From Escherichia coli (GTDB lineage: Bacteria; Pseudomonadota; Gammaproteobacteria; Enterobacterales; Enterobacteriaceae): 64,000 nucleotides of DNA. The translations under genes and the position numbers were made by a program. The notes under the pieces were generated by a model. That model was not told where the DNA came from. It saw only the letters and a program-made list of their open reading frames with translations, and ran no database searches. This document shows positions 1-64,000 of this stretch, piece by piece. How positions within the stretch are numbered: the first letter of the stretch is position 1; the number at the start of each line of letters is the position of its first letter. The stretch lies in the NCBI RefSeq assembly GCF_003334785.1, contig NZ_QOWV01000011.1; one strand, given 5' to 3'.

Positions 1-97
1 TTATCGTGAGAGTAATTCATCGGCACGTTAAATCATATCAGGCGTAATACCACAACCCTTAAGTTAGCGCTTATGGGGTTTTTCCCCACCGTTCAGG

Positions 98-492
98 GTG
101 TTCCCCGCGCCAGCGGGGATAAACCGGTCATCACGATGAATCAAAATTTCGCCCGGCTGTGTTCCCCGCGCCAGCGGGGATAAACCGCTTCTCCACCGTT
201 TGGCGAATCGGTGTGAGGGGTGTTCCCCGCGCCAGCGGGGATAAACCGATTGTTATAATTATTTATTGAAATATCATTCCGTGTTCCCCGCGCCAGCGGG
301 GATAAACCGAATCTATTGTGAATTTGAAATGGTCCAGCACTGTGTTCCCCGCGCCAGCGGGGATAAACCGGGTAAAAACACGGTCTGAACCGACATTCAT
401 GTGTGTTCCCCGCGTCAGCGGGGATAAACCGGGCGCACTGGATGCGATGATGGATATCACTTGGAGTTCCCCCGCCCCTGCGGTAGAACTCC
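98..492 (+). CRISPR. Type I-E CRISPR array: seven 29-bp direct repeats (GTGTTCCCCGCGCCAGCGGGGATAAACCG) starting at 98, 159, 220, 281, 342, 403 (one C>T change) and 464 (degenerate terminal repeat), with six 32-bp spacers
   Basis: Exact 61-bp periodicity read directly. Repeat has the palindromic CCCCGCG/CGCGGGG core and ATAAACCG handle of the E. coli I-E repeat. Degenerate last repeat abuts iap, so crRNA would read left to right on +. Confidence 0.95.
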
Positions 493-513
493 CAGCTCCC
501 ATTTTCAAACCCA

Positions 514-1551
514 TCAAGACGCCTTCGCCAGCTCCTTCACCAACGGTAGCATTATCCGCATAACGTCACGGCAGCGACGTTCTATTCTTCCAGGAAGTGC
601 CTTATCAATATGCTGTTGATTATCCAGTCTTACGTCATGCCAGCTATTTCCCGCAGGGAATGCGGCTGTTTTTGCGCGTTGCTGATAACCATCCTTATTC
701 CCAAGATTCCAGTTAGTCGCTTCCACCGAAAGTACAGCAATGCCCGCTTTGTCGAATATTTCTGCGTCATTACAACACCCAGTGCCTTTCGGATAATTTT
801 TATTCAAACCCGGATTGGTCGTTGCGGCTATTCCGTGACTGCGCGCAATTGCCAGCGCCCTGTCGCGCGTTAATTTCCTTACTGCTTCAGGGGTTTTTAC
901 ACCGCTGTTGAAATACAATTTATCGCCAACAATTAAGTTATCGAGATTAATCACCAGCAGCGTATTTTTCTTTTCGGTGTCACTCATCCGCTTGAGTAAA
1001 TTCTCAGCGCCTAATTTCCCTTCCTCTTCGCCGCTGGTCGCCACAAATCGAATACCATACTCGGTAGGCGTATTTTTCAGGCGTTCTGCCAATTCCAGCA
1101 TGACACCTAAACCTGCGGCGTTATCATCCATTCCTTGTAACGTCAGCCCGCCGAGATTGGCATCGGCGTCAGCATCGCTCAGCGGGGCGTAAGTATCCAG
1201 ATGCGCCATAATGATGATCTGCTGCGGCGCTTTGCCTTCATGAGCGGCAATCACCGTACTTCCTGTCACGTTATGCCAGTTCTTGCGATTATCGCGGGCG
1301 GTATAAATATACCGACTATTAAATGTCCGAATATCACTGCGATAACCCATTTGCTGAAACTGTTGGCGAATATAATCGGCAGATAACATTTCTGCTGGAG
1401 TTCCGGTCATGCGTCCCGGAAAGAAAGTAGCAATATGTCGTGCCTGGGTATTAGCAAAATCGCCAGGTTTAGGTGACGAGGCGTGTACGGGGAGAATAAA
1501 GCATACGCCGAGCGCTAGGGCAGCGGTACGGTGGCGCAATGCGGAAAACAT
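514..1551 (-). CDS. iap: Alkaline phosphatase isozyme conversion aminopeptidase (M28 family), 345 aa
   Basis: ORF begins MFSALRHRTAALALGVCFILPVHASS (signal peptide); classic position next to the CRISPR array and divergent from cysD. Confidence 0.93.
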   Translation of the reverse strand: MFSALRHRTAALALGVCFILPVHASSPKPGDFANTQARHIATFFPGRMTGTPAEMLSADYIRQQFQQMGYRSDIRTFNSRYIYTARDNRKNWHNVTGSTVIAAHEGKAPQQIIIMAHLDTYAPLSDADADANLGGLTLQGMDDNAAGLGVMLELAERLKNTPTEYGIRFVATSGEEEGKLGAENLLKRMSDTEKKNTLLVINLDNLIVGDKLYFNSGVKTPEAVRKLTRDRALAIARSHGIAATTNPGLNKNYPKGTGCCNDAEIFDKAGIAVLSVEATNWNLGNKDGYQQRAKTAAFPAGNSWHDVRLDNQQHIDKALPGRIERRCRDVMRIMLPLVKELAKAS

Positions 1552-1802
1552 AGTGAGTCCTTAAATACCATGCAAATTTTTTTACCGCCATAGTATGAAA
1601 CTGCCGCTGCGCTAAAACAATTTCAAATCTTCCTAAACGCCCGAAATCCGGTGCCTTAAGCACTTTTTGATATTAGCTTTGCCAAATCGTTATTCCGTTA
1701 AGGAACTACTCATTCTAATTGGTAATTTCATTCGTTCTCTTACGCTCCCTATAGTCGAAACATCTGATGGCAAGAAAATAGCGGTATTGCAAAGGAACGG
1801 TT

Positions 1803-2711
1803 ATGGATCAAATACGACTTACTCACCTGCGGCAACTGGAGGCGGAAAGCATCCACATTATTCGCGAGGTGGCGGCAGAATTCTCAAATCCGGTGATGCT
1901 CTACTCTATCGGTAAAGATTCCAGCGTCATGCTGCATCTGGCGCGCAAGGCGTTTTATCCAGGTACGCTGCCTTTCCCGTTGCTGCATGTCGATACCGGC
2001 TGGAAATTCCGCGAGATGTATGAGTTCCGCGATCGTACGGCGAAAGCCTACGGCTGCGAGCTGCTGGTGCATAAAAACCCGGAAGGCGTGGCGATGGGGA
2101 TTAATCCATTCGTGCACGGCAGCGCGAAACATACCGATATTATGAAAACTGAAGGCCTGAAACAGGCGCTGAACAAATACGGTTTTGATGCCGCCTTCGG
2201 TGGTGCGCGCCGTGACGAAGAGAAATCCCGCGCTAAAGAGCGAATCTACTCTTTCCGTGACCGCTTCCATCGCTGGGATCCGAAAAATCAGCGCCCAGAG
2301 CTGTGGCACAACTACAACGGGCAAATTAACAAAGGCGAAAGCATCCGCGTCTTCCCGCTCTCTAACTGGACCGAGCAGGATATCTGGCAATACATCTGGC
2401 TGGAAAATATCGACATTGTGCCGCTGTATCTCGCTGCGGAACGTCCGGTTCTGGAACGCGACGGTATGTTGATGATGATTGATGACAACCGTATCGACCT
2501 GCAACCGGGCGAAGTGATTAAAAAACGGATGGTGCGTTTCCGTACGCTGGGCTGCTGGCCGCTGACCGGTGCGGTGGAGTCAAATGCACAAACACTACCG
2601 GAGATCATCGAAGAGATGCTGGTTTCTACCACCAGTGAACGTCAGGGCCGCGTGATTGACCGCGACCAGGCGGGGTCTATGGAGCTGAAAAAACGTCAGG
2701 GGTATTTTTAA
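1803..2711 (+). CDS. cysD: Sulfate adenylyltransferase subunit 2, 302 aa
   Basis: Translation [27 protein letters not shown]...; PAPS-reductase-like fold; followed directly by cysN. Confidence 0.96.
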
Positions 2712-2712
2712 G

Positions 2713-4140
2713 ATGAACACCGCACTTGCACAACAAATCGCCAATGAAGGCGGCGTCGAAGCCTGGATGATTGCGCAACAACATAAAAGCCTGCTGCGTT
2801 TTCTGACCTGTGGTAGCGTCGATGACGGCAAAAGTACCCTGATTGGTCGCCTGCTGCACGATACCCGCCAAATCTACGAAGATCAGCTCTCATCGCTGCA
2901 TAACGACAGTAAACGTCACGGCACCCAGGGCGAAAAGCTGGATCTGGCACTGCTGGTGGACGGCCTGCAAGCTGAGCGCGAACAGGGCATCACCATTGAC
3001 GTGGCTTACCGCTATTTCTCTACCGAGAAGCGTAAATTTATTATCGCCGACACCCCAGGGCACGAGCAGTACACCCGCAATATGGCGACTGGCGCATCGA
3101 CATGTGAACTGGCGATCTTACTGATCGATGCCCGTAAAGGCGTGCTCGATCAAACCCGTCGTCACAGTTTTATCTCCACACTGTTGGGGATCAAACATCT
3201 GGTCGTGGCGATCAACAAAATGGATCTGGTGGATTACAGTGAAAAGACGTTCACCCGTATTCGTGAAGATTATCTGACCTTTGCCGGGCAGCTGCCGGGT
3301 AATCTGGATATCCGCTTTGTGCCGCTCTCTGCACTGGAAGGCGACAACGTGGCTTCGCAAAGTGAAAGTATGGCGTGGTACAGCGGTCCAACACTGCTCG
3401 AAGTGCTGGAAACCGTGGAGATCCAGCGAGTGGTGGATGCTCAGCCAATGCGCTTCCCGGTGCAGTACGTTAATCGCCCGAATCTCGATTTTCGTGGTTA
3501 CGCCGGAACGCTGGCATCCGGTCGCGTAGAAGTCGGGCAACGAGTCAAAGTGCTGCCCTCTGGTGTGGAATCAAACGTCGCCCGGATCGTGACTTTTGAT
3601 GGCGATCGCGAAGAAGCCTTTGCCGGAGAAGCGATCACCCTGGTGCTGACGGATGAGATCGACATCAGCCGTGGCGATCTGCTGCTGGCGGCAGACGAAG
3701 CGTTACCAGCTGTGCAGAGCGCGTCGGTGGATGTGGTATGGATGGCGGAACAGCCGCTTTCCCCGGGCCAGAGTTATGACATCAAAATTGCCGGTAAGAA
3801 GACGCGTGCTCGTGTTGATGGCATTCGTTATCAGGTTGATATTAATAACCTTACCCAACGCGAAGTTGAAAACCTGCCGCTGAACGGCATCGGCCTGGTG
3901 GATCTCACTTTTGACGAGCCACTGGTGTTAGATCGTTATCAGCAAAACCCGGTTACCGGTGGGCTGATTTTTATCGATCGCCTGAGCAATGTGACCGTAG
4001 GTGCCGGTATGGTGCATGAGCCAGTTAGCCAGGCAACTGCTGCGCCATCTGAATTTAGTGCATTCGAACTGGAATTGAATGCCCTGGTTCGCCGCCACTT
4101 TCCACACTGGGGCGCGCGCGATTTGCTGGGGGATAAATAA
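2713..4140 (+). CDS. cysN: Sulfate adenylyltransferase subunit 1 (GTPase), 475 aa
   Basis: GTP-binding motifs ([18 protein letters not shown]); starts 2 nt after the cysD stop. Confidence 0.96.
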
Positions 4141-4745
4141 TGGCGCTGCATGACGAAAACGTCGTCTGGCATAGCCATCCGGTCACTGTGCAACAACGCG
4201 AGCTACACCACGGTCATCGTGGTGTAGTGCTGTGGTTTACCGGCCTCTCCGGGTCCGGTAAATCAACGGTCGCCGGGGCGCTGGAGGAGGCGTTACATAA
4301 ACTCGGCGTCAGTACGTATCTGCTGGATGGCGATAATGTTCGCCACGGATTATGCAGCGATCTCGGTTTTAGCGATGCCGATCGTAAAGAGAATATCCGT
4401 CGCGTCGGTGAAGTGGCGAATTTGATGGTTGAAGCCGGACTGGTGGTGCTGACCGCATTTATCTCGCCACACCGCGCCGAACGCCAGATGGTTCGTGAAC
4501 GCGTAGGAGAAGGGCGCTTTATCGAAGTGTTTGTCGATACGCCGCTGGCGATTTGCGAAGCCCGCGATCCAAAAGGCTTATATAAGAAAGCGCGTGCCGG
4601 TGAACTGCGCTACTTTACGGGAATAGATTCCGTTTACGAAGCGCCTGAATCGGCAGAAATTCATCTCAATGGTGAACAATTAGTAACAAATTTGGTACAG
4701 CAATTATTAGATCTGTTGAGACAGAACGATATTATCAGATCCTGA
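4140..4745 (+). CDS. cysC: Adenylylsulfate (APS) kinase, 201 aa
   Basis: P-loop GLSGSGKST; start overlaps the cysN stop (TAATG), suggesting translational coupling. Confidence 0.96.
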
Positions 4746-4794
4746 GACACCACCGGGTTTCCATGCCCGGTTCGTCAAAGTAACAGGATCAAAT

Positions 4795-5118
4795 ATGCGT
4801 AATAGCCATAACATTACACTAACAAATAACGACAGCCTTACTGAGGATGAAGAAACCACATGGTCACTGCCTGGTGCCGTGGTCGGTTTTATCTCCTGGT
4901 TATTTGCGCTGGCGATGCCGATGTTGATTTATGGCTCTAACACGCTGTTCTTCTTTATCTACACCTGGCCTTTCTTTCTTGCGCTGATGCCCGTCGCGGT
5001 AGTGGTGGGGATTGCGCTGCATTCATTGATGGACGGAAAGCTACGCTACAGTATTGTTTTCACCCTGGTGACAGTAGGCATTATGTTTGGCGCACTGTTT
5101 ATGTGGCTACTGGGCTAA
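4795..5118 (+). CDS. ygbE: Small inner-membrane protein of unknown function (DUF3561-like), 107 aa
   Basis: Three predicted hydrophobic helices; conserved position between cysC and ftsB. Confidence 0.85.
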   Translation: MRNSHNITLTNNDSLTEDEETTWSLPGAVVGFISWLFALAMPMLIYGSNTLFFFIYTWPFFLALMPVAVVVGIALHSLMDGKLRYSIVFTLVTVGIMFGALFMWLLG

Positions 5119-5311
5119 TTTGTACTTTCCCGTCTCCTCTGTTCATAATTCAAACCGTAACTAATAATGAGATTATGTTCTGCACGCCCTGGGTATACGT
5201 AACAATGGACAAATGTGGTACATTTGCCCGCGTTGTCGCGGTATCCCCAACAGAGGATGTAGAGTCGTCTTCGGATGCATGGGATGATGATGCCGTTTTT
5301 CAGGGGGCAGG

Positions 5312-5623
5312 ATGGGTAAACTAACGCTGCTGTTGCTGGCTATTCTGGTCTGGCTACAGTATTCGCTGTGGTTCGGTAAGAACGGTATACATGACTATAC
5401 CCGCGTCAATGATGATGTGGCGGCACAGCAAGCTACAAACGCGAAACTTAAAGCGCGAAACGATCAACTTTTTGCCGAAATTGACGATCTCAATGGCGGC
5501 CAGGAGGCGCTCGAAGAGCGTGCGCGTAATGAACTCAGCATGACCAGGCCGGGCGAAACTTTTTATCGTCTGGTGCCTGACGCGTCGAAGCGCGCACAGT
5601 CTGCGGGGCAAAACAATCGATAA
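5312..5623 (+). CDS. ftsB: Cell division protein FtsB, 103 aa
   Basis: N-terminal TM helix plus coiled coil ([25 protein letters not shown]...). Confidence 0.95.
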
Positions 5624-5641
5624 ATCAGCCCGGGAATTAAC

Positions 5642-6352
5642 ATGGCAACCACTCATTTGGATGTTTGCGCCGTGGTTCCGGCGGCCGGATTTGGCCGTCG
5701 AATGCAAACGGAATGTCCTAAGCAATATCTCTCAATCGGTAATCAAACCATTCTTGAACACTCGGTGCATGCGCTGCTGGCGCATCCCCGGGTGAAACGA
5801 GTCGTCATTGCCATAAGTCCTGGCGATAGCCGTTTTGCACAACTTCCTCTGGCGAATCATCCGCAAATCACCGTTGTAGATGGCGGTGATGAGCGTGCCG
5901 ATTCCGTGCTGGCAGGTCTGAAAGCCGCTGGCGACGCGCAGTGGGTATTGGTGCATGACGCCGCTCGTCCTTGTTTGCATCAGGATGACCTCGCGCGATT
6001 GTTGGCGTTGAGCGAAACCAGCCGCACGGGGGGGATCCTCGCCGCACCAGTGCGCGATACTATGAAACGTGCCGAACCGGGCAAAAATGCCATTGCTCAT
6101 ACCGTTGATCGCAACGGCTTATGGCACGCGCTGACGCCGCAATTTTTCCCTCGTGAGCTGTTACATGACTGTCTGACGCGCGCTCTAAATGAAGGCGCGA
6201 CTATTACCGACGAAGCCTCGGCGCTGGAATATTGCGGATTCCATCCTCAGTTGGTCGAAGGCCGTGCGGATAACATTAAAGTCACGCGCCCGGAAGATTT
6301 GGCACTGGCCGAGTTTTACCTCACCCGAACCATCCATCAGGAGAATACATAA
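5642..6352 (+). CDS. ispD: 2-C-methyl-D-erythritol 4-phosphate cytidylyltransferase, 236 aa
   Basis: Translation [22 protein letters not shown]...; MEP pathway. Confidence 0.96.
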
Positions 6353-6831
6353 TGCGAATTGGACACGGTTTTGACGTACATGCCTTTGGCGGTGAAGGCC
6401 CAATTATCATTGGTGGCGTACGCATTCCTTACGAAAAAGGATTGCTGGCGCATTCTGATGGCGACGTGGCGCTCCATGCGTTGACCGATGCATTGCTTGG
6501 CGCGGCGGCGCTGGGGGATATCGGCAAGCTGTTCCCGGATACCGATCCGGCATTTAAAGGTGCCGATAGCCGCGAGCTGCTACGCGAAGCCTGGCGTCGT
6601 ATTCAGGCGAAGGGTTATACCCTTGGCAACGTCGATGTCACTATCATCGCTCAGGCACCGAAGATGTTGCCGCACATTCCACAAATGCGCGTGTTTATTG
6701 CCGAAGATCTCGGCTGCCATATGGATGATGTTAACGTGAAAGCCACTACTACGGAAAAACTGGGATTTACCGGACGTGGGGAAGGGATTGCCTGTGAAGC
6801 GGTGGCGCTACTCATTAAGGCAACAAAATGA
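6352..6831 (+). CDS. ispF: 2-C-methyl-D-erythritol 2,4-cyclodiphosphate synthase, 159 aa
   Basis: Translation [39 protein letters not shown]...; start overlaps the ispD stop. Confidence 0.96.
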
Positions 6832-7857
6832 TTGAGTTTGATAATCTCACTTACCTCCACGGTAAACCGCAAGGCACCGGGCTGCTGAAAGCCAATCCGG
6901 AAGACTTTGTGGTGGTGGAAGATTTGGGCTTTGAGCCTGATGGTGAAGGTGAGCATATTCTGGTTAGAATCCTCAAAAACGGCTGCAATACCCGTTTTGT
7001 GGCGGATGCACTGGCGAAATTCCTGAAAATTCATGCCCGTGAAGCCAGCTTCGCTGGGCAAAAAGACAAACATGCTGTTACGGAACAGTGGTTATGCGCT
7101 CGCGTGCCGGGCAAGGAAATGCCCGATCTGAGCGCCTTTCAACTGGAAGGCTGCCAGGTGCTGGAGTATGCGCGGCACAAGCGCAAGCTGCGTTTAGGGG
7201 CGCTGAAAGGAAACGCCTTTACCCTGGTTCTGCGCGAAGTGAGCAATCGCGATGACGTTGAACAACGTCTGAACGATATTTGCGTAAAAGGTGTACCGAA
7301 CTACTTCGGTGCCCAACGTTTTGGGATTGGCGGTAGCAACTTGCAGGGGGCGCAGCGCTGGGCGCAAACCAATACTCCGGTGCGCGATCGCAATAAACGG
7401 AGTTTTTGGTTGTCGGCAGCCCGCAGTGCGTTGTTTAATCAGATTGTTGCTGAGCGCCTCAAAAAAGCAGACGTTAATCAAGTTGTTGACGGCGATGCGC
7501 TACAATTAGCCGGACGTGGTAGCTGGTTTGTCGCAACCACCGAAGAACTGGCGGAATTACAGCGTCGCGTTAACGATAAAGAGCTGATGATAACCGCCGC
7601 ATTGCCGGGCAGTGGCGAATGGGGAACTCAGCGTGAAGCGCTGGCATTCGAACAAGCAGCTGTCGCCGCAGAAACTGAATTACAAGCTTTACTGGTGCGC
7701 GAAAAAGTTGAAGCCGCGCGCAGAGCGATGCTGCTGTATCCGCAACAATTAAGCTGGAATTGGTGGGATGACGTCACCGTAGAGATCCGTTTCTGGCTTC
7801 CGGCGGGTAGTTTTGCAACCAGCGTTGTCAGGGAACTTATCAACACAACAGGTGATT

Positions 7858-7877
<20 letters not shown>
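6828..7877 (+). CDS. truD: tRNA pseudouridine(13) synthase TruD, 349 aa
   Basis: Translation [43 protein letters not shown]...; 4-nt overlap with ispF. Confidence 0.95.
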
Positions 7878-9239
<1,362 letters not shown>

Positions 9240-9378
9240 AACGTGAGGAAATACCTGGATTTTTCCTGGTTATTTTGCCGCAGGTCAGCGTATCGTGAAC
9301 ATCTTTTCCAGTGTTCAGTAGGGTGCCTTGCACGGTAATTATGTCACTGGTTATTAACCAATTTTTCCTGGGGGATAA

Positions 9379-10518
9379 ATGAGCGCGGGAAGCCCAAAAT
9401 TCACCGTTCGCCGCATTGCGGCTTTGTCACTGGTTTCGCTATGGCTGGCAGGCTGTTCTGACACTTCAAATCCACCGGCACCGGTCAGCTCCGTTAATGG
9501 CAATGCGCCTGCAAATACTAATTCTGGTATGTTGATTACGCCGCCGCCGAAAATGGGGACGACGTCTACAGCGCAGCAACCGCAAATTCAGCCGGTACAG
9601 CAGCCACAAATTCAGGCTACTCAACAACCGCAAATCCAGCCAGTGCAGCCAGTAGCTCAGCAGCCGGTACAGATGGAAAACGGACGCATCGTCTATAACC
9701 GTCAGTATGGGAACATTCCGAAAGGCAGTTATAGCGGCAGTACCTATACCGTGAAAAAAGGCGACACACTTTTCTATATCGCCTGGATTACTGGCAACGA
9801 TTTCCGTGACCTTGCTCAGCGCAACAATATTCAGGCACCATACGCGCTGAACGTTGGTCAGACCTTGCAGGTGGGTAATGCTTCCGGTACGCCAATCACT
9901 GGCGGAAATGCCATTACCCAGGCCGACGCAGCAGAGCAAGGAGTTGTGATCAAGCCTGCACAAAATTCCACCGTTGCTGTTGCGTCGCAACCGACAATTA
10001 CGTATTCTGAATCTTCGGGTGAACAGAGTGCTAACAAAATGTTGCCGAACAACAAGCCAGCTGCGACCACGGTCACAGCGCCTGTAACGGTACCAACAGC
10101 AAGCACAACCGAGCCAACTGTCAGCAGTACATCAACCAGTACGCCTATCTCCACCTGGCGCTGGCCGACTGAGGGCAAAGTGATCGAAACCTTTGGCGCT
10201 TCTGAGGGGGGCAACAAGGGGATTGATATCGCAGGCAGCAAAGGACAGGCAATTATCGCGACCGCAGATGGCCGCGTTGTTTATGCTGGTAACGCGCTGC
10301 GCGGCTACGGTAATCTGATTATCATCAAACATAATGATGATTACCTGAGTGCCTACGCCCATAACGACACAATGCTGGTCCGGGAACAACAAGAAGTGAA
10401 GGCGGGGCAAAAAATAGCAACCATGGGTAGCACCGGAACCAGTTCAACACGCTTGCATTTTGAAATTCGTTACAAGGGGAAATCCGTAAACCCGCTGCGT
10501 TATTTGCCGCAGCGATAA
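9379..10518 (+). CDS. nlpD: Lipoprotein NlpD (LysM plus degenerate M23 peptidase domain), 379 aa
   Basis: Lipobox LWLAGCS; Q/P-rich repeat [25 protein letters not shown]; M23-like C-terminal region. Confidence 0.95.
9980..10008 (+). promoter_or_regulatory. Candidate major rpoS promoter inside nlpD (-35 TTGCGT, 17-bp spacer, -10 TATTCT)
   Basis: Hexamers read directly; predicted start is about 566 nt upstream of the rpoS ATG, matching the long rpoS 5' UTR as I recall it. Confidence 0.55.
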
Positions 10519-10580
10519 ATCGGCGGAACCAGGCTTTTGCTTGAATGTTCCGTCAAGGGATCACGGGTAGGAGCCACCTT

Positions 10581-11573
10581 ATGAGTCAGAATACGCTGAA
10601 AGTTCATGATTTAAATGAAGATGCGGAATTTGATGAGAACGGAGTTGAGGTTTTTGACGAAAAGGCCTTAGTAGAAGAGGAACCCAGTGATAACGATTTG
10701 GCCGAAGAGGAACTGTTATCGCAGGGAGCCACACAGCGTGTGTTGGACGCGACTCAGCTTTACCTTGGTGAGATTGGTTATTCACCACTGTTAACGGCCG
10801 AAGAAGAAGTTTATTTTGCGCGTCGCGCACTGCGTGGAGATGTCGCCTCTCGCCGCCGGATGATCGAGAGTAACTTGCGTCTGGTGGTAAAAATTGCCCG
10901 CCGTTATGGCAATCGTGGTCTGGCGTTGCTGGACCTTATCGAAGAGGGCAACCTGGGGCTGATCCGCGCGGTAGAGAAGTTTGACCCGGAACGTGGTTTC
11001 CGCTTCTCAACATACGCAACCTGGTGGATTCGCCAGACGATTGAACGGGCGATTATGAACCAAACCCGTACTATTCGTTTGCCGATTCACATCGTAAAGG
11101 AGCTGAACGTTTACCTGCGAACCGCACGTGAGTTGTCCCATAAGCTGGACCATGAACCAAGTGCGGAAGAGATCGCAGAGCAACTGGATAAGCCAGTTGA
11201 TGACGTCAGCCGTATGCTTCGTCTTAACGAGCGCATTACCTCGGTAGACACCCCGCTGGGTGGTGATTCCGAAAAAGCGTTGCTGGACATCCTGGCCGAT
11301 GAAAAAGAGAACGGTCCGGAAGATACCACGCAAGATGACGATATGAAGCAGAGCATCGTCAAATGGCTGTTCGAGCTGAACGCCAAACAGCGTGAAGTGC
11401 TGGCACGTCGATTCGGTTTGCTGGGGTACGAAGCGGCAACACTGGAAGATGTAGGTCGTGAAATTGGCCTCACCCGTGAACGTGTTCGCCAGATTCAGGT
11501 TGAAGGCCTGCGCCGTTTGCGTGAAATCCTGCAAACGCAGGGGCTGAATATCGAAGCGCTGTTCCGCGAGTAA
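10581..11573 (+). CDS. rpoS: RNA polymerase sigma factor sigma-S (sigma-38), 330 aa, intact
   Basis: Start set at the ATG giving [21 protein letters not shown]... (ORF track starts 36 nt upstream); sigma-70 family regions 2-4; codon 33 is GAG (Glu), no internal stop. Confidence 0.95.
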
Positions 11574-11588
11574 GTAAGCATCTGTCAG

Positions 11589-11620
11589 AAAGGCCAGTCT
11601 CAAGCGAGGCTGGCCTTTTC
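11589..11620 (+). terminator. Rho-independent terminator after rpoS (AGGCCAG...CTGGCCT stem plus T-run)
   Basis: Hairpin followed by TTTTC, read directly. Confidence 0.7.
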
Positions 11621-11629
11621 TGTGCACAA

Positions 11630-11660
11630 TAAAAGGTCCGATGCCCATCGGACCTTTTTA
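11630..11660. terminator. Bidirectional hairpin terminator between convergent rpoS and ygbN
   Basis: Stem GGTCCGATG/CATCGGACC flanked by A-run on one side and T-run on the other. Confidence 0.65.
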
Positions 11661-11666
11661 TTAAGG

Positions 11667-13031
11667 TCAAATTACCGCCCATACGCACCAGGTAATTAAG
11701 AATCCGGTAAAACCGAGAATGGTCGTTAACACTGTCCAGGTTTTCAGACCGTCTGCTACCGATAACCCCAGATATTTGGTCACAATCCAGAACCCTGAGT
11801 CATTAATATGTGACGCACCAAGCCCACCAAAGCAGGCTGCCAGCGTCACCAATACGCACTGAATCGGATTCAATCCCATCACCGCTTCTGAGAGTAACCC
11901 GCCGGTTGTCAGTATTGCTACGGTTGCTGACCCCTGCGATGCACGCAGCGCCAGTGAAATAATAAATGCGGCTGGTAACAGAGGCAGGTCAATCATTTGT
12001 AGCATGTTGGCAAGGGCTTTGCCGACGCCCGATTCCACCAGCACTTTGCCAAATACCCCTCCAGCACCAGTAACCAAAATCACTACCGCCGCAGTAGGAA
12101 GCGCTGAGCCCATAATGTCGCTGGTGTGTTGTAAGCTCCAGCCGCGACGTAAAGCCAATAACCAGAATGCCAGCACCAGCGCAATCATTAGAGCTACCAT
12201 TGGTGAGCCGATCAGCTGTAGCGTACCAAGCAGGGGATGCGAAGGCGGCATCAGTGTTGCGGAAACCGTACCCGCCATGATAATCGCGATAGGAATAACA
12301 ATTAGCGAGGTGACCAGCGCGACGCCCGGTGGATTTATTTTATCGCTTAATTTTGTCGCGCCTTCCTCACTGGCCGGAGCCAGTTGCATCTGTTCCAGTA
12401 CTTCTACTGACATCGCATATTGGCGCTTATTGATTATTTTCGCTGCAAAGTAGCCAACAACCCCTACGGGAATAGAAATCGCAATACCGATGATGGTTAG
12501 CCAGCCGATGTCTGCGTGGAGTAACCCCGCTGCGGCGACAGGGCCTGGATGCGGCGGTACCGCCACGTGAACAGTGAGCATGATCCCAGCGACAGGCAGG
12601 CCAAATTTGAGTGGCGATATTTTGGCAACCTTGGCAAAACCGTAAATGATTGGCGCAAGAATAATAAAGCCGACATCAAAGAAGACGGGAATACCGAGGA
12701 AGAACGCTGCCAGAGTCAGCGCAGCGATAGTTCGTTTGTCACCTAACTTGCGACTGAAATAATTAGCCAGTGACTCTGCACCACCAGAGTGTTCGATCAT
12801 ACGCCCCAGCATAGCGCCCAGACCAATAATAATAGTGACGGAACCAAGCACACCGCCCATCCCGGCGATCATCACTTTACCCACTTCGCCCGCCGGTATA
12901 CCCGCCGCAAGTGCGACTAACAGGCTGACGAGGAGCAGAGCAACGAATGGTTGTACCTTTGCCTTGATGACCAGCAGCAACAGCATGATTACGCCAGTTA
13001 ACGCAATGCATAACAATGTAATTGTGGACAT
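11667..13031 (-). CDS. ygbN: GntP-family (gluconate-type) permease, probable acid-sugar transporter, 454 aa
   Basis: Multi-TM GntP-like sequence; first gene of the convergent ygbNMLKJ block. Confidence 0.9.
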   Translation of the reverse strand: MSTITLLCIALTGVIMLLLLVIKAKVQPFVALLLVSLLVALAAGIPAGEVGKVMIAGMGGVLGSVTIIIGLGAMLGRMIEHSGGAESLANYFSRKLGDKRTIAALTLAAFFLGIPVFFDVGFIILAPIIYGFAKVAKISPLKFGLPVAGIMLTVHVAVPPHPGPVAAAGLLHADIGWLTIIGIAISIPVGVVGYFAAKIINKRQYAMSVEVLEQMQLAPASEEGATKLSDKINPPGVALVTSLIVIPIAIIMAGTVSATLMPPSHPLLGTLQLIGSPMVALMIALVLAFWLLALRRGWSLQHTSDIMGSALPTAAVVILVTGAGGVFGKVLVESGVGKALANMLQMIDLPLLPAAFIISLALRASQGSATVAILTTGGLLSEAVMGLNPIQCVLVTLAACFGGLGASHINDSGFWIVTKYLGLSVADGLKTWTVLTTILGFTGFLITWCVWAVI

Positions 13032-13119
13032 GGGAAACCCTGTCTGAAAGTTATAGTTAACCTACCCCATCCGTAGATGGGGGGATGTATGGGTACGTTG
13101 TAATTAGGGATTTAACGAA

Positions 13120-13896
13120 TTAGCGCCAGGCGTCAAACCAGCCAAGCCCTTCTTCGGTGAGGCCACGAGGTTTATATTCACAACCGATCCAGCCCTGATA
13201 TCCCACCTCATCGAACAGGCGGAACAGCCACGGATAGTTGATTTCTCCATCGTCCGGTTCATGTCGATCAGGTAGTCCGGCAATTTGTACGTGCGCATAT
13301 TTCCCGGCGTAGTCGCGGATTAAATGCGTCAGGTTGCCATCTACTTTTTGCGCATGAAAAGTATCTAGTTGAATAAACACGTTATCTCGCGCAACTTCTT
13401 CAACAATAGCCAGTGCCTGATACTGGCTGGAGAAGAGATAATGAGGCTTAACGCCGGGGCTGAGTGCTTCAACTAATATTCGCTTGCCGTGTGGCGCAAA
13501 GCGGTCGGCAGCGTAGCGGAGATTATCGATAAATACTGCCCGGTACCGTTCAGCATCTTCGCCAGCGGGCACGACGCCTGCCATCACATGGACTTGTTCA
13601 CAATTGAGCGCCAATGCATATTCCAGTGCCAGGTCGATGTCTGCGTGTGCTTCGTGCTCACGTCCGGGAAGGGCGGATAATCCCCATTCCCCCGCATTAA
13701 TATCTCCGGGAGCGGTATTGAACAGCGCCAGTGTCAGATGGTTTTGCTCCAGTTGCTTTTGGATTTGCAGGGTGGAGTAGTCATAGGGAAACAGAAATTC
13801 CACAGCATCGAACCCGGCTTTTCGCGCTGCGGCGAAGCGTTCAATAAAAGGCACTTCGGTGAACATCATGGATAAATTAGCTGCAAAACGAGGCAT
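13120..13896 (-). CDS. ygbM: Hydroxypyruvate-isomerase-like TIM-barrel enzyme (2-oxo-tetronate isomerase), 258 aa
   Basis: Xylose-isomerase-like TIM barrel family; product name from family membership (OtnI). Confidence 0.88.
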
Positions 13897-13900
13897 TGCA

Positions 13901-14539
13901 TTAACTCCTTAATTCCGCAATTTCACCTGCGGTCAGATAACGGATCGGGCGGTCACCGAGAATAAAAATCAGCTTTGCCGTTTCCTCCAGCTCTTCCATA
14001 TTGTTGGCGGCTTCTTGCAGGCTTTCACCGCAAACCACTGGGCCATGATTTGCCAGTAAAAAAGCCTGATTGTCTGCTGCCAGTTCCGCCAGATCCTGTG
14101 CGATGCGTTTATCGCCCGGTCGGTAATAAGGCACCAGCGGGACATTTCCCATCCGCATCACCACGTATGGTGTGAACGGACGAATAACGTTGCTGCTGTC
14201 CAGCCCTTGCAGGCAGGAAAGCGCCGTCGACCATGTGCTGTGCAAATGCACCACCGCTTTACAACGCGGATTGTTGCGATACAGCGCCAGATGAAAGAGC
14301 ACCTCTTTCGAGGGTTTGTCACCACTTAACCATTCGCCATCCGCGGCGACTTTGGAAAGCCGCTGCGGATCGAGATTGCCCAGGCATGAACCTGTCGGTG
14401 TCGCCAGTAAATTCCCGTCAGGTAAAAGCAGCGACAGATTGCCAGCCGAACCGGTTGCATAGCCGCGCTGAAAGAATGAACTGGCAATCCGCGTCATCTC
14501 CTCTCGCAAAGACTGCTCTACTTTTGCGAAATCGCTCAT
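13901..14539 (-). CDS. ygbL: Class II aldolase/adducin-family enzyme (3-oxo-tetronate 4-phosphate decarboxylase), 212 aa
   Basis: Aldolase-II fold; OtnC-type. Confidence 0.88.
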
Positions 14540-15798
14540 GATAAAAACTCTCTTTGGGCTCGTGAAAAAAAGGCGTCATCACCGAAGTTGCCAGATTTAA
14601 GGGCGAGTGAGACAGGCTTATCCAGTGCGTTTACCCACGGCACGCCGGGGGAAATGGTTGGGCCAATATGAAACCCTTTTATTCCCAGGCTCTGTGTGAC
14701 TACGCCGGAGGTCTCACCGCCTGCGACAATAAAGCGTGTCACGCCTTCCGCTGCTAACCGCGCCGCTAGTTGAGAAAACAGTGTTTCTACTGCCTGACTG
14801 GCTTTTTGTGCACCGTATTGCTGTTGAATTGCTGCCAATGCGTCAGTGCTGGCGGTGGCAAAAACCAGTGGAGCAAGTACACTTTCCTGGCCCAGAACCC
14901 ACTCTGCCAGTTCGTGTGCATAAGCGGCCAGAGTTTCAATTGAGAGGCAGCGTGCCACATCAACTTCACGGGCTGGTGCAATTTGACGGTAATGTGCTAC
15001 CTGGCGGTTGGTCATTTGAGAGCATGAACCGGAGAGCACTACGCCGCGCCCAGCGAGCGGACGCCCTGCTTTGCGAGCCTGGTTACCGTTTTCTTGCGCC
15101 CACTGCCGGGCCAGGCCAATCGCCAGACCAGAACCGCCCGTTACCAGTGGGGCATCGCGCAAGGCTTCTCCCTGAATTTCCAGATGGTGTTCGGTCAGCG
15201 CATCAAGCACCGCGTAGCGGTAGCCCTCTTGCTGTAAGCGAGCCAGCTCTTGACGAACGGCATCCACACCTTGTTCGAAAACATGTGCCGAAACGACGCC
15301 GCAGCGCCCTGTGGATTGCGCTTCAACCAGACGGGGAAGATAGCTGTCGGTCATGGGATTTACCGGGTGATGGCGCATCCCGGATTCGGCCAGCAGTTGA
15401 TTCATTACGAACAAATACCCCTGATAAACCGTACGTCCGTTGACCGGCAGGGCCGGAGAGAAGACCGTAAACGGCGTGTCGAGAGCATCCATTAAGGCAT
15501 CGGTAACCGGGCCAATATTACCTTTCGCCGTACTGTCGAAAGTAGAGCAGTATTTGAAATAGATCTGTTTGCAACCTTGCTGTTGCAACCAGCTCAGAGC
15601 CGCCAGCGATTGCTGTGTGGCTTCAACCACTGGACAGGAGCGCGTTTTCAGGCTGATCACCAGTGCGTCGATTGCTTCCGGCATTTTACCTGTTGGAACA
15701 CCGTTAATTTGTACCGTTGGTAGACCGTTTTCCACCAGAAAACTGGCGATATCCGTCGCGCCGGTAAAATCATCGGCGATAACGCCAATCTTGATCAT
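14536..15798 (-). CDS. ygbK: DUF1537-family four-carbon acid-sugar kinase (3-oxo-tetronate kinase), 420 aa
   Basis: N-terminal MIKIGVIADDFTGATD motif typical of the family; 4-nt overlap with ygbL; OtnK-type. Confidence 0.88.
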   Translation of the reverse strand: MIKIGVIADDFTGATDIASFLVENGLPTVQINGVPTGKMPEAIDALVISLKTRSCPVVEATQQSLAALSWLQQQGCKQIYFKYCSTFDSTAKGNIGPVTDALMDALDTPFTVFSPALPVNGRTVYQGYLFVMNQLLAESGMRHHPVNPMTDSYLPRLVEAQSTGRCGVVSAHVFEQGVDAVRQELARLQQEGYRYAVLDALTEHHLEIQGEALRDAPLVTGGSGLAIGLARQWAQENGNQARKAGRPLAGRGVVLSGSCSQMTNRQVAHYRQIAPAREVDVARCLSIETLAAYAHELAEWVLGQESVLAPLVFATASTDALAAIQQQYGAQKASQAVETLFSQLAARLAAEGVTRFIVAGGETSGVVTQSLGIKGFHIGPTISPGVPWVNALDKPVSLALKSGNFGDDAFFSRAQREFLS

Positions 15799-16703
15799 GA
15801 TTTCGCTCCCGGTAGAGTGATGCCAGAGAAAATCTTGATAACTGCGCTATCGTCTTCTTTCCCGTAACCCGCGTTACTGGCGCTGGTGAACATATTCAAT
15901 GCTGTTGAGGCCAATGGCAGCGGGAAGTGCAGGGCTTTGGCTGTATCGGCAACCAGACCAAGATCCTTAACAAAAATATCGACGGCTGAATGCGGGGTGT
16001 AATCGCCATCCACCACATGACGCATCCGGTTTTCGAACATCCAGGAATTTCCGGCGGCATTGGTCACGACGTCATACATCACATCCAGCGGGATCCCCGC
16101 ACGGGCTGCAAGTGCCATCGCTTCGGCTCCGGCAGCAATATGTACGCCCGCTAACAACTGGTGAATAATTTTTACGGTCGAACCTAGTCCCGGTTCTGCA
16201 CCTATGCGATAAACTTTTCCGGCAACGGCTTCCAGCACGGGTGCCAGTCGTTCAAAGGCAATATCGCTACCGGAGGCCATGATAGTCATTTCACCGTTAG
16301 CGGCTTTTACTGCACCACCAGAAACTGGCGCATCCAGCATTTCCAGATCGAATCCAGCCAGAGCGGTAGCAATTTCTTGCGCATCAGCACTAGCGATAGT
16401 GGAAGAAACCATTACTGCCGTACCGGGTTTCAGATGTTGTGCAACGCCTGTTTCACCAAACAGCACCTGTTTAACCTGGGCCGCATTGACCACCAGCACC
16501 AGCAGTGCGTCCAGTTTTTCGGCAAACATCGCGGCGTTATCAGAAACCCCGCAAGCACCTGCCTCTTTCAACGTAGCGCAGGCATTGCTGTTCAGGTCTG
16601 CGCCCCAGGTAGAAAGACCTGCGCGGACACATGACAGTGCTGCTCCCATTCCCATTGACCCTAAGCCAACGATACCGACATGAAACTCAGATCCCGTTTT
16701 CAT
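15795..16703 (-). CDS. ygbJ: 3-hydroxyisobutyrate-dehydrogenase-family NAD-dependent dehydrogenase (L-threonate dehydrogenase), 302 aa
   Basis: Rossmann motif GIVGLGSMGMGAA; overlaps ygbK start; LtnD-type. Confidence 0.9.
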   Translation of the reverse strand: MKTGSEFHVGIVGLGSMGMGAALSCVRAGLSTWGADLNSNACATLKEAGACGVSDNAAMFAEKLDALLVLVVNAAQVKQVLFGETGVAQHLKPGTAVMVSSTIASADAQEIATALAGFDLEMLDAPVSGGAVKAANGEMTIMASGSDIAFERLAPVLEAVAGKVYRIGAEPGLGSTVKIIHQLLAGVHIAAGAEAMALAARAGIPLDVMYDVVTNAAGNSWMFENRMRHVVDGDYTPHSAVDIFVKDLGLVADTAKALHFPLPLASTALNMFTSASNAGYGKEDDSAVIKIFSGITLPGAKS

Positions 16704-16784
16704 CTGCTCTCCTTGTTAATTTAAGTGATATTTTGTTTGATATTGTGAATATAAGCGCTGGAAGATAACGATATGGTGATCTGA

Positions 16785-16821
16785 TTCACATAAATTAACA
16801 TTGTGTGTTATTTTATGTGAA
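16785..16821. promoter_or_regulatory. Perfect 10-bp inverted repeat TTCACATAAA-N17-TTTATGTGAA in the ygbJ/ygbI divergent intergenic region; candidate DeoR-type operator
   Basis: Read directly; a third related half-site TGTGAATATA lies at 16744-16753. Confidence 0.45.
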
Positions 16822-16898
16822 CTAAGCGTTAGTTGCGCCGCGCACGTTTCGCAGGCAAATAGCGTAGAATGTCAGCAGGACAAAGGAAGGAGCAAAAG

Positions 16899-17666
16899 TT
16901 GATACCCGTAGAGCGTCGCCAAATCATCCTTGAGATGGTAGCTGAAAAAGGCATTGTCAGTATTGCTGAACTAACGGACAGAATGAATGTGTCACATATG
17001 ACCATTCGTCGGGATTTACAAAAACTGGAGCAGCAGGGAGCCGTTGTGCTGGTGTCCGGAGGCGTCCAGTCTCCGGGACGCGTGGCGCATGAACCTTCTC
17101 ATCAGGTAAAAACTGCGCTGGCAATGACGCAAAAAGCGGCTATTGGCAAGCTGGCGGCAAGTCTTGTTCAGCCGGGAAGTTGTATCTATCTGGATGCGGG
17201 AACGACCACGTTAGCGATAGCACAGCATCTGATTCACATGGAGTCACTGACTGTGGTCACAAACGATTTCGTTATTGCGGACTACTTGCTCGACAACAGT
17301 AATTGCACAATTATTCACACTGGCGGTGCAGTGTGTCGGGAAAACCGTTCCTGTGTCGGGGAAGCCGCTGCGACCATGCTGCGCAGCCTGATGATTGATC
17401 AGGCTTTTATTTCTGCATCGTCATGGAGTGTGCGGGGGATTTCTACGCCAGCGGAAGATAAAGTCACGGTGAAACGGGCGATTGCCAGTGCCAGCCGCCA
17501 GCGAGTTTTGGTCTGTGATGCGACGAAATATGGTCAGGTGGCGACATGGCTGGCGTTACCATTAAGCGAGTTTGATCAGATTATTACAGACGACGGTTTG
17601 CCGGAGAGTGCCAGTCGCGCGCTGGTGAAGCAGGATCTCTCTTTGCTGGTAGCGAAAAATGAATAA
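16899..17666 (+). CDS. ygbI: DeoR-family transcriptional regulator, about 255 aa, probable TTG start
   Basis: HTH plus sugar-binding DeoR domain. TTG at 16899 has a strong GGAG Shine-Dalgarno 6 nt upstream; the ORF-track ATG at 16869 has none. Confidence 0.85.
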   Translation: MIPVERRQIILEMVAEKGIVSIAELTDRMNVSHMTIRRDLQKLEQQGAVVLVSGGVQSPGRVAHEPSHQVKTALAMTQKAAIGKLAASLVQPGSCIYLDAGTTTLAIAQHLIHMESLTVVTNDFVIADYLLDNSNCTIIHTGGAVCRENRSCVGEAAATMLRSLMIDQAFISASSWSVRGISTPAEDKVTVKRAIASASRQRVLVCDATKYGQVATWLALPLSEFDQIITDDGLPESASRALVKQDLSLLVAKNE

Positions 17667-17688
17667 TGGCCTGCAATAACACCGGGTT

Positions 17689-17716
17689 ACTCATGCTTCA
17701 CAGAAGAAGCATGAGA
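17689..17716. terminator. Bidirectional hairpin between convergent ygbI and pphB
   Basis: Stem TCATGCTTC/GAAGCATGA with flanking A/T-rich tracts. Confidence 0.55.
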
Positions 17717-18373
17717 CTACTTTATTTTATAAAATGACAGCCGCCCGCTGTTCGGCGATCCGGTATCAATATAAATCTGGTTAGCGAACGTCTGAATGTT
17801 ATCAAACATCATATGTCCAAATATAAAATAATCAGCGCCGTTTATTTGTTGTAACTCGCCATTAAGCGATTTCTGCACACGATCAACAGGCCAGAGTAAT
17901 TCGCTCTCCGCTATTTCTTTACCAAAGAGATATTCACTCCCCGGATAATCTGCATGTGCGATGGCATATTTTATGTTGTCGTTAGTGATTTCAATAATAT
18001 GTGGAAGGTGATGGAATTTCAGCAACAGATCTATTGCCTCTTGTTGCTCTGAATCATTTAAATCGAAAAACCAGTCACCACCGCTGGCAAGCCACATATT
18101 GCCATCGCCAGTTTCGAATGCCTCAAGCGCCATCGCTTCGTGGTTGCCTTTAACCGACGTAAACCAGGGTTGGTTTAGCAGGCGCAGGACGTCAAGACTC
18201 TCCGGTCCACGATCAATATTATCGCCGACAGAAATAAGTAAGTCGATTTCGGGGAAAAAAGAGAGTTGATGTAAGCGGGATTGTAATAACTGATATTCAC
18301 CATGAATATCACCAACGACCCATATATGGCGATAGTGATGGGCATTGATTTTTTGATAGCGTGTAGATGGCAT
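17717..18373 (-). CDS. pphB: Serine/threonine protein phosphatase 2 (calcineurin-like metallophosphatase), 218 aa
   Basis: Metallophosphatase motifs GDIHG, GDNIDRG, GNHE. Confidence 0.93.
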   Translation of the reverse strand: MPSTRYQKINAHHYRHIWVVGDIHGEYQLLQSRLHQLSFFPEIDLLISVGDNIDRGPESLDVLRLLNQPWFTSVKGNHEAMALEAFETGDGNMWLASGGDWFFDLNDSEQQEAIDLLLKFHHLPHIIEITNDNIKYAIAHADYPGSEYLFGKEIAESELLWPVDRVQKSLNGELQQINGADYFIFGHMMFDNIQTFANQIYIDTGSPNSGRLSFYKIK

Positions 18374-18478
18374 GGTTTTACCCTGTAAAATAAGCTTTCC
18401 TATTATACAGGGTGTTTTTATTTTATTCGTCAGTTGTCGTTAATATTCCCGATAGCAAAAGACTATCGGGAATTGTTA

Positions 18479-21040
18479 TTACACCAGGCTCTTCAAGCGA
18501 TAAATCCACTCCAGCGCCTGACGCGGGGTGAGTGAATCCGGATCAAGATTTTCCAGAGCTTCGACCGCAGGCGAAGTTTCTTCTGGTACTGACAGCAAAG
18601 ACATTTGCGTACCATCCACTTGCGTAGCGGCGGCGTTCGGCGAAATGCTTTCCAGCTCACGCAGCTTTTGCCGTGCGCGCTTAATAACCTCTTTTGGCAC
18701 GCCTGCCAGAGCTGCAACCGCCAGGCCGTAGCTTTTGCTCGCCGCGCCATCCTGCACGCTGTGCATAAAGGCAATGGTGTCGCCGTGCTCCAGTGCATCG
18801 AGATGCACGTTAGCGACGCCTTCCATTTTCTCCGGTAACTGGGTCAGCTCGAAATAGTGGGTAGCAAATAACGTCAATGCCTTAATCTTATTCGCCAGAT
18901 TTTCCGCGCACGCCCACGCCAGCGACAGACCATCGTAGGTGGACGTTCCACGCCCGATCTCATCCATTAACACCAGACTGTATTCGGTGGCGTTATGTAA
19001 AATATTGGCGGTTTCAGTCATCTCCACCATAAAGGTTGAGCGCCCGGACGCCAGGTCATCTGCCGCGCCTACGCGGGTAAAGATGCGATCGATAGGTCCA
19101 ATCTCGACTTTTTGTGCCGGTACATAGCTGCCGATGTAGGCCATCAGCGCAATCAGTGCGGTCTGGCGCATATAGGTACTTTTACCGCCCATGTTCGGAC
19201 CGGTGATGATCAACATGCGGCGCTGCGGCGACAGATTCAGCGGGTTGGCGATAAATGGCTCATTCAGTACTTGTTCAACTACCGGATGGCGACCTTCGGT
19301 AATGCGAATGCCCGGTTTATCAATGAAGGTCGGGCAGGTGTAGTTCAGGGTATAGGCCCGTTCCGCCAGGTTAACCAGCACGTCGAGTTCCGCCAGCGCG
19401 CTCGCGCTCTGTTGCAACGCTTCCAGATGCGGCAACAGCAGGTCGAACAGCTCTTCATAAAGCTGTTTTTCCAGTGCCAGTGCTTTGCCTTTTGAGGTGA
19501 GAACTTTATCTTCGTACTCTTTTAGCTCTGGAATGATGTAGCGCTCGGCGTTTTTCAGCGTCTGGCGACGCATGTAGTTGATGGGTGCCAGATGGCTTTG
19601 CCCACGGCTGATTTGAATGTAGTAGCCGTGCACCGCATTAAAGCCAACTTTCAGCGTGTCCAGGCCGGTACGTTCACGCTCGCGGACTTCCAGACGCTCC
19701 AGATAATCGGTCGCGCCGTCAGCCAGCGCGCGCCACTCATCCAGCTCTTCGTTATAGCCCGATGCGATAACACCACCGTCGCGTACCAGCACCGGCGGTG
19801 TGTCGATGATTGCTCGCTCCAGCAGATCGCGCAGCTCGGCAAACTCGCCCATCTTCTCACGTAGCGCCTGTACCGGTGCACTATCGACAGTTTCTAACTG
19901 CGCACGCAGCTCCGGCAGTTGCTGGAAAGCGTGGCGCATACGGGCCAGATCGCGTGGGCGAGCAGTTCGTAAAGCCAGACGTGCCAGAATACGTTCCAGG
20001 TCGCCGACCTGACGCAGTACCGGCTGTAGCCCGGCGGTGAAATCCTGCAATGCGCCAATAGTTTGCTGGCGCTCAAGCAACACGCGGGTATCGCGCACTG
20101 GCATATGCAGCCAGCGTTTCAGCATACGGCTGCCCATCGGCGTGACGGTGCAGTCGAGCACAGAAGCCAGCGTATTTTCCGCACCACCCGCCAGGTTCTG
20201 GGTGATTTCCAGATTACGACGCGTCGCGGCATCCATAATGATGCTGTCCTGCTCACGTTCCATGGTGATGGAACGAATATGCGGCAGAGTCGTACGTTGG
20301 GTATCTTTCGCATACTGCAACAGACAACCGGCAGCACAAAGTCCGCGCGGCGCGTTCTCGACGCCAAAACCGACCAGATCGCGGGTCCCAAATTGCAGAT
20401 TCAACTGCTGGCGCGCGGTGTCGATTTCAAACTCCCACAGCGGGCGACGGCGCAGGCCGCGACGGCCTTCAATTAACGACATTTCAGCAAAATCTTCTGC
20501 ATACAGCAGTTCCGCAGGATTAGTGCGTTGCAGTTCTGCCGCCATCGTTTCGCGGTCAGCCGGTTCGCTCAGGCGAAAACGCCCGGAACTGATATCCAGC
20601 GTCGCGTAGCCGAAACCTTTGCTGTCCTGCCAGATAGCCGCCAGCAGGTTGTCCTGACGCTCCTGCAACAGGGCTTCATCGCTGATGGTGCCTGGCGTAA
20701 CGATACGCACAACTTTGCGCTCAACCGGACCTTTGCTGGTCGCCGGATCGCCAATTTGTTCGCAGATGGCAACGGACTCTCCCTGATTCACCAGTTTGGC
20801 GAGATAGTTTTCCACCGCATGGTAGGGAATCCCCGCCATCGGGATCGGCTCTCCCGCCGAAGCACCGCGTTTGGTCAGTGAAATATCCAGCAGTTGCGAC
20901 GCGCGTTTTGCGTCGTCATAAAACAGTTCATAAAAATCACCCATCCGGTAAAACAGCAGGATCTCGGGATGCTGGGCTTTCAGCCTGAGATACTGCTGCA
21001 TCATGGGCGTATGGGCGTCGAAATTTTCTATTGCACTCAT
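18479..21040 (-). CDS. mutS: DNA mismatch repair protein MutS, 853 aa
   Basis: Full-length ORF with Walker [10 protein letters not shown] and C-terminal domain; begins [40 protein letters not shown]. Confidence 0.97.
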
Positions 21041-21286
21041 GGGGTTATGTCCGGTTCCCTGATATTAAATGGGGTGTGATGGTTTTTATTTTCGTTGTAA
21101 TCACATAAGGCGCACATGATACCGGAGTTAATCATTTCAGGGGAAGAAGCGAACGGCGAGTTCTTGATGCTGGTTCCGGGAAAGATGCTGTTTTGCAGCT
21201 TTTGCGTGATGCTTATGAAGCAAGTACGCAAAATTGTATCGGTTGGCTAACCCTTCTTCTTTGGAGTCATAGTGCCCTTTAAGATT

Positions 21287-21309
21287 AAGATGTAATATAA
21301 ATACATCTT
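21287..21309 (+). promoter_or_regulatory. NsrR-type operator AAGATGTAATATAAATACATCTT overlapping the ygbA promoter
   Basis: 11-1-11 inverted repeat matching the NsrR consensus (AAGATGCATTT-N-AAATGCATCTT) as I recall it; ends 18 nt upstream of the ygbA ATG. Confidence 0.7.
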
Positions 21310-21326
21310 AATGAGGTGGAGGCAGC

Positions 21327-21680
21327 ATGTCCGGCAAGCGTATCTCTCGTGAAAAACTGACGATTAAAAAAATGATCGATCTTTATCAAGCGAAATGCCC
21401 GCAGGCGTCAGCGGAGCCGGAGCATTACGAGGCGTTGTTTGTTTACGCGCAAAAGCGGCTGGATAAATGTGTGTTCGGCGAAGAGAAACCAGCCTGTAAG
21501 CAGTGTCCGGTGCACTGTTACCAGCCTGCAAAGCGTGAAGAGATGAAACAGATTATGCGTTGGGCCGGGCCGAGAATGCTGTGGCGTCATCCGATCTTAA
21601 CCGTGCGTCATCTCATCGATGACAAGCGTCCGGTGCCAGAACTGCCGGAAAAATATCGTCCGAAAAAACCTCATGAATAG
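21327..21680 (+). CDS. ygbA: Small Cys-rich protein of unknown function, 117 aa
   Basis: ORF MSGKRISREKLTIKKMIDLYQAKCPQ...; good RBS GGAGG. Confidence 0.85.
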   Translation: MSGKRISREKLTIKKMIDLYQAKCPQASAEPEHYEALFVYAQKRLDKCVFGEEKPACKQCPVHCYQPAKREEMKQIMRWAGPRMLWRHPILTVRHLIDDKRPVPELPEKYRPKKPHE

Positions 21681-21716
21681 TATGCCGGACAGGCAGATCT
21701 GTCCGGCAATTTGCAG

Positions 21717-23795
21717 TTAAATCAATGCCGATTTATCAATTCCCAGCCGCTTCATCCGTGACAGCAGGGTCGTGCGTTTCAGCCCCAGACGTTGCGCAGC
21801 GCCTTTAGGCCCGGCAACCACGCCGTTGGTTTCTTTCAGCACGCGCACAATCAACTGATATTCATCTTCGCCCTCCAGGGCGACAACCGTTGCGGCAGGC
21901 GGCGTTTCAGGTTCCGGTAAAACAATATCTGGCAATGACAGCTGCAGCACGTTACCGCGTGTTAGCAATACCGCGCGCTCAATGACGTTTTCCAGTTCGC
22001 GTACGTTACCCGGCCACTCCATGTTGCTCAAGGTGCGCAGCGTCTCGGCAGGAATGCTGTCGATATTGCGCCCCAGACGACGGGCAATTTTGAAGGTAAA
22101 GGCTTTCGCCAGCAGCGGAATATCTTCCGGACGCTCGCGTAGTGGCGGCAGGTGAATCGGGAATACGTTCAGGCGGTAATAGAGATCGCTACGGAACTCA
22201 CGGTCGGCGACCATTTTTTTCAGATCGCGGTTAGTCGCGGCGATTAGACGCACGTCCGTCTGAATGATTTTGTTGCTGCCGAGACGTTCAAACTCCTGTT
22301 CCTGCAATACACGCAGCAACTTCGGCTGTAACTCCAGTGGCATATCGCCCACTTCGTCGAGGAACAGGGAGCTTTTATCCGCCAGTTCAAAACGACCGAT
22401 ACGCTGGGCGCTGGCACCGGTAAAAGCCCCACGCTCATGACCAAACAGATCGCTTTCCAGCAATCCGGCAGGCATCGCCGCGCAGTTCATTTTGACCATG
22501 CGGCGATTATTACGCCCACTGAGATTATGGATCGCACGGGCAATCAGCTCTTTACCCGTGCCAGTTTCACCGAGGATCAGCACGGTACTGTCACTTTGCG
22601 CCACCATTTCAACTTGTTTAAGCACGCTGTACATGGCTTCGCTGCGGCCAATAATCTCGCCAAATTCACTATCAACATTGTTGAGCTGCTCGGTCAGGGC
22701 GAGGTTTTCATCAACCAGCCGTTCTTTCAGACGATGGATTTCCTGATAGGCGAGGGCGTTATCGACAGCGATTGCCACACGTTCGGCAATCTGGCGCAGT
22801 AAATTCAGATTGGTAGTGGTAAACACTTTCTCTTCGCATTGCGCCAGTTTCAGCACGCCCAGCATGGTGTCGCCAGACATCAGCGGTAACAGGCACAAGG
22901 TTTGAATCTGGTTGCCCCAGGTGTCGAACAACATGCGTTCATAGGGGGCTAAATCGTCCCGCTCGTGGAGATTGATCAGCAGCATCTCTTTACTTTTGAA
23001 CACGCGTTCGGTGAGGGTTCCGGCTTCATCGACTTCGCTCTGTTCGTGGGCGGGATGCTGTTTATCAAGATAGTGAGTGGAGTAGATGTTGAGTTTGTTT
23101 TTACGGTGGCTGCGTAAGACGATACTGATATCGTCAATGTCGAAATAGTAATGGATTTCTTTGGCGACTTCGCTGACCAGTTCGTCCATATCCAGGCGGG
23201 AAAGCACCGCGTTGGTGATGGCGACCAGGATGCGGAAGTTATCGCGTTCCCGGCATAACAACTCATAGTCGACATTGTTAACGACGCGGCTCTGGATTTG
23301 TTCGGTGACGACAGAAACGATCTGCGTAAATGTTTGCAGACGATTGAACTCTTTTTCGCTCCAGGGGCGATCGTCATAACGAATAAATTCACAGCCACCA
23401 AAAATATGCCCTTCCGCCGCCAGTGGCATCAGGCAATAGTGACCAAATTTTGGGTATAGCCCACCTGCGTCCAGCTGCGGCCAGGTTTCACAAAATTCTT
23501 CGTAACTGCAATGCAGCGTATCAGGGCGCGACAAAATGCTGCGTACCGGACCGTGTGCCAGAACAGTTTCGTCTTCATATTTAATGGGGGTGTCTTTTTC
23601 ACGCGACGCGTAATAAGACGCACGTTGAGTCTGCGCTTGCCACAACACAATAGCCGCGTTGTCGGCGAGCGCAGAACGCTTTACCAGTTGCGAAAGAGCC
23701 TCACACAGCGAGGCCAGATCGGGCTGCTGCAATAGTGTCCGAGTGATGTCGAACAACCCTTGTTGTCCGAGATCACTCATCGGTGTATATGACAT
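21717..23795 (-). CDS. fhlA: Formate hydrogenlyase transcriptional activator FhlA (sigma54-dependent enhancer-binding protein), 692 aa
   Basis: Start at the ATG giving MSYTPMSDLGQQ... (ORF track extends 12 codons upstream); AAA+ sigma54-interaction domain GETGTGKE...GAFTGA; C-terminal HTH. Confidence 0.93.
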   Translation of the reverse strand: MSYTPMSDLGQQGLFDITRTLLQQPDLASLCEALSQLVKRSALADNAAIVLWQAQTQRASYYASREKDTPIKYEDETVLAHGPVRSILSRPDTLHCSYEEFCETWPQLDAGGLYPKFGHYCLMPLAAEGHIFGGCEFIRYDDRPWSEKEFNRLQTFTQIVSVVTEQIQSRVVNNVDYELLCRERDNFRILVAITNAVLSRLDMDELVSEVAKEIHYYFDIDDISIVLRSHRKNKLNIYSTHYLDKQHPAHEQSEVDEAGTLTERVFKSKEMLLINLHERDDLAPYERMLFDTWGNQIQTLCLLPLMSGDTMLGVLKLAQCEEKVFTTTNLNLLRQIAERVAIAVDNALAYQEIHRLKERLVDENLALTEQLNNVDSEFGEIIGRSEAMYSVLKQVEMVAQSDSTVLILGETGTGKELIARAIHNLSGRNNRRMVKMNCAAMPAGLLESDLFGHERGAFTGASAQRIGRFELADKSSLFLDEVGDMPLELQPKLLRVLQEQEFERLGSNKIIQTDVRLIAATNRDLKKMVADREFRSDLYYRLNVFPIHLPPLRERPEDIPLLAKAFTFKIARRLGRNIDSIPAETLRTLSNMEWPGNVRELENVIERAVLLTRGNVLQLSLPDIVLPEPETPPAATVVALEGEDEYQLIVRVLKETNGVVAGPKGAAQRLGLKRTTLLSRMKRLGIDKSALI

Positions 23796-23868
23796 TTTGT
23801 TCTTCCAGGAAAGCACCGCAAAGCGGTGCAAAAGGTCATTGACTAACTATAGGAGATTTAGAATTTTA

Positions 23869-24879
23869 TTAGCATATACGCGGAAGCGGTTCGGCGTGTG
23901 GTAAATCGAGGGTTCGTTTCACGCCATACAGACCGGCAAGACGAACACCTTTACGTTCCACCACTTCACCAATCAGCGCCGCGTCTTTCCCCAGTGGATG
24001 GGAATGTAACGCTGCCAGCACTTGCTCTGCCGCGTTGCGTTCAACAGCTATTACTAGTTTGCCTTCGTTGGCAAAGTTCAGGGCGTCCAGTCCCAGCAAT
24101 TCGCAAACGCCACGCACGGCAGGTTTAACAGGCAGTGCCGCTTCTGAAAGTTCAATACCACAACCGCAGGCTGCCGCGAACTCATGAACCACCGCGTTTA
24201 CACCACCACGGGTGGCATCACGCAGCGCTTTCACGCCGGGAATGTCACGCAGCGTCTGAATAAGCGGCGTCAGCACCGCGCAGTCGCTGACCAGTTCGCC
24301 ATCCAGCCCCAGCTGCTCACGCAGGTTAAGGATAGTCGCCCCGTGGTCGCCGAGTGTACCGCTCACCAGCAATACATCGCCTGCGGTTAGCGTCTGTGCG
24401 CCCCAGTGAATATTCGCCGGAATTGCGCCCATGCCAGCGGTGTTGATAAACAGTTTATCTACCGCGCCGCGCTGCACCACTTTAGTATCGCCAGTAACGA
24501 TGGCAATGCCTGCCGCGCGGGCGGTTTCTGCCATGCTGGTCACTACGGCTTTCAGTGTCTCCATCGGCAATCCTTCTTCGAGGATAAAGCCACAGGAGAG
24601 ATAGCGCGGAATAGCGCCACTGACCGCAACGTCATTGGCTGTGCCGCAAATCGCCAGCTTGCCGATATTACCGCCAGGGAAGAACAGCGGGTCAATAACG
24701 TAACTGTCGGTGGAGAACGCCAGACGGTCGCCTTCCGCTACCAGCTGCGCCAGATCAAGACGTGCCTGATCTTCCTGCTCTGCCAGCCACGGGTTGGCAA
24801 AGGCTTCCATAAACAGGCTGTTGATTAATTGCTGCATCGCCTGGCCGCCGCTACCGTGGGCGAGTTGGATATTATTCAC
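23869..24879 (-). CDS. hypE: [NiFe]-hydrogenase maturation protein HypE, 336 aa
   Basis: AIR-synthase-like fold; C-terminal PRIC motif. Confidence 0.95.
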   Translation of the reverse strand: MNNIQLAHGSGGQAMQQLINSLFMEAFANPWLAEQEDQARLDLAQLVAEGDRLAFSTDSYVIDPLFFPGGNIGKLAICGTANDVAVSGAIPRYLSCGFILEEGLPMETLKAVVTSMAETARAAGIAIVTGDTKVVQRGAVDKLFINTAGMGAIPANIHWGAQTLTAGDVLLVSGTLGDHGATILNLREQLGLDGELVSDCAVLTPLIQTLRDIPGVKALRDATRGGVNAVVHEFAAACGCGIELSEAALPVKPAVRGVCELLGLDALNFANEGKLVIAVERNAAEQVLAALHSHPLGKDAALIGEVVERKGVRLAGLYGVKRTLDLPHAEPLPRIC

Positions 24880-25997
24880 GCTTCACTCTCCTGCTGACGA
24901 TACTGATACCACGCGGCGCACGCTCCTTCGGAGGAAACCATCAGCGCACCAAACGCGGTTTGAGGATTACAGGTGTTACCAAACAGCGGGCATTGATGCG
25001 GCTTACATTTGCCCGTTAATACCTCACCACAACGCGCGCGCGGGTCATCGCAGACCTGCTGCGGTGCCGGGCGGAAATGTGCTTCGGCATCGAATCGTTG
25101 ATAATCCGGCGTCAGGTGCACGCCAGAAGATTCAATCACGCCTAAGCCGCGCCATTCGCTGTCGCCGTTGACACAGAACACATCGGCAATCGCCTGTTGC
25201 GCCAGCAGGTTACCGGCATCCGGTACCACTCGACGATACTGATTCTCTACCTTGCTGTGGGCCGCTATTTTCTGCTGCACCAGCATGACCACGCCTTGTA
25301 GTAGATCAAGGGGTTCGAATCCAGCAACCACCAGCGGACGATGAAAATCGCTGGCGATAAAATTATAGGCGTCGGTGCCGATAACCATACTGACGTGACC
25401 CGGCGCGAGGAACGCATCGATACCGTTATCCGGCTGTTCCAGCAAACTGCGCAACGTCGGGATAAGCGTAATGTGCTGGCAGAAGAAGTAAAAATTCTGC
25501 ACATCACGCGCTTTCGCCTGTTGCAGAGTGATAGCGGTGGTCGGCATAGTGGTTTCAAAACCTAAGCCGAAGAACACCACTTTGCGGGTTGGATTCTCCT
25601 GCGCCAGTTTCAACGCATCCATCGGCGAGTAAACGATGCGCACATCGGCACCGCGTGCTTTTGCCTGCAACAGCGATCCCTGTTTCCCCGGCACGCGCAT
25701 GGCGTCGCCAAAGGTACAGAAGATGACTTCCGGATGGCTGGCAATCTCCACGCAGGTGTCGATTCTACCCATCGGCAGTACGCACACCGGGCACCCCGGA
25801 CCGTGGATAAACTCAACGTTTTCCGGCAGTAACTGGTCGAGGCCGAATTTAAAGATAGCGTGGGTATGACCGCCACACACTTCCATAATCCGCAGAGGGC
25901 GTTCGGCGGTGTAAGAGAGATGTGAAGCACGTTCGCGCAGATGCTCAATTAACTGCATCACCTGTTCCGGCGCGCGATATTCATCAACAAAACGCAT
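24876..25997 (-). CDS. hypD: [NiFe]-hydrogenase maturation protein HypD, 373 aa
   Basis: Conserved CGxH and CPVC motifs; overlaps hypE. Confidence 0.95.
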   Translation of the reverse strand: MRFVDEYRAPEQVMQLIEHLRERASHLSYTAERPLRIMEVCGGHTHAIFKFGLDQLLPENVEFIHGPGCPVCVLPMGRIDTCVEIASHPEVIFCTFGDAMRVPGKQGSLLQAKARGADVRIVYSPMDALKLAQENPTRKVVFFGLGFETTMPTTAITLQQAKARDVQNFYFFCQHITLIPTLRSLLEQPDNGIDAFLAPGHVSMVIGTDAYNFIASDFHRPLVVAGFEPLDLLQGVVMLVQQKIAAHSKVENQYRRVVPDAGNLLAQQAIADVFCVNGDSEWRGLGVIESSGVHLTPDYQRFDAEAHFRPAPQQVCDDPRARCGEVLTGKCKPHQCPLFGNTCNPQTAFGALMVSSEGACAAWYQYRQQESEA

Positions 25998-26269
25998 TAT
26001 TTTTCCTCGCCATACAACAGCGCGCCGACATCCGGCTCAACGTCAAACATGTTTTGTAAGGCGTCGAGAGTGTCGCGTGCTTCGGCTTCATTAATTACGC
26101 TCATGGCAAAGCCAACGTGTACCAGTACCCACTGGCCCACGCGCGGCTGACCGTTTTCATCGCAGCTGCCGACTAACGTTAAATCGACATCGCGCTGAAT
26201 GCCGCAGACGTCGACTTTCGCCTGGTTGCCGTCAATGGTGCGGATCTGGCCGGGAACGCCTATGCACAT
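25997..26269 (-). CDS. hypC: [NiFe]-hydrogenase maturation chaperone HypC, 90 aa
   Basis: Start set at the ATG giving [14 protein letters not shown]... (conserved N-terminal Met-Cys); ORF track is extended by 9 codons. Confidence 0.9.
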
Positions 26270-27132
26270 CGCTGTGTCTCCAGCCAGTTCAGCCACTGGT
26301 CCATCCCTTCGCCGCTGGTGGCGGAAATAAGGATGATTTCAATTTCTGGATTGACTTCGCGGGCGCAGGCGATGCACTTTTCAACGTCAAAGTTGAGATA
26401 CGGCAACAGGTCAACTTTGTTGAGCAGCATCAGCGAGGCGGCGGCAAACATATGCGGATATTTCAGCGGTTTGTCTTCACCTTCGGTAACGGAAAGCACC
26501 GCCACTTTGTGTTTTTCACCGAGATCGAAGCTGGCCGGGCATACGAGGTTGCCAACGTTTTCGATAAACAGAATACCGTTATCGTCCAGTGGCAGACGCG
26601 GTGCGGCGTCGGCAATCATCTGTGCGTCAAGATGGCAGCCTTTACCGGTGTTCACCTGAATCGCTGGTGTGCCGGTAGCGCGAATGCGTGCGGCATCGTT
26701 CACGGTTTGCTGGTCGCCTTCAATAACTGCGCACGGAACGCTGTCTTTCAGGCGCATTAGGGTTTCCGTCAGCAGGGTGGTTTTACCGGAACCAGGGCTG
26801 GAAACCAGGTTGAGCACCAGTTGCTTGCGGGCAGCAAAGCGCGCGCGGTTGCGTTCAGCCAGACGGTTATTTTTGTCCAGCACGTCAATTTCGACTTCCA
26901 GCATCCGACGCTGGCTCATGCCCGGTGCGTGAGTGCCCGCTTCGCCATGACCGTAATGCAGGTCGCCTTCTTCAGTCTGGCTGGGGGTAAATTCAGGCGC
27001 TTTAATGCCGGTGATTTTCATCTTCGGGCGTGCCGCCGGGGCAAATGGCGCGCTACGAAACGCGGAATGAGGGTTATGTTCATCACCCTCGATATACAGG
27101 TTGCCTTCACCGCAACCGCATGTTGTACACAT
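26260..27132 (-). CDS. hypB: [NiFe]-hydrogenase nickel-incorporation GTPase HypB, 290 aa
   Basis: N-terminal [10 protein letters not shown] metal-binding motif; P-loop GSGKTT. Confidence 0.95.
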
Positions 27133-27135
27133 CGC

Positions 27136-27486
27136 TCACTCCTGGTCTATTTCTATCCGCCGAATCTGTAAACCGTCGTCTGCCACAATCTGCAGCATGT
27201 CACCATGACACTGTGGACAGCGGCGGACGCGCTGGGTCAGTAGCGTCACATACTGTTGGCATGTTTCACACCAGCATTCGGCCTCTTGTTCTTCGAGGTG
27301 CAGTTTACAACCTTCCGCCACGCTGCCGCGGCAAACCAGATCAAAACAAAAGGCAAGAGAGCTGGTTTCGACACAAGAAAATGCGCCAATTTTGAGCCAG
27401 ACCCCAGTTACGCGTTTTGCGCCGTGTTTTGCGGCCTGCTGTTCGATCAATTCCAGTGCCCGTTGGCAGAGGGTTATTTCGTGCAT
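27136..27486 (-). CDS. hypA: [NiFe]-hydrogenase nickel-insertion protein HypA, 116 aa
   Basis: Start at the ATG giving MHEITLCQRALELIE...; zinc-binding CxxC...CxxC. Confidence 0.92.
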   Translation of the reverse strand: MHEITLCQRALELIEQQAAKHGAKRVTGVWLKIGAFSCVETSSLAFCFDLVCRGSVAEGCKLHLEEQEAECWCETCQQYVTLLTQRVRRCPQCHGDMLQIVADDGLQIRRIEIDQE

Positions 27487-27517
27487 ATCGCCTCCCATTA
27501 ACTATTGCCAGCTACAA

Positions 27518-27533
27518 GCAATAATTGTGCCAG
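27518..27533 (-). promoter_or_regulatory. sigma54 (-24/-12) promoter for the hyp operon: CTGGCACAATTATTGC on the minus strand
   Basis: GG-N10-GC with TGGCAC and TTGC elements, about 32 nt upstream of the hypA ATG. Confidence 0.7.
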
Positions 27534-27554
27534 TGTTGATTATCCCTGCGGTGA

Positions 27555-27606
27555 ATAATGTCGATGATGTCGAAATGACACGTCGACACGGCGACGAAAT
27601 TCATCT
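27555..27606. promoter_or_regulatory. Candidate FhlA upstream activating sequence between the divergent hyp and hyc promoters
   Basis: Cluster of repeated TGTCGA / CGACGAAAT motifs (ATGTCGATGATGTCGAAATGACACGTCGACACGGCGACGAAATTCA) between the two sigma54 promoters. Confidence 0.4.
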
Positions 27607-27645
27607 TTAGCTTAAAAATCTCTTTAATAACAATAAATTAAAAGT

Positions 27646-27661
27646 TGGCACAAAAAATGCT
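27646..27661 (+). promoter_or_regulatory. sigma54 (-24/-12) promoter for the hyc operon: TGGCACAAAAAATGCT
   Basis: GG-N10-GC with a TGGCAC -24 element, about 40 nt upstream of the hycA ATG. Confidence 0.7.
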
Positions 27662-27697
27662 TAAAGCTGGCATCTCTGTTAAACGGGTAACCTGACA

Positions 27698-28159
27698 ATG
27701 ACTATTTGGGAAATAAGCGAGAAAGCCGATTACATCGCACAGCGGCATCGTCGCCTACAGGACCAGTGGCACATCTACTGCAATTCGCTGGTTCAGGGGA
27801 TCACGTTATCGAAAGCGCGCCTGCATCACGCCATGAGCTGCGCGCCGGACAAAGAACTCTGTTTCGTCCTTTTTGAACATTTTCGCATTTACGTCACCCT
27901 GGCGGATGGCTTTAACAGCCACACCATCGAGTATTACGTCGAAACAAAAGATGGCGAAGACAAACAGCGGATTGCGCAGGCGCAACTGAGCATTGACGGC
28001 ATGATTGATGGCAAGGTCAACATCCGCGATCGCGAACAGGTTCTGGAACACTATCTCGAAAAAATCGCTGGCGTTTACGACAGCTTATACACCGCTATTG
28101 AAAACAATGTGCCGGTGAATTTAAGCCAACTGGTAAAGGGACAAAGCCCGGCAGCATGA
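27698..28159 (+). CDS. hycA: Formate hydrogenlyase regulatory protein HycA, 153 aa
   Basis: Translation MTIWEISEKADYIAQRHRRLQDQWHIYCNSL... Confidence 0.93.
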   Translation: MTIWEISEKADYIAQRHRRLQDQWHIYCNSLVQGITLSKARLHHAMSCAPDKELCFVLFEHFRIYVTLADGFNSHTIEYYVETKDGEDKQRIAQAQLSIDGMIDGKVNIRDREQVLEHYLEKIAGVYDSLYTAIENNVPVNLSQLVKGQSPAA

Positions 28160-28283
28160 GCTGAGGCTTTGCCCGTTTTGCAGGCGTTACGCCTGTTTGG
28201 GGATGGGCGTGTCGATGAGTGTCGAAAATGACATTTCATCGGCATGTTTTCGTCAAAAATGACAATCACCTGAGGAATGCCTG

Positions 28284-28895
28284 GTGAATCGTTTTGTAAT
28301 TGCTGACTCCACGCTCTGTATCGGCTGCCACACTTGTGAGGCCGCCTGTTCAGAGACGCATCGCCAGCACGGCCTGCAATCAATGCCGCGCCTGAGAGTG
28401 ATGCTGAATGAAAAAGAATCTGCGCCGCAGCTCTGTCACCACTGTGAAGATGCACCCTGCGCGGTGGTCTGCCCGGTTAACGCCATCACCCGCGTCGATG
28501 GGGCCGTGCAGTTGAATGAAAGCCTGTGCGTAAGCTGCAAGCTGTGCGGCATCGCCTGCCCGTTTGGCGCAATTGAATTTTCCGGCAGCCGTCCGCTGGA
28601 TATTCCGGCAAACGCCAATACCCCGAAAGCGCCACCGGCACCGCCTGCTCCGGCGCGTGTCAGCACATTGCTTGACTGGGTGCCAGGTATTCGCGCGATC
28701 GCCGTCAAATGTGACCTTTGTAGCTTTGATGAACAAGGTCCGGCCTGCGTGCGGATGTGCCCGACTAAAGCCCTGCATCTGGTGGATAACACCGATATCG
28801 CCCGCGTCAGCAAACGTAAGCGTGAGCTGACCTTTAACACGGACTTTGGCGATCTCACCTTGTTTCAGCAGGCTCAAAGTGGAGAGGCTAAATGA
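28284..28895 (+). CDS. hycB: Formate hydrogenlyase subunit 2 (4Fe-4S ferredoxin-type), 203 aa, GTG start
   Basis: Multiple CxxCxxCxxxCP motifs; GAGGA RBS. Confidence 0.93.
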   Translation: MNRFVIADSTLCIGCHTCEAACSETHRQHGLQSMPRLRVMLNEKESAPQLCHHCEDAPCAVVCPVNAITRVDGAVQLNESLCVSCKLCGIACPFGAIEFSGSRPLDIPANANTPKAPPAPPAPARVSTLLDWVPGIRAIAVKCDLCSFDEQGPACVRMCPTKALHLVDNTDIARVSKRKRELTFNTDFGDLTLFQQAQSGEAK

Positions 28896-30718
28896 GCGCA
28901 ATTTCCCTGATCAATAGCGGCGTGGCGTGGTTTGTCGCCGCCGCTGTTCTGGCATTTCTCTTTTCTTTTCAAAAAGCGTTAAGTGGCTGGATAGCTGGAA
29001 TTGGCGGCGCGGTTGGTAGTCTGTATACGGCAGCCGCGGGCTTCACTGTACTGACTGGCGCGGTTGGCGTGAGCGGTGCGCTGTCGCTGGTAAGCTACGA
29101 TGTGCAAATCTCTCCGCTTAACGCGATTTGGCTGATTACGCTCGGTCTGTGCGGTCTGTTTGTCAGCCTCTACAACATTGACTGGCATCGCCACGCGCAG
29201 GTGAAGTGCAACGGCTTGCAGATCAATATGTTGATGGCTGCCGCCGTCTGCGCCGTCATTGCCAGCAACCTCGGCATGTTCGTGGTAATGGCCGAAATCA
29301 TGGCCCTGTGCGCGGTGTTCCTCACCAGCAACAGCAAAGAGGGCAAACTGTGGTTTGCGCTGGGGCGTCTTGGCACTCTGCTGCTGGCGATTGCTTGCTG
29401 GCTGCTGTGGCAGCGTTACGGCACGCTGGATCTGCGCCTGCTGGATATGCGTATGCAACAGCTGCCGCTCGGTTCCGATATCTGGCTGCTCGGAGTGATT
29501 GGCTTTGGCCTGCTGGCCGGGATTATTCCGCTGCACGGCTGGGTGCCGCAGGCACATGCGAACGCCTCTGCGCCAGCTGCCGCGTTGTTTTCTACGGTAG
29601 TCATGAAAATTGGCCTGCTGGGCATTTTAACCCTGTCACTGCTGGGCGGTAATGCACCGCTGTGGTGGGGGATCGCGCTGCTGGTGCTCGGCATGATCAC
29701 CGCGTTTGTCGGTGGTCTGTATGCGCTGGTGGAGCACAACATCCAGCGCCTGCTGGCTTACCACACCCTGGAAAATATCGGCATCATCCTGCTGGGGCTG
29801 GGCGCTGGCGTAACGGGTATCGCGCTCGAACAACCGGCGCTGATTGCTCTTGGCCTGGTCGGTGGTCTGTACCATCTGCTTAACCATAGCCTGTTCAAAA
29901 GCGTACTGTTCCTCGGGGCGGGGAGCGTCTGGTTCCGTACCGGTCATCGCGATATCGAAAAACTCGGTGGTATTGGCAAGAAAATGCCGGTTATCTCCAT
30001 CGCCATGTTAGTCGGGCTGATGGCAATGGCTGCGCTGCCGCCGCTGAATGGTTTTGCCGGGGAATGGGTTATCTATCAATCATTTTTCAAACTGAGCAAT
30101 AGTGGCGCGTTTGTTGCCCGTCTGCTGGGGCCGCTGCTCGCTGTGGGGCTGGCAATTACCGGTGCGCTGGCGGTGATGTGTATGGCGAAAGTCTATGGCG
30201 TCACGTTCCTCGGCGCGCCGCGCACCAAAGAAGCCGAAAACGCCACCTGTGCGCCGCTCCTGATGAGCGTAAGCGTAGTGGCACTGGCGATTTGCTGCGT
30301 AATTGGCGGTGTTGCTGCGCCGTGGCTACTGCCGATGCTCTCTGCTGCTGTACCTCTGCCGCTGGAGCCTGCTAACACCACCGTTTCTCAACCGATGATC
30401 ACGTTGCTGCTGATTGCCTGCCCGCTGCTGCCATTCATCATTATGGCGATTTGCAAAGGCGATCGTTTGCCATCGCGTTCCCGCGGTGCGGCCTGGGTGT
30501 GCGGTTACGACCACGAAAAATCAATGGTGATTACCGCTCACGGTTTTGCCATGCCGGTGAAACAGGCGTTTGCGCCGGTGCTGAAACTACGCAAATGGCT
30601 GAATCCGGTGTCTCTGGTGCCGGGCTGGCAGTGCGAGGGGAGTGCGTTGCTGTTCCGCCGGATGGCGCTGGTTGAACTGGCGGTACTGGTGGTGATTATT
30701 GTTTCACGAGGAGCCTGA
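28892..30718 (+). CDS. hycC: Formate hydrogenlyase subunit 3 (NuoL/MrpA-like membrane antiporter subunit), 608 aa
   Basis: Polytopic membrane protein; 4-nt overlap with hycB. Confidence 0.93.
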   Translation: MSAISLINSGVAWFVAAAVLAFLFSFQKALSGWIAGIGGAVGSLYTAAAGFTVLTGAVGVSGALSLVSYDVQISPLNAIWLITLGLCGLFVSLYNIDWHRHAQVKCNGLQINMLMAAAVCAVIASNLGMFVVMAEIMALCAVFLTSNSKEGKLWFALGRLGTLLLAIACWLLWQRYGTLDLRLLDMRMQQLPLGSDIWLLGVIGFGLLAGIIPLHGWVPQAHANASAPAAALFSTVVMKIGLLGILTLSLLGGNAPLWWGIALLVLGMITAFVGGLYALVEHNIQRLLAYHTLENIGIILLGLGAGVTGIALEQPALIALGLVGGLYHLLNHSLFKSVLFLGAGSVWFRTGHRDIEKLGGIGKKMPVISIAMLVGLMAMAALPPLNGFAGEWVIYQSFFKLSNSGAFVARLLGPLLAVGLAITGALAVMCMAKVYGVTFLGAPRTKEAENATCAPLLMSVSVVALAICCVIGGVAAPWLLPMLSAAVPLPLEPANTTVSQPMITLLLIACPLLPFIIMAICKGDRLPSRSRGAAWVCGYDHEKSMVITAHGFAMPVKQAFAPVLKLRKWLNPVSLVPGWQCEGSALLFRRMALVELAVLVVIIVSRGA

Positions 30719-30720
30719 GA

Positions 30721-31644
30721 ATGAGTGTTTTATATCCGTTAATTCAGGCGCTGGTGTTATTTGCCGTTGCGCCGCTGCTCTCCGGTATAACCCGCGTGGC
30801 GCGCGCCCGCTTGCATAACCGTCGCGGGCCGGGCGTGTTGCAGGAGTATCGCGACATTATCAAACTGCTGGGGCGTCAGAGCGTCGGCCCGGATGCCTCC
30901 GGCTGGGTGTTCCGCCTGACGCCGTATGTGATGGTGGGCGTCATGCTGACTATCGCTACTGCGCTGCCGGTGGTGACCGTCGGTTCTCCGCTGCCGCAAC
31001 TGGGTGATTTGATCACCTTACTGTATCTCTTTGCCATCGCGCGTTTCTTCTTTGCCATTTCTGGTCTGGATACCGGTAGCCCGTTTACCGCTATCGGCGC
31101 GAGCCGTGAAGCGATGCTTGGCGTGCTGGTCGAACCGATGCTGCTGCTTGGTCTGTGGGTTGCCGCACAGGTTGCCGGTTCCACCAACATCAGCAACATC
31201 ACCGACACCGTTTATCACTGGCCGCAGAGCCAGAGCATCCCGCTGGTACTGGCGCTTTGTGCCTGTGCGTTCGCCACCTTTATCGAAATGGGCAAACTGC
31301 CGTTCGACCTGGCGGAAGCCGAGCAGGAGCTGCAGGAAGGCCCGCTCTCTGAATACAGCGGCAGCGGCTTTGGCGTCATGAAATGGGGTATCAGCCTGAA
31401 ACAGCTGGTGGTGTTGCAGATGTTCGTCGGGGTGTTTATTCCGTGGGGACAAATGGAAACCTTCACCGCCGGTGGACTGCTGCTGGCGCTGGTGATTGCC
31501 ATCGTAAAACTGGTGGTCGGCGTCCTGGTTATCGCGCTGTTCGAAAACAGCATGGCCCGTCTGCGTCTTGATATTACTCCGCGCATTACCTGGGCTGGGT
31601 TTGGCTTTGCATTTTTAGCGTTCGTCTCCTTGCTGGCGGCGTGA
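30721..31644 (+). CDS. hycD: Formate hydrogenlyase subunit 4 (NuoH-like membrane subunit), 307 aa
   Basis: Translation MSVLYPLIQALVLFAVAPLLSG... Confidence 0.93.
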   Translation: MSVLYPLIQALVLFAVAPLLSGITRVARARLHNRRGPGVLQEYRDIIKLLGRQSVGPDASGWVFRLTPYVMVGVMLTIATALPVVTVGSPLPQLGDLITLLYLFAIARFFFAISGLDTGSPFTAIGASREAMLGVLVEPMLLLGLWVAAQVAGSTNISNITDTVYHWPQSQSIPLVLALCACAFATFIEMGKLPFDLAEAEQELQEGPLSEYSGSGFGVMKWGISLKQLVVLQMFVGVFIPWGQMETFTAGGLLLALVIAIVKLVVGVLVIALFENSMARLRLDITPRITWAGFGFAFLAFVSLLAA

Positions 31645-31661
31645 TTAAAGAGAGTTTGAGC

Positions 31662-33371
31662 ATGTCTGAAGAAAAATTAGGTCAACATTATCTCGCCGCG
31701 CTGAATGAGGCATTTCCGGGCGTCGTGCTGGACCACGCCTGGCAGACCAAAGATCAGCTGACTGTCACCGTAAAGGTGAACTACCTGCCGGAAGTGGTGG
31801 AGTTTCTTTACTACAAACAGGGTGGCTGGCTGTCGGTGCTGTTTGGTAACGACGAACGCAAACTGAATGGTCATTACGCCGTTTACTACGTGCTGTCGAT
31901 GGAGAAGGGCACTAAGTGTTGGATTACGGTTCGCGTCGAAGTTGACGCCAACAAACCGGAATATCCGTCCGTGACGCCGCGCGTTCCGGCGGCGGTGTGG
32001 GGCGAGCGTGAAGTGCGCGATATGTACGGTTTGATTCCGGTTGGTCTGCCGGATGAACGTCGTCTGGTGCTGCCGGATGACTGGCCGGATGAACTTTATC
32101 CGCTGCGTAAAGACAGCATGGATTATCGTCAGCGTCCGGCACCGACCACCGATGCTGAAACCTACGAGTTCATCAACGAACTGGGCGACAAGAAAAACAA
32201 CGTCGTGCCGATTGGTCCGCTGCACGTCACTTCTGATGAACCGGGCCACTTCCGTCTGTTCGTCGATGGCGAAAACATTATCGACGCCGACTACCGTCTG
32301 TTCTACGTCCATCGCGGCATGGAAAAACTGGCGGAAACCCGTATGGGTTATAACGAAGTGACCTTCCTCTCTGACCGTGTGTGCGGGATCTGCGGCTTTG
32401 CCCACAGCAACGCCTACACCACGTCGGTGGAAAACGCGATGGGTATTCAGGTGCCAGAACGTGCGCAGATGATCCGCGCCATTCTGCTGGAGGTAGAACG
32501 CTTGCACTCGCATCTGCTCAACCTTGGCCTGGCCTGTCACTTTACCGGCTTCGACTCCGGCTTTATGCAGTTCTTCCGCGTGCGTGAAACCTCCATGAAA
32601 ATGGCAGAGATCCTTACCGGTGCGCGTAAAACCTACGGCCTGAACTTGATCGGCGGGATTCGTCGCGATCTGCTGAAAGACGACATGATCCAGACCCGCC
32701 AGCTGGCACAACAGATGCGTCGTGAAGTGCAGGAGCTGGTGGATGTGCTGCTGAGCACTCCGAACATGGAACAGCGCACTGTCGGCATTGGTCGTCTGGA
32801 CCCGGAAATCGCTCGCGACTTCAGTAACGTCGGCCCGATGGTCCGTGCCAGCGGTCACGCCCGTGATACCCGCGCCGATCACCCGTTTGTCGGCTATGGC
32901 CTGCTGCCAATGGAAGTCCACAGCGAGCAGGGCTGCGACGTTATTTCCCGTCTGAAAGTGCGTATCAACGAAGTCTATACCGCGCTGAACATGATCGACT
33001 ACGGTCTGGATAACCTGCCGGGTGGCCCACTGATGGTGGAAGGCTTTACCTACATTCCGCACCGCTTTGCGCTGGGCTTTGCCGAAGCGCCGCGCGGCGA
33101 TGATATCCACTGGAGCATGACCGGCGACAACCAGAAGCTGTACCGCTGGCGCTGCCGTGCCGCGACCTACGCGAACTGGCCGACCCTGCGCTACATGCTG
33201 CGCGGCAACACCGTTTCCGATGCGCCGCTGATTATCGGTAGCCTCGACCCTTGCTACTCCTGTACCGACCGCATGACCGTGGTCGATGTGCGTAAGAAGA
33301 AGAGCAAAGTGGTGCCGTACAAAGAACTCGAGCGTTACAGCATTGAGCGTAAAAACTCGCCGCTGAAATAA
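31662..33371 (+). CDS. hycE: Hydrogenase 3 large subunit ([NiFe] catalytic subunit), 569 aa
   Basis: Start at the ATG giving MSEEKLGQHYLAAL...; N-terminal RxCGxC and C-terminal DPCxxC Ni-Fe ligand motifs. Confidence 0.93.
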   Translation: MSEEKLGQHYLAALNEAFPGVVLDHAWQTKDQLTVTVKVNYLPEVVEFLYYKQGGWLSVLFGNDERKLNGHYAVYYVLSMEKGTKCWITVRVEVDANKPEYPSVTPRVPAAVWGEREVRDMYGLIPVGLPDERRLVLPDDWPDELYPLRKDSMDYRQRPAPTTDAETYEFINELGDKKNNVVPIGPLHVTSDEPGHFRLFVDGENIIDADYRLFYVHRGMEKLAETRMGYNEVTFLSDRVCGICGFAHSNAYTTSVENAMGIQVPERAQMIRAILLEVERLHSHLLNLGLACHFTGFDSGFMQFFRVRETSMKMAEILTGARKTYGLNLIGGIRRDLLKDDMIQTRQLAQQMRREVQELVDVLLSTPNMEQRTVGIGRLDPEIARDFSNVGPMVRASGHARDTRADHPFVGYGLLPMEVHSEQGCDVISRLKVRINEVYTALNMIDYGLDNLPGGPLMVEGFTYIPHRFALGFAEAPRGDDIHWSMTGDNQKLYRWRCRAATYANWPTLRYMLRGNTVSDAPLIIGSLDPCYSCTDRMTVVDVRKKKSKVVPYKELERYSIERKNSPLK

Positions 33372-33380
33372 GGAATCGCC

Positions 33381-33923
33381 ATGTTTACCTTTATCAAAAA
33401 AGTCATCAAAACCGGCACGGCGACCTCGTCTTATCCGCTGGAGCCGATTGCGGTTGATAAAAACTTCCGTGGTAAGCCAGAGCAGAACCCGCAGCAGTGC
33501 ATCGGCTGCGCGGCCTGCGTCAATGCCTGCCCGTCAAACGCCTTAACGGTTGAAACTGACCTCGCCACAGGAGAGCTTGCCTGGGAGTTTAATCTTGGGC
33601 ACTGCATCTTCTGTGGACGCTGCGAAGAAGTCTGCCCGACGGCGGCGATCAAACTGTCGCAAGAGTACGAACTGGCGGTGTGGAAGAAAGAAGACTTCCT
33701 GCAACAGTCCCGCTTCGCGCTGTGCAACTGCCGCGTCTGCAATCGTCCTTTCGCCGTCCAGAAAGAGATCGACTACGCCATTGCGCTGCTTAAGCACAAC
33801 GGCGACAGCCGCGCGGAAAACCACCGCGAAAGCTTTGAGACTTGCCCGGAATGTAAGCGCCAGAAATGCCTGGTGCCGTCCGACCGTATTGAACTGACTC
33901 GCCATATGAAAGAGGCCATCTGA
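33381..33923 (+). CDS. hycF: Formate hydrogenlyase subunit 6 (2x 4Fe-4S ferredoxin), 180 aa
   Basis: Two CxxCxxCxxxCP motifs. Confidence 0.93.
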
Positions 33924-34690
33924 TGAGCAATTTATTAGGCCCCCGTGACGCCAACGGCATTCCGGTCCCCATGACGGTGGATGAATCCATCGCCAGCATG
34001 AAGGCGTCGTTACTGAAAAAAATCAAACGTTCTGCCTATGTTTACCGCGTGGACTGCGGCGGCTGCAACGGTTGCGAAATCGAAATTTTCGCCACGCTTT
34101 CGCCGCTGTTTGATGCAGAACGCTTCGGCATTAAAGTCGTTCCTTCACCGCGTCATGCGGATATTTTACTGTTTACCGGCGCGGTCACCCGTGCAATGCG
34201 ATCCCCTGCGCTGCGTGCGTGGCAGTCCGCGCCGGACCCGAAAATTTGTATCTCCTACGGTGCCTGCGGTAACAGTGGCGGGATCTTCCACGATCTCTAC
34301 TGCGTGTGGGGCGGTACGGATAAAATTGTCCCTGTGGATGTTTATATCCCTGGCTGCCCGCCAACGCCTGCCGCCACGCTGTACGGCTTTGCAATGGCGC
34401 TCGGCCTGCTGGAGCAGAAAATTCACGCCCGTGGGCCGGGTGAACTGGATGAACAACCGGCGGAGATCCTGCATGGTGATATGGTGCAGCCGCTGCGCGT
34501 GAAAGTGGATCGCGAAGCACGTCGCCTGGCGGGTTATCGTTACGGTCGTCAGATTGCCGATGATTACCTTACACAGTTAGGGCAGGGCGAAGAACAGGTT
34601 GCACGCTGGCTGGAAGCGGAAAACGATCCGCGTCTGAACGAGATTGTCAGCCATCTGAATCATGTTGTTGAAGAGGCGCGTATCCGATGA
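33923..34690 (+). CDS. hycG: Hydrogenase 3 small subunit (NuoB-like), 255 aa
   Basis: NuoB-type Fe-S cysteine motifs (CGGCNGC ... GCPP). Confidence 0.93.
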
Positions 34691-35097
34691 GTGAAAAGGT
34701 GGTGTTCAGTCAACTGAGCCGTAAATTTATTGATGAGAACGATGCCACGCCCGCCGAGGCGCAGCAGGTGGTCTATTACAGCCTGGCGATTGGTCACCAC
34801 CTTGGGGTTATCGATTGCCTGGAAGCGGCGCTCACCTGCCCGTGGGATGAATATCTGGCATGGATTGCCACTCTGGAGGCAGGCAGTGAAGCCCGCCGCA
34901 AAATGGAAGGCGTGCCGAAATATGGTGAGATCGTCATCGACATTAACCATGTGCCGATGCTGGCCAACGCATTCGATAAAGCCCGGGCAGCGCAAACTTC
35001 GCAGCAGCAGGAATGGAGTACAATGCTGTTAAGTATGCTGCATGATATTCATCAGGAAAACGCCATCTATTTGATGGTGAGGAGACTGCGTGACTGA
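34687..35097 (+). CDS. hycH: Formate hydrogenlyase maturation protein HycH, 136 aa
   Basis: Translation [40 protein letters not shown]... Confidence 0.92.
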
Positions 35098-35560
35098 CGT
35101 TTTACTCTGTGTTGGCAATAGCATGATGGGCGATGATGGCGCAGGTCCGCTGCTGGCGGAAAAGTGCGCCGCCGCGCCGAAAGGTAACTGGGTGGTGATT
35201 GACGGCGGTAGCGCACCGGAAAACGACATCGTCGCTATCCGTGAACTGCGCCCGACACGACTGCTGATTGTCGACGCCACGGATATGGGGCTAAACCCCG
35301 GCGAGATCCGCATCATCGACCCGGATGATATCGCCGAGATGTTTATGATGACTACCCATAACATGCCGTTGAATTACCTTATCGACCAGTTGAAAGAAGA
35401 TATTGGCGAAGTGATTTTCCTCGGCATTCAGCCGGATATCGTCGGCTTTTACTACCCGATGACCCAGCCGATTAAAGATGCGGTAGAAACCGTTTATCAA
35501 CGACTGGAAGGCTGGGAAGGAAATGGCGGCTTCGCGCAGTTAGCGGTGGAAGAAGAGTAG
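35090..35560 (+). CDS. hycI: Hydrogenase 3 maturation endopeptidase HycI, 156 aa, GTG start
   Basis: Translation [25 protein letters not shown]...; overlaps the hycH end. Confidence 0.92.
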   Translation: MTDVLLCVGNSMMGDDGAGPLLAEKCAAAPKGNWVVIDGGSAPENDIVAIRELRPTRLLIVDATDMGLNPGEIRIIDPDDIAEMFMMTTHNMPLNYLIDQLKEDIGEVIFLGIQPDIVGFYYPMTQPIKDAVETVYQRLEGWEGNGGFAQLAVEEE

Positions 35561-35630
35561 TTTTTCATTAAGGAATCAGGACAGGGATGTTCTTGATGGG
35601 GTGAACCAGCTCTGATGCCAAATGCTAAAT

Positions 35631-35710
35631 TGCCCGATGCGCTGCGCTTATCGGGCCTTCATGGTTCGTGCGACATGTAGGCCGGATAAGGCGTTCACGC
35701 CGCATCCGGC
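35631..35710. repeat. REP/BIME-type palindromic units between convergent hycI and ascB
   Basis: TGCCCGATGCGCTGCGCTTATCGGGCC and GCCGGATAAGGCGTTCACGCCGCATCCGGC, typical enterobacterial REP palindromes. Confidence 0.75.
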
Positions 35711-35718
35711 ACTGTTAC

Positions 35719-38609
<2,891 letters not shown>

Positions 38610-38865
38610 CGGATTTTATCCTGTTATCAGTAGGGTAGATGTAGTTGTTATCAGTCGACGTGACGGAAAAATGCCGATGCTGAAACGGAATTAAGAAACC
38701 GGTTTCACAAAATCATGAATAGTTGTCACTAAATAAGCAAGAGAGTGAATTGTTCATTTTTTATATTTGTGAAACCGGTCACCTGAATATTTTTCCCGCC
38801 GATTGTGCAAGGACAATCGGCAAACGGTGCAGTACACTGCGTTGATTGCGTGTAAAGGGATGAAA

Positions 38866-39879
38866 ATGATGACGACGATGCTGGAAGTGGCGAAGCGCGC
38901 CGGGGTTTCAAAAGCGACCGTTTCCCGCGTGCTTTCAGGTAATGGCTACGTCAGCCAGGAGACTAAAGATCGCGTGTTTCAGGCGGTAGAAGAGAGCGGT
39001 TACCGTCCAAACTTGCTGGCGCGCAATCTGTCGGCGAAGAGTACTCAGACGCTGGGGCTGGTAGTGACCAACACGCTTTACCACGGCATTTATTTTAGTG
39101 AATTACTCTTTCATGCCGCGCGAATGGCGGAAGAGAAAGGGCGGCAGTTGCTATTGGCAGATGGTAAACACAGCGCAGAAGAAGAGCGCCAGGCGATTCA
39201 GTATCTGCTGGATCTGCGCTGCGACGCGATCATGATTTACCCGCGTTTTTTAAGCGTGGATGAGATCGATGACATCATTGACGCGCACAGTCAGCCGATA
39301 ATGGTGCTTAATCGCCGCCTGCGCAAAAACAGCAGCCATAGCGTCTGGTGCGATCATAAACAGACCAGTTTTAACGCCGTGGCAGAGTTGATAAACGCCG
39401 GGCATCAGGAGATTGCTTTCCTTACCGGCTCGATGGATTCCCCCACCAGCATTGAACGTCTTGCCGGGTATAAAGACGCGCTGGCGCAGCATGGTATTGC
39501 GCTCAATGAAAAACTTATCGCTAACGGTAAATGGACGCCTGCCAGCGGGGCCGAAGGGGTAGAAATGTTGCTCGAACGTGGGGCTAAATTTAGCGCGTTA
39601 GTTGCCAGTAACGACGATATGGCGATAGGTGCGATGAAAGCGTTACACGAGCGCGGCGTAGCGGTGCCAGAGCAGGTGTCAGTTATCGGATTCGATGATA
39701 TCGCTATTGCCCCCTACACCGTTCCGGCGCTCTCCAGCGTAAAAATTCCGGTGACTGAGATGATTCAGGAAATTATTGGACGGCTGATTTTTATGCTCGA
39801 TGGCGGGGATTTCTCACCGCCGAAAACCTTCAGCGGAAAACTGATCCGCCGCGACTCACTCATTGCTCCTTCGCGATAA
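38866..39879 (+). CDS. ascG: LacI/GalR-family repressor of the asc operon, about 337 aa (start approximate: 38860, 38866 or 38869)
   Basis: HTH MTTMLEVAKRAGVSKATVSRVLSG plus periplasmic-binding-like domain; ORF-track start at 38803 lacks an RBS. Confidence 0.88.
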   Translation: MMTTMLEVAKRAGVSKATVSRVLSGNGYVSQETKDRVFQAVEESGYRPNLLARNLSAKSTQTLGLVVTNTLYHGIYFSELLFHAARMAEEKGRQLLLADGKHSAEEERQAIQYLLDLRCDAIMIYPRFLSVDEIDDIIDAHSQPIMVLNRRLRKNSSHSVWCDHKQTSFNAVAELINAGHQEIAFLTGSMDSPTSIERLAGYKDALAQHGIALNEKLIANGKWTPASGAEGVEMLLERGAKFSALVASNDDMAIGAMKALHERGVAVPEQVSVIGFDDIAIAPYTVPALSSVKIPVTEMIQEIIGRLIFMLDGGDFSPPKTFSGKLIRRDSLIAPSR

Positions 39880-40027
39880 ACATTGTCATCACATGTCATC
39901 GTCACTAGTGTCGATGACATCGTTTTTCCTGCATTACAGAAATTAATTTCCTTAAATAACAGTAAATTAAAAACTGGCATGATTTGTGAATGTATCGGCG
40001 CATTAACTGTCATTGCTGGAGAATTTG

Positions 40028-40555
40028 ATGAACCGTTTCATCATTGCTGACGCGAGTAAATGTATTGGTTGCCGTACCTGTGAAGTAGCGTGCGTGGTTT
40101 CTCATCAGGAAAATCAGGACTGTGCATCGCTGACCCCGGAAACTTTTTTACCGCGTATCCATGTCATTAAAGGTGTGAACATTTCCACGGCGACAGTTTG
40201 CCGTCAGTGTGAAGATGCACCGTGCGCTAACGTCTGCCCGAATGGTGCTATCAGCCGTGATAAAGGGTTTGTTCATGTGATGCAGGAACGTTGCATTGGT
40301 TGCAAAACCTGCGTTGTGGCTTGCCCGTATGGTGCGATGGAAGTGGTGGTACGTCCGGTGATCCGCAACAGCGGCGCGGGTCTGAATGTACGGGCTGACA
40401 AAGCCGAAGCCAATAAATGCGACCTGTGCAACCATCGTGAAGACGGCCCGGCGTGTATGGCGGCTTGCCCGACTCATGCGCTGATTTGTGTCGATCGTAA
40501 TAAACTTGAACAACTGAGCGCAGAAAAACGCCGCCGTACGGCGCTGATGTTCTAA
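40028..40555 (+). CDS. hydN: Electron transport protein HydN (4Fe-4S ferredoxin-type), 175 aa
   Basis: Start at the ATG giving [22 protein letters not shown]...; four Fe-S cluster motifs. Confidence 0.92.
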
Positions 40556-40707
40556 AAATCTTACAGAACTGTTCTGGCATCAAAGGAATTCCCGGAAATA
40601 TTCGTAGAATACGGAGCGGGCGGTATCGCCGACCTGTGACTGCCGGATGCGACGCTGTCGTGTCCGGCAGGGCGGGTTACGCAATTCATGATGGCGGGAA
40701 TAACTCA

Positions 40708-42960
40708 ATGGCAAAAAACACATCTTGCGGTGTCCAACTGCGTATTCGTGGCAAAGTGCAGGGCGTCGGTTTTCGTCCGTTTGTCTGGCAGCTGGCACAG
40801 CAATTAAATCTTCACGGCGATGTCTGTAATGACGGCGATGGCGTAGAAGTCCGGCTGCGGGAAGACCCGGAAACGTTTCTTGTTCAATTGTATCAGCACT
40901 GCCCGCCGCTGGCGCGTATTGATAGCGTCGAGCGTGAGCCGTTTATCTGGTCACAACTGCCCACCGAGTTCACTATACGCCAGAGCACAGGCGGCACCAT
41001 GAATACGCAAATTGTTCCCGATGCCGCTACTTGCCCTGCTTGCCTTGCCGAAATGAATACCCCAGGCGAACGGCGTTATCGTTATCCGTTTATCAACTGT
41101 ACCCACTGCGGCCCGCGTTTCACCATTATTCGCGCCATGCCTTACGACCGCCCGTTTACCGTGATGGCGGCGTTTCCGCTATGTCCGGCCTGTGACAAAG
41201 AGTACCGTGACCCGCTCGATCGTCGCTTCCACGCCCAGCCGGTGGCCTGCCCGGAGTGTGGCCCGCATCTTGAATGGGTAAGTCATGGTGAACATGCGGA
41301 ACAAGAGGCGGCATTACAGGCAGCTATCGCACAGTTAAAAATGGGCAAAATTGTCGCCATCAAAGGGATTGGCGGATTTCATCTTGCCTGCGATGCACGT
41401 AACAGTAACGCGGTGGCGACACTTCGGGCGCGCAAACATCGCCCGGCGAAACCGCTGGCGGTCATGTTGCCAGTGGCTGACGGTTTACCAGACGCTGCGC
41501 GCCAGTTGCTTACCACGCCCGCCGCGCCGATTGTGCTGGTGGATAAAAAATACGTTCCTGAGCTTTGTGATGATATCGCCCCTGACCTTAACGAAGTCGG
41601 GGTAATGTTGCCTGCGAACCCGCTCCAGCATTTGCTGTTACAGGAACTGCAATGCCCGCTGGTGATGACCTCCGGCAACCTGAGCGGTAAACCACCAGCT
41701 ATCAGCAACGAACAGGCGCTGGCGGATTTGCAGGGCATTGCCGACGGATTCTTGATACATAACCGCGACATCGTGCAGCGGATGGATGATTCGGTGGTGC
41801 GCGAAAGCGGCGAAATGCTGCGCCGTTCGCGGGGGTATGTGCCGGATGCGCTGGCTTTGCCTCCGGGCTTTAAAAATGTTCCGCCTGTGCTGTGTCTCGG
41901 CGCGGATCTGAAAAATACCTTCTGCCTGGTGCGCGGTGAACAAGCGGTGTTGAGTCAGCATCTGGGCGATTTAAGTGACGATGGCATCCAGATGCAGTGG
42001 CGCGAAGCGTTACGCCTGATGCAAAACATCTACGATTTTACCCCGCAATACGTTGTGCATGACGCGCATCCGGGCTATGTCTCCAGCCAGTGGGCGCGTG
42101 AAATGAATCTGCCGACGCAAACGGTACTGCATCATCATGCCCATGCAGCGGCGTGTCTGGCAGAGCATCAGTGGCCGCTGGATGGCGGTGATGTCATTGC
42201 TTTGACGCTCGACGGTATCGGTATGGGGGAGAACGGCGCTTTGTGGGGCGGCGAGTGCCTGCGGGTGAACTATCGCGAATGTGAGCACCTGGGCGGCTTG
42301 CCTGCAGTGGCGCTTCCGGGTGGCGATTTGGCAGCGAAGCAGCCGTGGCGAAACCTGCTGGCGCAGTGCCTGCGCTTTGTGCCGGAGTGGCAGAATTACT
42401 CTGAAACAGCAAGTGTGCAACAGCAAAACTGGAGCGTGCTGGCGCGGGCCATTGAGCGTGGAATTAACGCGCCGCTGGCGTCATCGTGTGGGCGTTTTTT
42501 CGATGCAGTGGCGGCGGCACTGGGCTGTGCGCCAGCCACGTTAAGTTATGAAGGTGAAGCGGCTTGTGCTCTGGAGGCGCTCGCAGCCTCATGCCACGGA
42601 GTGACGCATCCGGTGACAATGCCGCGGGTGGACAATCAACTGGATCTCGCCACTTTCTGGCAGCAGTGGCTGAACTGGCAGGCACCGGTTAATCAACGCG
42701 CGTGGGCGTTTCATGATGCGCTGGCGCAGGGTTTTGCCGCGTTGATGCGTGAGCAGGCCACGATGCGTGGTATCACTACGCTGGTATTTAGCGGCGGGGT
42801 TATTCATAACCGTTTGCTGCGTGCACGTCTGGCGCATTATCTCGCTGATTTCACATTGCTCTTTCCACAGAGTTTACCGGCGGGTGATGGCGGTTTGTCT
42901 CTGGGGCAGGGGGTTATTGCTGCGGCGCGTTGGTTAGCGGGTGAAGTCCAGAACGGATAA
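40708..42960 (+). CDS. hypF: Carbamoyltransferase HypF ([NiFe]-hydrogenase maturation), 750 aa
   Basis: Start at the ATG giving [24 protein letters not shown]... (acylphosphatase domain); two Zn-finger CxxC pairs; YrdC and Kae1-like domains. Confidence 0.93.
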
Positions 42961-42984
42961 AACGTGTTGCATTTGGACACCATT

Positions 42985-43067
<83 letters not shown>

Positions 43068-43087
43068 TTTTAGGCACAGTAGCCCAC

Positions 43088-44221
43088 CTACATCGGCAAT
43101 GTTTTCAACAATCCAAATGCCTCTTTCATCCGATCCTCACTGACCACAAAGGCGCGAAGCTGGTCAGCATCGTCAACGCCGCGCGCCACCATTCCCTGGC
43201 GTTCGGTATTAATTTGCCAGCGTAAATCCTGACGCTGGGTTTCGCCTGCCAGATGCAGCGGTAATTCCGGCGTTTTGATTTTCACCAGCATCGCCGGGAG
43301 TTTCAGCGGCGTGTTATTGCCGAGAAGATTTTTTGCCAGCACCATCGCGCTAAGTTGAATCGGCTGGAGGAACGGCAATACCTGACCGTTAATTTCCGCG
43401 CAATCGCCCAGCGCGTAAATATCGGTATTACTGGTTTGCAGATAACTATCGACGCAAACGCCGCGATTAATCGTCAGCCCGGCGCGTCGTGCCAGGGCGG
43501 TTTCCGGGCGCAGTCCGGTGGCGGCAATTACCGCATCCACTTCGATGCTACGCTGGCGGTCCAGCGTTGCCAGAATGCCAGAATCCGTTTTTTCCAGCCC
43601 CTGCAACTGAGATTTCAACAGCAGATGAACACCCATCTCCGTCAACCGATGCTGCAAGCGGCTGCTTACTTCCGGTGGCATTAACGACGCCAGAATACTG
43701 GCAGCGTTGTCGATTAGCGTGACCGCTTTGCCTGCACGACAAAAATCCATCGCCAGTTCGCTACCAATCAAACCACCGCCAACAATCAACACGCGTCGGG
43801 CATCCCGCAGTTGCGTTTCACAGGCGCGATACTCTTGCTGACTATTTAACGTCAGCATTAACTCACGCCCAGGCACAGGCGGGACAAAGGCGCTGGCACC
43901 GGTTGCCAGCACTAACTTGTCGTATTGCCACTGATTATTCTGGCTTTTCACCACATGGGCTTCGGCATCGATATCCGTCACCCAGGTGTGCGGAAACAGG
44001 CGCAGATTAAACTGCTCGGCAAATTCACCCGCCGTCTGGCGGGTAAGGTCGTCGGCACGTTGCCCCTGACTGATAACATGGCTGAGGTCAGGTTTGTTGT
44101 ACTCATCTATGCTGTCGGCGGCAATCAAGGTTAATGGAATAGTGGCGTCCTGTTTGCGAATATTTTTCACCAGTTGTCGGGCGGCGAAGCCCGAACCAAT
44201 GATCACAATGCCGTTGCTCAT
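43088..44221 (-). CDS. norW: NADH:flavorubredoxin oxidoreductase, 377 aa
   Basis: FAD/NAD Rossmann motifs GSGFAA and GGGLIG. Confidence 0.93.
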
Positions 44222-45657
44222 TTTGCCTCCGATGCCAGTTCGTCAAAGACGTCTTTGCCGAGGGAGCATTCCGGGCACAGGAAGTTATCCGGGACTTCAC
44301 TCCACGGCGTTCCTGGTGCAACGTCCTGCATTGGCTCGCCTTTTGCCGGATCGTAAATCCACCGGCAGACGCTGCACTGCATCCGTGGGCCGAGGTCAGC
44401 CGTCGTGGCGGCAGAGGTTTCTTCTTTAACTACCGTATTCACCGTGCTCTGCGGCAGCGGCGCGAGCGCCCACTGACGGGCGATTTCGCGACCGTGTTCA
44501 CGGCATAACTCCAGAGCGTCCTGGTCTGGTCGCCATTTGGCTTTCAGGCTGAGCGACATTTCGAAACCCGCATCCTGCAGGCGCGTGGAAAGACGATCCA
44601 CCGCACCGCCGCTCCAGCCGTGAGAGCCGAAAGCACTGGCGCGTTTGTTACGGAAGCGTAAACCAGTCATCTCCTCCACCAGCCCGGCGATTTTCGGCAT
44701 CATCACGTTATTCATCGTCGAAGTGCCGACCAGCACGCCTTTTGAGCGGAAGACATTGGTCAGGATTTCGTTTTTATCGCTTCGGGCGACGTTGAAAATT
44801 TTCACCGCCACGCGTGGGTCGGTTTCCGCAATCCCCTGGGCGATAGCGTCAGCCATCATGCGGGTGTTATTCGACATGGTGTCGTAGAAAATGGTGATTC
44901 TGTCTTCCTGATAATCAGCCGCCCATTTCAGGTACAGCTCGACAATTTGCGTCGGGTTATCGCGCCAGACCACGCCGTGGGAGGTCGCTATCATATCGAC
45001 TGGTAAGTTAAAGCCCAGGATCTCGGTAATTTTCGGCGTTACCAGGCGGCTGAACGGCGTCAGGATATTGGCGTAGTAACGCTGGCACTGCTCGAAAAGC
45101 TCCGTCTGATCCACTTCATCGTTGAACAGATGCTCGTCACAGTAGTGCTGACCGAAAGCATCGTTACTGAACAGCACCGCGTCGCCTGTCAGGTAAGTCA
45201 TCATGCTGTCCGGCCAGTGCAGCATTGGTGTTTCGACAAAAATGAGCTGTTTGCCGTTGCCGATATCCAGCGTGTCGCCAGTTTTCACCACATTAAAATT
45301 CCACTCCGGATGATGGTGATGACCATTTATCGAGTCGATAGCGTTGGCAGTACAGTAGATCGGCGTATCGGGAATTTGTGCCATCAGTTCGGTCAGCGCC
45401 CCAGCGTGGTCCTCTTCTGCATGGTTAATCACGATGTAATCGATATCCGCCAGATCGATTTCATTACGCAGGTTCTGCACAAATTCGCGGCTGAATTTAT
45501 GGTCGACGGTGTCGATCAGCACGTTTTTTTCTTCGCGGATGAGGTAGCTATTGTAGCTGCTGCCGCGCAGCGTTTTATATTCCGTGCCGTGAAAATCACG
45601 CACTTCCCAGTCACGTTGACCAACCCAATGAATGTTATTTTTCACCACAATAGACAT
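44218..45657 (-). CDS. norV: Anaerobic nitric oxide reductase flavorubredoxin, 479 aa
   Basis: Metallo-beta-lactamase, flavodoxin and C-terminal rubredoxin (CSVCRW...CPEC) domains. Confidence 0.94.
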
Positions 45658-45703
45658 AGCAACCTCAATTTATTCAGCGTGTTCTAAAAAGATGTCTTGC
45701 TAA

Positions 45704-45719
45704 TTGCAGATTGCGTGCC
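45704..45719 (-). promoter_or_regulatory. sigma54 promoter for norVW: TGGCACGCAATCTGCA on the minus strand
   Basis: GG-N10-GC with TGGCAC and CTGCA elements, about 45 nt upstream of the norV start. Confidence 0.75.
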
Positions 45720-45775
45720 AGTTTTTTATCTGATTGTTTTTACTCTATAAATAAAATTATGCCCATTAATGAGTA

Positions 45776-45831
45776 GTCAAAATGACTATCAATCAAATGG
45801 TCGATATGACAATATCTATAGTCAAATTGAC
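45776..45831. promoter_or_regulatory. Three NorR enhancer sites, GT-N7-AC inverted repeats (GTCAAAATGAC, GTCGATATGAC, GTCAAATTGAC)
   Basis: Three evenly spaced GT-N7-AC palindromes at 45776, 45800 and 45821, upstream of norV and immediately upstream of the norR start. Confidence 0.75.
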
Positions 45832-45843
45832 AGTGAGGCAAAG

Positions 45844-47358
45844 ATGAGTTTTTCCGTTGATGTGCTGGCGAATATCGCCATCGAATTGCAGCGTGGGATT
45901 GGTCACCAGGATCGTTTTCAGCGCCTGATCACCACGCTACGTCAGGTGCTGGAGTGCGATGCGTCTGCGTTGCTACGTTACGATTCGCGGCAGTTTATTC
46001 CGCTTGCCATCGACGGTCTGGCAAAGGATGTACTCGGTAGACGCTTTGCGCTGGAAGGGCATCCACGGCTGGAAGCGATTGCCCGCGCCGGGGATGTGGT
46101 GCGCTTTCCCGCAGACAGCGAATTGCCCGATCCCTATGACGGTTTGATTCCTGGGCAGGAGAGTCTGAAGGTTCACGCCTGCGTTGGTCTGCCATTGTTT
46201 GCCGGGCAAAACCTGATCGGCGCACTGACGCTCGACGGGATGCAGCCCGATCAGTTCGATGTTTTCAGCGACGAAGAGCTACGGCTGATTGCTGCGCTGG
46301 CGGCGGGAGCGTTAAGCAATGCGTTGCTGATTGAACAACTGGAAAGCCAGAATATGCTGCCAGGCGATGCCACGCCGTTTGAAGCGGTGAAACAGACGCA
46401 GATGATTGGCTTGTCCCCTGGCATGACGCAACTGAAAAAAGAGATTGAGATTGTGGCGGCGTCCGATCTCAACGTCCTGATCAGCGGTGAGACTGGAACC
46501 GGTAAGGAGCTGGTGGCGAAAGCGATTCATGAAGCCTCGCCACGGGCGGTGAATCCGCTGGTCTATCTCAACTGTGCTGCACTGCCGGAAAGTGTGGCGG
46601 AAAGTGAGTTGTTCGGGCATGTGAAAGGAGCGTTTACTGGCGCTATCAGTAATCGCAGCGGGAAGTTTGAAATGGCGGATAACGGCACGCTGTTTCTGGA
46701 TGAGATCGGCGAGTTGTCGTTGGCATTGCAGGCCAAGCTGCTGAGGGTGTTGCAGTATGGCGATATTCAGCGCGTTGGCGATGACCGTTGTTTGCGGGTC
46801 GATGTGCGCGTGCTGGCGGCGACTAACCGCGATTTACGCGAAGAGGTGCTGGCAGGGCGATTCCGCGCCGATTTGTTTCATCGCCTGAGCGTGTTTCCAC
46901 TTTCGGTGCCGCCGCTGCGTGAGCGGGGCGATGATGTCATTCTGCTGGCGGGGTATTTCTGCGAGCAGTGTCGTTTGCGGCAGGGGCTCTCCCGCGTGGT
47001 ATTAAGTGCCGGAGCGCGAAATTTACTGCAACACTACAGTTTTCCGGGAAACGTGCGCGAACTGGAACATGCTATTCATCGGGCGGTAGTTCTGGCGAGA
47101 GCCACCCGCAGCGGCGATGAAGTGATTCTTGAGGCGCAACATTTTGCTTTTCCTGAGGTGACGTTGCCGACGCCAGAAGTGGCGGCGGTGCCCGTTGTTA
47201 AGCAAAACCTGCGTGAAGCGACAGAAGCGTTCCAGCGTGAAACTATTCGTCAGGCACTGGCACAAAATCATCACAACTGGGCTGCCTGCGCGCGGATGCT
47301 GGAAACCGACGTCGCCAACCTGCATCGGCTGGCGAAACGTCTGGGATTGAAGGATTAA
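45844..47358 (+). CDS. norR: NO-responsive sigma54-dependent activator NorR, 504 aa
   Basis: Start at the ATG giving [18 protein letters not shown] (ORF track starts 25 codons upstream, across the NorR sites); GAF, AAA+ (GETGTGKE) and HTH domains. Confidence 0.92.
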
Positions 47359-48320
47359 ATAATCCCGGCCTGATAGAAATCCTGCAGGTTTATTGCGCCG
47401 GTGAGTTTGCCGTTTTCATCCACCACCGGTGCGGCAGTGATTTTGCGCTTCATCAGGATCTCTTTGGCGTCGATGGCGCGACTTTGCGATTGCAACGTGG
47501 TGCCGCCGACCGTCATCGCTTCATTGACTGGCGTGGTGAGTGCGCCGCCGCCAACCAGCCAGCGACGTAAATCGCCGTCGGTAAAGACGCCTTGTACCTG
47601 TTGTTGAGCGTCACATACCGCCACCAGCCCCAGACCGGTGCGGCTGAGTTCCAGCATCGCATCCATCACGCTGGCGGTTAACGCCACCTGTGGGATGGCA
47701 TCGTCACGGCGCATCAGATGATGCACTTTATTCAGCAAGCGAGCGCCCAGTGCCCCGGCTGGGTGGGAGCGGGCAAAATCTTCTTCATTAAATCCGCGCG
47801 CCTGCATGACCGCCATCGCCAGCGCGTCACCCATCATCAGGGTATTGACGGTGCTGGAGGTCGGCGCAAGGTGCATCGGGCAGGCTTCGCGTTCTACGGA
47901 GATATCCAGCACCGCTTTTGCCGCCAGGCCCAGCGGTGACGTCGGTTTGCCGGTCATCGCCAGCAGCGCGATAGATTTATCTTCCAGACGCGGAATAATC
48001 AGATCCAGTTCCTTCGCGCCACCGGAGTAAGAGATAAACAGCATCACATCGCGGCTTTCGATCATCCCCAGATCGCCGTGCAGCGCTTCTGCCGGATGGA
48101 CAAAAAAAGCCGGAGTGCCGGTACTGGCAAGCGTTGCGGCGATTTTCTTACCAATGTGGCCCGATTTGCCAATTCCCGAAACCACCACTTTGCCTTCACA
48201 GTGCAGGATGATATTGGCGGCGCGAACAAAATCATCGCCCAGACGTTCCGGTAAACGGCTTGCTTCCTGCAACTCCAGCATTAACGTCTGACGTCCCGCG
48301 TTCAGTAGTGCTTCACTCAT
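47355..48320 (-). CDS. gutQ: D-arabinose 5-phosphate isomerase (SIS plus tandem CBS), 321 aa
   Basis: SIS-domain motif [14 protein letters not shown]; stop codon overlaps the norR stop. Confidence 0.93.
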
Positions 48321-49086
48321 TGCTCTCTCCGGTTATGATCACATCGATCCCTTTCTCTTCCAGCGCCTGACGAAACGCCGGATCGATACCTGCGTCGGTA
48401 ATCAGCTTATCGACGCTTTCAAGACTGCAAACTACGTTGGGGCTTTTACGGCCAAACTTTGATGAGTCCGCCATCAAAATCACTTCGCGCGCGGCATTGC
48501 ACATTGCCTTACTGACGGTATAAACCTCGTTAAAGGTGGTTACGCCCGCATTGAGATCGATGCCGTCGGTGCCCATAAACAATTTATCGAAGGTGAAATG
48601 CTCGAAGGCATTCTCTGCCAGTTGCCCGTGAAATGAGGCCGATTTTTTGCGAAACGTTCCGCCTGGCATCAGGATAGTTTGTTCGTTATCCAGTTCGGAT
48701 AGCGCATTGACGATATGCAGGCTGTTGGTCATCACCGTGATGTTATTAAAGCGCGAGAGCAGGGGAACCATCTGCAAAACGGTACTGCCAGCATCAAGAA
48801 TGATCGAATCGCCATCATGGATAAAACTAACGGCAGCTTCTGCAATCAGCTCTTTCTTGTGGGTGTTGATGAGTGTTTTATGATCGATAGGCGGATCGGA
48901 TTCCTCTTTATTCAACACCACTCCGCCATAAGTACGAATGACGGTTCCGGCATGTTCCAGAATGACCAGATCTTTGCGAATGGTTGTGCCTGTGGTGTCA
49001 AAGTATTGCGCCAATTCTTCAACCGAGCATTTACCCTGCTTTTGCAGATACTCCAGAATGGCGGCCTGACGCTGACGAGGTTTCAT
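48313..49086 (-). CDS. srlR: Glucitol operon DeoR-family repressor, 257 aa
   Basis: DeoR HTH; overlaps gutQ start. Confidence 0.93.
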
Positions 49087-49152
49087 GGGCGTGATTACCT
49101 GATTTAGGTTTCAAAATGATAACTTCGCAAGCAAGTAACATTCACAACGAAA

Positions 49153-49512
49153 TTATCCACGTTTCAGTTTAAGCGCCAATGATAGAGCATTCTGTGATAG
49201 TGGATCATGGGGAAAGATCACATCGGGCTGTAAATCACCCGCATGCATACCGGTAATTGCGGGAATTTTTTGCGGTCGGGCGAAGACGGTCAGTCCTTTC
49301 ATAAACAAGGTGTCGACGATGCGCTGCTGATCGTCCAGCGCGATGGCGACCACGACCCGCGGTTTAAAGCGCCCGCTGGAACGGCCCACGCCAACCCGCC
49401 CTTGCTGGCATAGTGTGTCGAAGGCACGGTTAAAACGAGAAATTTGCCAGCCGCCTAAGGCCAGTTGCGCACACCAGGCGATAACGGCGACGGTGATGAG
49501 TGCGGATACCAT
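49153..49512 (-). CDS. gutM: Glucitol operon activator GutM, 119 aa
   Basis: Translation MVSALITVAVIAWCAQLALGGWQISRFNRAFD... Confidence 0.92.
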   Translation of the reverse strand: MVSALITVAVIAWCAQLALGGWQISRFNRAFDTLCQQGRVGVGRSSGRFKPRVVVAIALDDQQRIVDTLFMKGLTVFARPQKIPAITGMHAGDLQPDVIFPHDPLSQNALSLALKLKRG

Positions 49513-49547
49513 AACTTTTCCTTAATGTAGTGGCGGAAGTCCTGTAT

Positions 49548-49609
49548 GCCTGATGAGCGTAGCGCATCAGGCATTCTATAGTCTCACGGAGATCCTTAAT
49601 GGATCTCCG
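49548..49609. repeat. REP-like palindrome plus a perfect hairpin in the srlD-gutM intercistronic region
   Basis: TGCCTGATGAGCGTAGCGCATCAGGCA (REP-like) and CGGAGATCCTTAATGGATCTCCG, read directly. Confidence 0.6.
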
Positions 49610-49616
49610 CTGTTGA

Positions 49617-50771
<1,155 letters not shown>

Positions 50772-50781
50772 GTTTCAGCCT

Positions 50782-52319
<1,538 letters not shown>

Positions 52320-52556
52320 TTATTGTTTTATTACCAAACGGCAACCTAATCTAATCAGATTGAAAGATTTAAAAGTGTTATTTTGATCGCAAAATGAAAG
52401 ATAAATATTTTAATTTGAAAGTTTGAATAAAAGGATAGCGAGGGGAATGAGTTGAGTTATGTAAAGTCCGTATCGGGCAGTGACTACCGCTTCCTTGTGC
52501 GGGGCGTGATGCTTTACCATACTTGCCCCTGGTTGAATCTGTTAAATGGACCCCTC

Positions 52557-53642
52557 ATGTTCAAGCGTCGTTATGTAACATTGCTTCCCCTTTTTGTGTT
52601 GCTTGCCGCCTGTAGCAGCAAGCCAAAACCTACTGAGACTGATACGACCACCGGAACGCCGTCTGGCGGCTTCCTGCTTGAGCCGCAGCACAATGTGATG
52701 CAGATGGGCGGCGATTTCGCTAATAACCCGAATGCCCAGCAGTTCATCGACAAAATGGTGAACAAACACGGTTTCGATCGTCAGCAGTTGCAGGAAATTC
52801 TCTCCCAGGCGAAGCGTCTGGATTCGGTACTGCGGCTGATGGATAACCAGGCACCAACCACATCGGTGAAACCGCCATCAGGTCCGAACGGCGCATGGCT
52901 CCGTTATCGCAAAAAATTTATTACGCCGGACAACGTGCAGAACGGTGTGGTTTTCTGGAATCAGTATGAAGATGCGTTGAATCGCGCGTGGCAGGTGTAT
53001 GGAGTACCGCCGGAAATTATCGTCGGGATTATCGGCGTTGAAACCCGCTGGGGGCGCGTGATGGGGAAAACTCGCATCCTCGATGCGCTGGCAACGCTGT
53101 CATTTAACTACCCACGCCGCGCGGAGTATTTCTCTGGCGAGCTGGAAACCTTCCTGTTGATGGCGCGCGACGAGCAGGACGATCCGCTCAATCTGAAAGG
53201 TTCCTTTGCCGGGGCGATGGGCTACGGACAGTTTATGCCGTCGTCTTACAAACAATATGCGGTAGATTTCAGCGGCGACGGGCATATCAACCTGTGGGAT
53301 CCGGTTGATGCGATCGGTAGCGTGGCGAACTATTTCAAAGCGCACGGCTGGGTGAAAGGCGATCAGGTCGCGGTAATGGCAAACGGTCAGGCTCCAGGCT
53401 TGCCAAATGGCTTCAAAACTAAGTACAGCATTTCGCAGCTTGCCGCCGCAGGTTTAACGCCACAGCAGCCGCTGGGCAACCATCAACAAGCCAGCCTGCT
53501 GCGTCTGGATGTTGGCACCGGCTACCAGTACTGGTACGGTCTGCCGAACTTCTACACCATCACCCGTTACAACCACAGCACCCATTACGCAATGGCGGTC
53601 TGGCAGTTAGGACAAGCCGTGGCGCTGGCGCGAGTACAGTAG
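52557..53642 (+). CDS. mltB: Membrane-bound lytic murein transglycosylase B, 361 aa
   Basis: Start at the ATG giving MFKRRYVTLLPLFVLLAACSS (lipobox LAAC); ORF track extends 35 codons upstream. Confidence 0.92.
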   Translation: MFKRRYVTLLPLFVLLAACSSKPKPTETDTTTGTPSGGFLLEPQHNVMQMGGDFANNPNAQQFIDKMVNKHGFDRQQLQEILSQAKRLDSVLRLMDNQAPTTSVKPPSGPNGAWLRYRKKFITPDNVQNGVVFWNQYEDALNRAWQVYGVPPEIIVGIIGVETRWGRVMGKTRILDALATLSFNYPRRAEYFSGELETFLLMARDEQDDPLNLKGSFAGAMGYGQFMPSSYKQYAVDFSGDGHINLWDPVDAIGSVANYFKAHGWVKGDQVAVMANGQAPGLPNGFKTKYSISQLAAAGLTPQQPLGNHQQASLLRLDVGTGYQYWYGLPNFYTITRYNHSTHYAMAVWQLGQAVALARVQ

Positions 53643-53786
53643 CTATTTACAAGAGGGGGGCGTGAGCTTCCCTCTGGCTAATCAGCTTTTTTCTGAATCC
53701 TCCTCGTAAAATTGCAACGCCAACACCATCTTCCTGACGAAAGTGCTATCTTGTCCGGCATAAATTTTTGACTGACAGAGGTTGTG

Positions 53787-54280
53787 ATGACTGACAGTGA
53801 ACTGATGCAGTTAAGTGAACAGGTTGGGCAGGCGCTGAAAGCCCGTGGCGCAACCGTAACAACTGCCGAGTCTTGTACCGGTGGTTGGGTAGCGAAAGTG
53901 ATTACCGATATTGCCGGTAGCTCCGCCTGGTTTGAACGCGGATTTGTCACCTACAGTAACGAAGCCAAAGCGCAGATGATCGGCGTACGCGAAGAGACGC
54001 TGGCGCAGCATGGCGCGGTGAGTGAACCCGTCGTGGTGGAAATGGCGATAGGCGCACTGAAAGCGGCTCGTGCTGATTATGCCGTGTCTATTAGTGGTAT
54101 CGCCGGGCCGGATGGCGGCAGTGAAGAGAAGCCTGTCGGCACCGTCTGGTTTGCTTTTGCCACTGCCCGCGGTGAAGGCATTACCCGGCGGGAATGCTTC
54201 AGCGGCGACCGTGATGCGGTGCGTCGTCAGGCTACTGCGTATGCATTGCAGACCTTGTGGCAACAATTTCTACAAAACAC

Positions 54281-54284
<4 letters not shown>
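53787..54284 (+). CDS. pncC: NMN amidohydrolase PncC (CinA C-terminal domain), 165 aa
   Basis: Start at the ATG giving MTDSELMQLSEQVG...; ORF track starts one codon earlier at GTG. Confidence 0.92.
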
Positions 54285-55425
<1,141 letters not shown>

Positions 55426-55443
55426 TCGTCTTGTTTGATACAC

Positions 55444-55476
55444 AAGGGTCGCATCTGCGGCCCTTTTGCTTTTTTA
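55444..55476 (+). terminator. Rho-independent terminator between recA and recX
   Basis: AGGGTCGCATCTGCGGCCCT hairpin followed by TTTGCTTTTTT. Confidence 0.7.
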
Positions 55477-55493
55477 AGTTGTAAGGATATGCC

Positions 55494-55994
55494 ATGACAG
55501 AATCAACATCCCGTCGCCCGGCATATGCTCGCCTGTTGGATCGTGCGGTACGCATTCTGGCGGTGCGCGATCACAGTGAGCAAGAACTGCGACGTAAACT
55601 CGCGGCACCGATTATGGGCAAAAATGGCCCAGAAGAGATTGATGCTACGGCAGAAGATTACGAGCGCGTTATTGCCTGGTGCCATGAACATGGCTATCTC
55701 GATGACAGCCGATTTGTTGCGCGCTTTATCGCCAGCCGTAGCCGCAAAGGTTATGGACCTGCGCGTATTCGCCAGGAACTGAATCAGAAAGGTATTTCCC
55801 GCGAAGCGACAGAAAAAGCGATGCGTGAATGTGACATCGACTGGTGCGCACTGGCGCGCGATCAGGCGACGCGAAAATATGGCGAACCTTTGCCAACTGT
55901 CTTTTCAGAAAAAGTTAAGATCCAGCGTTTTCTGCTCTATCGTGGCTATCTGATGGAAGATATCCAGGAGATTTGGCGAAATTTTGCCGACTGA
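55494..55994 (+). CDS. recX: RecA regulator RecX, 166 aa
   Basis: Translation [36 protein letters not shown]... Confidence 0.94.
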
Positions 55995-56121
55995 ACGCAT
56001 ACGGTATTTTACTTCCCAGTCAAGAAAACTTATCTTATTCCCACTTTTCAGTTACCAGCCCGGCGGTTAAGACACGCTGGAGCTGGTGGCGATATTTCGT
56101 TAGCTTGATTTCAGGATAATT

Positions 56122-58752
56122 ATGAGCAAGAGCACCGCTGAGATCCGTCAGGCGTTTCTCGACTTTTTCCATAGTAAGGGACATCAGGTAGTTGCCAGCA
56201 GCTCCCTGGTACCCCATAACGACCCAACTTTGTTGTTTACCAACGCCGGGATGAACCAGTTCAAGGATGTGTTCCTTGGGCTCGACAAGCGTAATTATTC
56301 CCGCGCTACCACTTCCCAACGCTGCGTGCGTGCGGGTGGTAAACACAACGACCTGGAAAACGTCGGTTACACCGCGCGTCACCATACCTTCTTCGAAATG
56401 CTGGGCAACTTCAGCTTCGGCGACTATTTCAAACACGATGCCATTCAGTTTGCATGGGAACTGCTGACCAGCGAAAAATGGTTTGCCCTGCCGAAAGAGC
56501 GTCTGTGGGTTACCGTCTATGAAAGCGACGACGAAGCCTACGAAATCTGGGAAAAAGAAGTAGGGATCCCGCGCGAACGTATTATTCGCATCGGCGATAA
56601 CAAAGGTGCGCCATACGCATCTGACAACTTCTGGCAGATGGGTGACACTGGTCCGTGCGGCCCGTGCACCGAAATCTTCTACGATCACGGCGACCACATT
56701 TGGGGGGGCCCTCCGGGAAGCCCGGAAGAAGACGGCGACCGCTACATTGAGATCTGGAACATCGTCTTCATGCAGTTCAACCGCCAGGCCGATGGCACGA
56801 TGGAACCGCTGCCGAAGCCGTCTGTAGATACCGGTATGGGTCTGGAGCGTATTGCTGCGGTGCTGCAACACGTTAACTCTAACTATGACATCGACCTGTT
56901 CCGCACGCTGATCCAGGCGGTAGCGAAAGTCACTGGCGCAACCGATCTGAGCAATAAATCGCTGCGCGTAATCGCTGACCACATTCGTTCTTGTGCGTTC
57001 CTGATCGCGGATGGCGTAATGCCGTCCAATGAAAACCGTGGTTATGTACTGCGTCGTATCATTCGTCGCGCAGTGCGTCACGGTAATATGCTCGGCGCGA
57101 AAGAAACCTTCTTCTACAAACTGGTTGGTCCGCTGATCGACGTTATGGGCTCTGCGGGTGAAGACCTGAAACGCCAGCAGGCGCAGGTTGAGCAGGTGCT
57201 GAAGACTGAAGAAGAGCAGTTTGCTCGTACTCTGGAGCGCGGTCTGGCGTTGCTGGATGAAGAGCTGGCAAAACTTTCTGGTGATACGCTGGATGGTGAA
57301 ACTGCTTTCCGTCTGTACGACACCTATGGCTTCCCGGTTGACCTGACGGCTGATGTTTGTCGTGAGCGCAACATCAAAGTTGACGAAGCTGGTTTTGAAG
57401 CTGCAATGGAAGAGCAGCGTCGTCGCGCGCGCGAAGCCAGCGGCTTTGGTGCCGATTACAACGCAATGATCCGTGTTGACAGTGCATCTGAATTTAAAGG
57501 CTATGACCATCTGGAACTGAACGGCAAAGTGACTGCGCTGTTTGTTGATGGTAAAGCGGTTGATGCCATCAATGCAGGCCAGGAAGCTGTGGTCGTGCTG
57601 GATCAAACGCCATTCTATGCGGAATCCGGCGGTCAGGTTGGCGATAAAGGCGAACTGAAAGGCGCTAACTTCTCCTTTGCGGTGGAAGATACGCAGAAAT
57701 ACGGCCAGGCGATTGGTCACATCGGTAAACTTGCTGCGGGTTCTCTGAAAGTGGGCGACGCGGTGCAGGCTGATGTTGATGAGGCTCGTCGCGCCCGTAT
57801 TCGTCTGAATCACTCCGCAACGCACCTGATGCACGCTGCGCTGCGCCAGGTTCTGGGTACTCATGTATCGCAGAAAGGTTCACTGGTTAACGACAAGGTG
57901 CTGCGCTTCGACTTCTCACACAACGAAGCGATGAAACCAGAAGAGATTCGTGCGGTCGAAGACCTGGTGAACACACAGATTCGTCGCAATTTGCCGATCG
58001 AAACCAACATCATGGATCTCGAAGCGGCGAAAGCGAAAGGTGCGATGGCGCTGTTCGGCGAGAAGTATGATGAGCGCGTACGCGTGCTGAGCATGGGCGA
58101 TTTCTCTACCGAGTTGTGTGGCGGTACTCACGCCAGCCGCACTGGTGATATTGGTCTGTTCCGCATCATCTCTGAATCGGGTACTGCTGCAGGCGTTCGT
58201 CGTATCGAAGCGGTAACCGGAGAAGGTGCTATCGCCACCGTTCATGCAGACAGCGATCGCTTAAGCGAAGTCGCGCATCTGCTGAAAGGCGATAGCAATA
58301 ATCTGGCTGATAAAGTGCGCTCAGTACTGGAACGTACGCGTCAGCTGGAAAAAGAGTTACAACAGCTTAAAGAACAAGCTGCCGCACAGGAGAGCGCAAA
58401 TCTTTCCAGTAAGGCAATTGATGTTAATGGTGTTAAGCTGTTGGTTAGCGAGCTTAGCGGTGTTGAGCCGAAAATGTTGCGTACCATGGTTGACGATTTA
58501 AAAAATCAGCTGGGGTCGACAATTATCGTGCTGGCAACGGTAGTCGAAGGTAAGGTTTCTCTGATTGCAGGCGTATCTAAGGACGTCACAGATCGTGTGA
58601 AAGCAGGGGAACTGATTGGTATGGTCGCTCAGCAGGTGGGCGGCAAGGGTGGTGGACGTCCTGACATGGCGCAAGCCGGTGGTACGGATGCTGCGGCCTT
58701 ACCTGCAGCGTTAGCCAGTGTGAAAGGCTGGGTCAGCGCGAAATTGCAATAA
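56122..58752 (+). CDS. alaS: Alanine--tRNA ligase, 876 aa
   Basis: Class II aaRS beginning [24 protein letters not shown]...; editing-domain HxxxH motif. Confidence 0.97.
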
Positions 58753-58986
58753 TATAAGCGTCAGGCAATGCCGTGGACTCGCTTCACGGCATTCGCATTA
58801 ACGCTATCGACAACGATAAAGTCAGGTTGAAGTTGTGTATATCGGCTAAACTTAGGTTTAACAGAATGTAATGCCATGACTGCTTAGATGTAATGTGTTT
58901 GTCATTGCTTACTTTTTGGCGTTATATGATGGATAATGCCGGGATACAGAGAGACCCGACTCTTTTAATCTTTCAAGGAGCAAAGA

Positions 58987-59172
58987 ATGCTGATTCTGAC
59001 TCGTCGAGTTGGTGAGACCCTCATGATTGGGGATGAGGTCACCGTGACAGTTTTAGGGGTAAAGGGCAACCAGGTACGTATTGGCGTAAATGCCCCGAAG
59101 GAAGTTTCTGTTCACCGTGAAGAGATCTACCAGCGTATCCAGGCTGAAAAATCCCAGCAGTCCAGTTACTAA
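58987..59172 (+). CDS. csrA: Carbon storage regulator CsrA, 61 aa
   Basis: Translation [61 protein letters not shown]. Confidence 0.97.
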
Positions 59173-59397
59173 TCTTTCCGCGTCTCATCTTTATCGGTGA
59201 GACGCACCCTCAAAATTTCTCCTTCACTCTATAGTCTTTTCGCTTTACTCCCGTTCATTCAACTTAAGTCTCCATTTTTTTGCATTACTACTATCTGTCA
59301 GACCTCCATTCTTCTGTTGATAAAACACTCTTTTTGACGTTTTTACAGACTAATTGAACGTGAAGTGTGCAAACGATAAAAGTGTAGGAAAAATTGT

Positions 59398-59425
59398 TTG
59401 ACTTATAAGTCTCAGAAAGTAATAT
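59398..59425 (+). promoter_or_regulatory. Candidate sigma70 promoter of the tRNA operon (-35 TTGACT, 16-bp spacer, -10 TAATAT, GC-rich discriminator)
   Basis: Hexamers read directly about 60 nt upstream of tRNA-Ser; AT-rich UP-like region upstream. Confidence 0.5.
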
Positions 59426-59488
59426 GTGCGCCACGCAGCGACGATGAGCGATAAACAAGTTCTTCGAAGCACTCGTAAGAGGCGTGTG

Positions 59489-59581
59489 GTGAGGTGGCCG
59501 AGAGGCTGAAGGCGCTCCCCTGCTAAGGGAGTATGCGGTCAAAAGCTGCATCCGGGGTTCGAATCCCCGCCTCACCGCCAT
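59489..59581 (+). tRNA. serV: tRNA-Ser (anticodon GCU), 93 nt with CCA end
   Basis: GGTGAGGTGGCCGAGAGG...GGTTCGAATCCCCGCCTCACCGCCA; long variable arm; anticodon loop CTGCTAA. Confidence 0.95.
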
Positions 59582-59584
59582 TTG

Positions 59585-59661
59585 CATCCGTAGCTCAGCT
59601 GGATAGAGTACTCGGCTACGAACCGAGCGGTCGGAGGTTCGAATCCTCCCGGATGCACCAT
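59585..59661 (+). tRNA. argV: tRNA-Arg (anticodon ACG), 77 nt with CCA end
   Basis: GCATCCGTAGCTCAGCTGGATAGAGTACTCGGCTACGAACCGAGCGGTCGGAGGTTCGAATCCTCCCGGATGCACCA; gene symbol is positional. Confidence 0.95.
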
Positions 59662-59777
59662 ATTCTCCGAAATCTTCAGCAATGAAGGTATCGAAGAGGT
59701 AGCGGAATTAACCGCAGGCACTAGGGATGATAACGTTGCTTTAGCAACGGCCCGAAGGGCGAGCCGCAAGGCGAGTA

Positions 59778-59796
59778 ATCCTCCCGGATGCACCAT
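59778..59796 (+). repeat. Truncated pseudo-copy of the tRNA-Arg 3' end (AATCCTCCCGGATGCACCA) inside the inter-tRNA spacer
   Basis: 19-nt exact match to the tRNA-Arg 3' end, preceded by a CGTTGC-TTTA-GCAACG hairpin. Confidence 0.8.
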
Positions 59797-59859
59797 CTCT
59801 TAATTGATATGGCTTTAGTAGCGGTATCAATATCAGCAGTAGAATAAGTTTTCCCGATG

Positions 59860-59936
59860 CATCCGTAGCTCAGCTGGATAGAGTACTCGGCTACGAACCG
59901 AGCGGTCGGAGGTTCGAATCCTCCCGGATGCACCAT
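59860..59936 (+). tRNA. tRNA-Arg (anticodon ACG), second identical copy
   Basis: Identical 77-nt sequence, 275 bp after the first copy. Confidence 0.95.
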
Positions 59937-60051
59937 ATTCTCCGTAACCTTCAGCAATGAAGGTATCGAAGAGATAGCGGTATTAACCGCAGGCACCAGG
60001 AAGGATAACGTTGCGCCAGCAACGGCCCGAAGGGCGAACGTCAGTGAGTCA

Positions 60052-60069
60052 TCCTCCCGGATGCACCAT
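60052..60069 (+). repeat. Second truncated pseudo-copy of the tRNA-Arg 3' end (ATCCTCCCGGATGCACCA)
   Basis: 18-nt exact match, 274 bp after the first pseudo-copy, again preceded by a GTTGCGCCAGCAAC hairpin. Confidence 0.8.
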
Positions 60070-60215
60070 CTTCTCCAAAAAATTTCCTTCAAAAATATCT
60101 CATTTCTAAATAAGTCCTTTATCCATTTCCTGAATTTTCTTCTCCTTCGCCATCAGCGACAAAATCAAGCAATTACGCTAAAGTAGCGTCATATTTTTCG
60201 ACTTGCGAGAAGACC

Positions 60216-60782
60216 ATGTACGAGCGTTATGCAGGTTTAATTTTTGATATGGATGGCACAATCCTGGATACGGAGCCTACGCACCGTAAAGCGTGGCGCG
60301 AAGTATTAGGGCACTACGGTCTTCAGTACGATATTCAGGCGATGATTGCGCTTAATGGATCGCCCACCTGGCGTATTGCTCAGGCAATTATTGAGCTGAA
60401 TCAGGCCGATCTCGACCCGCATGCGTTAGCGCGTGAAAAAACAGAAGCAGTAAGAAGTATGCTGCTGGATAGCGTCGAACCGCTTCCTCTTGTTGATGTG
60501 GTGAAAAGTTGGCATGGTCGTCGCCCAATGGCTGTAGGAACGGGGAGTGAAAGCGCCATCGCTGAGGCATTGCTGGCGCACCTGGGATTACGCCATTATT
60601 TTGACGCCGTCGTCGCTGCCGATCACGTCAAACACCATAAACCCGCGCCAGACACATTTTTGTTGTGCGCGCAGCGTATGGGCGTGCAACCGACGCAGTG
60701 TGTGGTCTTTGAAGATGCCGATTTCGGTATTCAGGCGGCCCGTGCAGCAGGCATGGACGCCGTGGATGTTCGCTTGCTGTGA
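60216..60782 (+). CDS. yqaB: HAD-superfamily sugar phosphatase, 188 aa
   Basis: HAD motif I FDMDGTILDTE. Confidence 0.92.
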   Translation: MYERYAGLIFDMDGTILDTEPTHRKAWREVLGHYGLQYDIQAMIALNGSPTWRIAQAIIELNQADLDPHALAREKTEAVRSMLLDSVEPLPLVDVVKSWHGRRPMAVGTGSESAIAEALLAHLGLRHYFDAVVAADHVKHHKPAPDTFLLCAQRMGVQPTQCVVFEDADFGIQAARAAGMDAVDVRLL

Positions 60783-61207
60783 GTGAAGCGTTATCGCTTT
60801 TCTCGTTGTTTGCCAGTAGTTTTCTCAGCGCTACACTATTACCCGGCAACTCCGAAGTCGTGCTGGTGGCAATGTTGCTTTCCGGGATCAGTCATCCCTG
60901 GGTTTTAGTTTTAACAGCAACAATGGGTAATAGCCTTGGAGGGTTAACTAACGTTATCCTTGGGCGTTTCTTTCCATTGCGTAAAACATCGCGCTGGCAA
61001 GAGAAAGCTACCGGCTGGCTGAAACGCTATGGTGCAGTCACGCTATTATTAAGCTGGATGCCCGTGGTTGGCGATTTACTGTGTCTGTTAGCGGGATGGA
61101 TGCGCATCTCGTGGGGACCGGTAATCTTTTTTTTGTGCCTTGGTAAAGCGTTACGCTATGTTGCAGTTGCAGCAGCGACCGTTCAGGGCATGATGTGGTG
61201 GCACTAA
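60779..61207 (+). CDS. yqaA: DedA/SNARE-associated-family inner-membrane protein, 142 aa, GTG start
   Basis: Hydrophobic polytopic ORF; 4-nt overlap with yqaB. Confidence 0.88.
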   Translation: MSEALSLFSLFASSFLSATLLPGNSEVVLVAMLLSGISHPWVLVLTATMGNSLGGLTNVILGRFFPLRKTSRWQEKATGWLKRYGAVTLLLSWMPVVGDLLCLLAGWMRISWGPVIFFLCLGKALRYVAVAAATVQGMMWWH

Positions 61208-61252
61208 TTGTAGGCCTGCACATATGGTCACCATTACAGTTATGCTAATTAA

Positions 61253-62836
<1,584 letters not shown>

Positions 62837-62844
62837 CAGAAAAG

Positions 62845-62917
62845 AAAAAGGCCACTCGTGAGTGGCCAAAATTTCATCTCTGAATTCAGGGATGATGATA
62901 ACAAATGCGCGTCTTTC
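62845..62917 (-). ncRNA. micA: MicA (SraD) small regulatory RNA, about 73 nt
   Basis: Minus strand reads GAAAGACGCGCATTTGTTATCATCATCCCTGAATTCAGAGATGAAATTTTGGCCACTCACGAGTGGCCTTTTT, matching MicA including its terminator hairpin and U-run. Confidence 0.92.
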
Positions 62918-62985
62918 ATATACTCAGACTCGCCTGGGAAGAAAGAGTTCAGAAAATTTTTAAAAAAATTACCGGAGGTGGCTAA

Positions 62986-63501
62986 ATGCCGTTGTTAGAT
63001 AGCTTCACAGTCGATCATACCCGGATGGAAGCGCCTGCAGTTCGGGTGGCGAAAACAATGAACACCCCGCATGGCGACGCAATCACCGTGTTCGATCTGC
63101 GCTTCTGCGTGCCGAACAAAGAAGTGATGCCAGAAAGAGGGATCCATACCCTGGAGCACCTGTTTGCTGGTTTTATGCGTAACCATCTTAACGGTAATGG
63201 TGTAGAGATTATCGATATCTCGCCAATGGGCTGCCGCACCGGTTTTTATATGAGTCTGATTGGTACGCCAGATGAGCAGCGTGTTGCTGATGCCTGGAAA
63301 GCGGCAATGGAAGACGTGCTGAAAGTGCAGGATCAGAATCAGATCCCGGAACTGAACGTCTACCAGTGTGGCACTTACCAGATGCACTCGTTGCAGGAAG
63401 CGCAGGATATTGCGCGTAGCATTCTGGAACGTGACGTACGCATCAACAGCAACGAAGAACTGGCACTGCCGAAAGAGAAGTTGCAGGAACTGCACATCTA
63501 G
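62986..63501 (+). CDS. luxS: S-ribosylhomocysteine lyase (autoinducer-2 synthase), 171 aa
   Basis: Translation [31 protein letters not shown]...; metal-binding HTLEH motif. Confidence 0.97.
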
Positions 63502-63526
63502 TCAGTAAACTATCTTCACAATTAAT

Positions 63527-63556
63527 TGAAAAAAGCCAGTTCAAATGAACTGGCTT
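63527..63556 (-). terminator. Rho-independent terminator of emrB; hairpin shared with the luxS 3' end
   Basis: AGCCAGTT-loop-AACTGGCT stem followed by a T-run on the minus strand. Confidence 0.65.
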
Positions 63557-63564
63557 AGTTGTAC

Positions 63565-64000
63565 TTAGTGCGCACCGCCTCCGCCGCCACCTGCGCCAAA
63601 TGGCGGTTTAGCAAACCACACCAGCCCCAGCAGGACGAGGAATATCCCGGCTGACATCCAGAAGATCTCATTGGCGGAAATAATCAGCCCCTGATTGGTG
63701 ATCTGCTGGGCAATCCAGCCTGATGCCTGCTGTTGCGTCATCCCAAGCCCTTCCAGTTGACTGTACATCGCCTGGGCATTCGGGTTGAACGGGTTTACCG
63801 ACTCAGTCAACTGCGCATGGTGCATCGACTCGCGGTTGGTCCACATGGTCGTGGTTATCGACGTGCCGATAGACCCCGCCAGCGTTCGCGTAAAGTTAGA
63901 GAGGCTCGATGCCGCCGCCAGTCGTTCCGGTGGCAAACCAGACAGCGTAATGGTGGTCAGCGGCATAAAGAAGCAGGCCACCGCAAACCCCTGGATAAAC
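63565..64000 (-). CDS. emrB: 3' part of multidrug efflux MFS transporter EmrB (C-terminal about 145 aa; truncated by window edge)
   Basis: C-terminal TM segments ending ...WFAKPPFGAGGGGGGAH; ORF continues beyond position 64000. Confidence 0.9.
   Translation of the reverse strand, partial: FIQGFAVACFFMPLTTITLSGLPPERLAAASSLSNFTRTLAGSIGTSITTTMWTNRESMHHAQLTESVNPFNPNAQAMYSQLEGLGMTQQQASGWIAQQITNQGLIISANEIFWMSAGIFLVLLGLVWFAKPPFGAGGGGGGAH

Follow-up and report, generated by a model that had tools for sequence, protein, structure and literature searches.

Descriptions of the promoters of the Escherichia coli formate regulon, of their activator and of the host factor that they require go back to 1990-1994, and genome-wide maps of sigma-54 binding exist. 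For the divergent hyp and hyc operons of this regulon an FhlA footprint and formate-dependent activation are reported; the site lying between the two operons reportedly activates hyc, while a site between hycA and hycB reportedly activates hyp. The older literature on the locus, together with a later review, is said to be the source both of the assignment of this distal site to hyp and of the IHF and FhlA footprints. In the zraP/zraSR pair, a further case of back-to-back sigma-54 promoters, a single central ZraR enhancer is said to serve both promoters. The promoters of the hyp/hyc locus also appear in the title of a paper cited elsewhere for it, "Characterization of divergent NtrA-dependent promoters..." (Lutz et al. 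1990, Mol Microbiol 4:13).

We analyzed a 64-kb stretch of E. coli DNA (referred to as the window) in which positions 27100-28200 are 100% identical to the hypA/hycA stretch of E. coli K-12 MG1655, a sequence found in all 5,426 of 5,426 complete E. coli genomes. The locus is the long-studied hypA-hycA control region of the formate regulon. An earlier reading made from the letters of the window (the sequence-only reading), which had noticed here a divergent sigma-54 promoter pair with a repeat-rich enhancer in between, was a correct but ordinary observation of something already known. The region is a compact textbook example of bacterial transcription that depends on an enhancer, with the genes of an activator and its antagonist on either side, and it has little weight as a discovery. 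Only three features are mildly new: the helical-turn spacing steps on both sides of the intergenic enhancer (UAS1), a module common to hyc and hydN, and the invariance of a second enhancer copy (UAS2).

Genes and conservation of the locus

The interval 27487-27697 is the entire hypA/hycA spacer (211 bp). The genes relevant for its interpretation are:

27136-27486, minus strand: hypA coding sequence, first gene of hypABCDE(-fhlA), as annotated by RefSeq in the identical MG1655 stretch
27698-28159, plus strand: hycA, coding for the FhlA antagonist (RefSeq annotation; NCBIfam NF007567, 301 bits), first gene of hycABCDEFGHI
21717-23795, minus strand: fhlA, coding for the formate-responsive sigma-54 activator, an enhancer-binding protein of the AAA+ class (NCBIfam NF011958, 1545 bits, cut-off 830), following hypE in the direction of hyp

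According to the RefSeq annotation hypBCDE run on leftward from hypA, and hycB and the following genes run rightward from hycA. The divergent genes, with hypA on the minus and hycA on the plus strand, are therefore those of the hyp and hyc operons, as had been proposed.

A scan with HycA, in which one genome per species was taken, gave 80 related loci from about 20 enterobacterial genera (n=81 with E. coli included). hypA and hycA are divergent in all 80 related loci and are separated by spacers of 188-223 nt. The conserved blocks of these spacers are both -24/-12 elements, the core of UAS1, an A+T-rich element directly next to the hyc -24 element, the hypA Shine-Dalgarno region and the entire hycA leader. 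Both promoters and the repeat core of UAS1 are kept in all 81 sequences, and the stretch from the hyp -24 element to UAS1 is not conserved in sequence in this same set of about 20 genera.

Two opposed sigma-54 promoters

The spacer contains two -24/-12 elements pointing in opposite directions, from which the transcription starts were predicted by placing +1 12 nt past the C of the -12 GC:

27533 to 27517, minus strand: hyp sigma-54 promoter, -24/-12 element CTGGCACAATTATTGCT, with GG at 27531-27530 and GC at 27519-27518
27645-27661, plus strand: hyc sigma-54 promoter, -24/-12 element TTGGCACAAAAAATGCT, with GG at 27647-27648 and GC at 27659-27660
27506, minus strand: predicted hyp transcription start, placed from the promoter position, with a 20-nt leader
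27672-27697, plus strand: predicted hyc transcription start (27672), placed from the -12 position, and the strongly conserved 26-nt hycA leader

The GG-N10-GC spacing is exact in both elements, and it lies within a TGGCAC-N5-TTGCW context. The only perfect match to TGGCAC-N5-TTGC in the window is the hyp element, and the hyc element has one mismatch. When up to two mismatches were allowed the pattern was not enriched in the window (75 matches versus 91 +/- 10 in shuffles); such a loose pattern is no commoner than in shuffles and therefore uninformative, so we used a position weight matrix (PWM) instead. This was built from 38 intergenic E. coli sigma-54 ChIP-seq sites (PMC4591121 Table 1), with the four sites of the window excluded. 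The hyp element (score 21.18) ranked first among approximately 128,000 positions, above the best score in all 200 shuffles (highest 20.76) and above every site of the training set (highest 18.92). The hyc element (17.23) ranked third in the window, the mean of the shuffle maxima being 14.67 (sd 1.76), and the second rank was taken by the norV site (45705-45721, minus strand; 18.16). Conservation of the two elements is complete: the hyp promoter scores at least 16.5 in all 81 sequences, and the hyc promoter is present in all 81 with a median score of 15.4.

Both sequences are also found among published sigma-54 ChIP-seq sites of E. coli, in which they are listed as confirmed promoters (PMC4591121 Table 1): OS28 (hypA) is the top intergenic site with a fold-above-threshold of 201, and OS27 (hycA) has a value of 91. 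In Salmonella, ChIP-chip gave the orthologous pair of sigma-54 sites at the same 114-bp offset. Both sigma-54 promoters are thus real and, according to the published ChIP experiments in E. coli and Salmonella, occupied by sigma-54 in vivo. The two GG-N10-GC elements had been claimed from the sequence at these same coordinates, with an RpoN matrix scan proposed as the check, and the claim was borne out by the scan as well as by the published sites.

The predicted leaders of 20 nt (hypA) and 26 nt (hycA) agree with the distances to the start codons given in PMC4591121 Table 1, and the two predicted starts are 166 bp apart. Scans of the region for sigma-70 promoters and for terminators gave no signal above chance. 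The hycA leader itself (ATCTCTGTTAAACGGGTAACCTGACA, 27672-27697) is conserved beyond the needs of a ribosome-binding site alone, and it has no match in Rfam. A further sigma-54-like motif, GTGGCACATCTACTGCA, is situated inside hycA (27766-27782, plus strand; score 16.13, rank 4). We do not take it for a promoter of its own, since the conserved codons Q-W-H/R-x-Y-C-N explain the motif, the two Cys codons both being in use in different genera, and published ChIP-seq lists no peak there (PMC4591121). It is probably a by-product of coding.

The intergenic enhancer and its second copy

Two clusters of putative FhlA half-sites are found near these promoters:

27558-27600, both strands: UAS1, FhlA-type half-site cluster ATGTCGATGATGTCGAAATGACACGTCGACACGGCGACGAAAT, with a conserved core, half-sites common to fdhF and hydN, and a near-duplicate at 28210
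28210-28264, both strands: UAS2, second FhlA-type enhancer copy TGTCGATGAGTGTCGAAAATGACA...TTTCGTCAAAAATGACA in the hycA-hycB spacer, with a 22/24-nt match to UAS1

UAS1 is made of TGTCGA at 27559 and 27568, CGAAAT at 27571, TCGACA at 27583, which is the inverted partner of TGTCGA at 27568, and CGACGAAAT at 27592. The cluster of TGTCGA/CGACGAAAT repeats that had been noticed between the promoters is thus present at the positions claimed, and its core, [AG]TGWCGA-N3-TGWCGAAATGACAYGTC, is conserved across genera. UAS1 is located between both promoters in all 81 sequences. The half-site of the opposite strand is ATTTCGWC, and half-sites of the ATTTCGWC/TGWCGA type are common to UAS1, UAS2 and the upstream regions of fdhF and hydN, the fdhF region having the same words in the form TATTTCGTTTCGTCACGTCAAAACTGACGACA...TTTTTCGTCA. 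In a part of UAS1 (27568-27588) and its orthologues we observed a dyad TGWCGA-N9-TCGWCA whose arms covary: 19 sequences have TGTCGA/TCGACA, 18 have TGACGA/TCGTCA and six are mixed, a pattern that likely reflects few independent events.

The three densest half-site windows in the 64 kb are those at hydN, UAS2 and UAS1. Their density of 4-5 half-sites per 60 nt is, however, not above the shuffle maximum (up to 6), and since density alone does not exceed shuffles the case for an enhancer rests on exact duplication, conservation and location. The block TGTCGATGA(N)TGTCGAAA(N)TGACA, 22-24 nt long, occurs in the window only at 27559 and 28210, with no occurrence expected. A review gives a 16-bp FhlA consensus, CATTTCGTACGAAATG, which has no match with up to three mismatches in the window; at up to five mismatches UAS2 appears and UAS1 is absent. 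This mismatch counts little against membership among FhlA enhancers because the quoted consensus discriminates poorly, and since it misses these natural sites we relied instead on empirical similarity of half-sites. By that similarity the repeats of UAS1 resemble the FhlA enhancers of the formate regulon, and we regard them as putative FhlA sites.

UAS2 ends 20 nt upstream of the hycB start codon and lies approximately 730 bp upstream of the predicted hyp start. It is better conserved than UAS1: its TTTCGTCAAAAATGAC is invariant in all 22 representative sequences from about 20 genera, and TGTCGA is retained in nearly all of them, with TGACGA in Pseudenterobacter. In a published strain hycA was replaced by an fdhF-hycB fusion, and expression from the native promoter was poor. 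Such a strain should also have lost UAS2, so that the poor expression gives a weak and indirect hint that the hycA-hycB region matters.

In relation to the promoters, the center of UAS1 is at about -93 from the predicted hyc start, which is typical of the regulon, and its edge is 45 nt from the hyc TGGCA. Toward hyp the center is at about -73 from the predicted start and the edge is 26 nt from TGGCA, with no IHF-like site in between.

A one-sided bend site and enhancer-promoter spacing

The stretch between UAS1 and the hyc promoter is composed of two parts:

27601-27627, no strand: A+T-rich spacer, variable in sequence and constrained in length
27628-27640, plus strand: IHF-like core TAACAATAAATTA, one mismatch to WATCAANNNNTTR, beginning 18 nt before the hyc TGGCA

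In E. coli the IHF-like core thus has one mismatch and is unusually near the -24 element. The GC content is 28-30% across 27590-27679, the hyc-side stretch which includes this core. Of the 81 sequences, 27 carry a perfect core at the orthologous position and another 25 a core with one mismatch, and no perfect WATCAANNNNTTR is found elsewhere in the 81 spacers on either strand. Its position relative to the promoter is almost fixed: the core begins 18 nt before the hyc TGGCA, and its C is 16 nt away from the hyc -24 GG, in all sequences except those of Kluyvera (19 and 17 nt, respectively). The core and the -24 element together form a 25-nt module, AATAACARTAAATTAAAANNTGGCA, present in the window in exactly two copies, at hyc and at hydN, where none would be expected by chance, and the hyp side has no equivalent of this module. 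We therefore consider it a candidate IHF bend site present on the hyc side only. Its presence fits the remark, made from the sequence, that a bending-protein site in between could determine which of the promoters is favored; what was found to support it is the candidate site and its one-sided position.

Within Escherichia the stretch from UAS1 to the IHF-like core diverges strongly, and the whole spacer nevertheless stays at 211-212 nt. When 27601-27627 was compared with four other Escherichia loci (L004, L005, L006 and L063), approximately half of the positions differed between lineages with the length kept. This suggests either recombination or a relaxed constraint on sequence together with a constrained length.

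Distances between enhancer and promoters were measured in the 81 sequences from an anchor in the GAAATGACA core of UAS1. The distance from the anchor to the hyc -24 GG is 45, 56-59 or 67-68 nt, that to the hyp -24 GG is 47-49 or 58-60 nt, and the promoter-to-promoter distance is 94, 104-105 or 114-118 nt. On both sides of UAS1 the spacing consequently changes in steps of approximately 10-11 nt, which is about one helical turn. They go together with the gain or loss of half-site units about 10 nt long, and may be due to repeat slippage as much as to selection on phase. Independent events are few: toward hyc we count at least about four, toward hyp about two. The hyc-side steps fit looping that depends on the face of the helix and binding of FhlA to one face; FhlA is described to bind one face of DNA (PMC11291172).

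Assignment of enhancers to promoters

Before the enhancers are assigned, a reading has to be considered in which the region is not a pair of promoters, the two motifs being chance matches or the symmetry of the region representing a DNA cruciform or an RNA structure. Positions 27506-27532 and 27646-27672 form a 27-nt inverted repeat with arms 81% complementary, which extends past the promoter consensus into AGCTGGCA around the predicted starts. Apart from this complementarity, such a reading could call upon the fold of 27500-27680 as single-stranded DNA (z-score -5.5) and upon the loose promoter pattern, which as stated above is not enriched in the window. Symmetry is, however, what is expected from two opposed copies of one promoter consensus, and 113 nt separate the arms. 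Beyond the consensus, the repeat lacks conservation in genera other than Escherichia: the AGCTGGCA extension follows both -12 elements only in this genus, and its hyp-side copy is absent in the others. A search of the region against Rfam gave no match. As both sites are bound by sigma-54 in vivo (ChIP) and conservation also contradicts it, we regard this explanation as extremely improbable.

It is considerably harder to decide how the two promoters share their enhancers. The sequence-only reading held that one enhancer region serves both operons. Part of this stands, because UAS1 is found between the two promoters in every one of the 81 sequences. A shared enhancer would also require that neither promoter has a further one at hand, which is contradicted by UAS2, a near-duplicate that is invariant across genera. 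In its full form, with FhlA at UAS1 activating both promoters and UAS2 being redundant or otherwise used (for boosting hyc or controlling hycB), a single shared enhancer would be in accordance with the central position of UAS1. It is also slightly favored by the quantized spacing on the hyp side and the matching classes of promoter separation, which suggest that phase is kept on both sides. The zraP/zraSR pair offers a precedent in its reportedly shared central ZraR site. The promoter separation of that pair is also similar (motif centers 154 bp apart, PMC4591121). Against this, a second and better conserved copy exists, the UAS1 edge is only 26 nt from the hyp TGGCA as compared to 45-52 nt at hyc, hydN and fdhF, the hyp side is without a bend site, and the steps in spacing track gain and loss of half-sites, so that slippage in a few independent events could explain them. 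In the literature, moreover, hyp is reportedly assigned to the distal site. The claim of a single enhancer is thus unproven, since UAS2 exists and earlier papers reportedly connect UAS1 with hyc and UAS2 with hyp, and we consider it rather unlikely. Some sharing of UAS1 is nevertheless possible because its distance to hyp also changes by approximately 10-11 bp.

The reading that we prefer, and which seems to us fairly probable, is the established one: two promoters, FhlA at UAS1 for hyc with the help of an IHF bend, and UAS2 mainly for hyp. Here the start sites and the binding of IHF and FhlA are predicted from the sequence, and the assignment of each enhancer follows what is reportedly known. 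According to this established model, sigma-54 RNA polymerase would wait in closed complexes on both divergent promoters. FhlA activated by formate, which is itself encoded last in the hyp transcription unit, would bind the array of TGWCGA/TGACA half-sites and use ATP to open these complexes. UAS1 would be the hyc enhancer, folded onto the hyc promoter by an IHF-type bend just upstream of the hyc -24 element. The hyp promoter, which is without a bend site, would be driven mainly by UAS2 with a possible contribution of UAS1. Since the two operons make HycA, a negative, and FhlA, a positive regulator, the region would be a node of two feedback loops.

An extension of this model, which we find doubtful, is that UAS1 is stereospecifically coupled to both promoters in one looped unit with two enhancers and two promoters, where FhlA bound to both enhancers, together with a single IHF bend, would apportion activation between hyp and hyc. 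If this were true, such a unit would balance hyp, with fhlA as positive feedback, against hyc, with hycA as negative feedback, and the signature of a looped two-enhancer architecture would be seen in the whole-turn spacings conserved in about 20 genera. Independently of this, the comparative data (the helical-turn spacings, the fixed bend site on one side and the invariant UAS2) could aid re-engineering of hydrogen production, and they define a clean test of one activator shared between two promoters.

Comparison with known systems

The closest described system is the locus itself. The divergent NtrA (sigma-54) promoters of E. coli hyc and hyp have the same location and the same sequence, the 17-mers being those confirmed in PMC4591121, and we observed no difference.

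Among other members of the regulon, the hydN-hypF promoter (39873-39990) is the most similar to hyc. It has an enhancer of TGTCA/TGTCGA half-sites centered near -100, followed by the identical 25-nt module described above, and its enhancer edge is 52 nt from TGGCA. It differs in being unidirectional and in having a weaker -12 element (GTGAA). The entire promoter architecture was apparently duplicated within the regulon, as judged from hydN-hypF and hyc. The fdhF gene likewise has an enhancer edge 52 nt from TGGCA. Its sigma-54 promoter is GTGGCATAAAAGATGCA, and the ATTTCGT/TTTCGTCA half-sites upstream of it include CGTCAAAACTGACG, similar to TGTCGAAAATGACA and CGTCAAAAATGACA of UAS2. In contrast to hyp/hyc, fdhF is unidirectional and has no IHF-like core beside the -24 element.

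Two divergent regions outside the regulon can also be compared. The norR-norVW region, situated in the same window (45705-45721, minus strand), has a sigma-54 promoter, a divergent neighbor and upstream activator sites. Its sigma-54 promoter, that of norV, is CTGGCACGCAATCTGCA, and with it the 64 kb contain another enhancer-dependent divergent region. The divergent 529-aa open reading frame beside it (45769-47358, plus strand) is presumably norR. Just one of its two divergent promoters is a sigma-54 promoter, however, and the activator is NorR with the site GT-N7-AC. The zraP/zraSR pair has, as hyp/hyc does, back-to-back sigma-54 promoters at a distance of approximately 150 bp (motif centers from PMC4591121), the activator sites lying in between. 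The hyp/hyc region differs from it in possessing a second copy of the enhancer and a bend site on one side only.

Follow-up and report, generated by a model that had tools for sequence, protein, structure and literature searches.

In work ascribed to Hopper et al. and dated to 1994, FhlA is reportedly the activator of hyc, and IHF is said to assist activation there. The hydN-hypF genes belong to the formate regulon and are under FhlA/formate control (PMC11841067); FhlA is named as their activator in published tables and reviews (PMC11841067, PMC3844500, PMC4987338). FhlA sites have been described by a matrix built on 13 sites (PMC7658346) and by a 16-mer consensus, CATTTCGTACGAAATG, which is attributed to Leonhartsberger 2000 (as quoted in PMC4987338).

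Here, the ascG-hydN spacer of Escherichia coli was analysed together with its surroundings; the window denotes the whole stretch of DNA that was analysed, 64 kb in length. The 1.2 kb around the spacer match all complete E. coli genomes (5426 of 5426), and the window is E. coli chromosome. The gene order at the locus is ascG, hydN and then hypF. HydN and FhlA both score above their NCBIfam equivalog cut-offs, and fhlA is found in the same genome and within the window, 16 kb from the hydN control region (Table 1). The spacer is very probably the cis-regulatory region of hydN-hypF, made up of an FhlA enhancer, an A/T-rich spacer with an IHF-like site, and a weak sigma-54 promoter. It is the already known formate-inducible hydN-hypF control region, and as such the finding is correct and ordinary.

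Table 1. Features of the hydN control region and of related loci in the window; distances are counted from the predicted transcription start of hydN
Feature	Position	Strand	Distance	Remarks
fhlA	21720-23795	minus		protein 1545 bits against NF011958 (cut-off 830)
Divergent hyp/hyc promoters	27517-27661			
hycA promoter and enhancer	27556-27661			
hycA-hycB spacer	28210-28264			top FhlA-matrix matches TGTCGAAAATGACA (16.4 bits) and CGTCAAAAATGACA, preceded by TGTCGATGA
ascG-hydN spacer	39880-40027			148 bp; ascG ends at 39879, hydN ATG at 40028 (RefSeq annotation)
Upstream repeat TGTCATCA	39884-39891	+	-117 to -110	first TGTCATC copy
26-bp palindrome TGTCATCGTCA-CTAG-TGTCGATGACA	39894-39919		-107 to -82	proposed FhlA enhancer (UAS); holds the second and third TGTCATC copies
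Inner core CGTCA-CTAG-TGTCG	39900-39913			the spacer's top match to the published FhlA matrix
A/T-rich spacer, enhancer to promoter	39921-39956	+		starts with CGTTTTTCC in Escherichia
IHF-like site TAACAGTAAATTA	39957-39969	+	-44 to -32	two mismatches to WATCAANNNNTTR
Sigma-54 promoter TGGCATGATTTGTGAA	39975-39990	+	-26 to -11	-24 GG canonical; -12 TGA, not TGC
Predicted transcription start and 27-nt leader	40001-40027	+		start at about 40001; Shine-Dalgarno GGAG at 40018-40021
REP-like imperfect palindrome CTGCCGGATGCGACGCTGTCGTGTCCGGCAG	about 40631-40672			in the 152-bp hydN-hypF gap

Repeats shared with the hyc and fdhF enhancers

One of the closest counterparts of the hydN region is the hycA promoter and enhancer, which has its elements in the same order: a cluster of YGWCR pentamers with the 9-mer TGTCGATGA, an A/T-rich spacer, AATAACARTAAATTAAAA-NN-TGGCA, and a -12 element. 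The two regions share a 25-nt block, AATAACARTAAATTAAAA-NN-TGGCA, at 27626-27650 for hyc and 39955-39979 for hydN, with none expected by chance. This block, which can also be written AATAACA(A/G)TAAATTAAAA-NN-TGGCA, includes the IHF-like site, and its presence in both promoters suggests that they share either ancestry or a constraint. Unlike hydN, hyc has a canonical -12 (TGCT), a higher score with a matrix of 186 sigma-54 promoters (14.9 versus 10.6 bits) and a roughly 8-fold higher sigma-54 ChIP signal (91 versus 11). The enhancers also differ in layout, with direct and inverted pentamers mixed at hyc and one long palindrome at hydN. The distance from TGTCGATGA to the TGG of the -24 element is 87 nt at hyc and 66 nt at hydN, a difference of about two helical turns.

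Another enhancer of the same format is that of fdhF in E. coli K-12. Its core, CGTCA-AAAC-TGACG, is accompanied by further flanking YGWCR pentamers, and the ten specified bases of this core are those found in the hydN core of most genera. It lies 78 nt from TGG, compared with 68 nt for hydN in E. coli. Unlike hydN, fdhF has TGCA, a canonical form, at -12 and lacks the outer TGTCATC arms.

The first-pass annotation of this DNA had pointed to three TGTCATC/GATGACA half-sites upstream of hydN, to an 8-bp inverted repeat among them, and to a resemblance to the hyc-hyp UAS, and each of these observations was borne out. The half-sites start at 39884 (+), 39894 (+) and 39913 (-). TGTCATC occurs eight times in the 64-kb window against 7.8 expected by chance, and the signal therefore lies in the local clustering: any 7-mer occurring three times within 40 bp was obtained in 13 of 5000 dinucleotide shuffles of the 148-bp spacer. 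The inverted repeat TGTCATCG-N10-CGATGACA, at 39894-39901 and 39912-39919, extends to 14-nt arms that are 93% complementary (39893-39906 and 39907-39920), and an equally good palindrome, with 13 matched pairs, arose in none of 1000 shuffles of the spacer. The 26-bp palindrome is unique in the window even when three mismatches are allowed. A search of literature text for its sequence string gave no relevant match.

The resemblance to the hyc enhancer is seen in several patterns. Six copies of the 9-mer TGTCGATGA were counted in the window, where 0.62 are expected; one falls in the hyc enhancer (27559), one in the hycA-hycB spacer (28210) and one in the hydN palindrome (39909). For YGTCR-N4-TGWCR, the window yields 11 matches where 2.6 are expected, among them the hyc, hycA-hycB and hydN regions. 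Ranked by YGWCR pentamers per 45 bp, the hyc enhancer comes first with six and hydN second in the 64 kb with five, over a background of 0.44, although this ranking is not fully independent, as these sites themselves contributed to the generalised pentamer pattern. The palindrome is centred at -94.5 from the predicted transcription start, which fits a UAS range of roughly 80-130 bp before a sigma-54 start, on a fixed helical face.

Published descriptions of FhlA sites fit hydN less closely. With the 13-site matrix, the top matches in the window are at 28220 and 27559, and the hyc and hycA-hycB sites score 15-16 bits, against 7.5 bits for the best 14-mer of the hydN spacer, the inner core CGTCACTAGTGTCG at 39900, which ranks 148 of about 128,000. 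Like the published consensus and matrix, hydN has TGWCR-type half-sites upstream of a sigma-54 promoter; its pentamers are spaced 10, 6, 9 and 6 nt from start to start, mostly unlike the 9-nt period of the matrix. Only 8 of the 16 positions of the consensus CATTTCGTACGAAATG agree with hydN, and this 16-mer was dropped as a test for FhlA sites because it fails to discriminate even the established hyc and hycA-hycB sites, which match at only 9 and 11 of 16.

The modest matrix score leaves room for the reading that the palindrome is the operator of a regulator other than FhlA, for instance the LacI-family protein AscG or the enhancer-binding protein HyfR. HyfR, a close paralogue of FhlA, may bind similar sites. 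In operators of the LacI family the central CG is conserved; the four central bases of the hydN palindrome are, by contrast, its most variable part, with 18 variants, and the palindrome is kept in genomes without an adjacent ascG. An AscG operator was rejected as unlikely on the grounds of this variable centre and of the persistence of the site where ascG is not adjacent. The specific words common to the palindrome and three FhlA enhancers, its enhancer-like distance from a sigma-54 promoter, and the naming of FhlA as activator in published tables further argue against another regulator in place of FhlA, which is highly improbable. HyfR acting in addition would not contradict the proposed FhlA enhancer. 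FhlA contact with the palindrome is putative, resting on the features, their conservation and the likeness to other enhancers, and the upstream repeat is probably an auxiliary FhlA contact.

Other matches were found elsewhere in the window. The hycA-hycB spacer is a further enhancer of the FhlA type, some 700 bp away from the hypA promoter, and we take it to be the one described as the hyp enhancer. A sigma-54-like match, TGGCACATCTACTGCA, lies within the hycA coding sequence at 27767-27782 (+), directed towards hycB; at 15.0 bits, it is the third best in the window. An isolated FhlA-matrix match, TGTCGATGGTGTCA, at 51228-51241 (+) scores 14.2 bits, lies far from the examined sigma-54-like promoters and is probably due to chance.

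Conservation of the palindrome and its spacing

To the E. coli locus were added hydN loci from 80 other species of more than 20 enterobacterial genera, giving 81 in total, and the 165 nt upstream of the ATG were aligned. The strict pattern TGTCATCGTCA-N4-TG(A/T)CGATGACA is present in 77 of the 81 species. Its central tetramer takes 18 forms, and both flanks diverge freely. The counterpart of the upstream repeat in other genera is YGTCRWCA, and its conservation is moderate, at 60-95% per column. The distance from the palindrome centre to TGG falls into two classes one helical turn apart, 57-60 nt in 30 species and 67-70 nt in 47; the spacer length across species likewise forms two classes about 10 bp apart. 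Together with the 78 nt of fdhF, these distances increase by one helical turn at each step. A protein-binding enhancer is predicted to have such invariant arms, a free centre and helical phasing.

Within E. coli, all control elements are unchanged in five divergent strains. In strains L1PEag1 and EcPF18, the flank upstream of the enhancer resembles that of E. albertii, and no ascG is annotated there. A left-arm T to A change in these two strains makes the palindrome perfect against the TGTCG of the right arm, and the three combinations seen at this A/T position fit the W of the FhlA matrix. A fourth TGTCAT, at 40008-40013 in the predicted hydN leader (CTGTCATTGCTGGAGAA), is kept in Escherichia, Citrobacter and Kluyvera and not in Klebsiella.

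The genes around hydN vary among the genera. The ascG-hydN adjacency is widespread, being found in Citrobacter, Klebsiella, Kluyvera, Enterobacter and others; the annotation of the K-12-type strain E. coli ER1709 gives ascG as a frameshifted pseudogene (positions 2471-3480 of locus L001). In Salmonella and Cedecea, hycI rather than ascG is upstream, and hydN directly follows the hyc operon. On the other side of hydN, an fdhF-like gene (start MKKITSVCPYCGAGC...) replaces hypF in Kluyvera, Kosakonia, Cedecea, Superficieibacter and Pseudocitrobacter, and the hydN-fdhF unit of these five genera would therefore be driven by the same enhancer and promoter. Neither difference separates the palindrome from hydN: it is kept with an ascG homologue or hycI upstream, and with hypF or an fdhF-like gene downstream.

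The palindrome could also be, mainly or additionally, the intrinsic terminator of ascG, in the form of an RNA hairpin followed by CGUUUUUCC. The palindrome and CGTTTTTCC together have a terminator-like look: the hairpin of 39893-39920 lies 14 nt past the ascG stop codon, its energy is -13.1 kcal/mol (z = -3.0; wider region -16.1 kcal/mol, z = -2.7), and a run of five T residues, starting 2 nt past the stem, is retained in the sampled E. coli strains. The palindrome, however, is universal and the T-run is not; a run of at least four T residues follows it in 13 of 77 species and is absent in 64. The arm sequence is invariant, with no co-variation save at one A/T position, and loci with hycI in place of ascG upstream have the palindrome too. 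Furthermore, the E. coli stem is rich in AU and contains a U-U mismatch, and a terminator scan of 39700-40200 made no call. In positions 39600-40300, Rfam covariance models gave no match at E-values up to 1. A terminator is thus an unlikely explanation of the palindrome, and such a function would at most be a lineage-specific second use of the enhancer in Escherichia. As an enhancer, the 81-species footprint of the palindrome and one repeat, helically phased, offers defined targets for promoter engineering in hydrogen-production strains.

A weak sigma-54 promoter at hydN

The element singled out in the first-pass annotation, TGGCATGATTTGTGAA, is indeed the sigma-54 promoter. In E. coli, a sigma-54 ChIP-seq peak in the intergenic region before hydN covers CTGGCATGATTTGTGAA, listed as motif OS26, which is identical to positions 39974-39990 of the window; OS26 has a fold-above-threshold of 11 and a matrix score of 9.175 and is flagged as experimentally confirmed in EcoCyc (PMC4591121). 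The same promoter string appears in a table of known sigma-54 promoters, placed at -53 to -36 relative to the ATG (PMC2831329), and reconstituted sigma-54 holoenzyme selects the hydN/ascG spacer in vitro in gSELEX (PMC8743547). ChIP-chip in Salmonella shows binding at the homologous site TGGCACGATTCGTGTA, whose -12 is likewise non-canonical (TGT), and the sigma-54 dependence of hydN-hypF expression there is 13-fold (PMC3844500).

The same annotation had credited this element with a good -24 and with a -12 lacking GC. Compared with TGGCAC-N5-TTGCW, the spacing is exact, the GG is present and canonical, and the -12 is sub-consensus; of its GC, nevertheless, the G is retained and only the C has changed, to A. 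In a compilation of 186 sigma-54 promoters, this position is C in 173 (93%) and A in 9 (5%), and about 7% of the promoters are without this C (matrix in PMC7658346). With this matrix, TGGCATGATTTGTGAA scores 10.6 bits and ranks 22 of 127,970 window positions, and it is therefore not singled out by sequence alone. The hycA, norV and hypA promoters reach 14.9, 16.4 and 18.6 bits, respectively. The low score of hydN fits its low sigma-54 ChIP signal, which is 11 compared with 91 for hycA and 201 for hypA (PMC4591121). Like hydN, other promoters with a non-consensus -12 have the C replaced and keep the -24 GG and the preceding TG. The hydN deviation differs from theirs in being phylogenetically stable, and in other genera it is replaced by a deviation at -24.

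The missing -12 C and the gap between 10.6 bits and the 14.9-18.6 bits of hycA, norV and hypA might suggest that the -12 is too poor for sigma-54 and that hydN-hypF is driven by a sigma-70 or unconventional promoter. Such a promoter is scarcely credible given that precisely this motif is occupied by sigma-54, both in vivo and in vitro (PMC4591121, PMC8743547), and that expression in Salmonella is sigma-54 dependent despite the equally non-canonical TGT (PMC3844500). In addition, a promoter scan found no sigma-70-like hexamer pair in 39700-40200, and all 81 species have the element 50-55 nt upstream of the ATG, with no variation in TGG or in the TG of the -12. The hydN element is thus a weak but genuine, standard enhancer-dependent sigma-54 promoter; the earlier suggestion of an atypical promoter holds only in that the -12 is sub-consensus. 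As the sigma-54 element had already been mapped genome-wide, the discovery value is small, and one gain lies in correcting the description of the -12 as lacking GC.

The start at 40001 was predicted by the rule of PMC4591121, 19 nt after the motif centre, which reproduces the distance of 27 to hydN given in that paper. Relative to this predicted start, GGAG lies at +17 to +20 and the hydN ATG at +27.

Reciprocal -24/-12 degeneracy and a model of activation

The two halves of the promoter deviate from consensus in a reciprocal manner. A canonical -24, TGGCA(C/T), is combined with a -12 of TG(A/T)A in 52 of the 81 species, and a canonical -12, TGCA, with a -24 of TGGAAC, TGGCTC, TGGCGC or TGGCGT in the other 29. 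Both halves are canonical in none of the 81 and degenerate in none. The half-site scores are correlated at r = -0.92, with totals of 9.0-13.8 bits across the 81 species. A Fisher test of the class association is extreme but naive, as it ignores phylogeny. By parsimony, at least three coupled switches are required on a tree of hydN; this hydN-only tree was built because a tree of hydN plus its downstream gene is distorted, the downstream gene being fdhF-like in some genera, and the count is the same on both. The -24/-12 classes cut across the hypF and fdhF operon types.

The literature searched yielded no report of this reciprocal pattern, which may be a new observation. It is compatible both with selection that keeps the promoter weak and with drift at a threshold of binding energy. 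That the hydN promoter is held at a deliberately low sigma-54 affinity across Enterobacteriaceae is a tentative and somewhat doubtful interpretation. If selection is responsible, hydN would provide a naturally occurring case in which stabilising selection acts on the strength of a sigma-54 promoter via reciprocal -24/-12 compensation. The reciprocal degeneracy offers a small case of how evolution tunes the strength of sigma-54 promoters.

For the IHF-like site, the best match to WATCAANNNNTTR anywhere in the 45 nt upstream of TGG was scored in each species. In 53 of the 81 species this match lies at a common offset of 18 nt before TGG; over all offsets, the best match is exact in 13 species and has one mismatch in 25. 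The E. coli site has 7 of the 9 specified bases of WATCAANNNNTTR, a weak consensus with two exact occurrences in the window against 2.4 expected. By analogy with hyc, IHF may have a role at hydN as well.

In the proposed model, formate-bound FhlA would sit on an enhancer of five YGWCR pentamers, formed by the upstream repeat and the palindrome centred at about -95. The A/T-rich spacer with its IHF-like site, presumably bound by IHF, would bend and let the DNA loop. The FhlA ATPase could then reach the closed complex of RNA polymerase and sigma-54 on TGGCAT-N6-TGA at -24/-12, ATP hydrolysis would open this complex, and transcription would start about 27 nt before the hydN ATG. Sigma-54 occupancy at hydN would be low because the -12 base is non-consensus. 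The model builds on features, conservation and enhancer likeness that were observed here, and on published data for sigma-54 binding and dependence.

Follow-up and report, generated by a model that had tools for sequence, protein, structure and literature searches.

We found that norR in this stretch of E. coli DNA starts at the ATG at position 45844 and encodes a protein of 504 amino acids, and that the 529-codon frame beginning 75 nt further upstream is an artefact of calling the longest ORF. Because translation of norR begins at ATG 45844, with a GAGG Shine-Dalgarno (SD) sequence in front of it, the three NorR enhancers covered by the longer frame are intergenic. The DNA between the start codons of norV and norR is almost certainly the canonical divergent norR/norVW control region of E. 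coli, which is already known and is the same as in K-12. The value of the case lies in annotation quality control, since taking the longest ORF can conceal an entire enhancer that experiments have defined, as happened with the ORF529 entry of K-12. Nothing new is learned from the region about NO sensing or sigma54 activation.

Positions refer to the window, by which we mean the whole stretch of DNA that was analysed (64,000 nt). The gap between the two genes (45658-45843; 186 bp) runs from the norV start codon, which reads CAT at 45655-45657 on the minus strand, to ATG 45844. It has no differences from K-12 MG1655 (186/186 bp), and a 901-bp query (45300-46200) had a match of 95% identity or more in each of the 5,426 complete genomes of E. 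coli (5,426/5,426). To assess conservation we used 80 loci, one per enterobacterial species, with genera such as Escherichia, Klebsiella, Leminorella and Xenorhabdus. The architecture of the control region as a whole is kept across the enteric genera represented by these loci, and the gap measures 179-192 bp among enteric loci, most often 186-187. The initial annotation had read the region as the norR-norV control region with a sigma54 promoter and three GT-N7-AC sites; the identity to MG1655 and the published primers that map here, which are described below, confirm this. An Rfam scan of 45400-46100 for structured RNA gave no match. The coordinates of all features are collected in Table 1.

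Table 1. Features of the norR-norVW region, in coordinates of the 64-kb window
Feature	Position	Strand	Basis
norW	43088-44221	-	ORF list
norV (flavorubredoxin), 479 aa, target gene of the promoter	44218-45657	-	ORF list; RefSeq annotation of a genome 100% identical over the 901-bp query
norV Shine-Dalgarno GAGG, 5 nt before the ATG	45663-45666	-	anti-SD duplex energy -6.3 kcal/mol
Predicted start of norV transcription, 37 nt before the ATG	~45694	-	computed from -24/-12 spacing
norVW sigma54 promoter CTGGCACGCAATCTGCA	45705-45721 (read from 45721 to 45705)	-	motif scan; identical to the K-12 sigma54 ChIP-seq 17-mer
AT-rich spacer between promoter and enhancers, with a conserved block at 45722-45742	45722-45775	.	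reported IHF binding and bending; alignment of loci
529-aa ORF with ATG start (long norR ORF)	45769-47358	+	ORF list
25-codon 5' extension of the norR ORF, spurious, open by chance in K-12-like strains	45769-45843	+	neither SD nor codon periodicity
NorR site 1, GTCAAAATGAC, centre ~-87 from the predicted norV start	45776-45786	.	published Site1 primer and 21-bp NorR1 oligo
NorR site 2, GTCGATATGAC, centre ~-111	45800-45810	.	published Site2 primer
NorR site 3, GTCAAATTGAC, centre ~-132, ends 12 nt before the norR ATG	45821-45831	.	published Site3 primer
norR Shine-Dalgarno GAGG, 5 nt before ATG 45844	45835-45838	+	duplex energy -6.5 kcal/mol; nearly invariant alignment columns
norR from its true start, 504 aa	45844-47358	+	RefSeq; NF003451; ATG in 80/80 loci
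gutQ	47355-48320	-	ORF list
srlR	48313-49086	-	ORF list

Several lines of evidence place the norR start at 45844. RefSeq/PGAP uses this codon in MG1655 (NP_417189.2) as well as in a genome with a 100% match to the 901-bp query, and none of the records listed has an annotated feature over a 40-mer that spans sites 1 and 2. The NCBIfam equivalog model for NorR, NF003451, matches with 822.5 bits (cut-off 476) and aligns residues 26-528 of the long ORF with profile positions 2-511 of 512. Since the alignment starts there, the NorR family begins at Met 26 of the long ORF. The iron ligands of the NorR GAF domain are R75, D96, D99, C113 and D131 (PMC4601167), and this numbering fits only the short form, counted from the Met at 45844. 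The translation also contains GAFTGA, the sigma54-contact loop of the AAA+ domain, and the 504 residues read from 45844 are identical to MG1655 NorR. The GAGG before this ATG pairs well with the anti-SD sequence, whereas the 20 nt before ATG 45769 yield an energy of +1.6 kcal/mol and show no SD pairing. Finally, the norR ATG is kept in every one of the 80 species loci. The initial annotation had already favoured this start, and had suggested that it be checked by alignment with characterised NorR proteins and by inspection of the ribosome binding site; both checks agree with it, as do the ligand numbering, the conservation and the stop alleles described next.

The 25 codons upstream of the ATG do not behave as coding sequence. 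An in-frame stop interrupts them in 36 of 81 sequences (the 80 species loci and the window), and codon -25 is ATG in only 13 of these sequences and GTG in 5. Entropy at the three codon positions is flat across the 75-nt extension (0.75/0.70/0.69 bit), in contrast to the first 11 real codons (0.27/0.18/0.95). Column entropy is low in the NorR half-sites, at 0.11 bit on average, as against 1.11 bit at positions outside the sites. Given the flat codon-position entropy and these half-site values, conservation in the extension tracks the palindromes and not the reading frame. The true start can therefore be decided by comparison, without experiments: the conserved ATG and SD, the loss of periodicity upstream and the natural stop alleles settle it.

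Such alleles occur within E. coli itself. Codon -17 (45793-45795) is TCA in the window, TAA in the locus that represents the species E. coli in our set (L002) and TAG in E. albertii; besides this TAA, L002 has GTG in place of ATG 45769. Exact 40-mer searches found the TAA allele in at least 616 of the 5,426 complete E. coli genomes, including that of the type strain DSM 30083, and the allele of the window, with TCA and an open frame, in at least 3,757. Because of this TCA/TAA polymorphism, the long norR ORF exists in only part of the species. In public databases the 529-aa form, named "putative ORF 529AA; ORF529 [Escherichia coli K-12]", is found on 48 contigs and the 504-aa form on at least 1,000. 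The longer form is a historical artefact of annotation, by now corrected.

A variant of the longer reading does not compete with the start at 45844 and instead adds a second one. Strains with the open frame, which are K-12-like and include this one, might make a minor 529-aa NorR from AUG 45769 beside the 504-aa protein. In the majority of E. coli, which have C at 45794 (TCA), a small fraction of ribosomes would then start at AUG 45769 and produce a NorR with 25 extra residues on its NO-sensing GAF domain. The leader here is AT-rich and unstructured, and such leaders can allow SD-independent initiation; the frame is open and begins with ATG. In addition, a weak sigma70-like sequence, CTGATT-16-TAAAAT (-10 at 45752-57), would give a transcript with AUG 45769 close to its 5′ end. 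However, there is no SD, and a transcription start downstream of 45769 would leave this AUG off the mRNA. The allele is also not conserved even within E. coli, and so an extended isoform, if there is any, is dispensable. We consider dual initiation very improbable. If it did occur, the 529-aa NorR would be a lineage-specific isoform created by a SNP and translated across its own binding sites.

It is less probable still, to the point of being negligible, that the long ORF is the real gene, so that NorR would have 529 residues from ATG 45769 and the palindromes would be intragenic: the frame is open from that ATG in the window and in MG1655, and the ORF529 entries exist, but the SD energies, the first residue of the NorR model, the missing codon periodicity, the stop alleles within and beyond E. 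coli, the GTG followed by TAA in L002 and the short start taken by RefSeq all speak against it.

With the start at 45844, the three palindromes lie upstream of norR, at 13-68 bp from its start codon. Their centres are spaced 24 and 21 bp apart, and all three fall within 56 bp. The initial annotation had located three GT-N7-AC palindromes in the 25 codons with which the 529-aa ORF begins, and the coordinates bear this out. The bare GT-N7-AC pattern is common, with 197 copies in the 64-kb window (3.1 per kb), and is therefore weak evidence when taken alone. The more specific pattern GTC-N4-TGAC occurs at 13 distinct positions in the 64 kb (18 strand-matches, where 5.96 are expected), and three of these positions are within the 56 bp considered here. 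GTCA-N3-TGAC has 6 matches in the window, versus 0.79 expected. In nearly all of the 80 species loci the sites are located at -68, -44 and -23 from the norR ATG.

These palindromes have been studied experimentally in the identical sequence. The mutagenic primers for Site1, Site2 and Site3 (PMC2831303) map to 45767-45794, 45792-45817 and 45814-45843, and each differs from the window by just two designed changes, GT to GG and AC to CC. Perfect matches to the window were also obtained for that study's 21-bp NorR1 oligo and for its fusion primers, and the 66-bp NorR123 oligo, read by eye, is the reverse complement of 45771-45836. Mutation of any single site abolishes induction of norV-lacZ, enhancer-stimulated ATPase activity and open-complex formation (Tucker et al., NAR 2010, PMC2831303), and NorR forms hexameric rings on the enhancer DNA (PMC2831303). 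The proposal that the palindromes are NorR sites serving norV activation thus agrees with published mutagenesis of the same bases.

A fourth perfect GTCA-N3-TGAC palindrome, GTCACGTTGAC, which the initial annotation had not listed, occurs at 45610-45620, in codons 13-16 of norV and approximately 79 bp downstream of the predicted norV transcription start. We rejected it as a NorR site. It is present in 26 of 79 loci, and approximately 24 are expected from the wobble-base frequencies of the invariant GQRD codons, and so it looks codon-driven. Moreover, the DNA fragment with which full cooperativity was obtained in vitro contains it only in truncated form.

The norV promoter has the core TGGCACGCAATCTGCA, read from 45720 to 45705 on the minus strand. 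Its -24 GG is at 45719/45718 and its -12 GC at 45707/45706, in the correct orientation and close to the gene. TGGCAC-N5-YTGCA has two matches in the 64-kb window, of which the core is one, compared to 0.13 expected. In K-12, a sigma54 ChIP-seq peak upstream of norV, OS25, was assigned the motif CTGGCACGCAATCTGCA with a distance value of 37 (PMC4591121). This is the same 17-mer, and a norV sigma54 promoter on the minus strand had been predicted in the initial annotation. The -24 element TGGCAY is present in all of the loci with enough flanking sequence (79/79), and its distance to the centre of site 1 is 61-66 bp.

The -12 element is more variable. It reads CTGCA, aligned to 45705-45709, in 32 loci from Escherichia, Citrobacter, Salmonella and Kluyvera. 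In 40 loci from Enterobacter, Klebsiella, Kosakonia and others it reads TTGAT, which is without the canonical -12 GC; examples are L036 from Enterobacter hormaechei and L074 from Klebsiella pneumoniae (range L021-L081). The -24 TGGCAC is retained in both groups.

The palindromes and TGGCAC-N5-CTGCA could in principle be chance matches in AT-rich intergenic DNA, without any function, given that the bare GT-N7-AC pattern is as frequent in the window as stated above. By contrast, three tight palindromes within 56 bp that are near-invariant in approximately 80 species while their flanks drift, together with published mutagenesis and footprinting of the same bases and sigma54 ChIP-seq for the promoter, leave this explanation next to no credibility.

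The promoter and the enhancers, as functional elements, are separated by the AT-rich spacer. IHF reportedly binds this spacer in E. coli (PMC2831303, PMC4601167, PMC11334186). In the species alignment the spacer contains a conserved block, TTTTTA..ATTGATTTT. A search of 45721-45775 for the IHF consensus WATCAANNNNTTR, with up to one mismatch allowed, gave no match. In other genera, matches to an IHF consensus of the type AATCAATTAATTA are present in the block that aligns to 45722-45742.

The steps of the switch, up to the expression of norVW, are established in the literature for this sequence (PMC2831303, PMC4601167). According to these studies, RNA polymerase with sigma54 forms a closed complex at the -24/-12 promoter, and three NorR dimers occupy the three inverted repeats at 45776-45831. 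Occupancy of all three sites drives the assembly of a NorR hexamer, and the reported bending of the AT-rich spacer by IHF allows the hexamer to reach the polymerase. Binding of NO to the mononuclear iron in the GAF domain of NorR then relieves the repression of the AAA+ ATPase, the promoter is opened and norVW is turned on.

NorR probably also represses its own gene through the same three sites, which fits both their geometry and the literature. Hutchings et al. reportedly found, in 2002, roughly threefold autorepression of norR in E. coli. Because the enhancers fill the DNA directly before norR, NorR bound to them would have to overlap or block the norR promoter; indeed, with the last site ending so close to the norR ATG, an overlap appears geometrically forced. 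We infer that NorR at the enhancers, with or without NO, would in this way exert negative autoregulation. In genomic SELEX, NorR bound this spacer only, and it was stated that NorR "regulates both norR and norVW" (PMC8249747), as is also stated elsewhere (PMC11334186). The RefSeq product name of MG1655 norR is "dual regulator" (NP_417189.2). The NorR of V. cholerae represses a norR-lacZ fusion, and NO has no part in this repression (PMC3345576).

A scan for a sigma70 promoter of norR gave only one match on the minus strand, which is at chance level, and none that was convincing on the plus strand. A relaxed scan proposed ATGACA-17-GACAGT on the plus strand (45806-45811 and 45829-45834), which occurs in 47 of the 81 sequences. 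We rejected it as the norR promoter since it is made of NorR half-sites, and since its transcript would start approximately 3 nt before the norR ATG and bypass the conserved SD. The pair probably just reflects the TGACA half-sites that form the right halves of sites 2 and 3. For the norR transcription start there is no entry in the Kim 2012 TSS supplements, in both coordinate versions, nor among the Cappable-seq matches listed.

The known system that is most similar is the norR-norVW region of E. coli K-12 itself (PMC2831303 and earlier work by the same groups), which has the same three sites, promoter, start codon and NorR protein. Apart from the unchanged control region, the only differences are four substitutions in NorV (K383E, T417A, Q432R and E472D) and six in NorW relative to MG1655, and the strain is therefore not K-12. 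The NorR/norAB system of Ralstonia eutropha and the NorR-hmp systems of Vibrio and Pseudomonas likewise have a sigma54-dependent NorR activator, tandem GT-N7-AC sites for activation upstream and a divergent norR (PMC1274295), and the V. cholerae protein shows the NO-independent self-repression mentioned above. However, the Ralstonia, Vibrio and Pseudomonas systems differ in their targets, which are norAB, hmp, nnrS and hcp, and in site number and extended consensus; that of Vibrio NorR2 is GATGT-N7-ACATC. The authors of PMC2831303 drew a further comparison with TyrR, three dimers of which bind to three adjacent TyrR boxes and assemble into a single hexamer, as those of NorR do on their dyad sites. 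The hexamer of TyrR acts as a repressor at sigma70 promoters, whereas that of NorR is an ATP-driven sigma54 activator.

We also observed some features elsewhere in the window. A second sigma54-type match, TGGCACATCTACTGCA, is located at 27767-27782 on the plus strand. It is in sense orientation inside the hycA ORF (27698-28159), approximately 120 bp from the known hycA promoter, and is absent from the main text of the K-12 sigma54 ChIP-seq paper. Downstream of norR, the convergent gutQ overlaps norR by 4 bp, through the stop codons of the two genes (47355-47358). The locus of strain 720632 is 1 bp shorter and otherwise identical across the norR-norV features described here; its gutQ is flagged as a pseudogene by RefSeq (4561-5520 of locus L001), and the gutQ of the window is intact, with 321 codons for amino acids.

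Follow-up and report, generated by a model that had tools for sequence, protein, structure and literature searches.

tRNA-linked repeats and a two-gene tRNA-Arg(ACG) array in the serV-argVYZQ operon of Escherichia coli

The DNA analyzed here, which we call the window, is one 64,000-nucleotide stretch of an Escherichia coli genome. Near its end, csrA is followed by a tRNA-Ser(GCU) gene, an array of tRNA-Arg(ACG) genes, and yqaB, and this region is the known E. coli serV-argVYZQ stable-RNA operon, between csrA and yqaB, in a form with two Arg genes. The features of the locus, all on the + strand, are as follows.

59398..59425, + strand: promoter-like site, TTGACT, 16-nt spacer, TAATAT (consensus scan, 9/12 matches)
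59488..59580, + strand: serV, tRNA-Ser(GCU) (ARAGORN; Rfam tRNA 56.8 bits)
59584..59660, + strand: tRNA-Arg(ACG) copy 1, at the argV position (ARAGORN; Rfam tRNA 67.1 bits; spacer identities)
59661..59795, + strand: tRNA-linked repeat 1, equivalent to K-12 raZ (RF00391 31.0 bits, E 0.002)
59796..59858, + strand: 63-nt spacer, TCTCTTAATTGAT...CCCGAT, from repeat 1 to the next Arg gene
59859..59935, + strand: tRNA-Arg(ACG) copy 2, equivalent to argQ (ARAGORN; trailer identity)
59936..60068, + strand: tRNA-linked repeat 2, equivalent to K-12 raQ (RF00391 22.8 bits, E 0.21)
60175..60198, + strand: terminator-like hairpin ACGCTAAAGTAGCGT, then a T-run (consensus scan)

ARAGORN recovered both the Ser/Arg tRNA operon of the original prediction and its two identical tRNA-Arg(ACG) genes 275 nt apart, but the operon's start moves from 59489 to 59488, where serV begins, and the tandem units it described amount to only ∼1.65 copies. 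MG1655 carries an annotated serV at the corresponding position. Both Arg genes have one and the same 77-nt sequence, and each falls within one arm of a 180-nt direct repeat (59583–59762 and 59858–60037; 94% identity, spacing 275) found by repeat search. Tandem Repeats Finder reported no repeat over 58500–61000, because the array contains so few repeat units. After the TAATAT of the promoter-like site lies a G+C-rich stretch (GTGCGCCACGCAGCG), and the position of this site 62 nt upstream of serV suggests a promoter role for the serV-arg operon. The hairpin at 60175–60198, 106 nt past the last of the tRNA-end copies described below and directly ahead of yqaB, is a putative terminator, which would therefore place repeat 2 within the transcription unit.

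Downstream of each Arg gene lies a copy of its own 3′ end. On the + strand, the 18-mer ATCCTCCCGGATGCACCA has four occurrences (59643, 59778, 59918, and 60051), and the rest of the 64 kb contains no other; genuine tRNA ends account for two of them and pseudo-ends for the remaining two. The first pseudo-end (59777–59795) is an exact 19-nt copy starting 116 nt past the real CCA, and the second (60051–60068) is an exact 18-nt copy starting 115 nt past it, in agreement with the exact 18–19-nt copies after hairpins that had been predicted. Each element is ∼135 nt long, and the copied segment spans the T-loop through the CCA of the upstream tRNA. Ahead of each pseudo-end are the hairpins CGTTGC-N4-GCAACG and GCCC-GAA-GGGC and one short variable hairpin, and a conserved 19-mer core, GCAACGGCCCGAAGGGCGA, matches exactly twice in the window, once per element, versus 0.10 matches expected in shuffles. 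Both elements begin at the base following a tRNA-Arg CCA and lie on the + strand between the promoter-like and terminator-like sites. Repeat 1 consists of a 5′ hairpin domain and then a closing helix enclosing hairpins at 59734–59749, 59750–59760, and 59763–59772; repeat 2 has the exact core 19-mer at 60019–60037.

Neither ARAGORN nor the Rfam tRNA model (E≤1) gave a match over 59661–59795 or 59936–60068, and by longest common substring the tRNA sequence in the elements is limited to their last 18–19 nt, ruling them out as tRNA genes or pseudogenes. A coding role, considered because the tyrT repeats contain tpr, was likewise rejected, as the ORFs there are all mechanical and overlap the tRNA genes. 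Below-threshold Rfam matches to the plastid families ‘ycf2’ and ‘psbI-rps4’ are artefacts on the antisense strands of the tRNA genes.

Both elements are instead tRNA-linked repeats (TLRs), an already known family, so that the finding is real but ordinary: the window adds one more TLR copy and nothing else new on TLRs. TLRs have been described since 1978 (Egan & Landy 1978; Rudd 1999), with the 3′-end copy as their defining mark (PMC8144298), the one source in which our literature search found the family described. The elements lie within a stable-RNA operon, carry an 18–19-nt copy of the upstream 3′ end, share the common core, and have catalogued counterparts in K-12, where 22 TLRs are known and raV, raZ, and raQ are listed at the serV-argVYZQ locus (strain table, PMC8144298). 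These three share with the window elements their locus, their position after Arg genes, and the 18–19-nt copy, and the window elements are identical to the K-12 raZ and raQ units except at a single base downstream of the repeat. K-12 has three TLRs at the locus, whereas the window has two: along with the argV and argY units it lacks raV.

Within Rfam, the closest family is RtT RNA (RF00391), and on sequence similarity we assign the window TLRs as divergent, short-form, distant relatives of it. Both elements (31.0 and 22.8 bits) align over the full length of the model yet score below its gathering threshold of 45 bits; in K-12, the arg TLRs likewise score ∼23–31 bits, compared to 133–137 bits for the tyrT TLRs, and long-form TLRs of other tRNA genes score 52–95 bits. 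RtT/rttR (tyrT-tyrV) and the arg elements share the core AACGTTGC-N4-GCAACGRCCCGAAGGGYGA, followed by a short hairpin and GAGTMATCC, and each lies within a tRNA operon and ends in the cognate tRNA 3′ end. The arg elements differ in being a short form that lacks the TTCGA...AGCGAGA segment and in ending in an Arg-type rather than a Tyr-type sequence. RrA, RrB, and RrF, located between terminators T1 and T2 of rrnA, rrnB, and rrnD, contain the same core and then a copy of the upstream stable-RNA 3′ end, but the genes upstream of them encode 5S rRNA instead of tRNA; these TLRs are co-transcribed and processed, with ends mapped beside the repeat. In addition, they contain GGA motifs and have been found to bind both Hfq and CsrA in vitro, whereas tRNA-type TLRs are predicted CsrA non-binders (PMC8144298). 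A further tRNA-operon spacer RNA, 3′ETS-leuZ, is freed from its tRNA primary transcript by RNase E (cited in PMC8144298); unlike the arg TLRs, it has an unrelated sequence, no tRNA 3′-end copy, and demonstrated base-pairing, sponging RyhB and RybB.

To place the two elements in a wider frame, we sampled 120 loci from many genera. The TLR core lies downstream of tRNA genes for Tyr, Lys, Pro, Glu, and Arg as well as of 5S rRNA genes, and an exact 18-nt copy of the upstream tRNA 3′ end closes 89 of the 116 cores that have an upstream tRNA. Where the neighboring tRNA is a minority variant, the TLR carries the same variant in 15 of 16 cases. The window elements are predicted to fold stably (repeat 1, MFE −50 kcal/mol, z = −4.3; repeat 2, −49.9 kcal/mol, z = −4.8), and the RNAalifold consensus of 17 Arg-type copies has 30 pairs (95.9% paired, versus 30–52% in slid controls), comprising a 13-pair closing helix around three hairpins, with the ACCA tail left free. 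This closing helix, which corresponds to the outer helix of RF00391, pairs the pseudo-3′ end with a complementary 5′ strand, and for Arg, Tyr, Glu, and Lys no other duplex in the row was as stable as that between the 5′ flank and the cognate 3′ end. Compensatory changes were found at 8 pairs, versus 3.3±1.1 in shuffles, and none of 500 shuffles reached 8. Selection on the TLR RNA need not explain all of this covariation, part of which could stem from tRNA ancestry and from gene conversion with the neighboring gene.

The array itself is shorter than in the reference strain. MG1655 (K-12) has four Arg genes at spacings of 275/139/275, as the original prediction had stated, and BL21 also has four; the window has two, at a spacing of 275, in an array of 486 bp. 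The K-12 argY unit (139 bp) is the 275-bp unit minus its TLR, with the same kind of spacer directly after argY and no repeat between. Sequences specific to the missing part are TATTCTACGTACTTTCAGCGATGAAGG for unit 1 of the four-gene array and ACCATCTCTTACTTGATATGG for the argY junction. The closest complete relatives, natural phylogroup-A-like isolates with 100% identity over 24 kb upstream in the window, have four Arg genes, and the window's contraction is therefore derived. Compared to the nearest four-gene relative, the first spacer matches the argZ unit at 198/198 positions and the trailer matches the argQ unit at 140/140; the spacers are also identical to the argZ and argQ units of MG1655 and LAU-OXA. 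The predicted contraction thus takes an exact form: the missing 414 bp are precisely the argV and argY units, and the spacers retained are those of argZ and argQ. Copy 1, at the argV position yet with the argZ spacer behind it, would on this evidence be the product of an argV × argZ crossover.

Aligning other E. coli genomes, as had been proposed, gave a count of 2–5 Arg genes and 1–4 TLRs in the parsed arrays, the two numbers varying independently. Among 5,426 complete E. coli genomes, at least 28 have two Arg genes (28 among the 60 best-matching), and these come from unrelated lineages, O104:H4 2011C-3493 included. In a spread sample of 59 genomes, array lengths ranged from 492 to 1036 bp, and ∼54 of the 59 fell in the four-gene length class. 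G1/2 has a chimeric first spacer, EC416 has lost unit 1 alone, and many strains have Arg genes without a TLR between them. The terminal TLR persists in 14 of 16 parsed arrays.

Our best explanation, to which we give a probability of roughly 0.85 as a whole, is a two-gene serV-arg operon with a TLR after each Arg gene, four-to-two recombination, and tRNA-like processing. The four-to-two change would be a clean 414-bp deletion by homologous recombination, unequal or intramolecular, between the identical 77-bp argV and argZ. Arrays of tRNA genes and TLRs would be natural substrates for unequal crossover, which may account for the 2–5 Arg genes and 1–4 TLRs seen among strains. The TLRs would be co-transcribed with the tRNAs and probably released by the same RNase E and exonuclease 3′-end processing as the tRNA, because they copy its 3′ end and helix. 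Release of a discrete RNA from the operon has been shown for rtT and RrA/B/F, the ends of RrB map 3 nt past the 5S end and 3 nt past the repeat, and the copied 3′ end of rrn TLRs has been proposed to direct RNase E cleavage (PMC8144298). By analogy, transcription and processing at the raZ and raQ pseudo-ends would be expected, and the earlier suggestion that they are decoy processing sites resembles the RNase E proposal for rrn TLRs (PMC8144298).

The alternative that survives best is assembly collapse, in which the source strain has four Arg genes and the assembler followed a path serV - tRNA - unit 3 - tRNA - unit 4, dropping units 1 and 2. Such an array contains four exact copies of the 77-nt gene and the skipping path is a valid walk through the repeat graph, the nearest complete relatives have four genes, and the window's exact sequence is absent from the 5,426 complete genomes (best match 99.9%). 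Draft assemblies, moreover, often leave TLR arrays as tiny TLR-only contigs of 244–335 bp (loci L021, L028, L090, L097, and L098 in our sample). Against collapse, the complete genome of MC1061 contains the same two-gene product, differing from the window at two bases; two-gene arrays recur in the unrelated lineages noted above; the junction is a clean one, free of mixed bases; and the 64 kb of the window run through the array without a break. We consider collapse a serious but somewhat unlikely reading, and prefer a true contraction by recombination.

As to where the pseudo-ends come from, TLRs might derive from a small sequence, mobile or inserted, that entered a duplicated tRNA gene at its T-loop, or be integration-site (att) scars, with the 3′-end copy as the displaced target. 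A Yersinia nurmii TLR reads as tRNA-Arg 22–59, a 63-nt insert, and then 60–77, and long-form TLRs keep the cognate T-stem 5′ strand and TTCGA 28–32 nt ahead of the core (45/47 for Tyr, 8/8 for Pro). The copied segment starts in the T-loop, which is also the crossover site of one class of tRNA-targeting integrases. The repeats carry neither integrase nor cargo, however, with about 116 nt between repeats and the overlapping mechanical ORFs alone; TLRs also stand in tandem without a tRNA between them (three after tyrV) and after 5S rRNA genes, and both the compensatory changes and the concerted evolution of TLRs point to ongoing constraint. Because of the missing cargo, the tandem occurrence, and the 5S rRNA linkage, we rate an integration scar as unlikely. 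The origin of TLRs and any present function they have are not mutually exclusive.

With similarly low confidence, we put forward a joint proposal: that TLRs, the window's two included, are no inert spacers but partial copies of the cognate tRNA with a conserved ∼60-nt, three-hairpin insert in the T-loop, acting as processing mimics. Gene conversion may hold the 3′ strand identical to the neighboring tRNA, while the complementary 5′ strand may restore a helix like that of the acceptor and T-arm with a free NCCA tail; the RNA could then be a competing or sensing substrate for tRNA 3′-end processing, CCA repair, or RNase P. If so, the model would cover six or more tRNA families as well as 5S rRNA, across several gammaproteobacterial orders. 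We found no statement of this T-loop-insert anatomy in the literature searched, outside of which Rudd 1999 falls.

Less probable still is that the arg TLRs are trans-acting sRNAs, such as protein or sRNA sponges like RrA/B/F or 3′ETS-leuZ. Their conserved structure with compensatory changes fits this idea, as do the in vitro binding of RrA/B/F to Hfq and CsrA and the 3′ETS-leuZ precedent (PMC8144298), and csrA adjoins the operon. The 19 TLRs of tRNA operons, however, scored below 0.01 for predicted CsrA binding (PMC8144298), and we dismissed a CsrA link drawn from the neighboring csrA as coincidence, because tRNA-type TLRs are predicted non-binders (PMC8144298). The locus holds anything from one to four TLRs across natural strains, and there is no known target or phenotype, an earlier rtT phenotype having been retracted (PMC8144298). 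A strain without all 22 TLRs has been built (PMC8144298); together with the TLR-less gene spacings of many strains, this means that any function is dispensable in the laboratory.

The original prediction's suggestion that the pseudo-3′ ends are scars of unequal recombination truncating tRNA genes is highly improbable: although a crossover that joins a true to a pseudo 3′ end would account for TLR-less units such as K-12 argY, and TLR number does differ among strains, pseudo-ends are present with 2, 3, 4, or 5 genes (four-gene K-12 has three), occur in other genera beside other tRNA and 5S rRNA genes, always close a structured element whose core is common to the Tyr, Lys, Pro, Glu, and 5S TLRs, track species-specific tRNA variants, and belong to a family catalogued since 1978/1999. 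The pseudo-ends are built-in parts of this known repeat family, doubling as recombination substrates, and not contraction scars.

TLRs are an old puzzle, known since 1978, conserved, and structured. In practical terms, the finding is of modest value. The locus is a natural copy-number hotspot, with 2–5 genes and 1–4 repeats in complete genomes; it is also an assembly trap, and gene counts taken there from draft genomes are therefore untrustworthy. tRNA-Arg(ACG) reads the main arginine codons, and its gene number affects tRNA supply. Deletion of argYZQ, three of the four genes, lowered tRNA-Arg2 16-fold and slowed growth in LB (PMC13170351). A two-gene strain, if real, could show a measurable translation phenotype.

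Three tRNA genes were identified in the whole window by ARAGORN, a tRNA-Ser(GCU) and two tRNA-Arg(ACG), at a locus with the gene order csrA, serV, Arg array, yqaB. The two tRNA-Arg genes are identical 77-mers whose starts lie 275 nt apart. A repeat search of the window returned a direct repeat of 180 nt (94% identity, spacing 275) and four copies of ATCCTCCCGGATGCACCA, at 59643, 59778, 59918, and 60051, two of which are true tRNA 3′ ends while the other two are "pseudo-ends," copies of the tRNA 3′ end including CCA, each with hairpins upstream. The original prediction of two tRNA-Arg(ACG) genes at 275-bp spacing, with hairpins and pseudo-3′ ends, was thus correct, and it had placed the operon at the right locus, with only the start of serV (59488) off by 1 nt. 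A promoter-like site and a terminator-like hairpin place both pseudo-end elements within the presumed transcription unit.

Features of the serV-arg locus in the window
58988–59173: csrA, directly upstream of the operon
59398–59425: promoter-like site TTGACT-16-TAATAT
59488–59580: tRNA-Ser(GCU), serV
59584–59660: first tRNA-Arg(ACG)
59661–59795: raZ, first tRNA-linked repeat (TLR)
59777–59795: pseudo-end 1, 19 nt exact, starting 116 nt past the real CCA
59859–59935: second tRNA-Arg(ACG)
59936–60068: raQ, second TLR
60051–60068: pseudo-end 2, 18 nt exact, starting 115 nt past the real CCA
60175–60198: terminator-like hairpin and T-run

Both spacers align over the full length of RF00391, the Rfam model of RtT RNA from the tyrT locus, scoring 31.0 and 22.8 bits, both short of the gathering score (45). 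On the same model, the four RtT copies of the K-12 tyrT locus score 133–137 bits and the three K-12 arg elements 23–31 bits; the arg elements and RtT RNA share a core, AACGTTGC-N4-GCAACGGCCCGAAGGG, that is obvious by eye. Stenum et al. 2021 call such elements tRNA-linked repeats and describe them as so far without known function, an early claim for rtT RNA having been retracted (PMC8144298). As recounted there, TLRs were first seen in 1978 by Egan and Landy, and the 1999 catalogue of Rudd holds 22 copies at ten K-12 loci. The strain table of that paper includes, for a strain lacking all 22 TLRs, the deletion "Δ(argY/Z/Q, raQ/Z/V)," so the arg-locus elements had already been named raV, raZ, and raQ. 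The window elements, raZ and raQ, belong to an established, named family, and their locus is likewise known. In addition, csrA adjoins this TLR-bearing operon, and CsrA, like Hfq, is an in vitro binding partner of the three rrn-linked TLRs (RrA, RrB, and RrF); because tRNA-type TLRs are predicted CsrA non-binders (PMC8144298), the adjacency is probably a coincidence.

MG1655 carries four Arg genes (argV, argY, argZ, and argQ), as the original prediction had stated for K-12, and BL21 has the same layout, with spacings of 275, 139, and 275 nt; the K-12 argY unit is the 275-bp unit minus its TLR. The first spacer of the window is identical to the K-12 argZ spacer and its trailer matches that of argQ, with one substitution further downstream, while both are identical to those of the four-gene relative LAU-OXA (198/198 and 140/140). 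Hence, exactly the argV and argY units are absent, 275+139 = 414 bp, as would be expected if argV and argZ, which are identical, had crossed over. Over 24 kb upstream, several complete genomes match the window at 100% identity; both of those inspected at the locus, LAU-OXA and NCTC9041, are of the four-gene type, so the two-gene state is derived. The predicted contraction is therefore supported by the 414-bp loss and by the four-gene relatives, subject to a caveat about assembly.

It is unlikely, though by no means negligibly so, that the two-gene array is an assembly collapse. In favour of a collapse, the nearest relatives carry four genes, an assembler could validly traverse the repeat graph along the path that skips the two units, and no genome in the complete set has the exact window sequence. 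Moreover, five draft contigs consist purely of these repeats (L021, 246 bp; L028, 272 bp; L090, 244 bp; L097, 335 bp; L098, 315 bp); short-read assemblers evidently often leave TLR arrays unresolved, and drafts are thus no reliable basis for counting tRNA genes at these loci. Against a collapse, the junction is clean and complete genomes show the same layout. MC1061 has the same two-gene product with two bases different. At window position 59869 (position 11 of the second tRNA-Arg, in the D-stem), the window and K-12 have C and MC1061 (L002, NZ_CP195014.1) has T, which would give a U-G pair and reflects either a sequencing error or a genuine mutation in one of just two Arg gene copies. Judging from the MC1061, G1/2, and EC416 arrays, two-gene arrays have arisen more than once: the first spacer of G1/2 is chimeric (189/198 to unit 1, argV with its spacer, and 188/198 to unit 3, that of argZ), pointing to a crossover inside the repeat, and EC416 has lost only unit 1.

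Array length, taken as the span of the match to a flank-only query, varied among 59 genomes drawn as a spread sample from the 5,426 complete ones of E. coli: ∼900 bp in 27, 630–633 bp in nine, 765–772 bp in eight, ∼1035 bp in six, 670–672 bp in four, 733–734 bp in two, and 608, 873, and 492 bp in one each. The window's 486 bp occurred in none of the 59. Mapping these length classes to parsed examples suggests about 54 genomes with four genes, four with five, one with three, and none with two. Counting Arg copies in other E. coli genomes, a check proposed with the original prediction, gave 2–5 genes and 1–4 pseudo-end elements among 16 parsed arrays, the two numbers varying independently. With T for a tRNA gene, R for a pseudo-end element, and S for a 62-nt spacer, MG1655 and BL21 read T-R-S-T-S-T-R-S-T-R; the window, MC1061, and O104:H4 read T-R-S-T-R; ECCNB12-2 reads T-S-T-S-T-S-T-R; 23CRST051 has four genes with R after every one; and UPEC_U013 has five genes and one R. 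Since pseudo-ends are present whatever the gene number, which the original prediction had itself named as refuting evidence, the proposal that they are relics of the contraction is rejected. Among the best 60 of 100 genomes collinear with the window, 28 have two Arg genes and 32 three. The terminal TLR is kept in 14 of the 16 parsed arrays, a hint, speculative as yet, of a role in the 3′ trailer. In 23CRST032 (L130) and M2021-10044802/2-E (L133), the last Arg gene follows a 178–179-nt unit and lacks a terminal TLR.

The window TLRs have folding energies of −50.0 and −49.9 kcal/mol (z −4.3 and −4.8 versus shuffled controls). In an alignment (A1) of 17 Arg-type copies spanning some dozen genera, RNAalifold predicted that a 5′ strand with the consensus GCACCAGGGAGGAT pairs with the pseudo-3′ end ATCCTCCCGGATGC in a closing helix of 13 pairs around three hairpins, with another hairpin upstream and a free ACCA tail. 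In these copies, 95.9% of cells are paired, versus only 30–52% when partners are slid by 1–3 columns, and both-side changes occur in 8 pairs versus 3.3±1.1 in shuffles (0/500 reach 8). The own-type 3′ end is the best partner of the 5′ flank for Arg (−17.8 kcal/mol; next best −14.2), Tyr (−18.2; −14.5), Glu (−16.3; −12.7), and Lys (−12.6; −11.6), while for Pro and 5S the cognate duplex was not distinct from other types. This pairing supports a maintained TLR helix but is no proof of selection on RNA, because the copies share ancestry and their 5′ strand may be tRNA sequence retained by descent.

Scanning one genome per species with the core GCAACGRCCCGAAGGGYGA gave at least 120 loci. Among the matches listed, the core follows genes for tRNA-Tyr(GUA), Lys(UUU), Arg(ACG), Pro(UGG and CGG), Glu(UUC), Arg(CCG), and 5S rRNA, in many Enterobacterales and in Gilliamella, Zophobihabitans, Aestuariibacter, Marinobacterium, and Amphritea. 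In the same matches, 89 of 116 cores with a same-strand tRNA upstream end in an exact 18-nt copy of its 3′ end, and beside a minority-variant tRNA the TLR has the same variant in 15 of 16 cases: the repeats evolve in concert with the gene next to them. The long forms are already covered by RF00391, on which TLRs score 91–95 bits (Pro), 77–81 (Klebsiella Lys), 71 (Yersinia Arg), 44–52 (Glu), 37–38 (short-form Enterobacter Arg), and 28 (E. coli 5S), compared with 23–31 for the E. coli Arg short form.

Outside Enterobacterales, other Gammaproteobacteria have TLR cores with cognate pseudo-3′ ends, also next to tRNA families other than those observed in E. coli: tRNA-Glu in Aestuariibacter (L108, three in tandem), tRNA-Pro in Gilliamella (L018, L019, L075, L076), tRNA-Arg CCG in Marinobacterium and Amphritea (L020, L042), and tRNA-Lys in Zophobihabitans (L031). 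At rrn-operon ends the core leads into the 5S rRNA 3′ end, AACTGCCAGGCAT (L009, L043, L045, L046, L049 in E. coli, L055, L056, L077, L078, L085, L086, L110); these are the rrA/rrB/rrF small RNAs, and many cloning vectors contain the rrnB TLR, which sits between terminators T1 and T2 (PMC8144298). Some Tyr-type cores have a decayed pseudo-end (AATCCTT, then unrelated sequence) and no tRNA gene directly upstream (L005, − strand, ∼9367; L014, ∼1585; L037, ∼4645; L058; L120, ∼1142), and are apparently degenerate or displaced copies near tyrT loci.

A Yersinia nurmii TLR (L079:2034–2195, − strand) consists of tRNA-Arg positions 22–59 (34/37 identical, with a 23-nt exact run), a 63-nt insert, and positions 60–77 (exact). 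In long-form TLRs (survey loci L005–L124), the cognate T-stem 5′ strand and TTCGA lie a constant 28–32 nt before the core (Tyr 45/47, Pro 8/8, Arg(CCG) 2/2, Lys 12/37). From this anatomy and spacing, the core seems to be an insert within the T-loop of an incomplete copy of the cognate tRNA; in the short form, to which the E. coli Arg elements belong, the T-stem-like strand runs straight into the first hairpin. A reading of TLRs as tRNA mimics interrupted in the T-loop, with an RNA role under selection, strikes us as quite improbable.

Beyond the architecture, homology, deletion product, conserved fold, and concerted evolution shown here, the mechanism we propose would act at two levels. In DNA, unequal homologous recombination on identical genes, ∼90%-identical TLRs, and 18–19-nt end repeats would alter gene and TLR numbers. 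In RNA, TLRs would be co-transcribed with the tRNAs. RNase E cuts tRNA precursors just downstream of CCA, and since the TLR carries a tRNA 3′ end copy in a helical context, the 3′ processing that RNase E initiates may release it as well. For RrB, the ends were mapped 3 nt past the 5S end and 3 nt past the repeat (PMC8144298). Whatever the function of TLRs, it is dispensable in the laboratory. The number of Arg genes itself matters: deletion of argYZQ lowers tRNA-Arg2 16-fold and causes a growth defect in LB (PMC13170351).

Follow-up and report, generated by a model that had tools for sequence, protein, structure and literature searches.

Organization of the gshA-luxS intergenic region

The DNA analyzed here is a stretch of 64,000 nucleotides from Escherichia coli (NCBI RefSeq assembly GCF_003334785.1, contig NZ_QOWV01000011.1), hereafter called the window, and all positions are given in its numbering. 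The gshA and luxS genes are both carried by the plus strand and, according to the coordinates of their open reading frames, are separated by a gap of 149 bp (62837–62985). This gap contains micA, which is the same gene as K-12 MicA (SraD) and is transcribed from the strand opposite to that of both flanking genes. The features of the region are listed below.

61280–62836, plus strand: gshA, glutamate--cysteine ligase coding sequence, with a TTG start and a TGA stop at 62834–62836 (open reading frame list, RefSeq annotation, DNA identical to K-12 b2688)
62845–62917, minus strand: micA (sraD), a 73-nt Hfq-dependent sRNA whose +1 is the G at 62917 (Rfam RF00078; K-12 b4442)
62850–62867, both strands: GC-rich hairpin with a 7-bp stem and a 4-nt loop, the intrinsic terminator of micA (sequence GGCCACTCGTGAGTGGCC)
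62924–62951, minus strand: sigma-E promoter of micA, with the -10 box GTCTGA at 62929–62924 and the -35 box TGAACTCTT at 62951–62943 (from the sequence)
62974–62978, plus strand: Shine-Dalgarno sequence GGAGG of luxS, 7 nt before the ATG (from the sequence)
62986–63501, plus strand: luxS, S-ribosylhomocysteine lyase coding sequence (open reading frame list; RefSeq and K-12 annotation of identical DNA)

Sequence comparison showed that the segment running from gshA to luxS is byte-identical to that of E. coli K-12 MG1655 (100% identity). When the 401 bases at 62700–63100 were used as a query, 5424 of 5426 complete E. coli genomes gave a match, which extended over at least 80% of the query in 5423 genomes and reached at least 99% identity in 5272. 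Further upstream, the tRNA array located at 59488–59935, ahead of yqaB, has just two genes for tRNA-Arg(ACG) besides tRNA-Ser(GCU), whereas the K-12 MG1655 array consists of serV and four Arg copies (argV, argY, argZ and argQ). This difference in copy number indicates that the window belongs to a strain with a shorter tandem array and not to MG1655 itself, despite the identical gshA-micA-luxS segment.

In the RefSeq (PGAP) annotation of strain ER1709, whose DNA is identical, micA is missing and gshA and luxS alone are listed. The same two genes alone are annotated under the match in the best 10 of the 5424 matching E. coli records, and micA is present in the curated K-12 record. The missing micA is an annotation gap and does not reflect biology. 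Three small open reading frames (62858–62998 and 62862–62963 on the plus strand, 62773–62919 on the minus strand) were considered and rejected as mechanical: they overlap the conserved sRNA and its promoter and have no coding support.

The micA gene, its promoter and its fold

The micA gene has been known since 2001, and the best-known role of MicA is the in trans repression of ompA, phoP and other envelope mRNAs. In the window, the Rfam MicA model RF00078 matched the minus strand from 62917 to 62846 over its entire length (positions 1–75 of 75) with a score of 83.9 bits (gathering score 41; E = 8.7e-13 over the 4 kb searched and 1.4e-11 over the whole window), and the K-12 annotation of micA (b4442, 73 nt) maps to 62917–62845. 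The 149-bp gap thus holds the whole MicA gene on the opposite strand, as had been proposed in an earlier reading of this DNA made from the letters alone (the sequence-only reading). The identity of the gene is established by the Rfam match together with the 100% identity to the annotated K-12 micA, a terminator found on the minus strand only and the conserved sigma-E boxes. The distances given in that reading were also recovered: 68 nt separate the MicA +1 (62917) from the luxS ATG, and GGCCACTCGTGAGTGGCC, which occurs only once (62850–62867), has as its first base the 14th nucleotide past the gshA stop codon.

Upstream of the MicA +1, the boxes TGAACTCTT and GTCTGA are correctly placed and agree with the sigma-E consensus described for micA promoters, GGAACTTTT at -35 and GTCAAA at -10 (PMC1804206). 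In Salmonella, the micA promoter is strictly dependent on sigma-E (PMC1804206). The RNA folds into the expected two stem-loops with a z-score of -2.98 relative to shuffled sequences. K-12 MicA, whose sequence is identical, has been described as an RNA that binds Hfq and uses its single-stranded 5' region to repress ompA or phoP (PMC2956633, PMC4618604).

Transcription of luxS across micA

The 5' ends of luxS mRNA have been mapped in E. coli by 5'-RACE and promoter activity was assayed with luc fusions (Udekwu 2010, PLoS One 5:e13449, PMC2956633). Two features of the plus strand could be placed in the window from this work.

62616–62654, plus strand: luxS P1, a sigma-S-dependent promoter inside the 3' end of gshA (5'-RACE and luc fusions, PMC2956633)
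62903–62904, plus strand: proximal 5' end of luxS mRNA, band R3, overlapping MicA by 14–15 nt (our own conversion from PMC2956633, hence approximately 62903/62904)

The start that was enhanced by TAP treatment is a G at -332 relative to the luxS ATG (PMC2956633). This position converts to 62654, inside gshA, where a G is indeed found. P1 was described as a 38-bp rpoS-dependent promoter (PMC2956633), and the primers KU40 and KU41A used in that study map to 62616–62654. A -10-like TATGAT at 62641–62646, with a C at 62640, is present in this fragment. Three luxS mRNA species were reported, with further 5' ends located within micA, and the P1 transcript, longer than 800 nt, extends from its start upstream of the hairpin into luxS (PMC2956633). 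The short species is R3, whose overlap with MicA is given as 14 nt by Udekwu (PMC2956633) and as 15 nt by De Lay & Gottesman 2009, as cited in PMC2956633.

A luxS-proximal fragment without promoter activity was also reported (PMC2956633); its primers, KU33 and KU35, map to 62902–62989. The lack of promoter activity between micA and luxS implies that luxS is transcribed from starts located within or upstream of micA. A consensus scan of 62500–63600 yielded a single plus-strand sigma-70 match, at 62895–62924, which was not above shuffle expectation. It was rejected as a luxS promoter: it predicts a start at about 62931, where no 5' end has been mapped. No convincing sigma-70 promoter for the 62903/62904 start was found in the same scan (consensus, 62500–63600).

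The luxS promoter and 5' untranslated region had been expected to overlap micA, allowing antisense interplay, and the published data bear this out, with P1 transcription starting at 62654 and R3 overlapping MicA by 14–15 nt (PMC2956633). All luxS starts lying downstream of 62917 was the outcome named as contrary to this expectation, and it is contradicted by the published starts at 62654 and at approximately 62903/62904 (PMC2956633). An overlap between MicA and luxS is likewise stated in a 2015 review (PMC4618604).

Conservation of the locus in Enterobacterales

The 5' sequence of MicA was used as a query against one genome per species, which gave at least 120 loci (L003–L122). The order gshA > micA < luxS was found in every one of the loci with enough flanking DNA. 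Geometry was measured on 112 sequences with usable flanks, corresponding to 111 listed loci and the window. Among the matches listed, the gshA-luxS gap is mostly 147–175 bp long, the distance from the gshA stop to the MicA +1 is 74–99 nt in 111 of the 112 sequences, and the distance from the MicA +1 to the luxS ATG is 67–92 nt in 102 of them. These conserved lengths indicate that in nearly all cases the gap is taken up by micA and its promoter.

When 100 distinct Enterobacterales sequences (among the matches listed) were aligned, both sigma-E boxes of micA proved to be conserved, unlike the promoter spacer. The luxS Shine-Dalgarno sequence GGAGG is kept in at least 95% of the 100 aligned sequences, again among the matches listed. 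The MicA stems are nearly invariant, the seventh pair of the terminator being the one that covaries (A-U in 68, U-A in 5 and G-C in 1 of 78 distinct sequences, among the matches listed). Covariation is therefore slight, since the stems almost never change; apart from this seventh pair, it backs hardly more than a single pair in stem-loop 1. The first 27 nt of MicA were set by the search pattern and are uninformative on conservation.

The P1 -10 box, in the form TCTATGATT or TCTATGCTT, was present in about 40 of 110 species (~36%, among the matches listed), in all cases together with a retained RSMI(D) peptide in GshA. This restricted distribution, tied to the protein sequence, means that the long-leader overlap is possibly limited; judging from the presence of the box, it may not extend beyond Escherichia, Salmonella, Citrobacter, Enterobacter and comparable genera.

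Ten species among the matches listed depart from the usual geometry, with a micA-luxS spacer of 123–179 nt instead of about 70 (loci L028, L031, L036, L038, L041, L047, L049, L051, L077 and L082). They belong to Pluralibacter, Superficieibacter, Kluyvera, Pseudocitrobacter and a few other taxa. The extra 55–110 nt begin past the A/T-rich stretch that precedes the micA -35 box and end before the ribosome-binding site of luxS. They are long enough to accommodate an independent luxS promoter, and luxS might have one there that is free of micA overlap.

Processing of luxS mRNA by MicA and RNase III

A dependence of luxS mRNA processing on RNase III, suggested for this locus in the sequence-only reading, had in fact been demonstrated. 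Band R3 disappears in an rnc mutant, increases upon MicA overexpression and decreases when MicA is titrated by anti-MicA (PMC2956633). Plasmid-encoded MicA supplied in trans is enough to shift the luxS isoforms, and RNase III is needed for this effect (PMC2956633). Independently, capture of double-stranded RNA with p19 revealed an abundant cluster of RNase III-generated dsRNA at micA, and more micA antisense transcript was observed in the rnc mutant (bioRxiv 10.1101/510842). R3 is both enhanced by TAP, like a primary transcript, and dependent on RNase III and MicA, two properties that the author could not reconcile (PMC2956633). The antisense overlap with luxS and its processing by RNase III are thus already published, since 2010.

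The consequence of this processing for luxS expression is a separate question. The sole test reported is that LuxS protein was unchanged upon MicA overexpression (data not shown in the paper; PMC2956633), and for this reason the regulatory significance of MicA for luxS is unproven. The overlap could then be an incidental result of tight packing, with MicA acting in trans only and cleavage by RNase III being a by-product clearance that affects neither LuxS nor AI-2. We give this explanation somewhat less than an even chance. Besides the constant level of LuxS, it agrees with the 2015 review, in which the effect of MicA on luxS is still called 'unclear' (PMC4618604), with the proposal that antisense RNA and its cleavage by RNase III may not matter for protein levels under homeostasis (bioRxiv 10.1101/510842), and with the P1 box not being conserved beyond close relatives. 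Against it stand the luxS isoform ratios, which are clearly changed by MicA, the gshA-micA-luxS order kept in every one of the Enterobacterales loci described above that have enough flanking DNA, and the observation in Salmonella that deletion of the luxS 5' region leads to MicA-linked biofilm defects (review PMC4618604).

RNA 3' ends at the hairpin

The two strands of the hairpin at 62850–62867 are not equivalent. On the micA strand the stem is followed by TTTTTCTTTT, and in a consensus scan the terminator-like call was obtained on this minus strand only. On the gshA/luxS strand it is followed by AAAATTTC; no T-tract is present there, and the terminator scan gave no plus-strand call. The same asymmetry was observed in 111 species (among the matches listed), in which the 8 nt following the stem contain 6–7 T on the micA strand versus 0–4 on the gshA strand.

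RNA 3' ends were taken from the Term-seq data of Adams et al. 2021 (PMC7815308, supplementary file 1), K-12 coordinates being converted as window position = 2877719 minus K-12 coordinate. Four 3' ends are relevant.

62842, minus strand: 3' end on the micA strand, found in all three conditions, past the U-tract and slightly beyond the annotated end of the gene
62872, plus strand (gshA): 3' end in M63, 5 nt past the stem, labelled primary gshA 3' end
62858, plus strand (gshA): 3' end in LB at OD 0.4, in the loop, exactly at the dyad axis, labelled primary gshA 3' end
62805, plus strand (gshA): 3' end in LB at OD 2.0, inside gshA, 37 nt ahead of the MicA 3' end at 62842

The 3' end on the gshA strand therefore moves with the growth condition (PMC7815308). 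Ends that fall on the dyad of a palindromic stem, such as 62858, could also be library artefacts.

The hairpin had been described in the sequence-only reading as a terminator shared by gshA and micA. This description holds in part. The hairpin does mark 3' ends on both strands under some conditions, the gshA-strand ends falling at it in two of the three. It is not a canonical bidirectional terminator, because the gshA strand has no U-tract in any of the 111 listed species and because the P1 transcript crosses it. For gshA-strand transcripts it can be no more than a leaky terminator, a pause site or an exonuclease stop.

These data bear on the view that the hairpin is a true bidirectional intrinsic terminator, which would insulate gshA from luxS and leave luxS reliant on its proximal start only. 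The 'primary' label given by Term-seq to the ends at 62872 (M63) and 62858 (LB OD 0.4) is in line with such a role, as is the statement that evidence for a polycistronic gshA-luxS mRNA is lacking (PMC2956633). The one-sided T-tract, the scan that made no call on the gshA strand and the P1 transcript of more than 800 nt, which starts upstream of the hairpin and reaches luxS (PMC2956633), argue the other way and make this view very unlikely.

A Rho-termination region was reported at K-12 2815245 on the plus strand (PMC7815308), which corresponds to about 62474 on the minus strand of the window, antisense to gshA and approximately 370 nt downstream of micA. Its position suggests that some micA transcription reads through the intrinsic terminator into antisense gshA.

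A second hairpin of the window is likewise associated with a 3' end on a strand that lacks a clean U-tract. Located at 63533–63556 between the convergent luxS and emrB genes, it has 10 pairs and was called terminator-like on both strands in the consensus scan. A strong luxS-strand 3' end lies at 63559/63560, 3–4 nt past the stem (K-12 2814159/2814160; Term-seq, PMC7815308). The clear T-run of this hairpin, TTTTCAATTA, belongs to the minus strand and flanks the stem on its luxS side. This location implies that the transcripts affected by it would be those entering luxS in antisense orientation and not those of emrB, the emrB stop (63565) being to the right of the hairpin.

Transcriptional interference as a possible cis effect

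The position of the gshA-strand ends may also be considered in terms of colliding polymerases. The main cis effect of micA would then be transcriptional interference: sigma-E-driven transcription of micA would collide with polymerases coming from gshA or P1, and the hairpin would act as a bidirectional terminator that positions the collision and gates read-through into luxS. The convergence of gshA and micA on one hairpin held in common is compatible with this idea, as are the gshA-strand ends, which are at the hairpin in LB at OD 0.4 (62858) and in M63 (62872) and at 62805 in LB at OD 2.0. MicA is reported to rise on entry into stationary phase (PMC4618604, PMC1804206). For convergent gene pairs of E. 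coli, collision-driven bidirectional termination has been described at hairpins that do not terminate alone (bioRxiv 10.1101/2022.10.23.513370), and steric interference was raised as a possibility in PMC4618604. Against it stands the shift of the luxS isoforms by plasmid MicA in trans with its need for RNase III, which points to RNA pairing (PMC2956633). In addition, the collision preprint (bioRxiv 10.1101/2022.10.23.513370) makes no mention of gshA or micA, and processing could just as well have produced the end at 62805. Altogether we consider it unlikely that interference is the main cis effect.

Collision could also operate besides RNA-RNA processing. Strong firing of micA by sigma-E, as in stationary phase, might create head-on traffic at the hairpin that stops gshA and P1 transcription before luxS, so that envelope stress would gate the sigma-S-driven transcription of luxS. 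Such gating fits the move of the gshA-strand 3' end to 62805, a position that precedes the MicA 3' end by 37 nt, and it might leave a stable gshA 3' RNA of about 152 nt (62654–62805). We offer this proposal as a speculation and think it quite improbable.

The hypothetical RNA extending from the P1 start to the stationary-phase end (62654–62805, plus strand, 152 nt) is predicted to fold with its first 11 nt paired to nt 137–147, which leaves a tail of 5 nt; such a shape could stop exonucleases. It was examined as an unusually structured RNA and was not convincing in this respect (z = -1.85, 9 of 200 shuffled sequences folding at least as well), so that it amounts to no more than a lead towards a possible RNA derived from the gshA 3' region.

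A model for the locus and its relation to known systems

Returning to RNA pairing, which is the reading we prefer, the sequence of events established by published experiments is as follows. RNA polymerase carrying sigma-E transcribes micA leftwards from 62917 and stops at the gene's own hairpin (62850–62867) and U-tract. Transcription of luxS starts at the sigma-S promoter inside gshA (62654), with a proximal 5' end at about 62903/62904, and the long luxS leaders are fully complementary to MicA. As MicA accumulates, a duplex between MicA and the leader forms and is cut by RNase III, converting the long luxS mRNAs into the short form. For P1 transcripts the duplex would probably extend over the full 72–73 nt, and cleavage would be expected near the 5' region of MicA. 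We hold with high confidence the account as a whole, that is, micA in the gap, luxS starts within or upstream of it, processing of the leader by MicA and RNase III, and a hairpin that is the terminator of micA.

Both the gene and its arrangement are known. The locus is useful as a textbook example of how a single sRNA acts in trans (on ompA and phoP) as well as in cis (on the luxS leader), and it carries a practical warning, namely that deletions in the luxS 5' region disturb MicA.

Compared with MicA (SraD) of K-12 (RF00078, b4442), the gene of the window is identical in sequence, position, strand, sigma-E promoter and terminator. The same luxS leaders antisense to MicA and the same processing by RNase III are found in the dual cis/trans MicA of Udekwu 2010 (PLoS One 5:e13449); the notion of a terminator shared with gshA comes from the sequence-only reading and lies outside that paper. 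The convergent gshA and micA genes, which have one hairpin and, at this hairpin or close by, RNA 3' ends of either strand, resemble the pairs described by SEnd-seq and attributed to RNA polymerase collision (bioRxiv 10.1101/2022.10.23.513370). Unlike in those pairs, the U-tract of gshA-micA is on one strand only, and transcripts from a promoter internal to gshA pass the hairpin and continue into the next gene. Finally, the locus resembles Spot 42 with the spf antisense, and ArcZ with its antisense, in that a sense/antisense dsRNA is cut by RNase III and captured by p19 (bioRxiv 10.1101/510842). It differs from both in that the antisense partner of MicA is part of a neighbouring protein-coding mRNA, its 5' leader, and not a separate antisense RNA.
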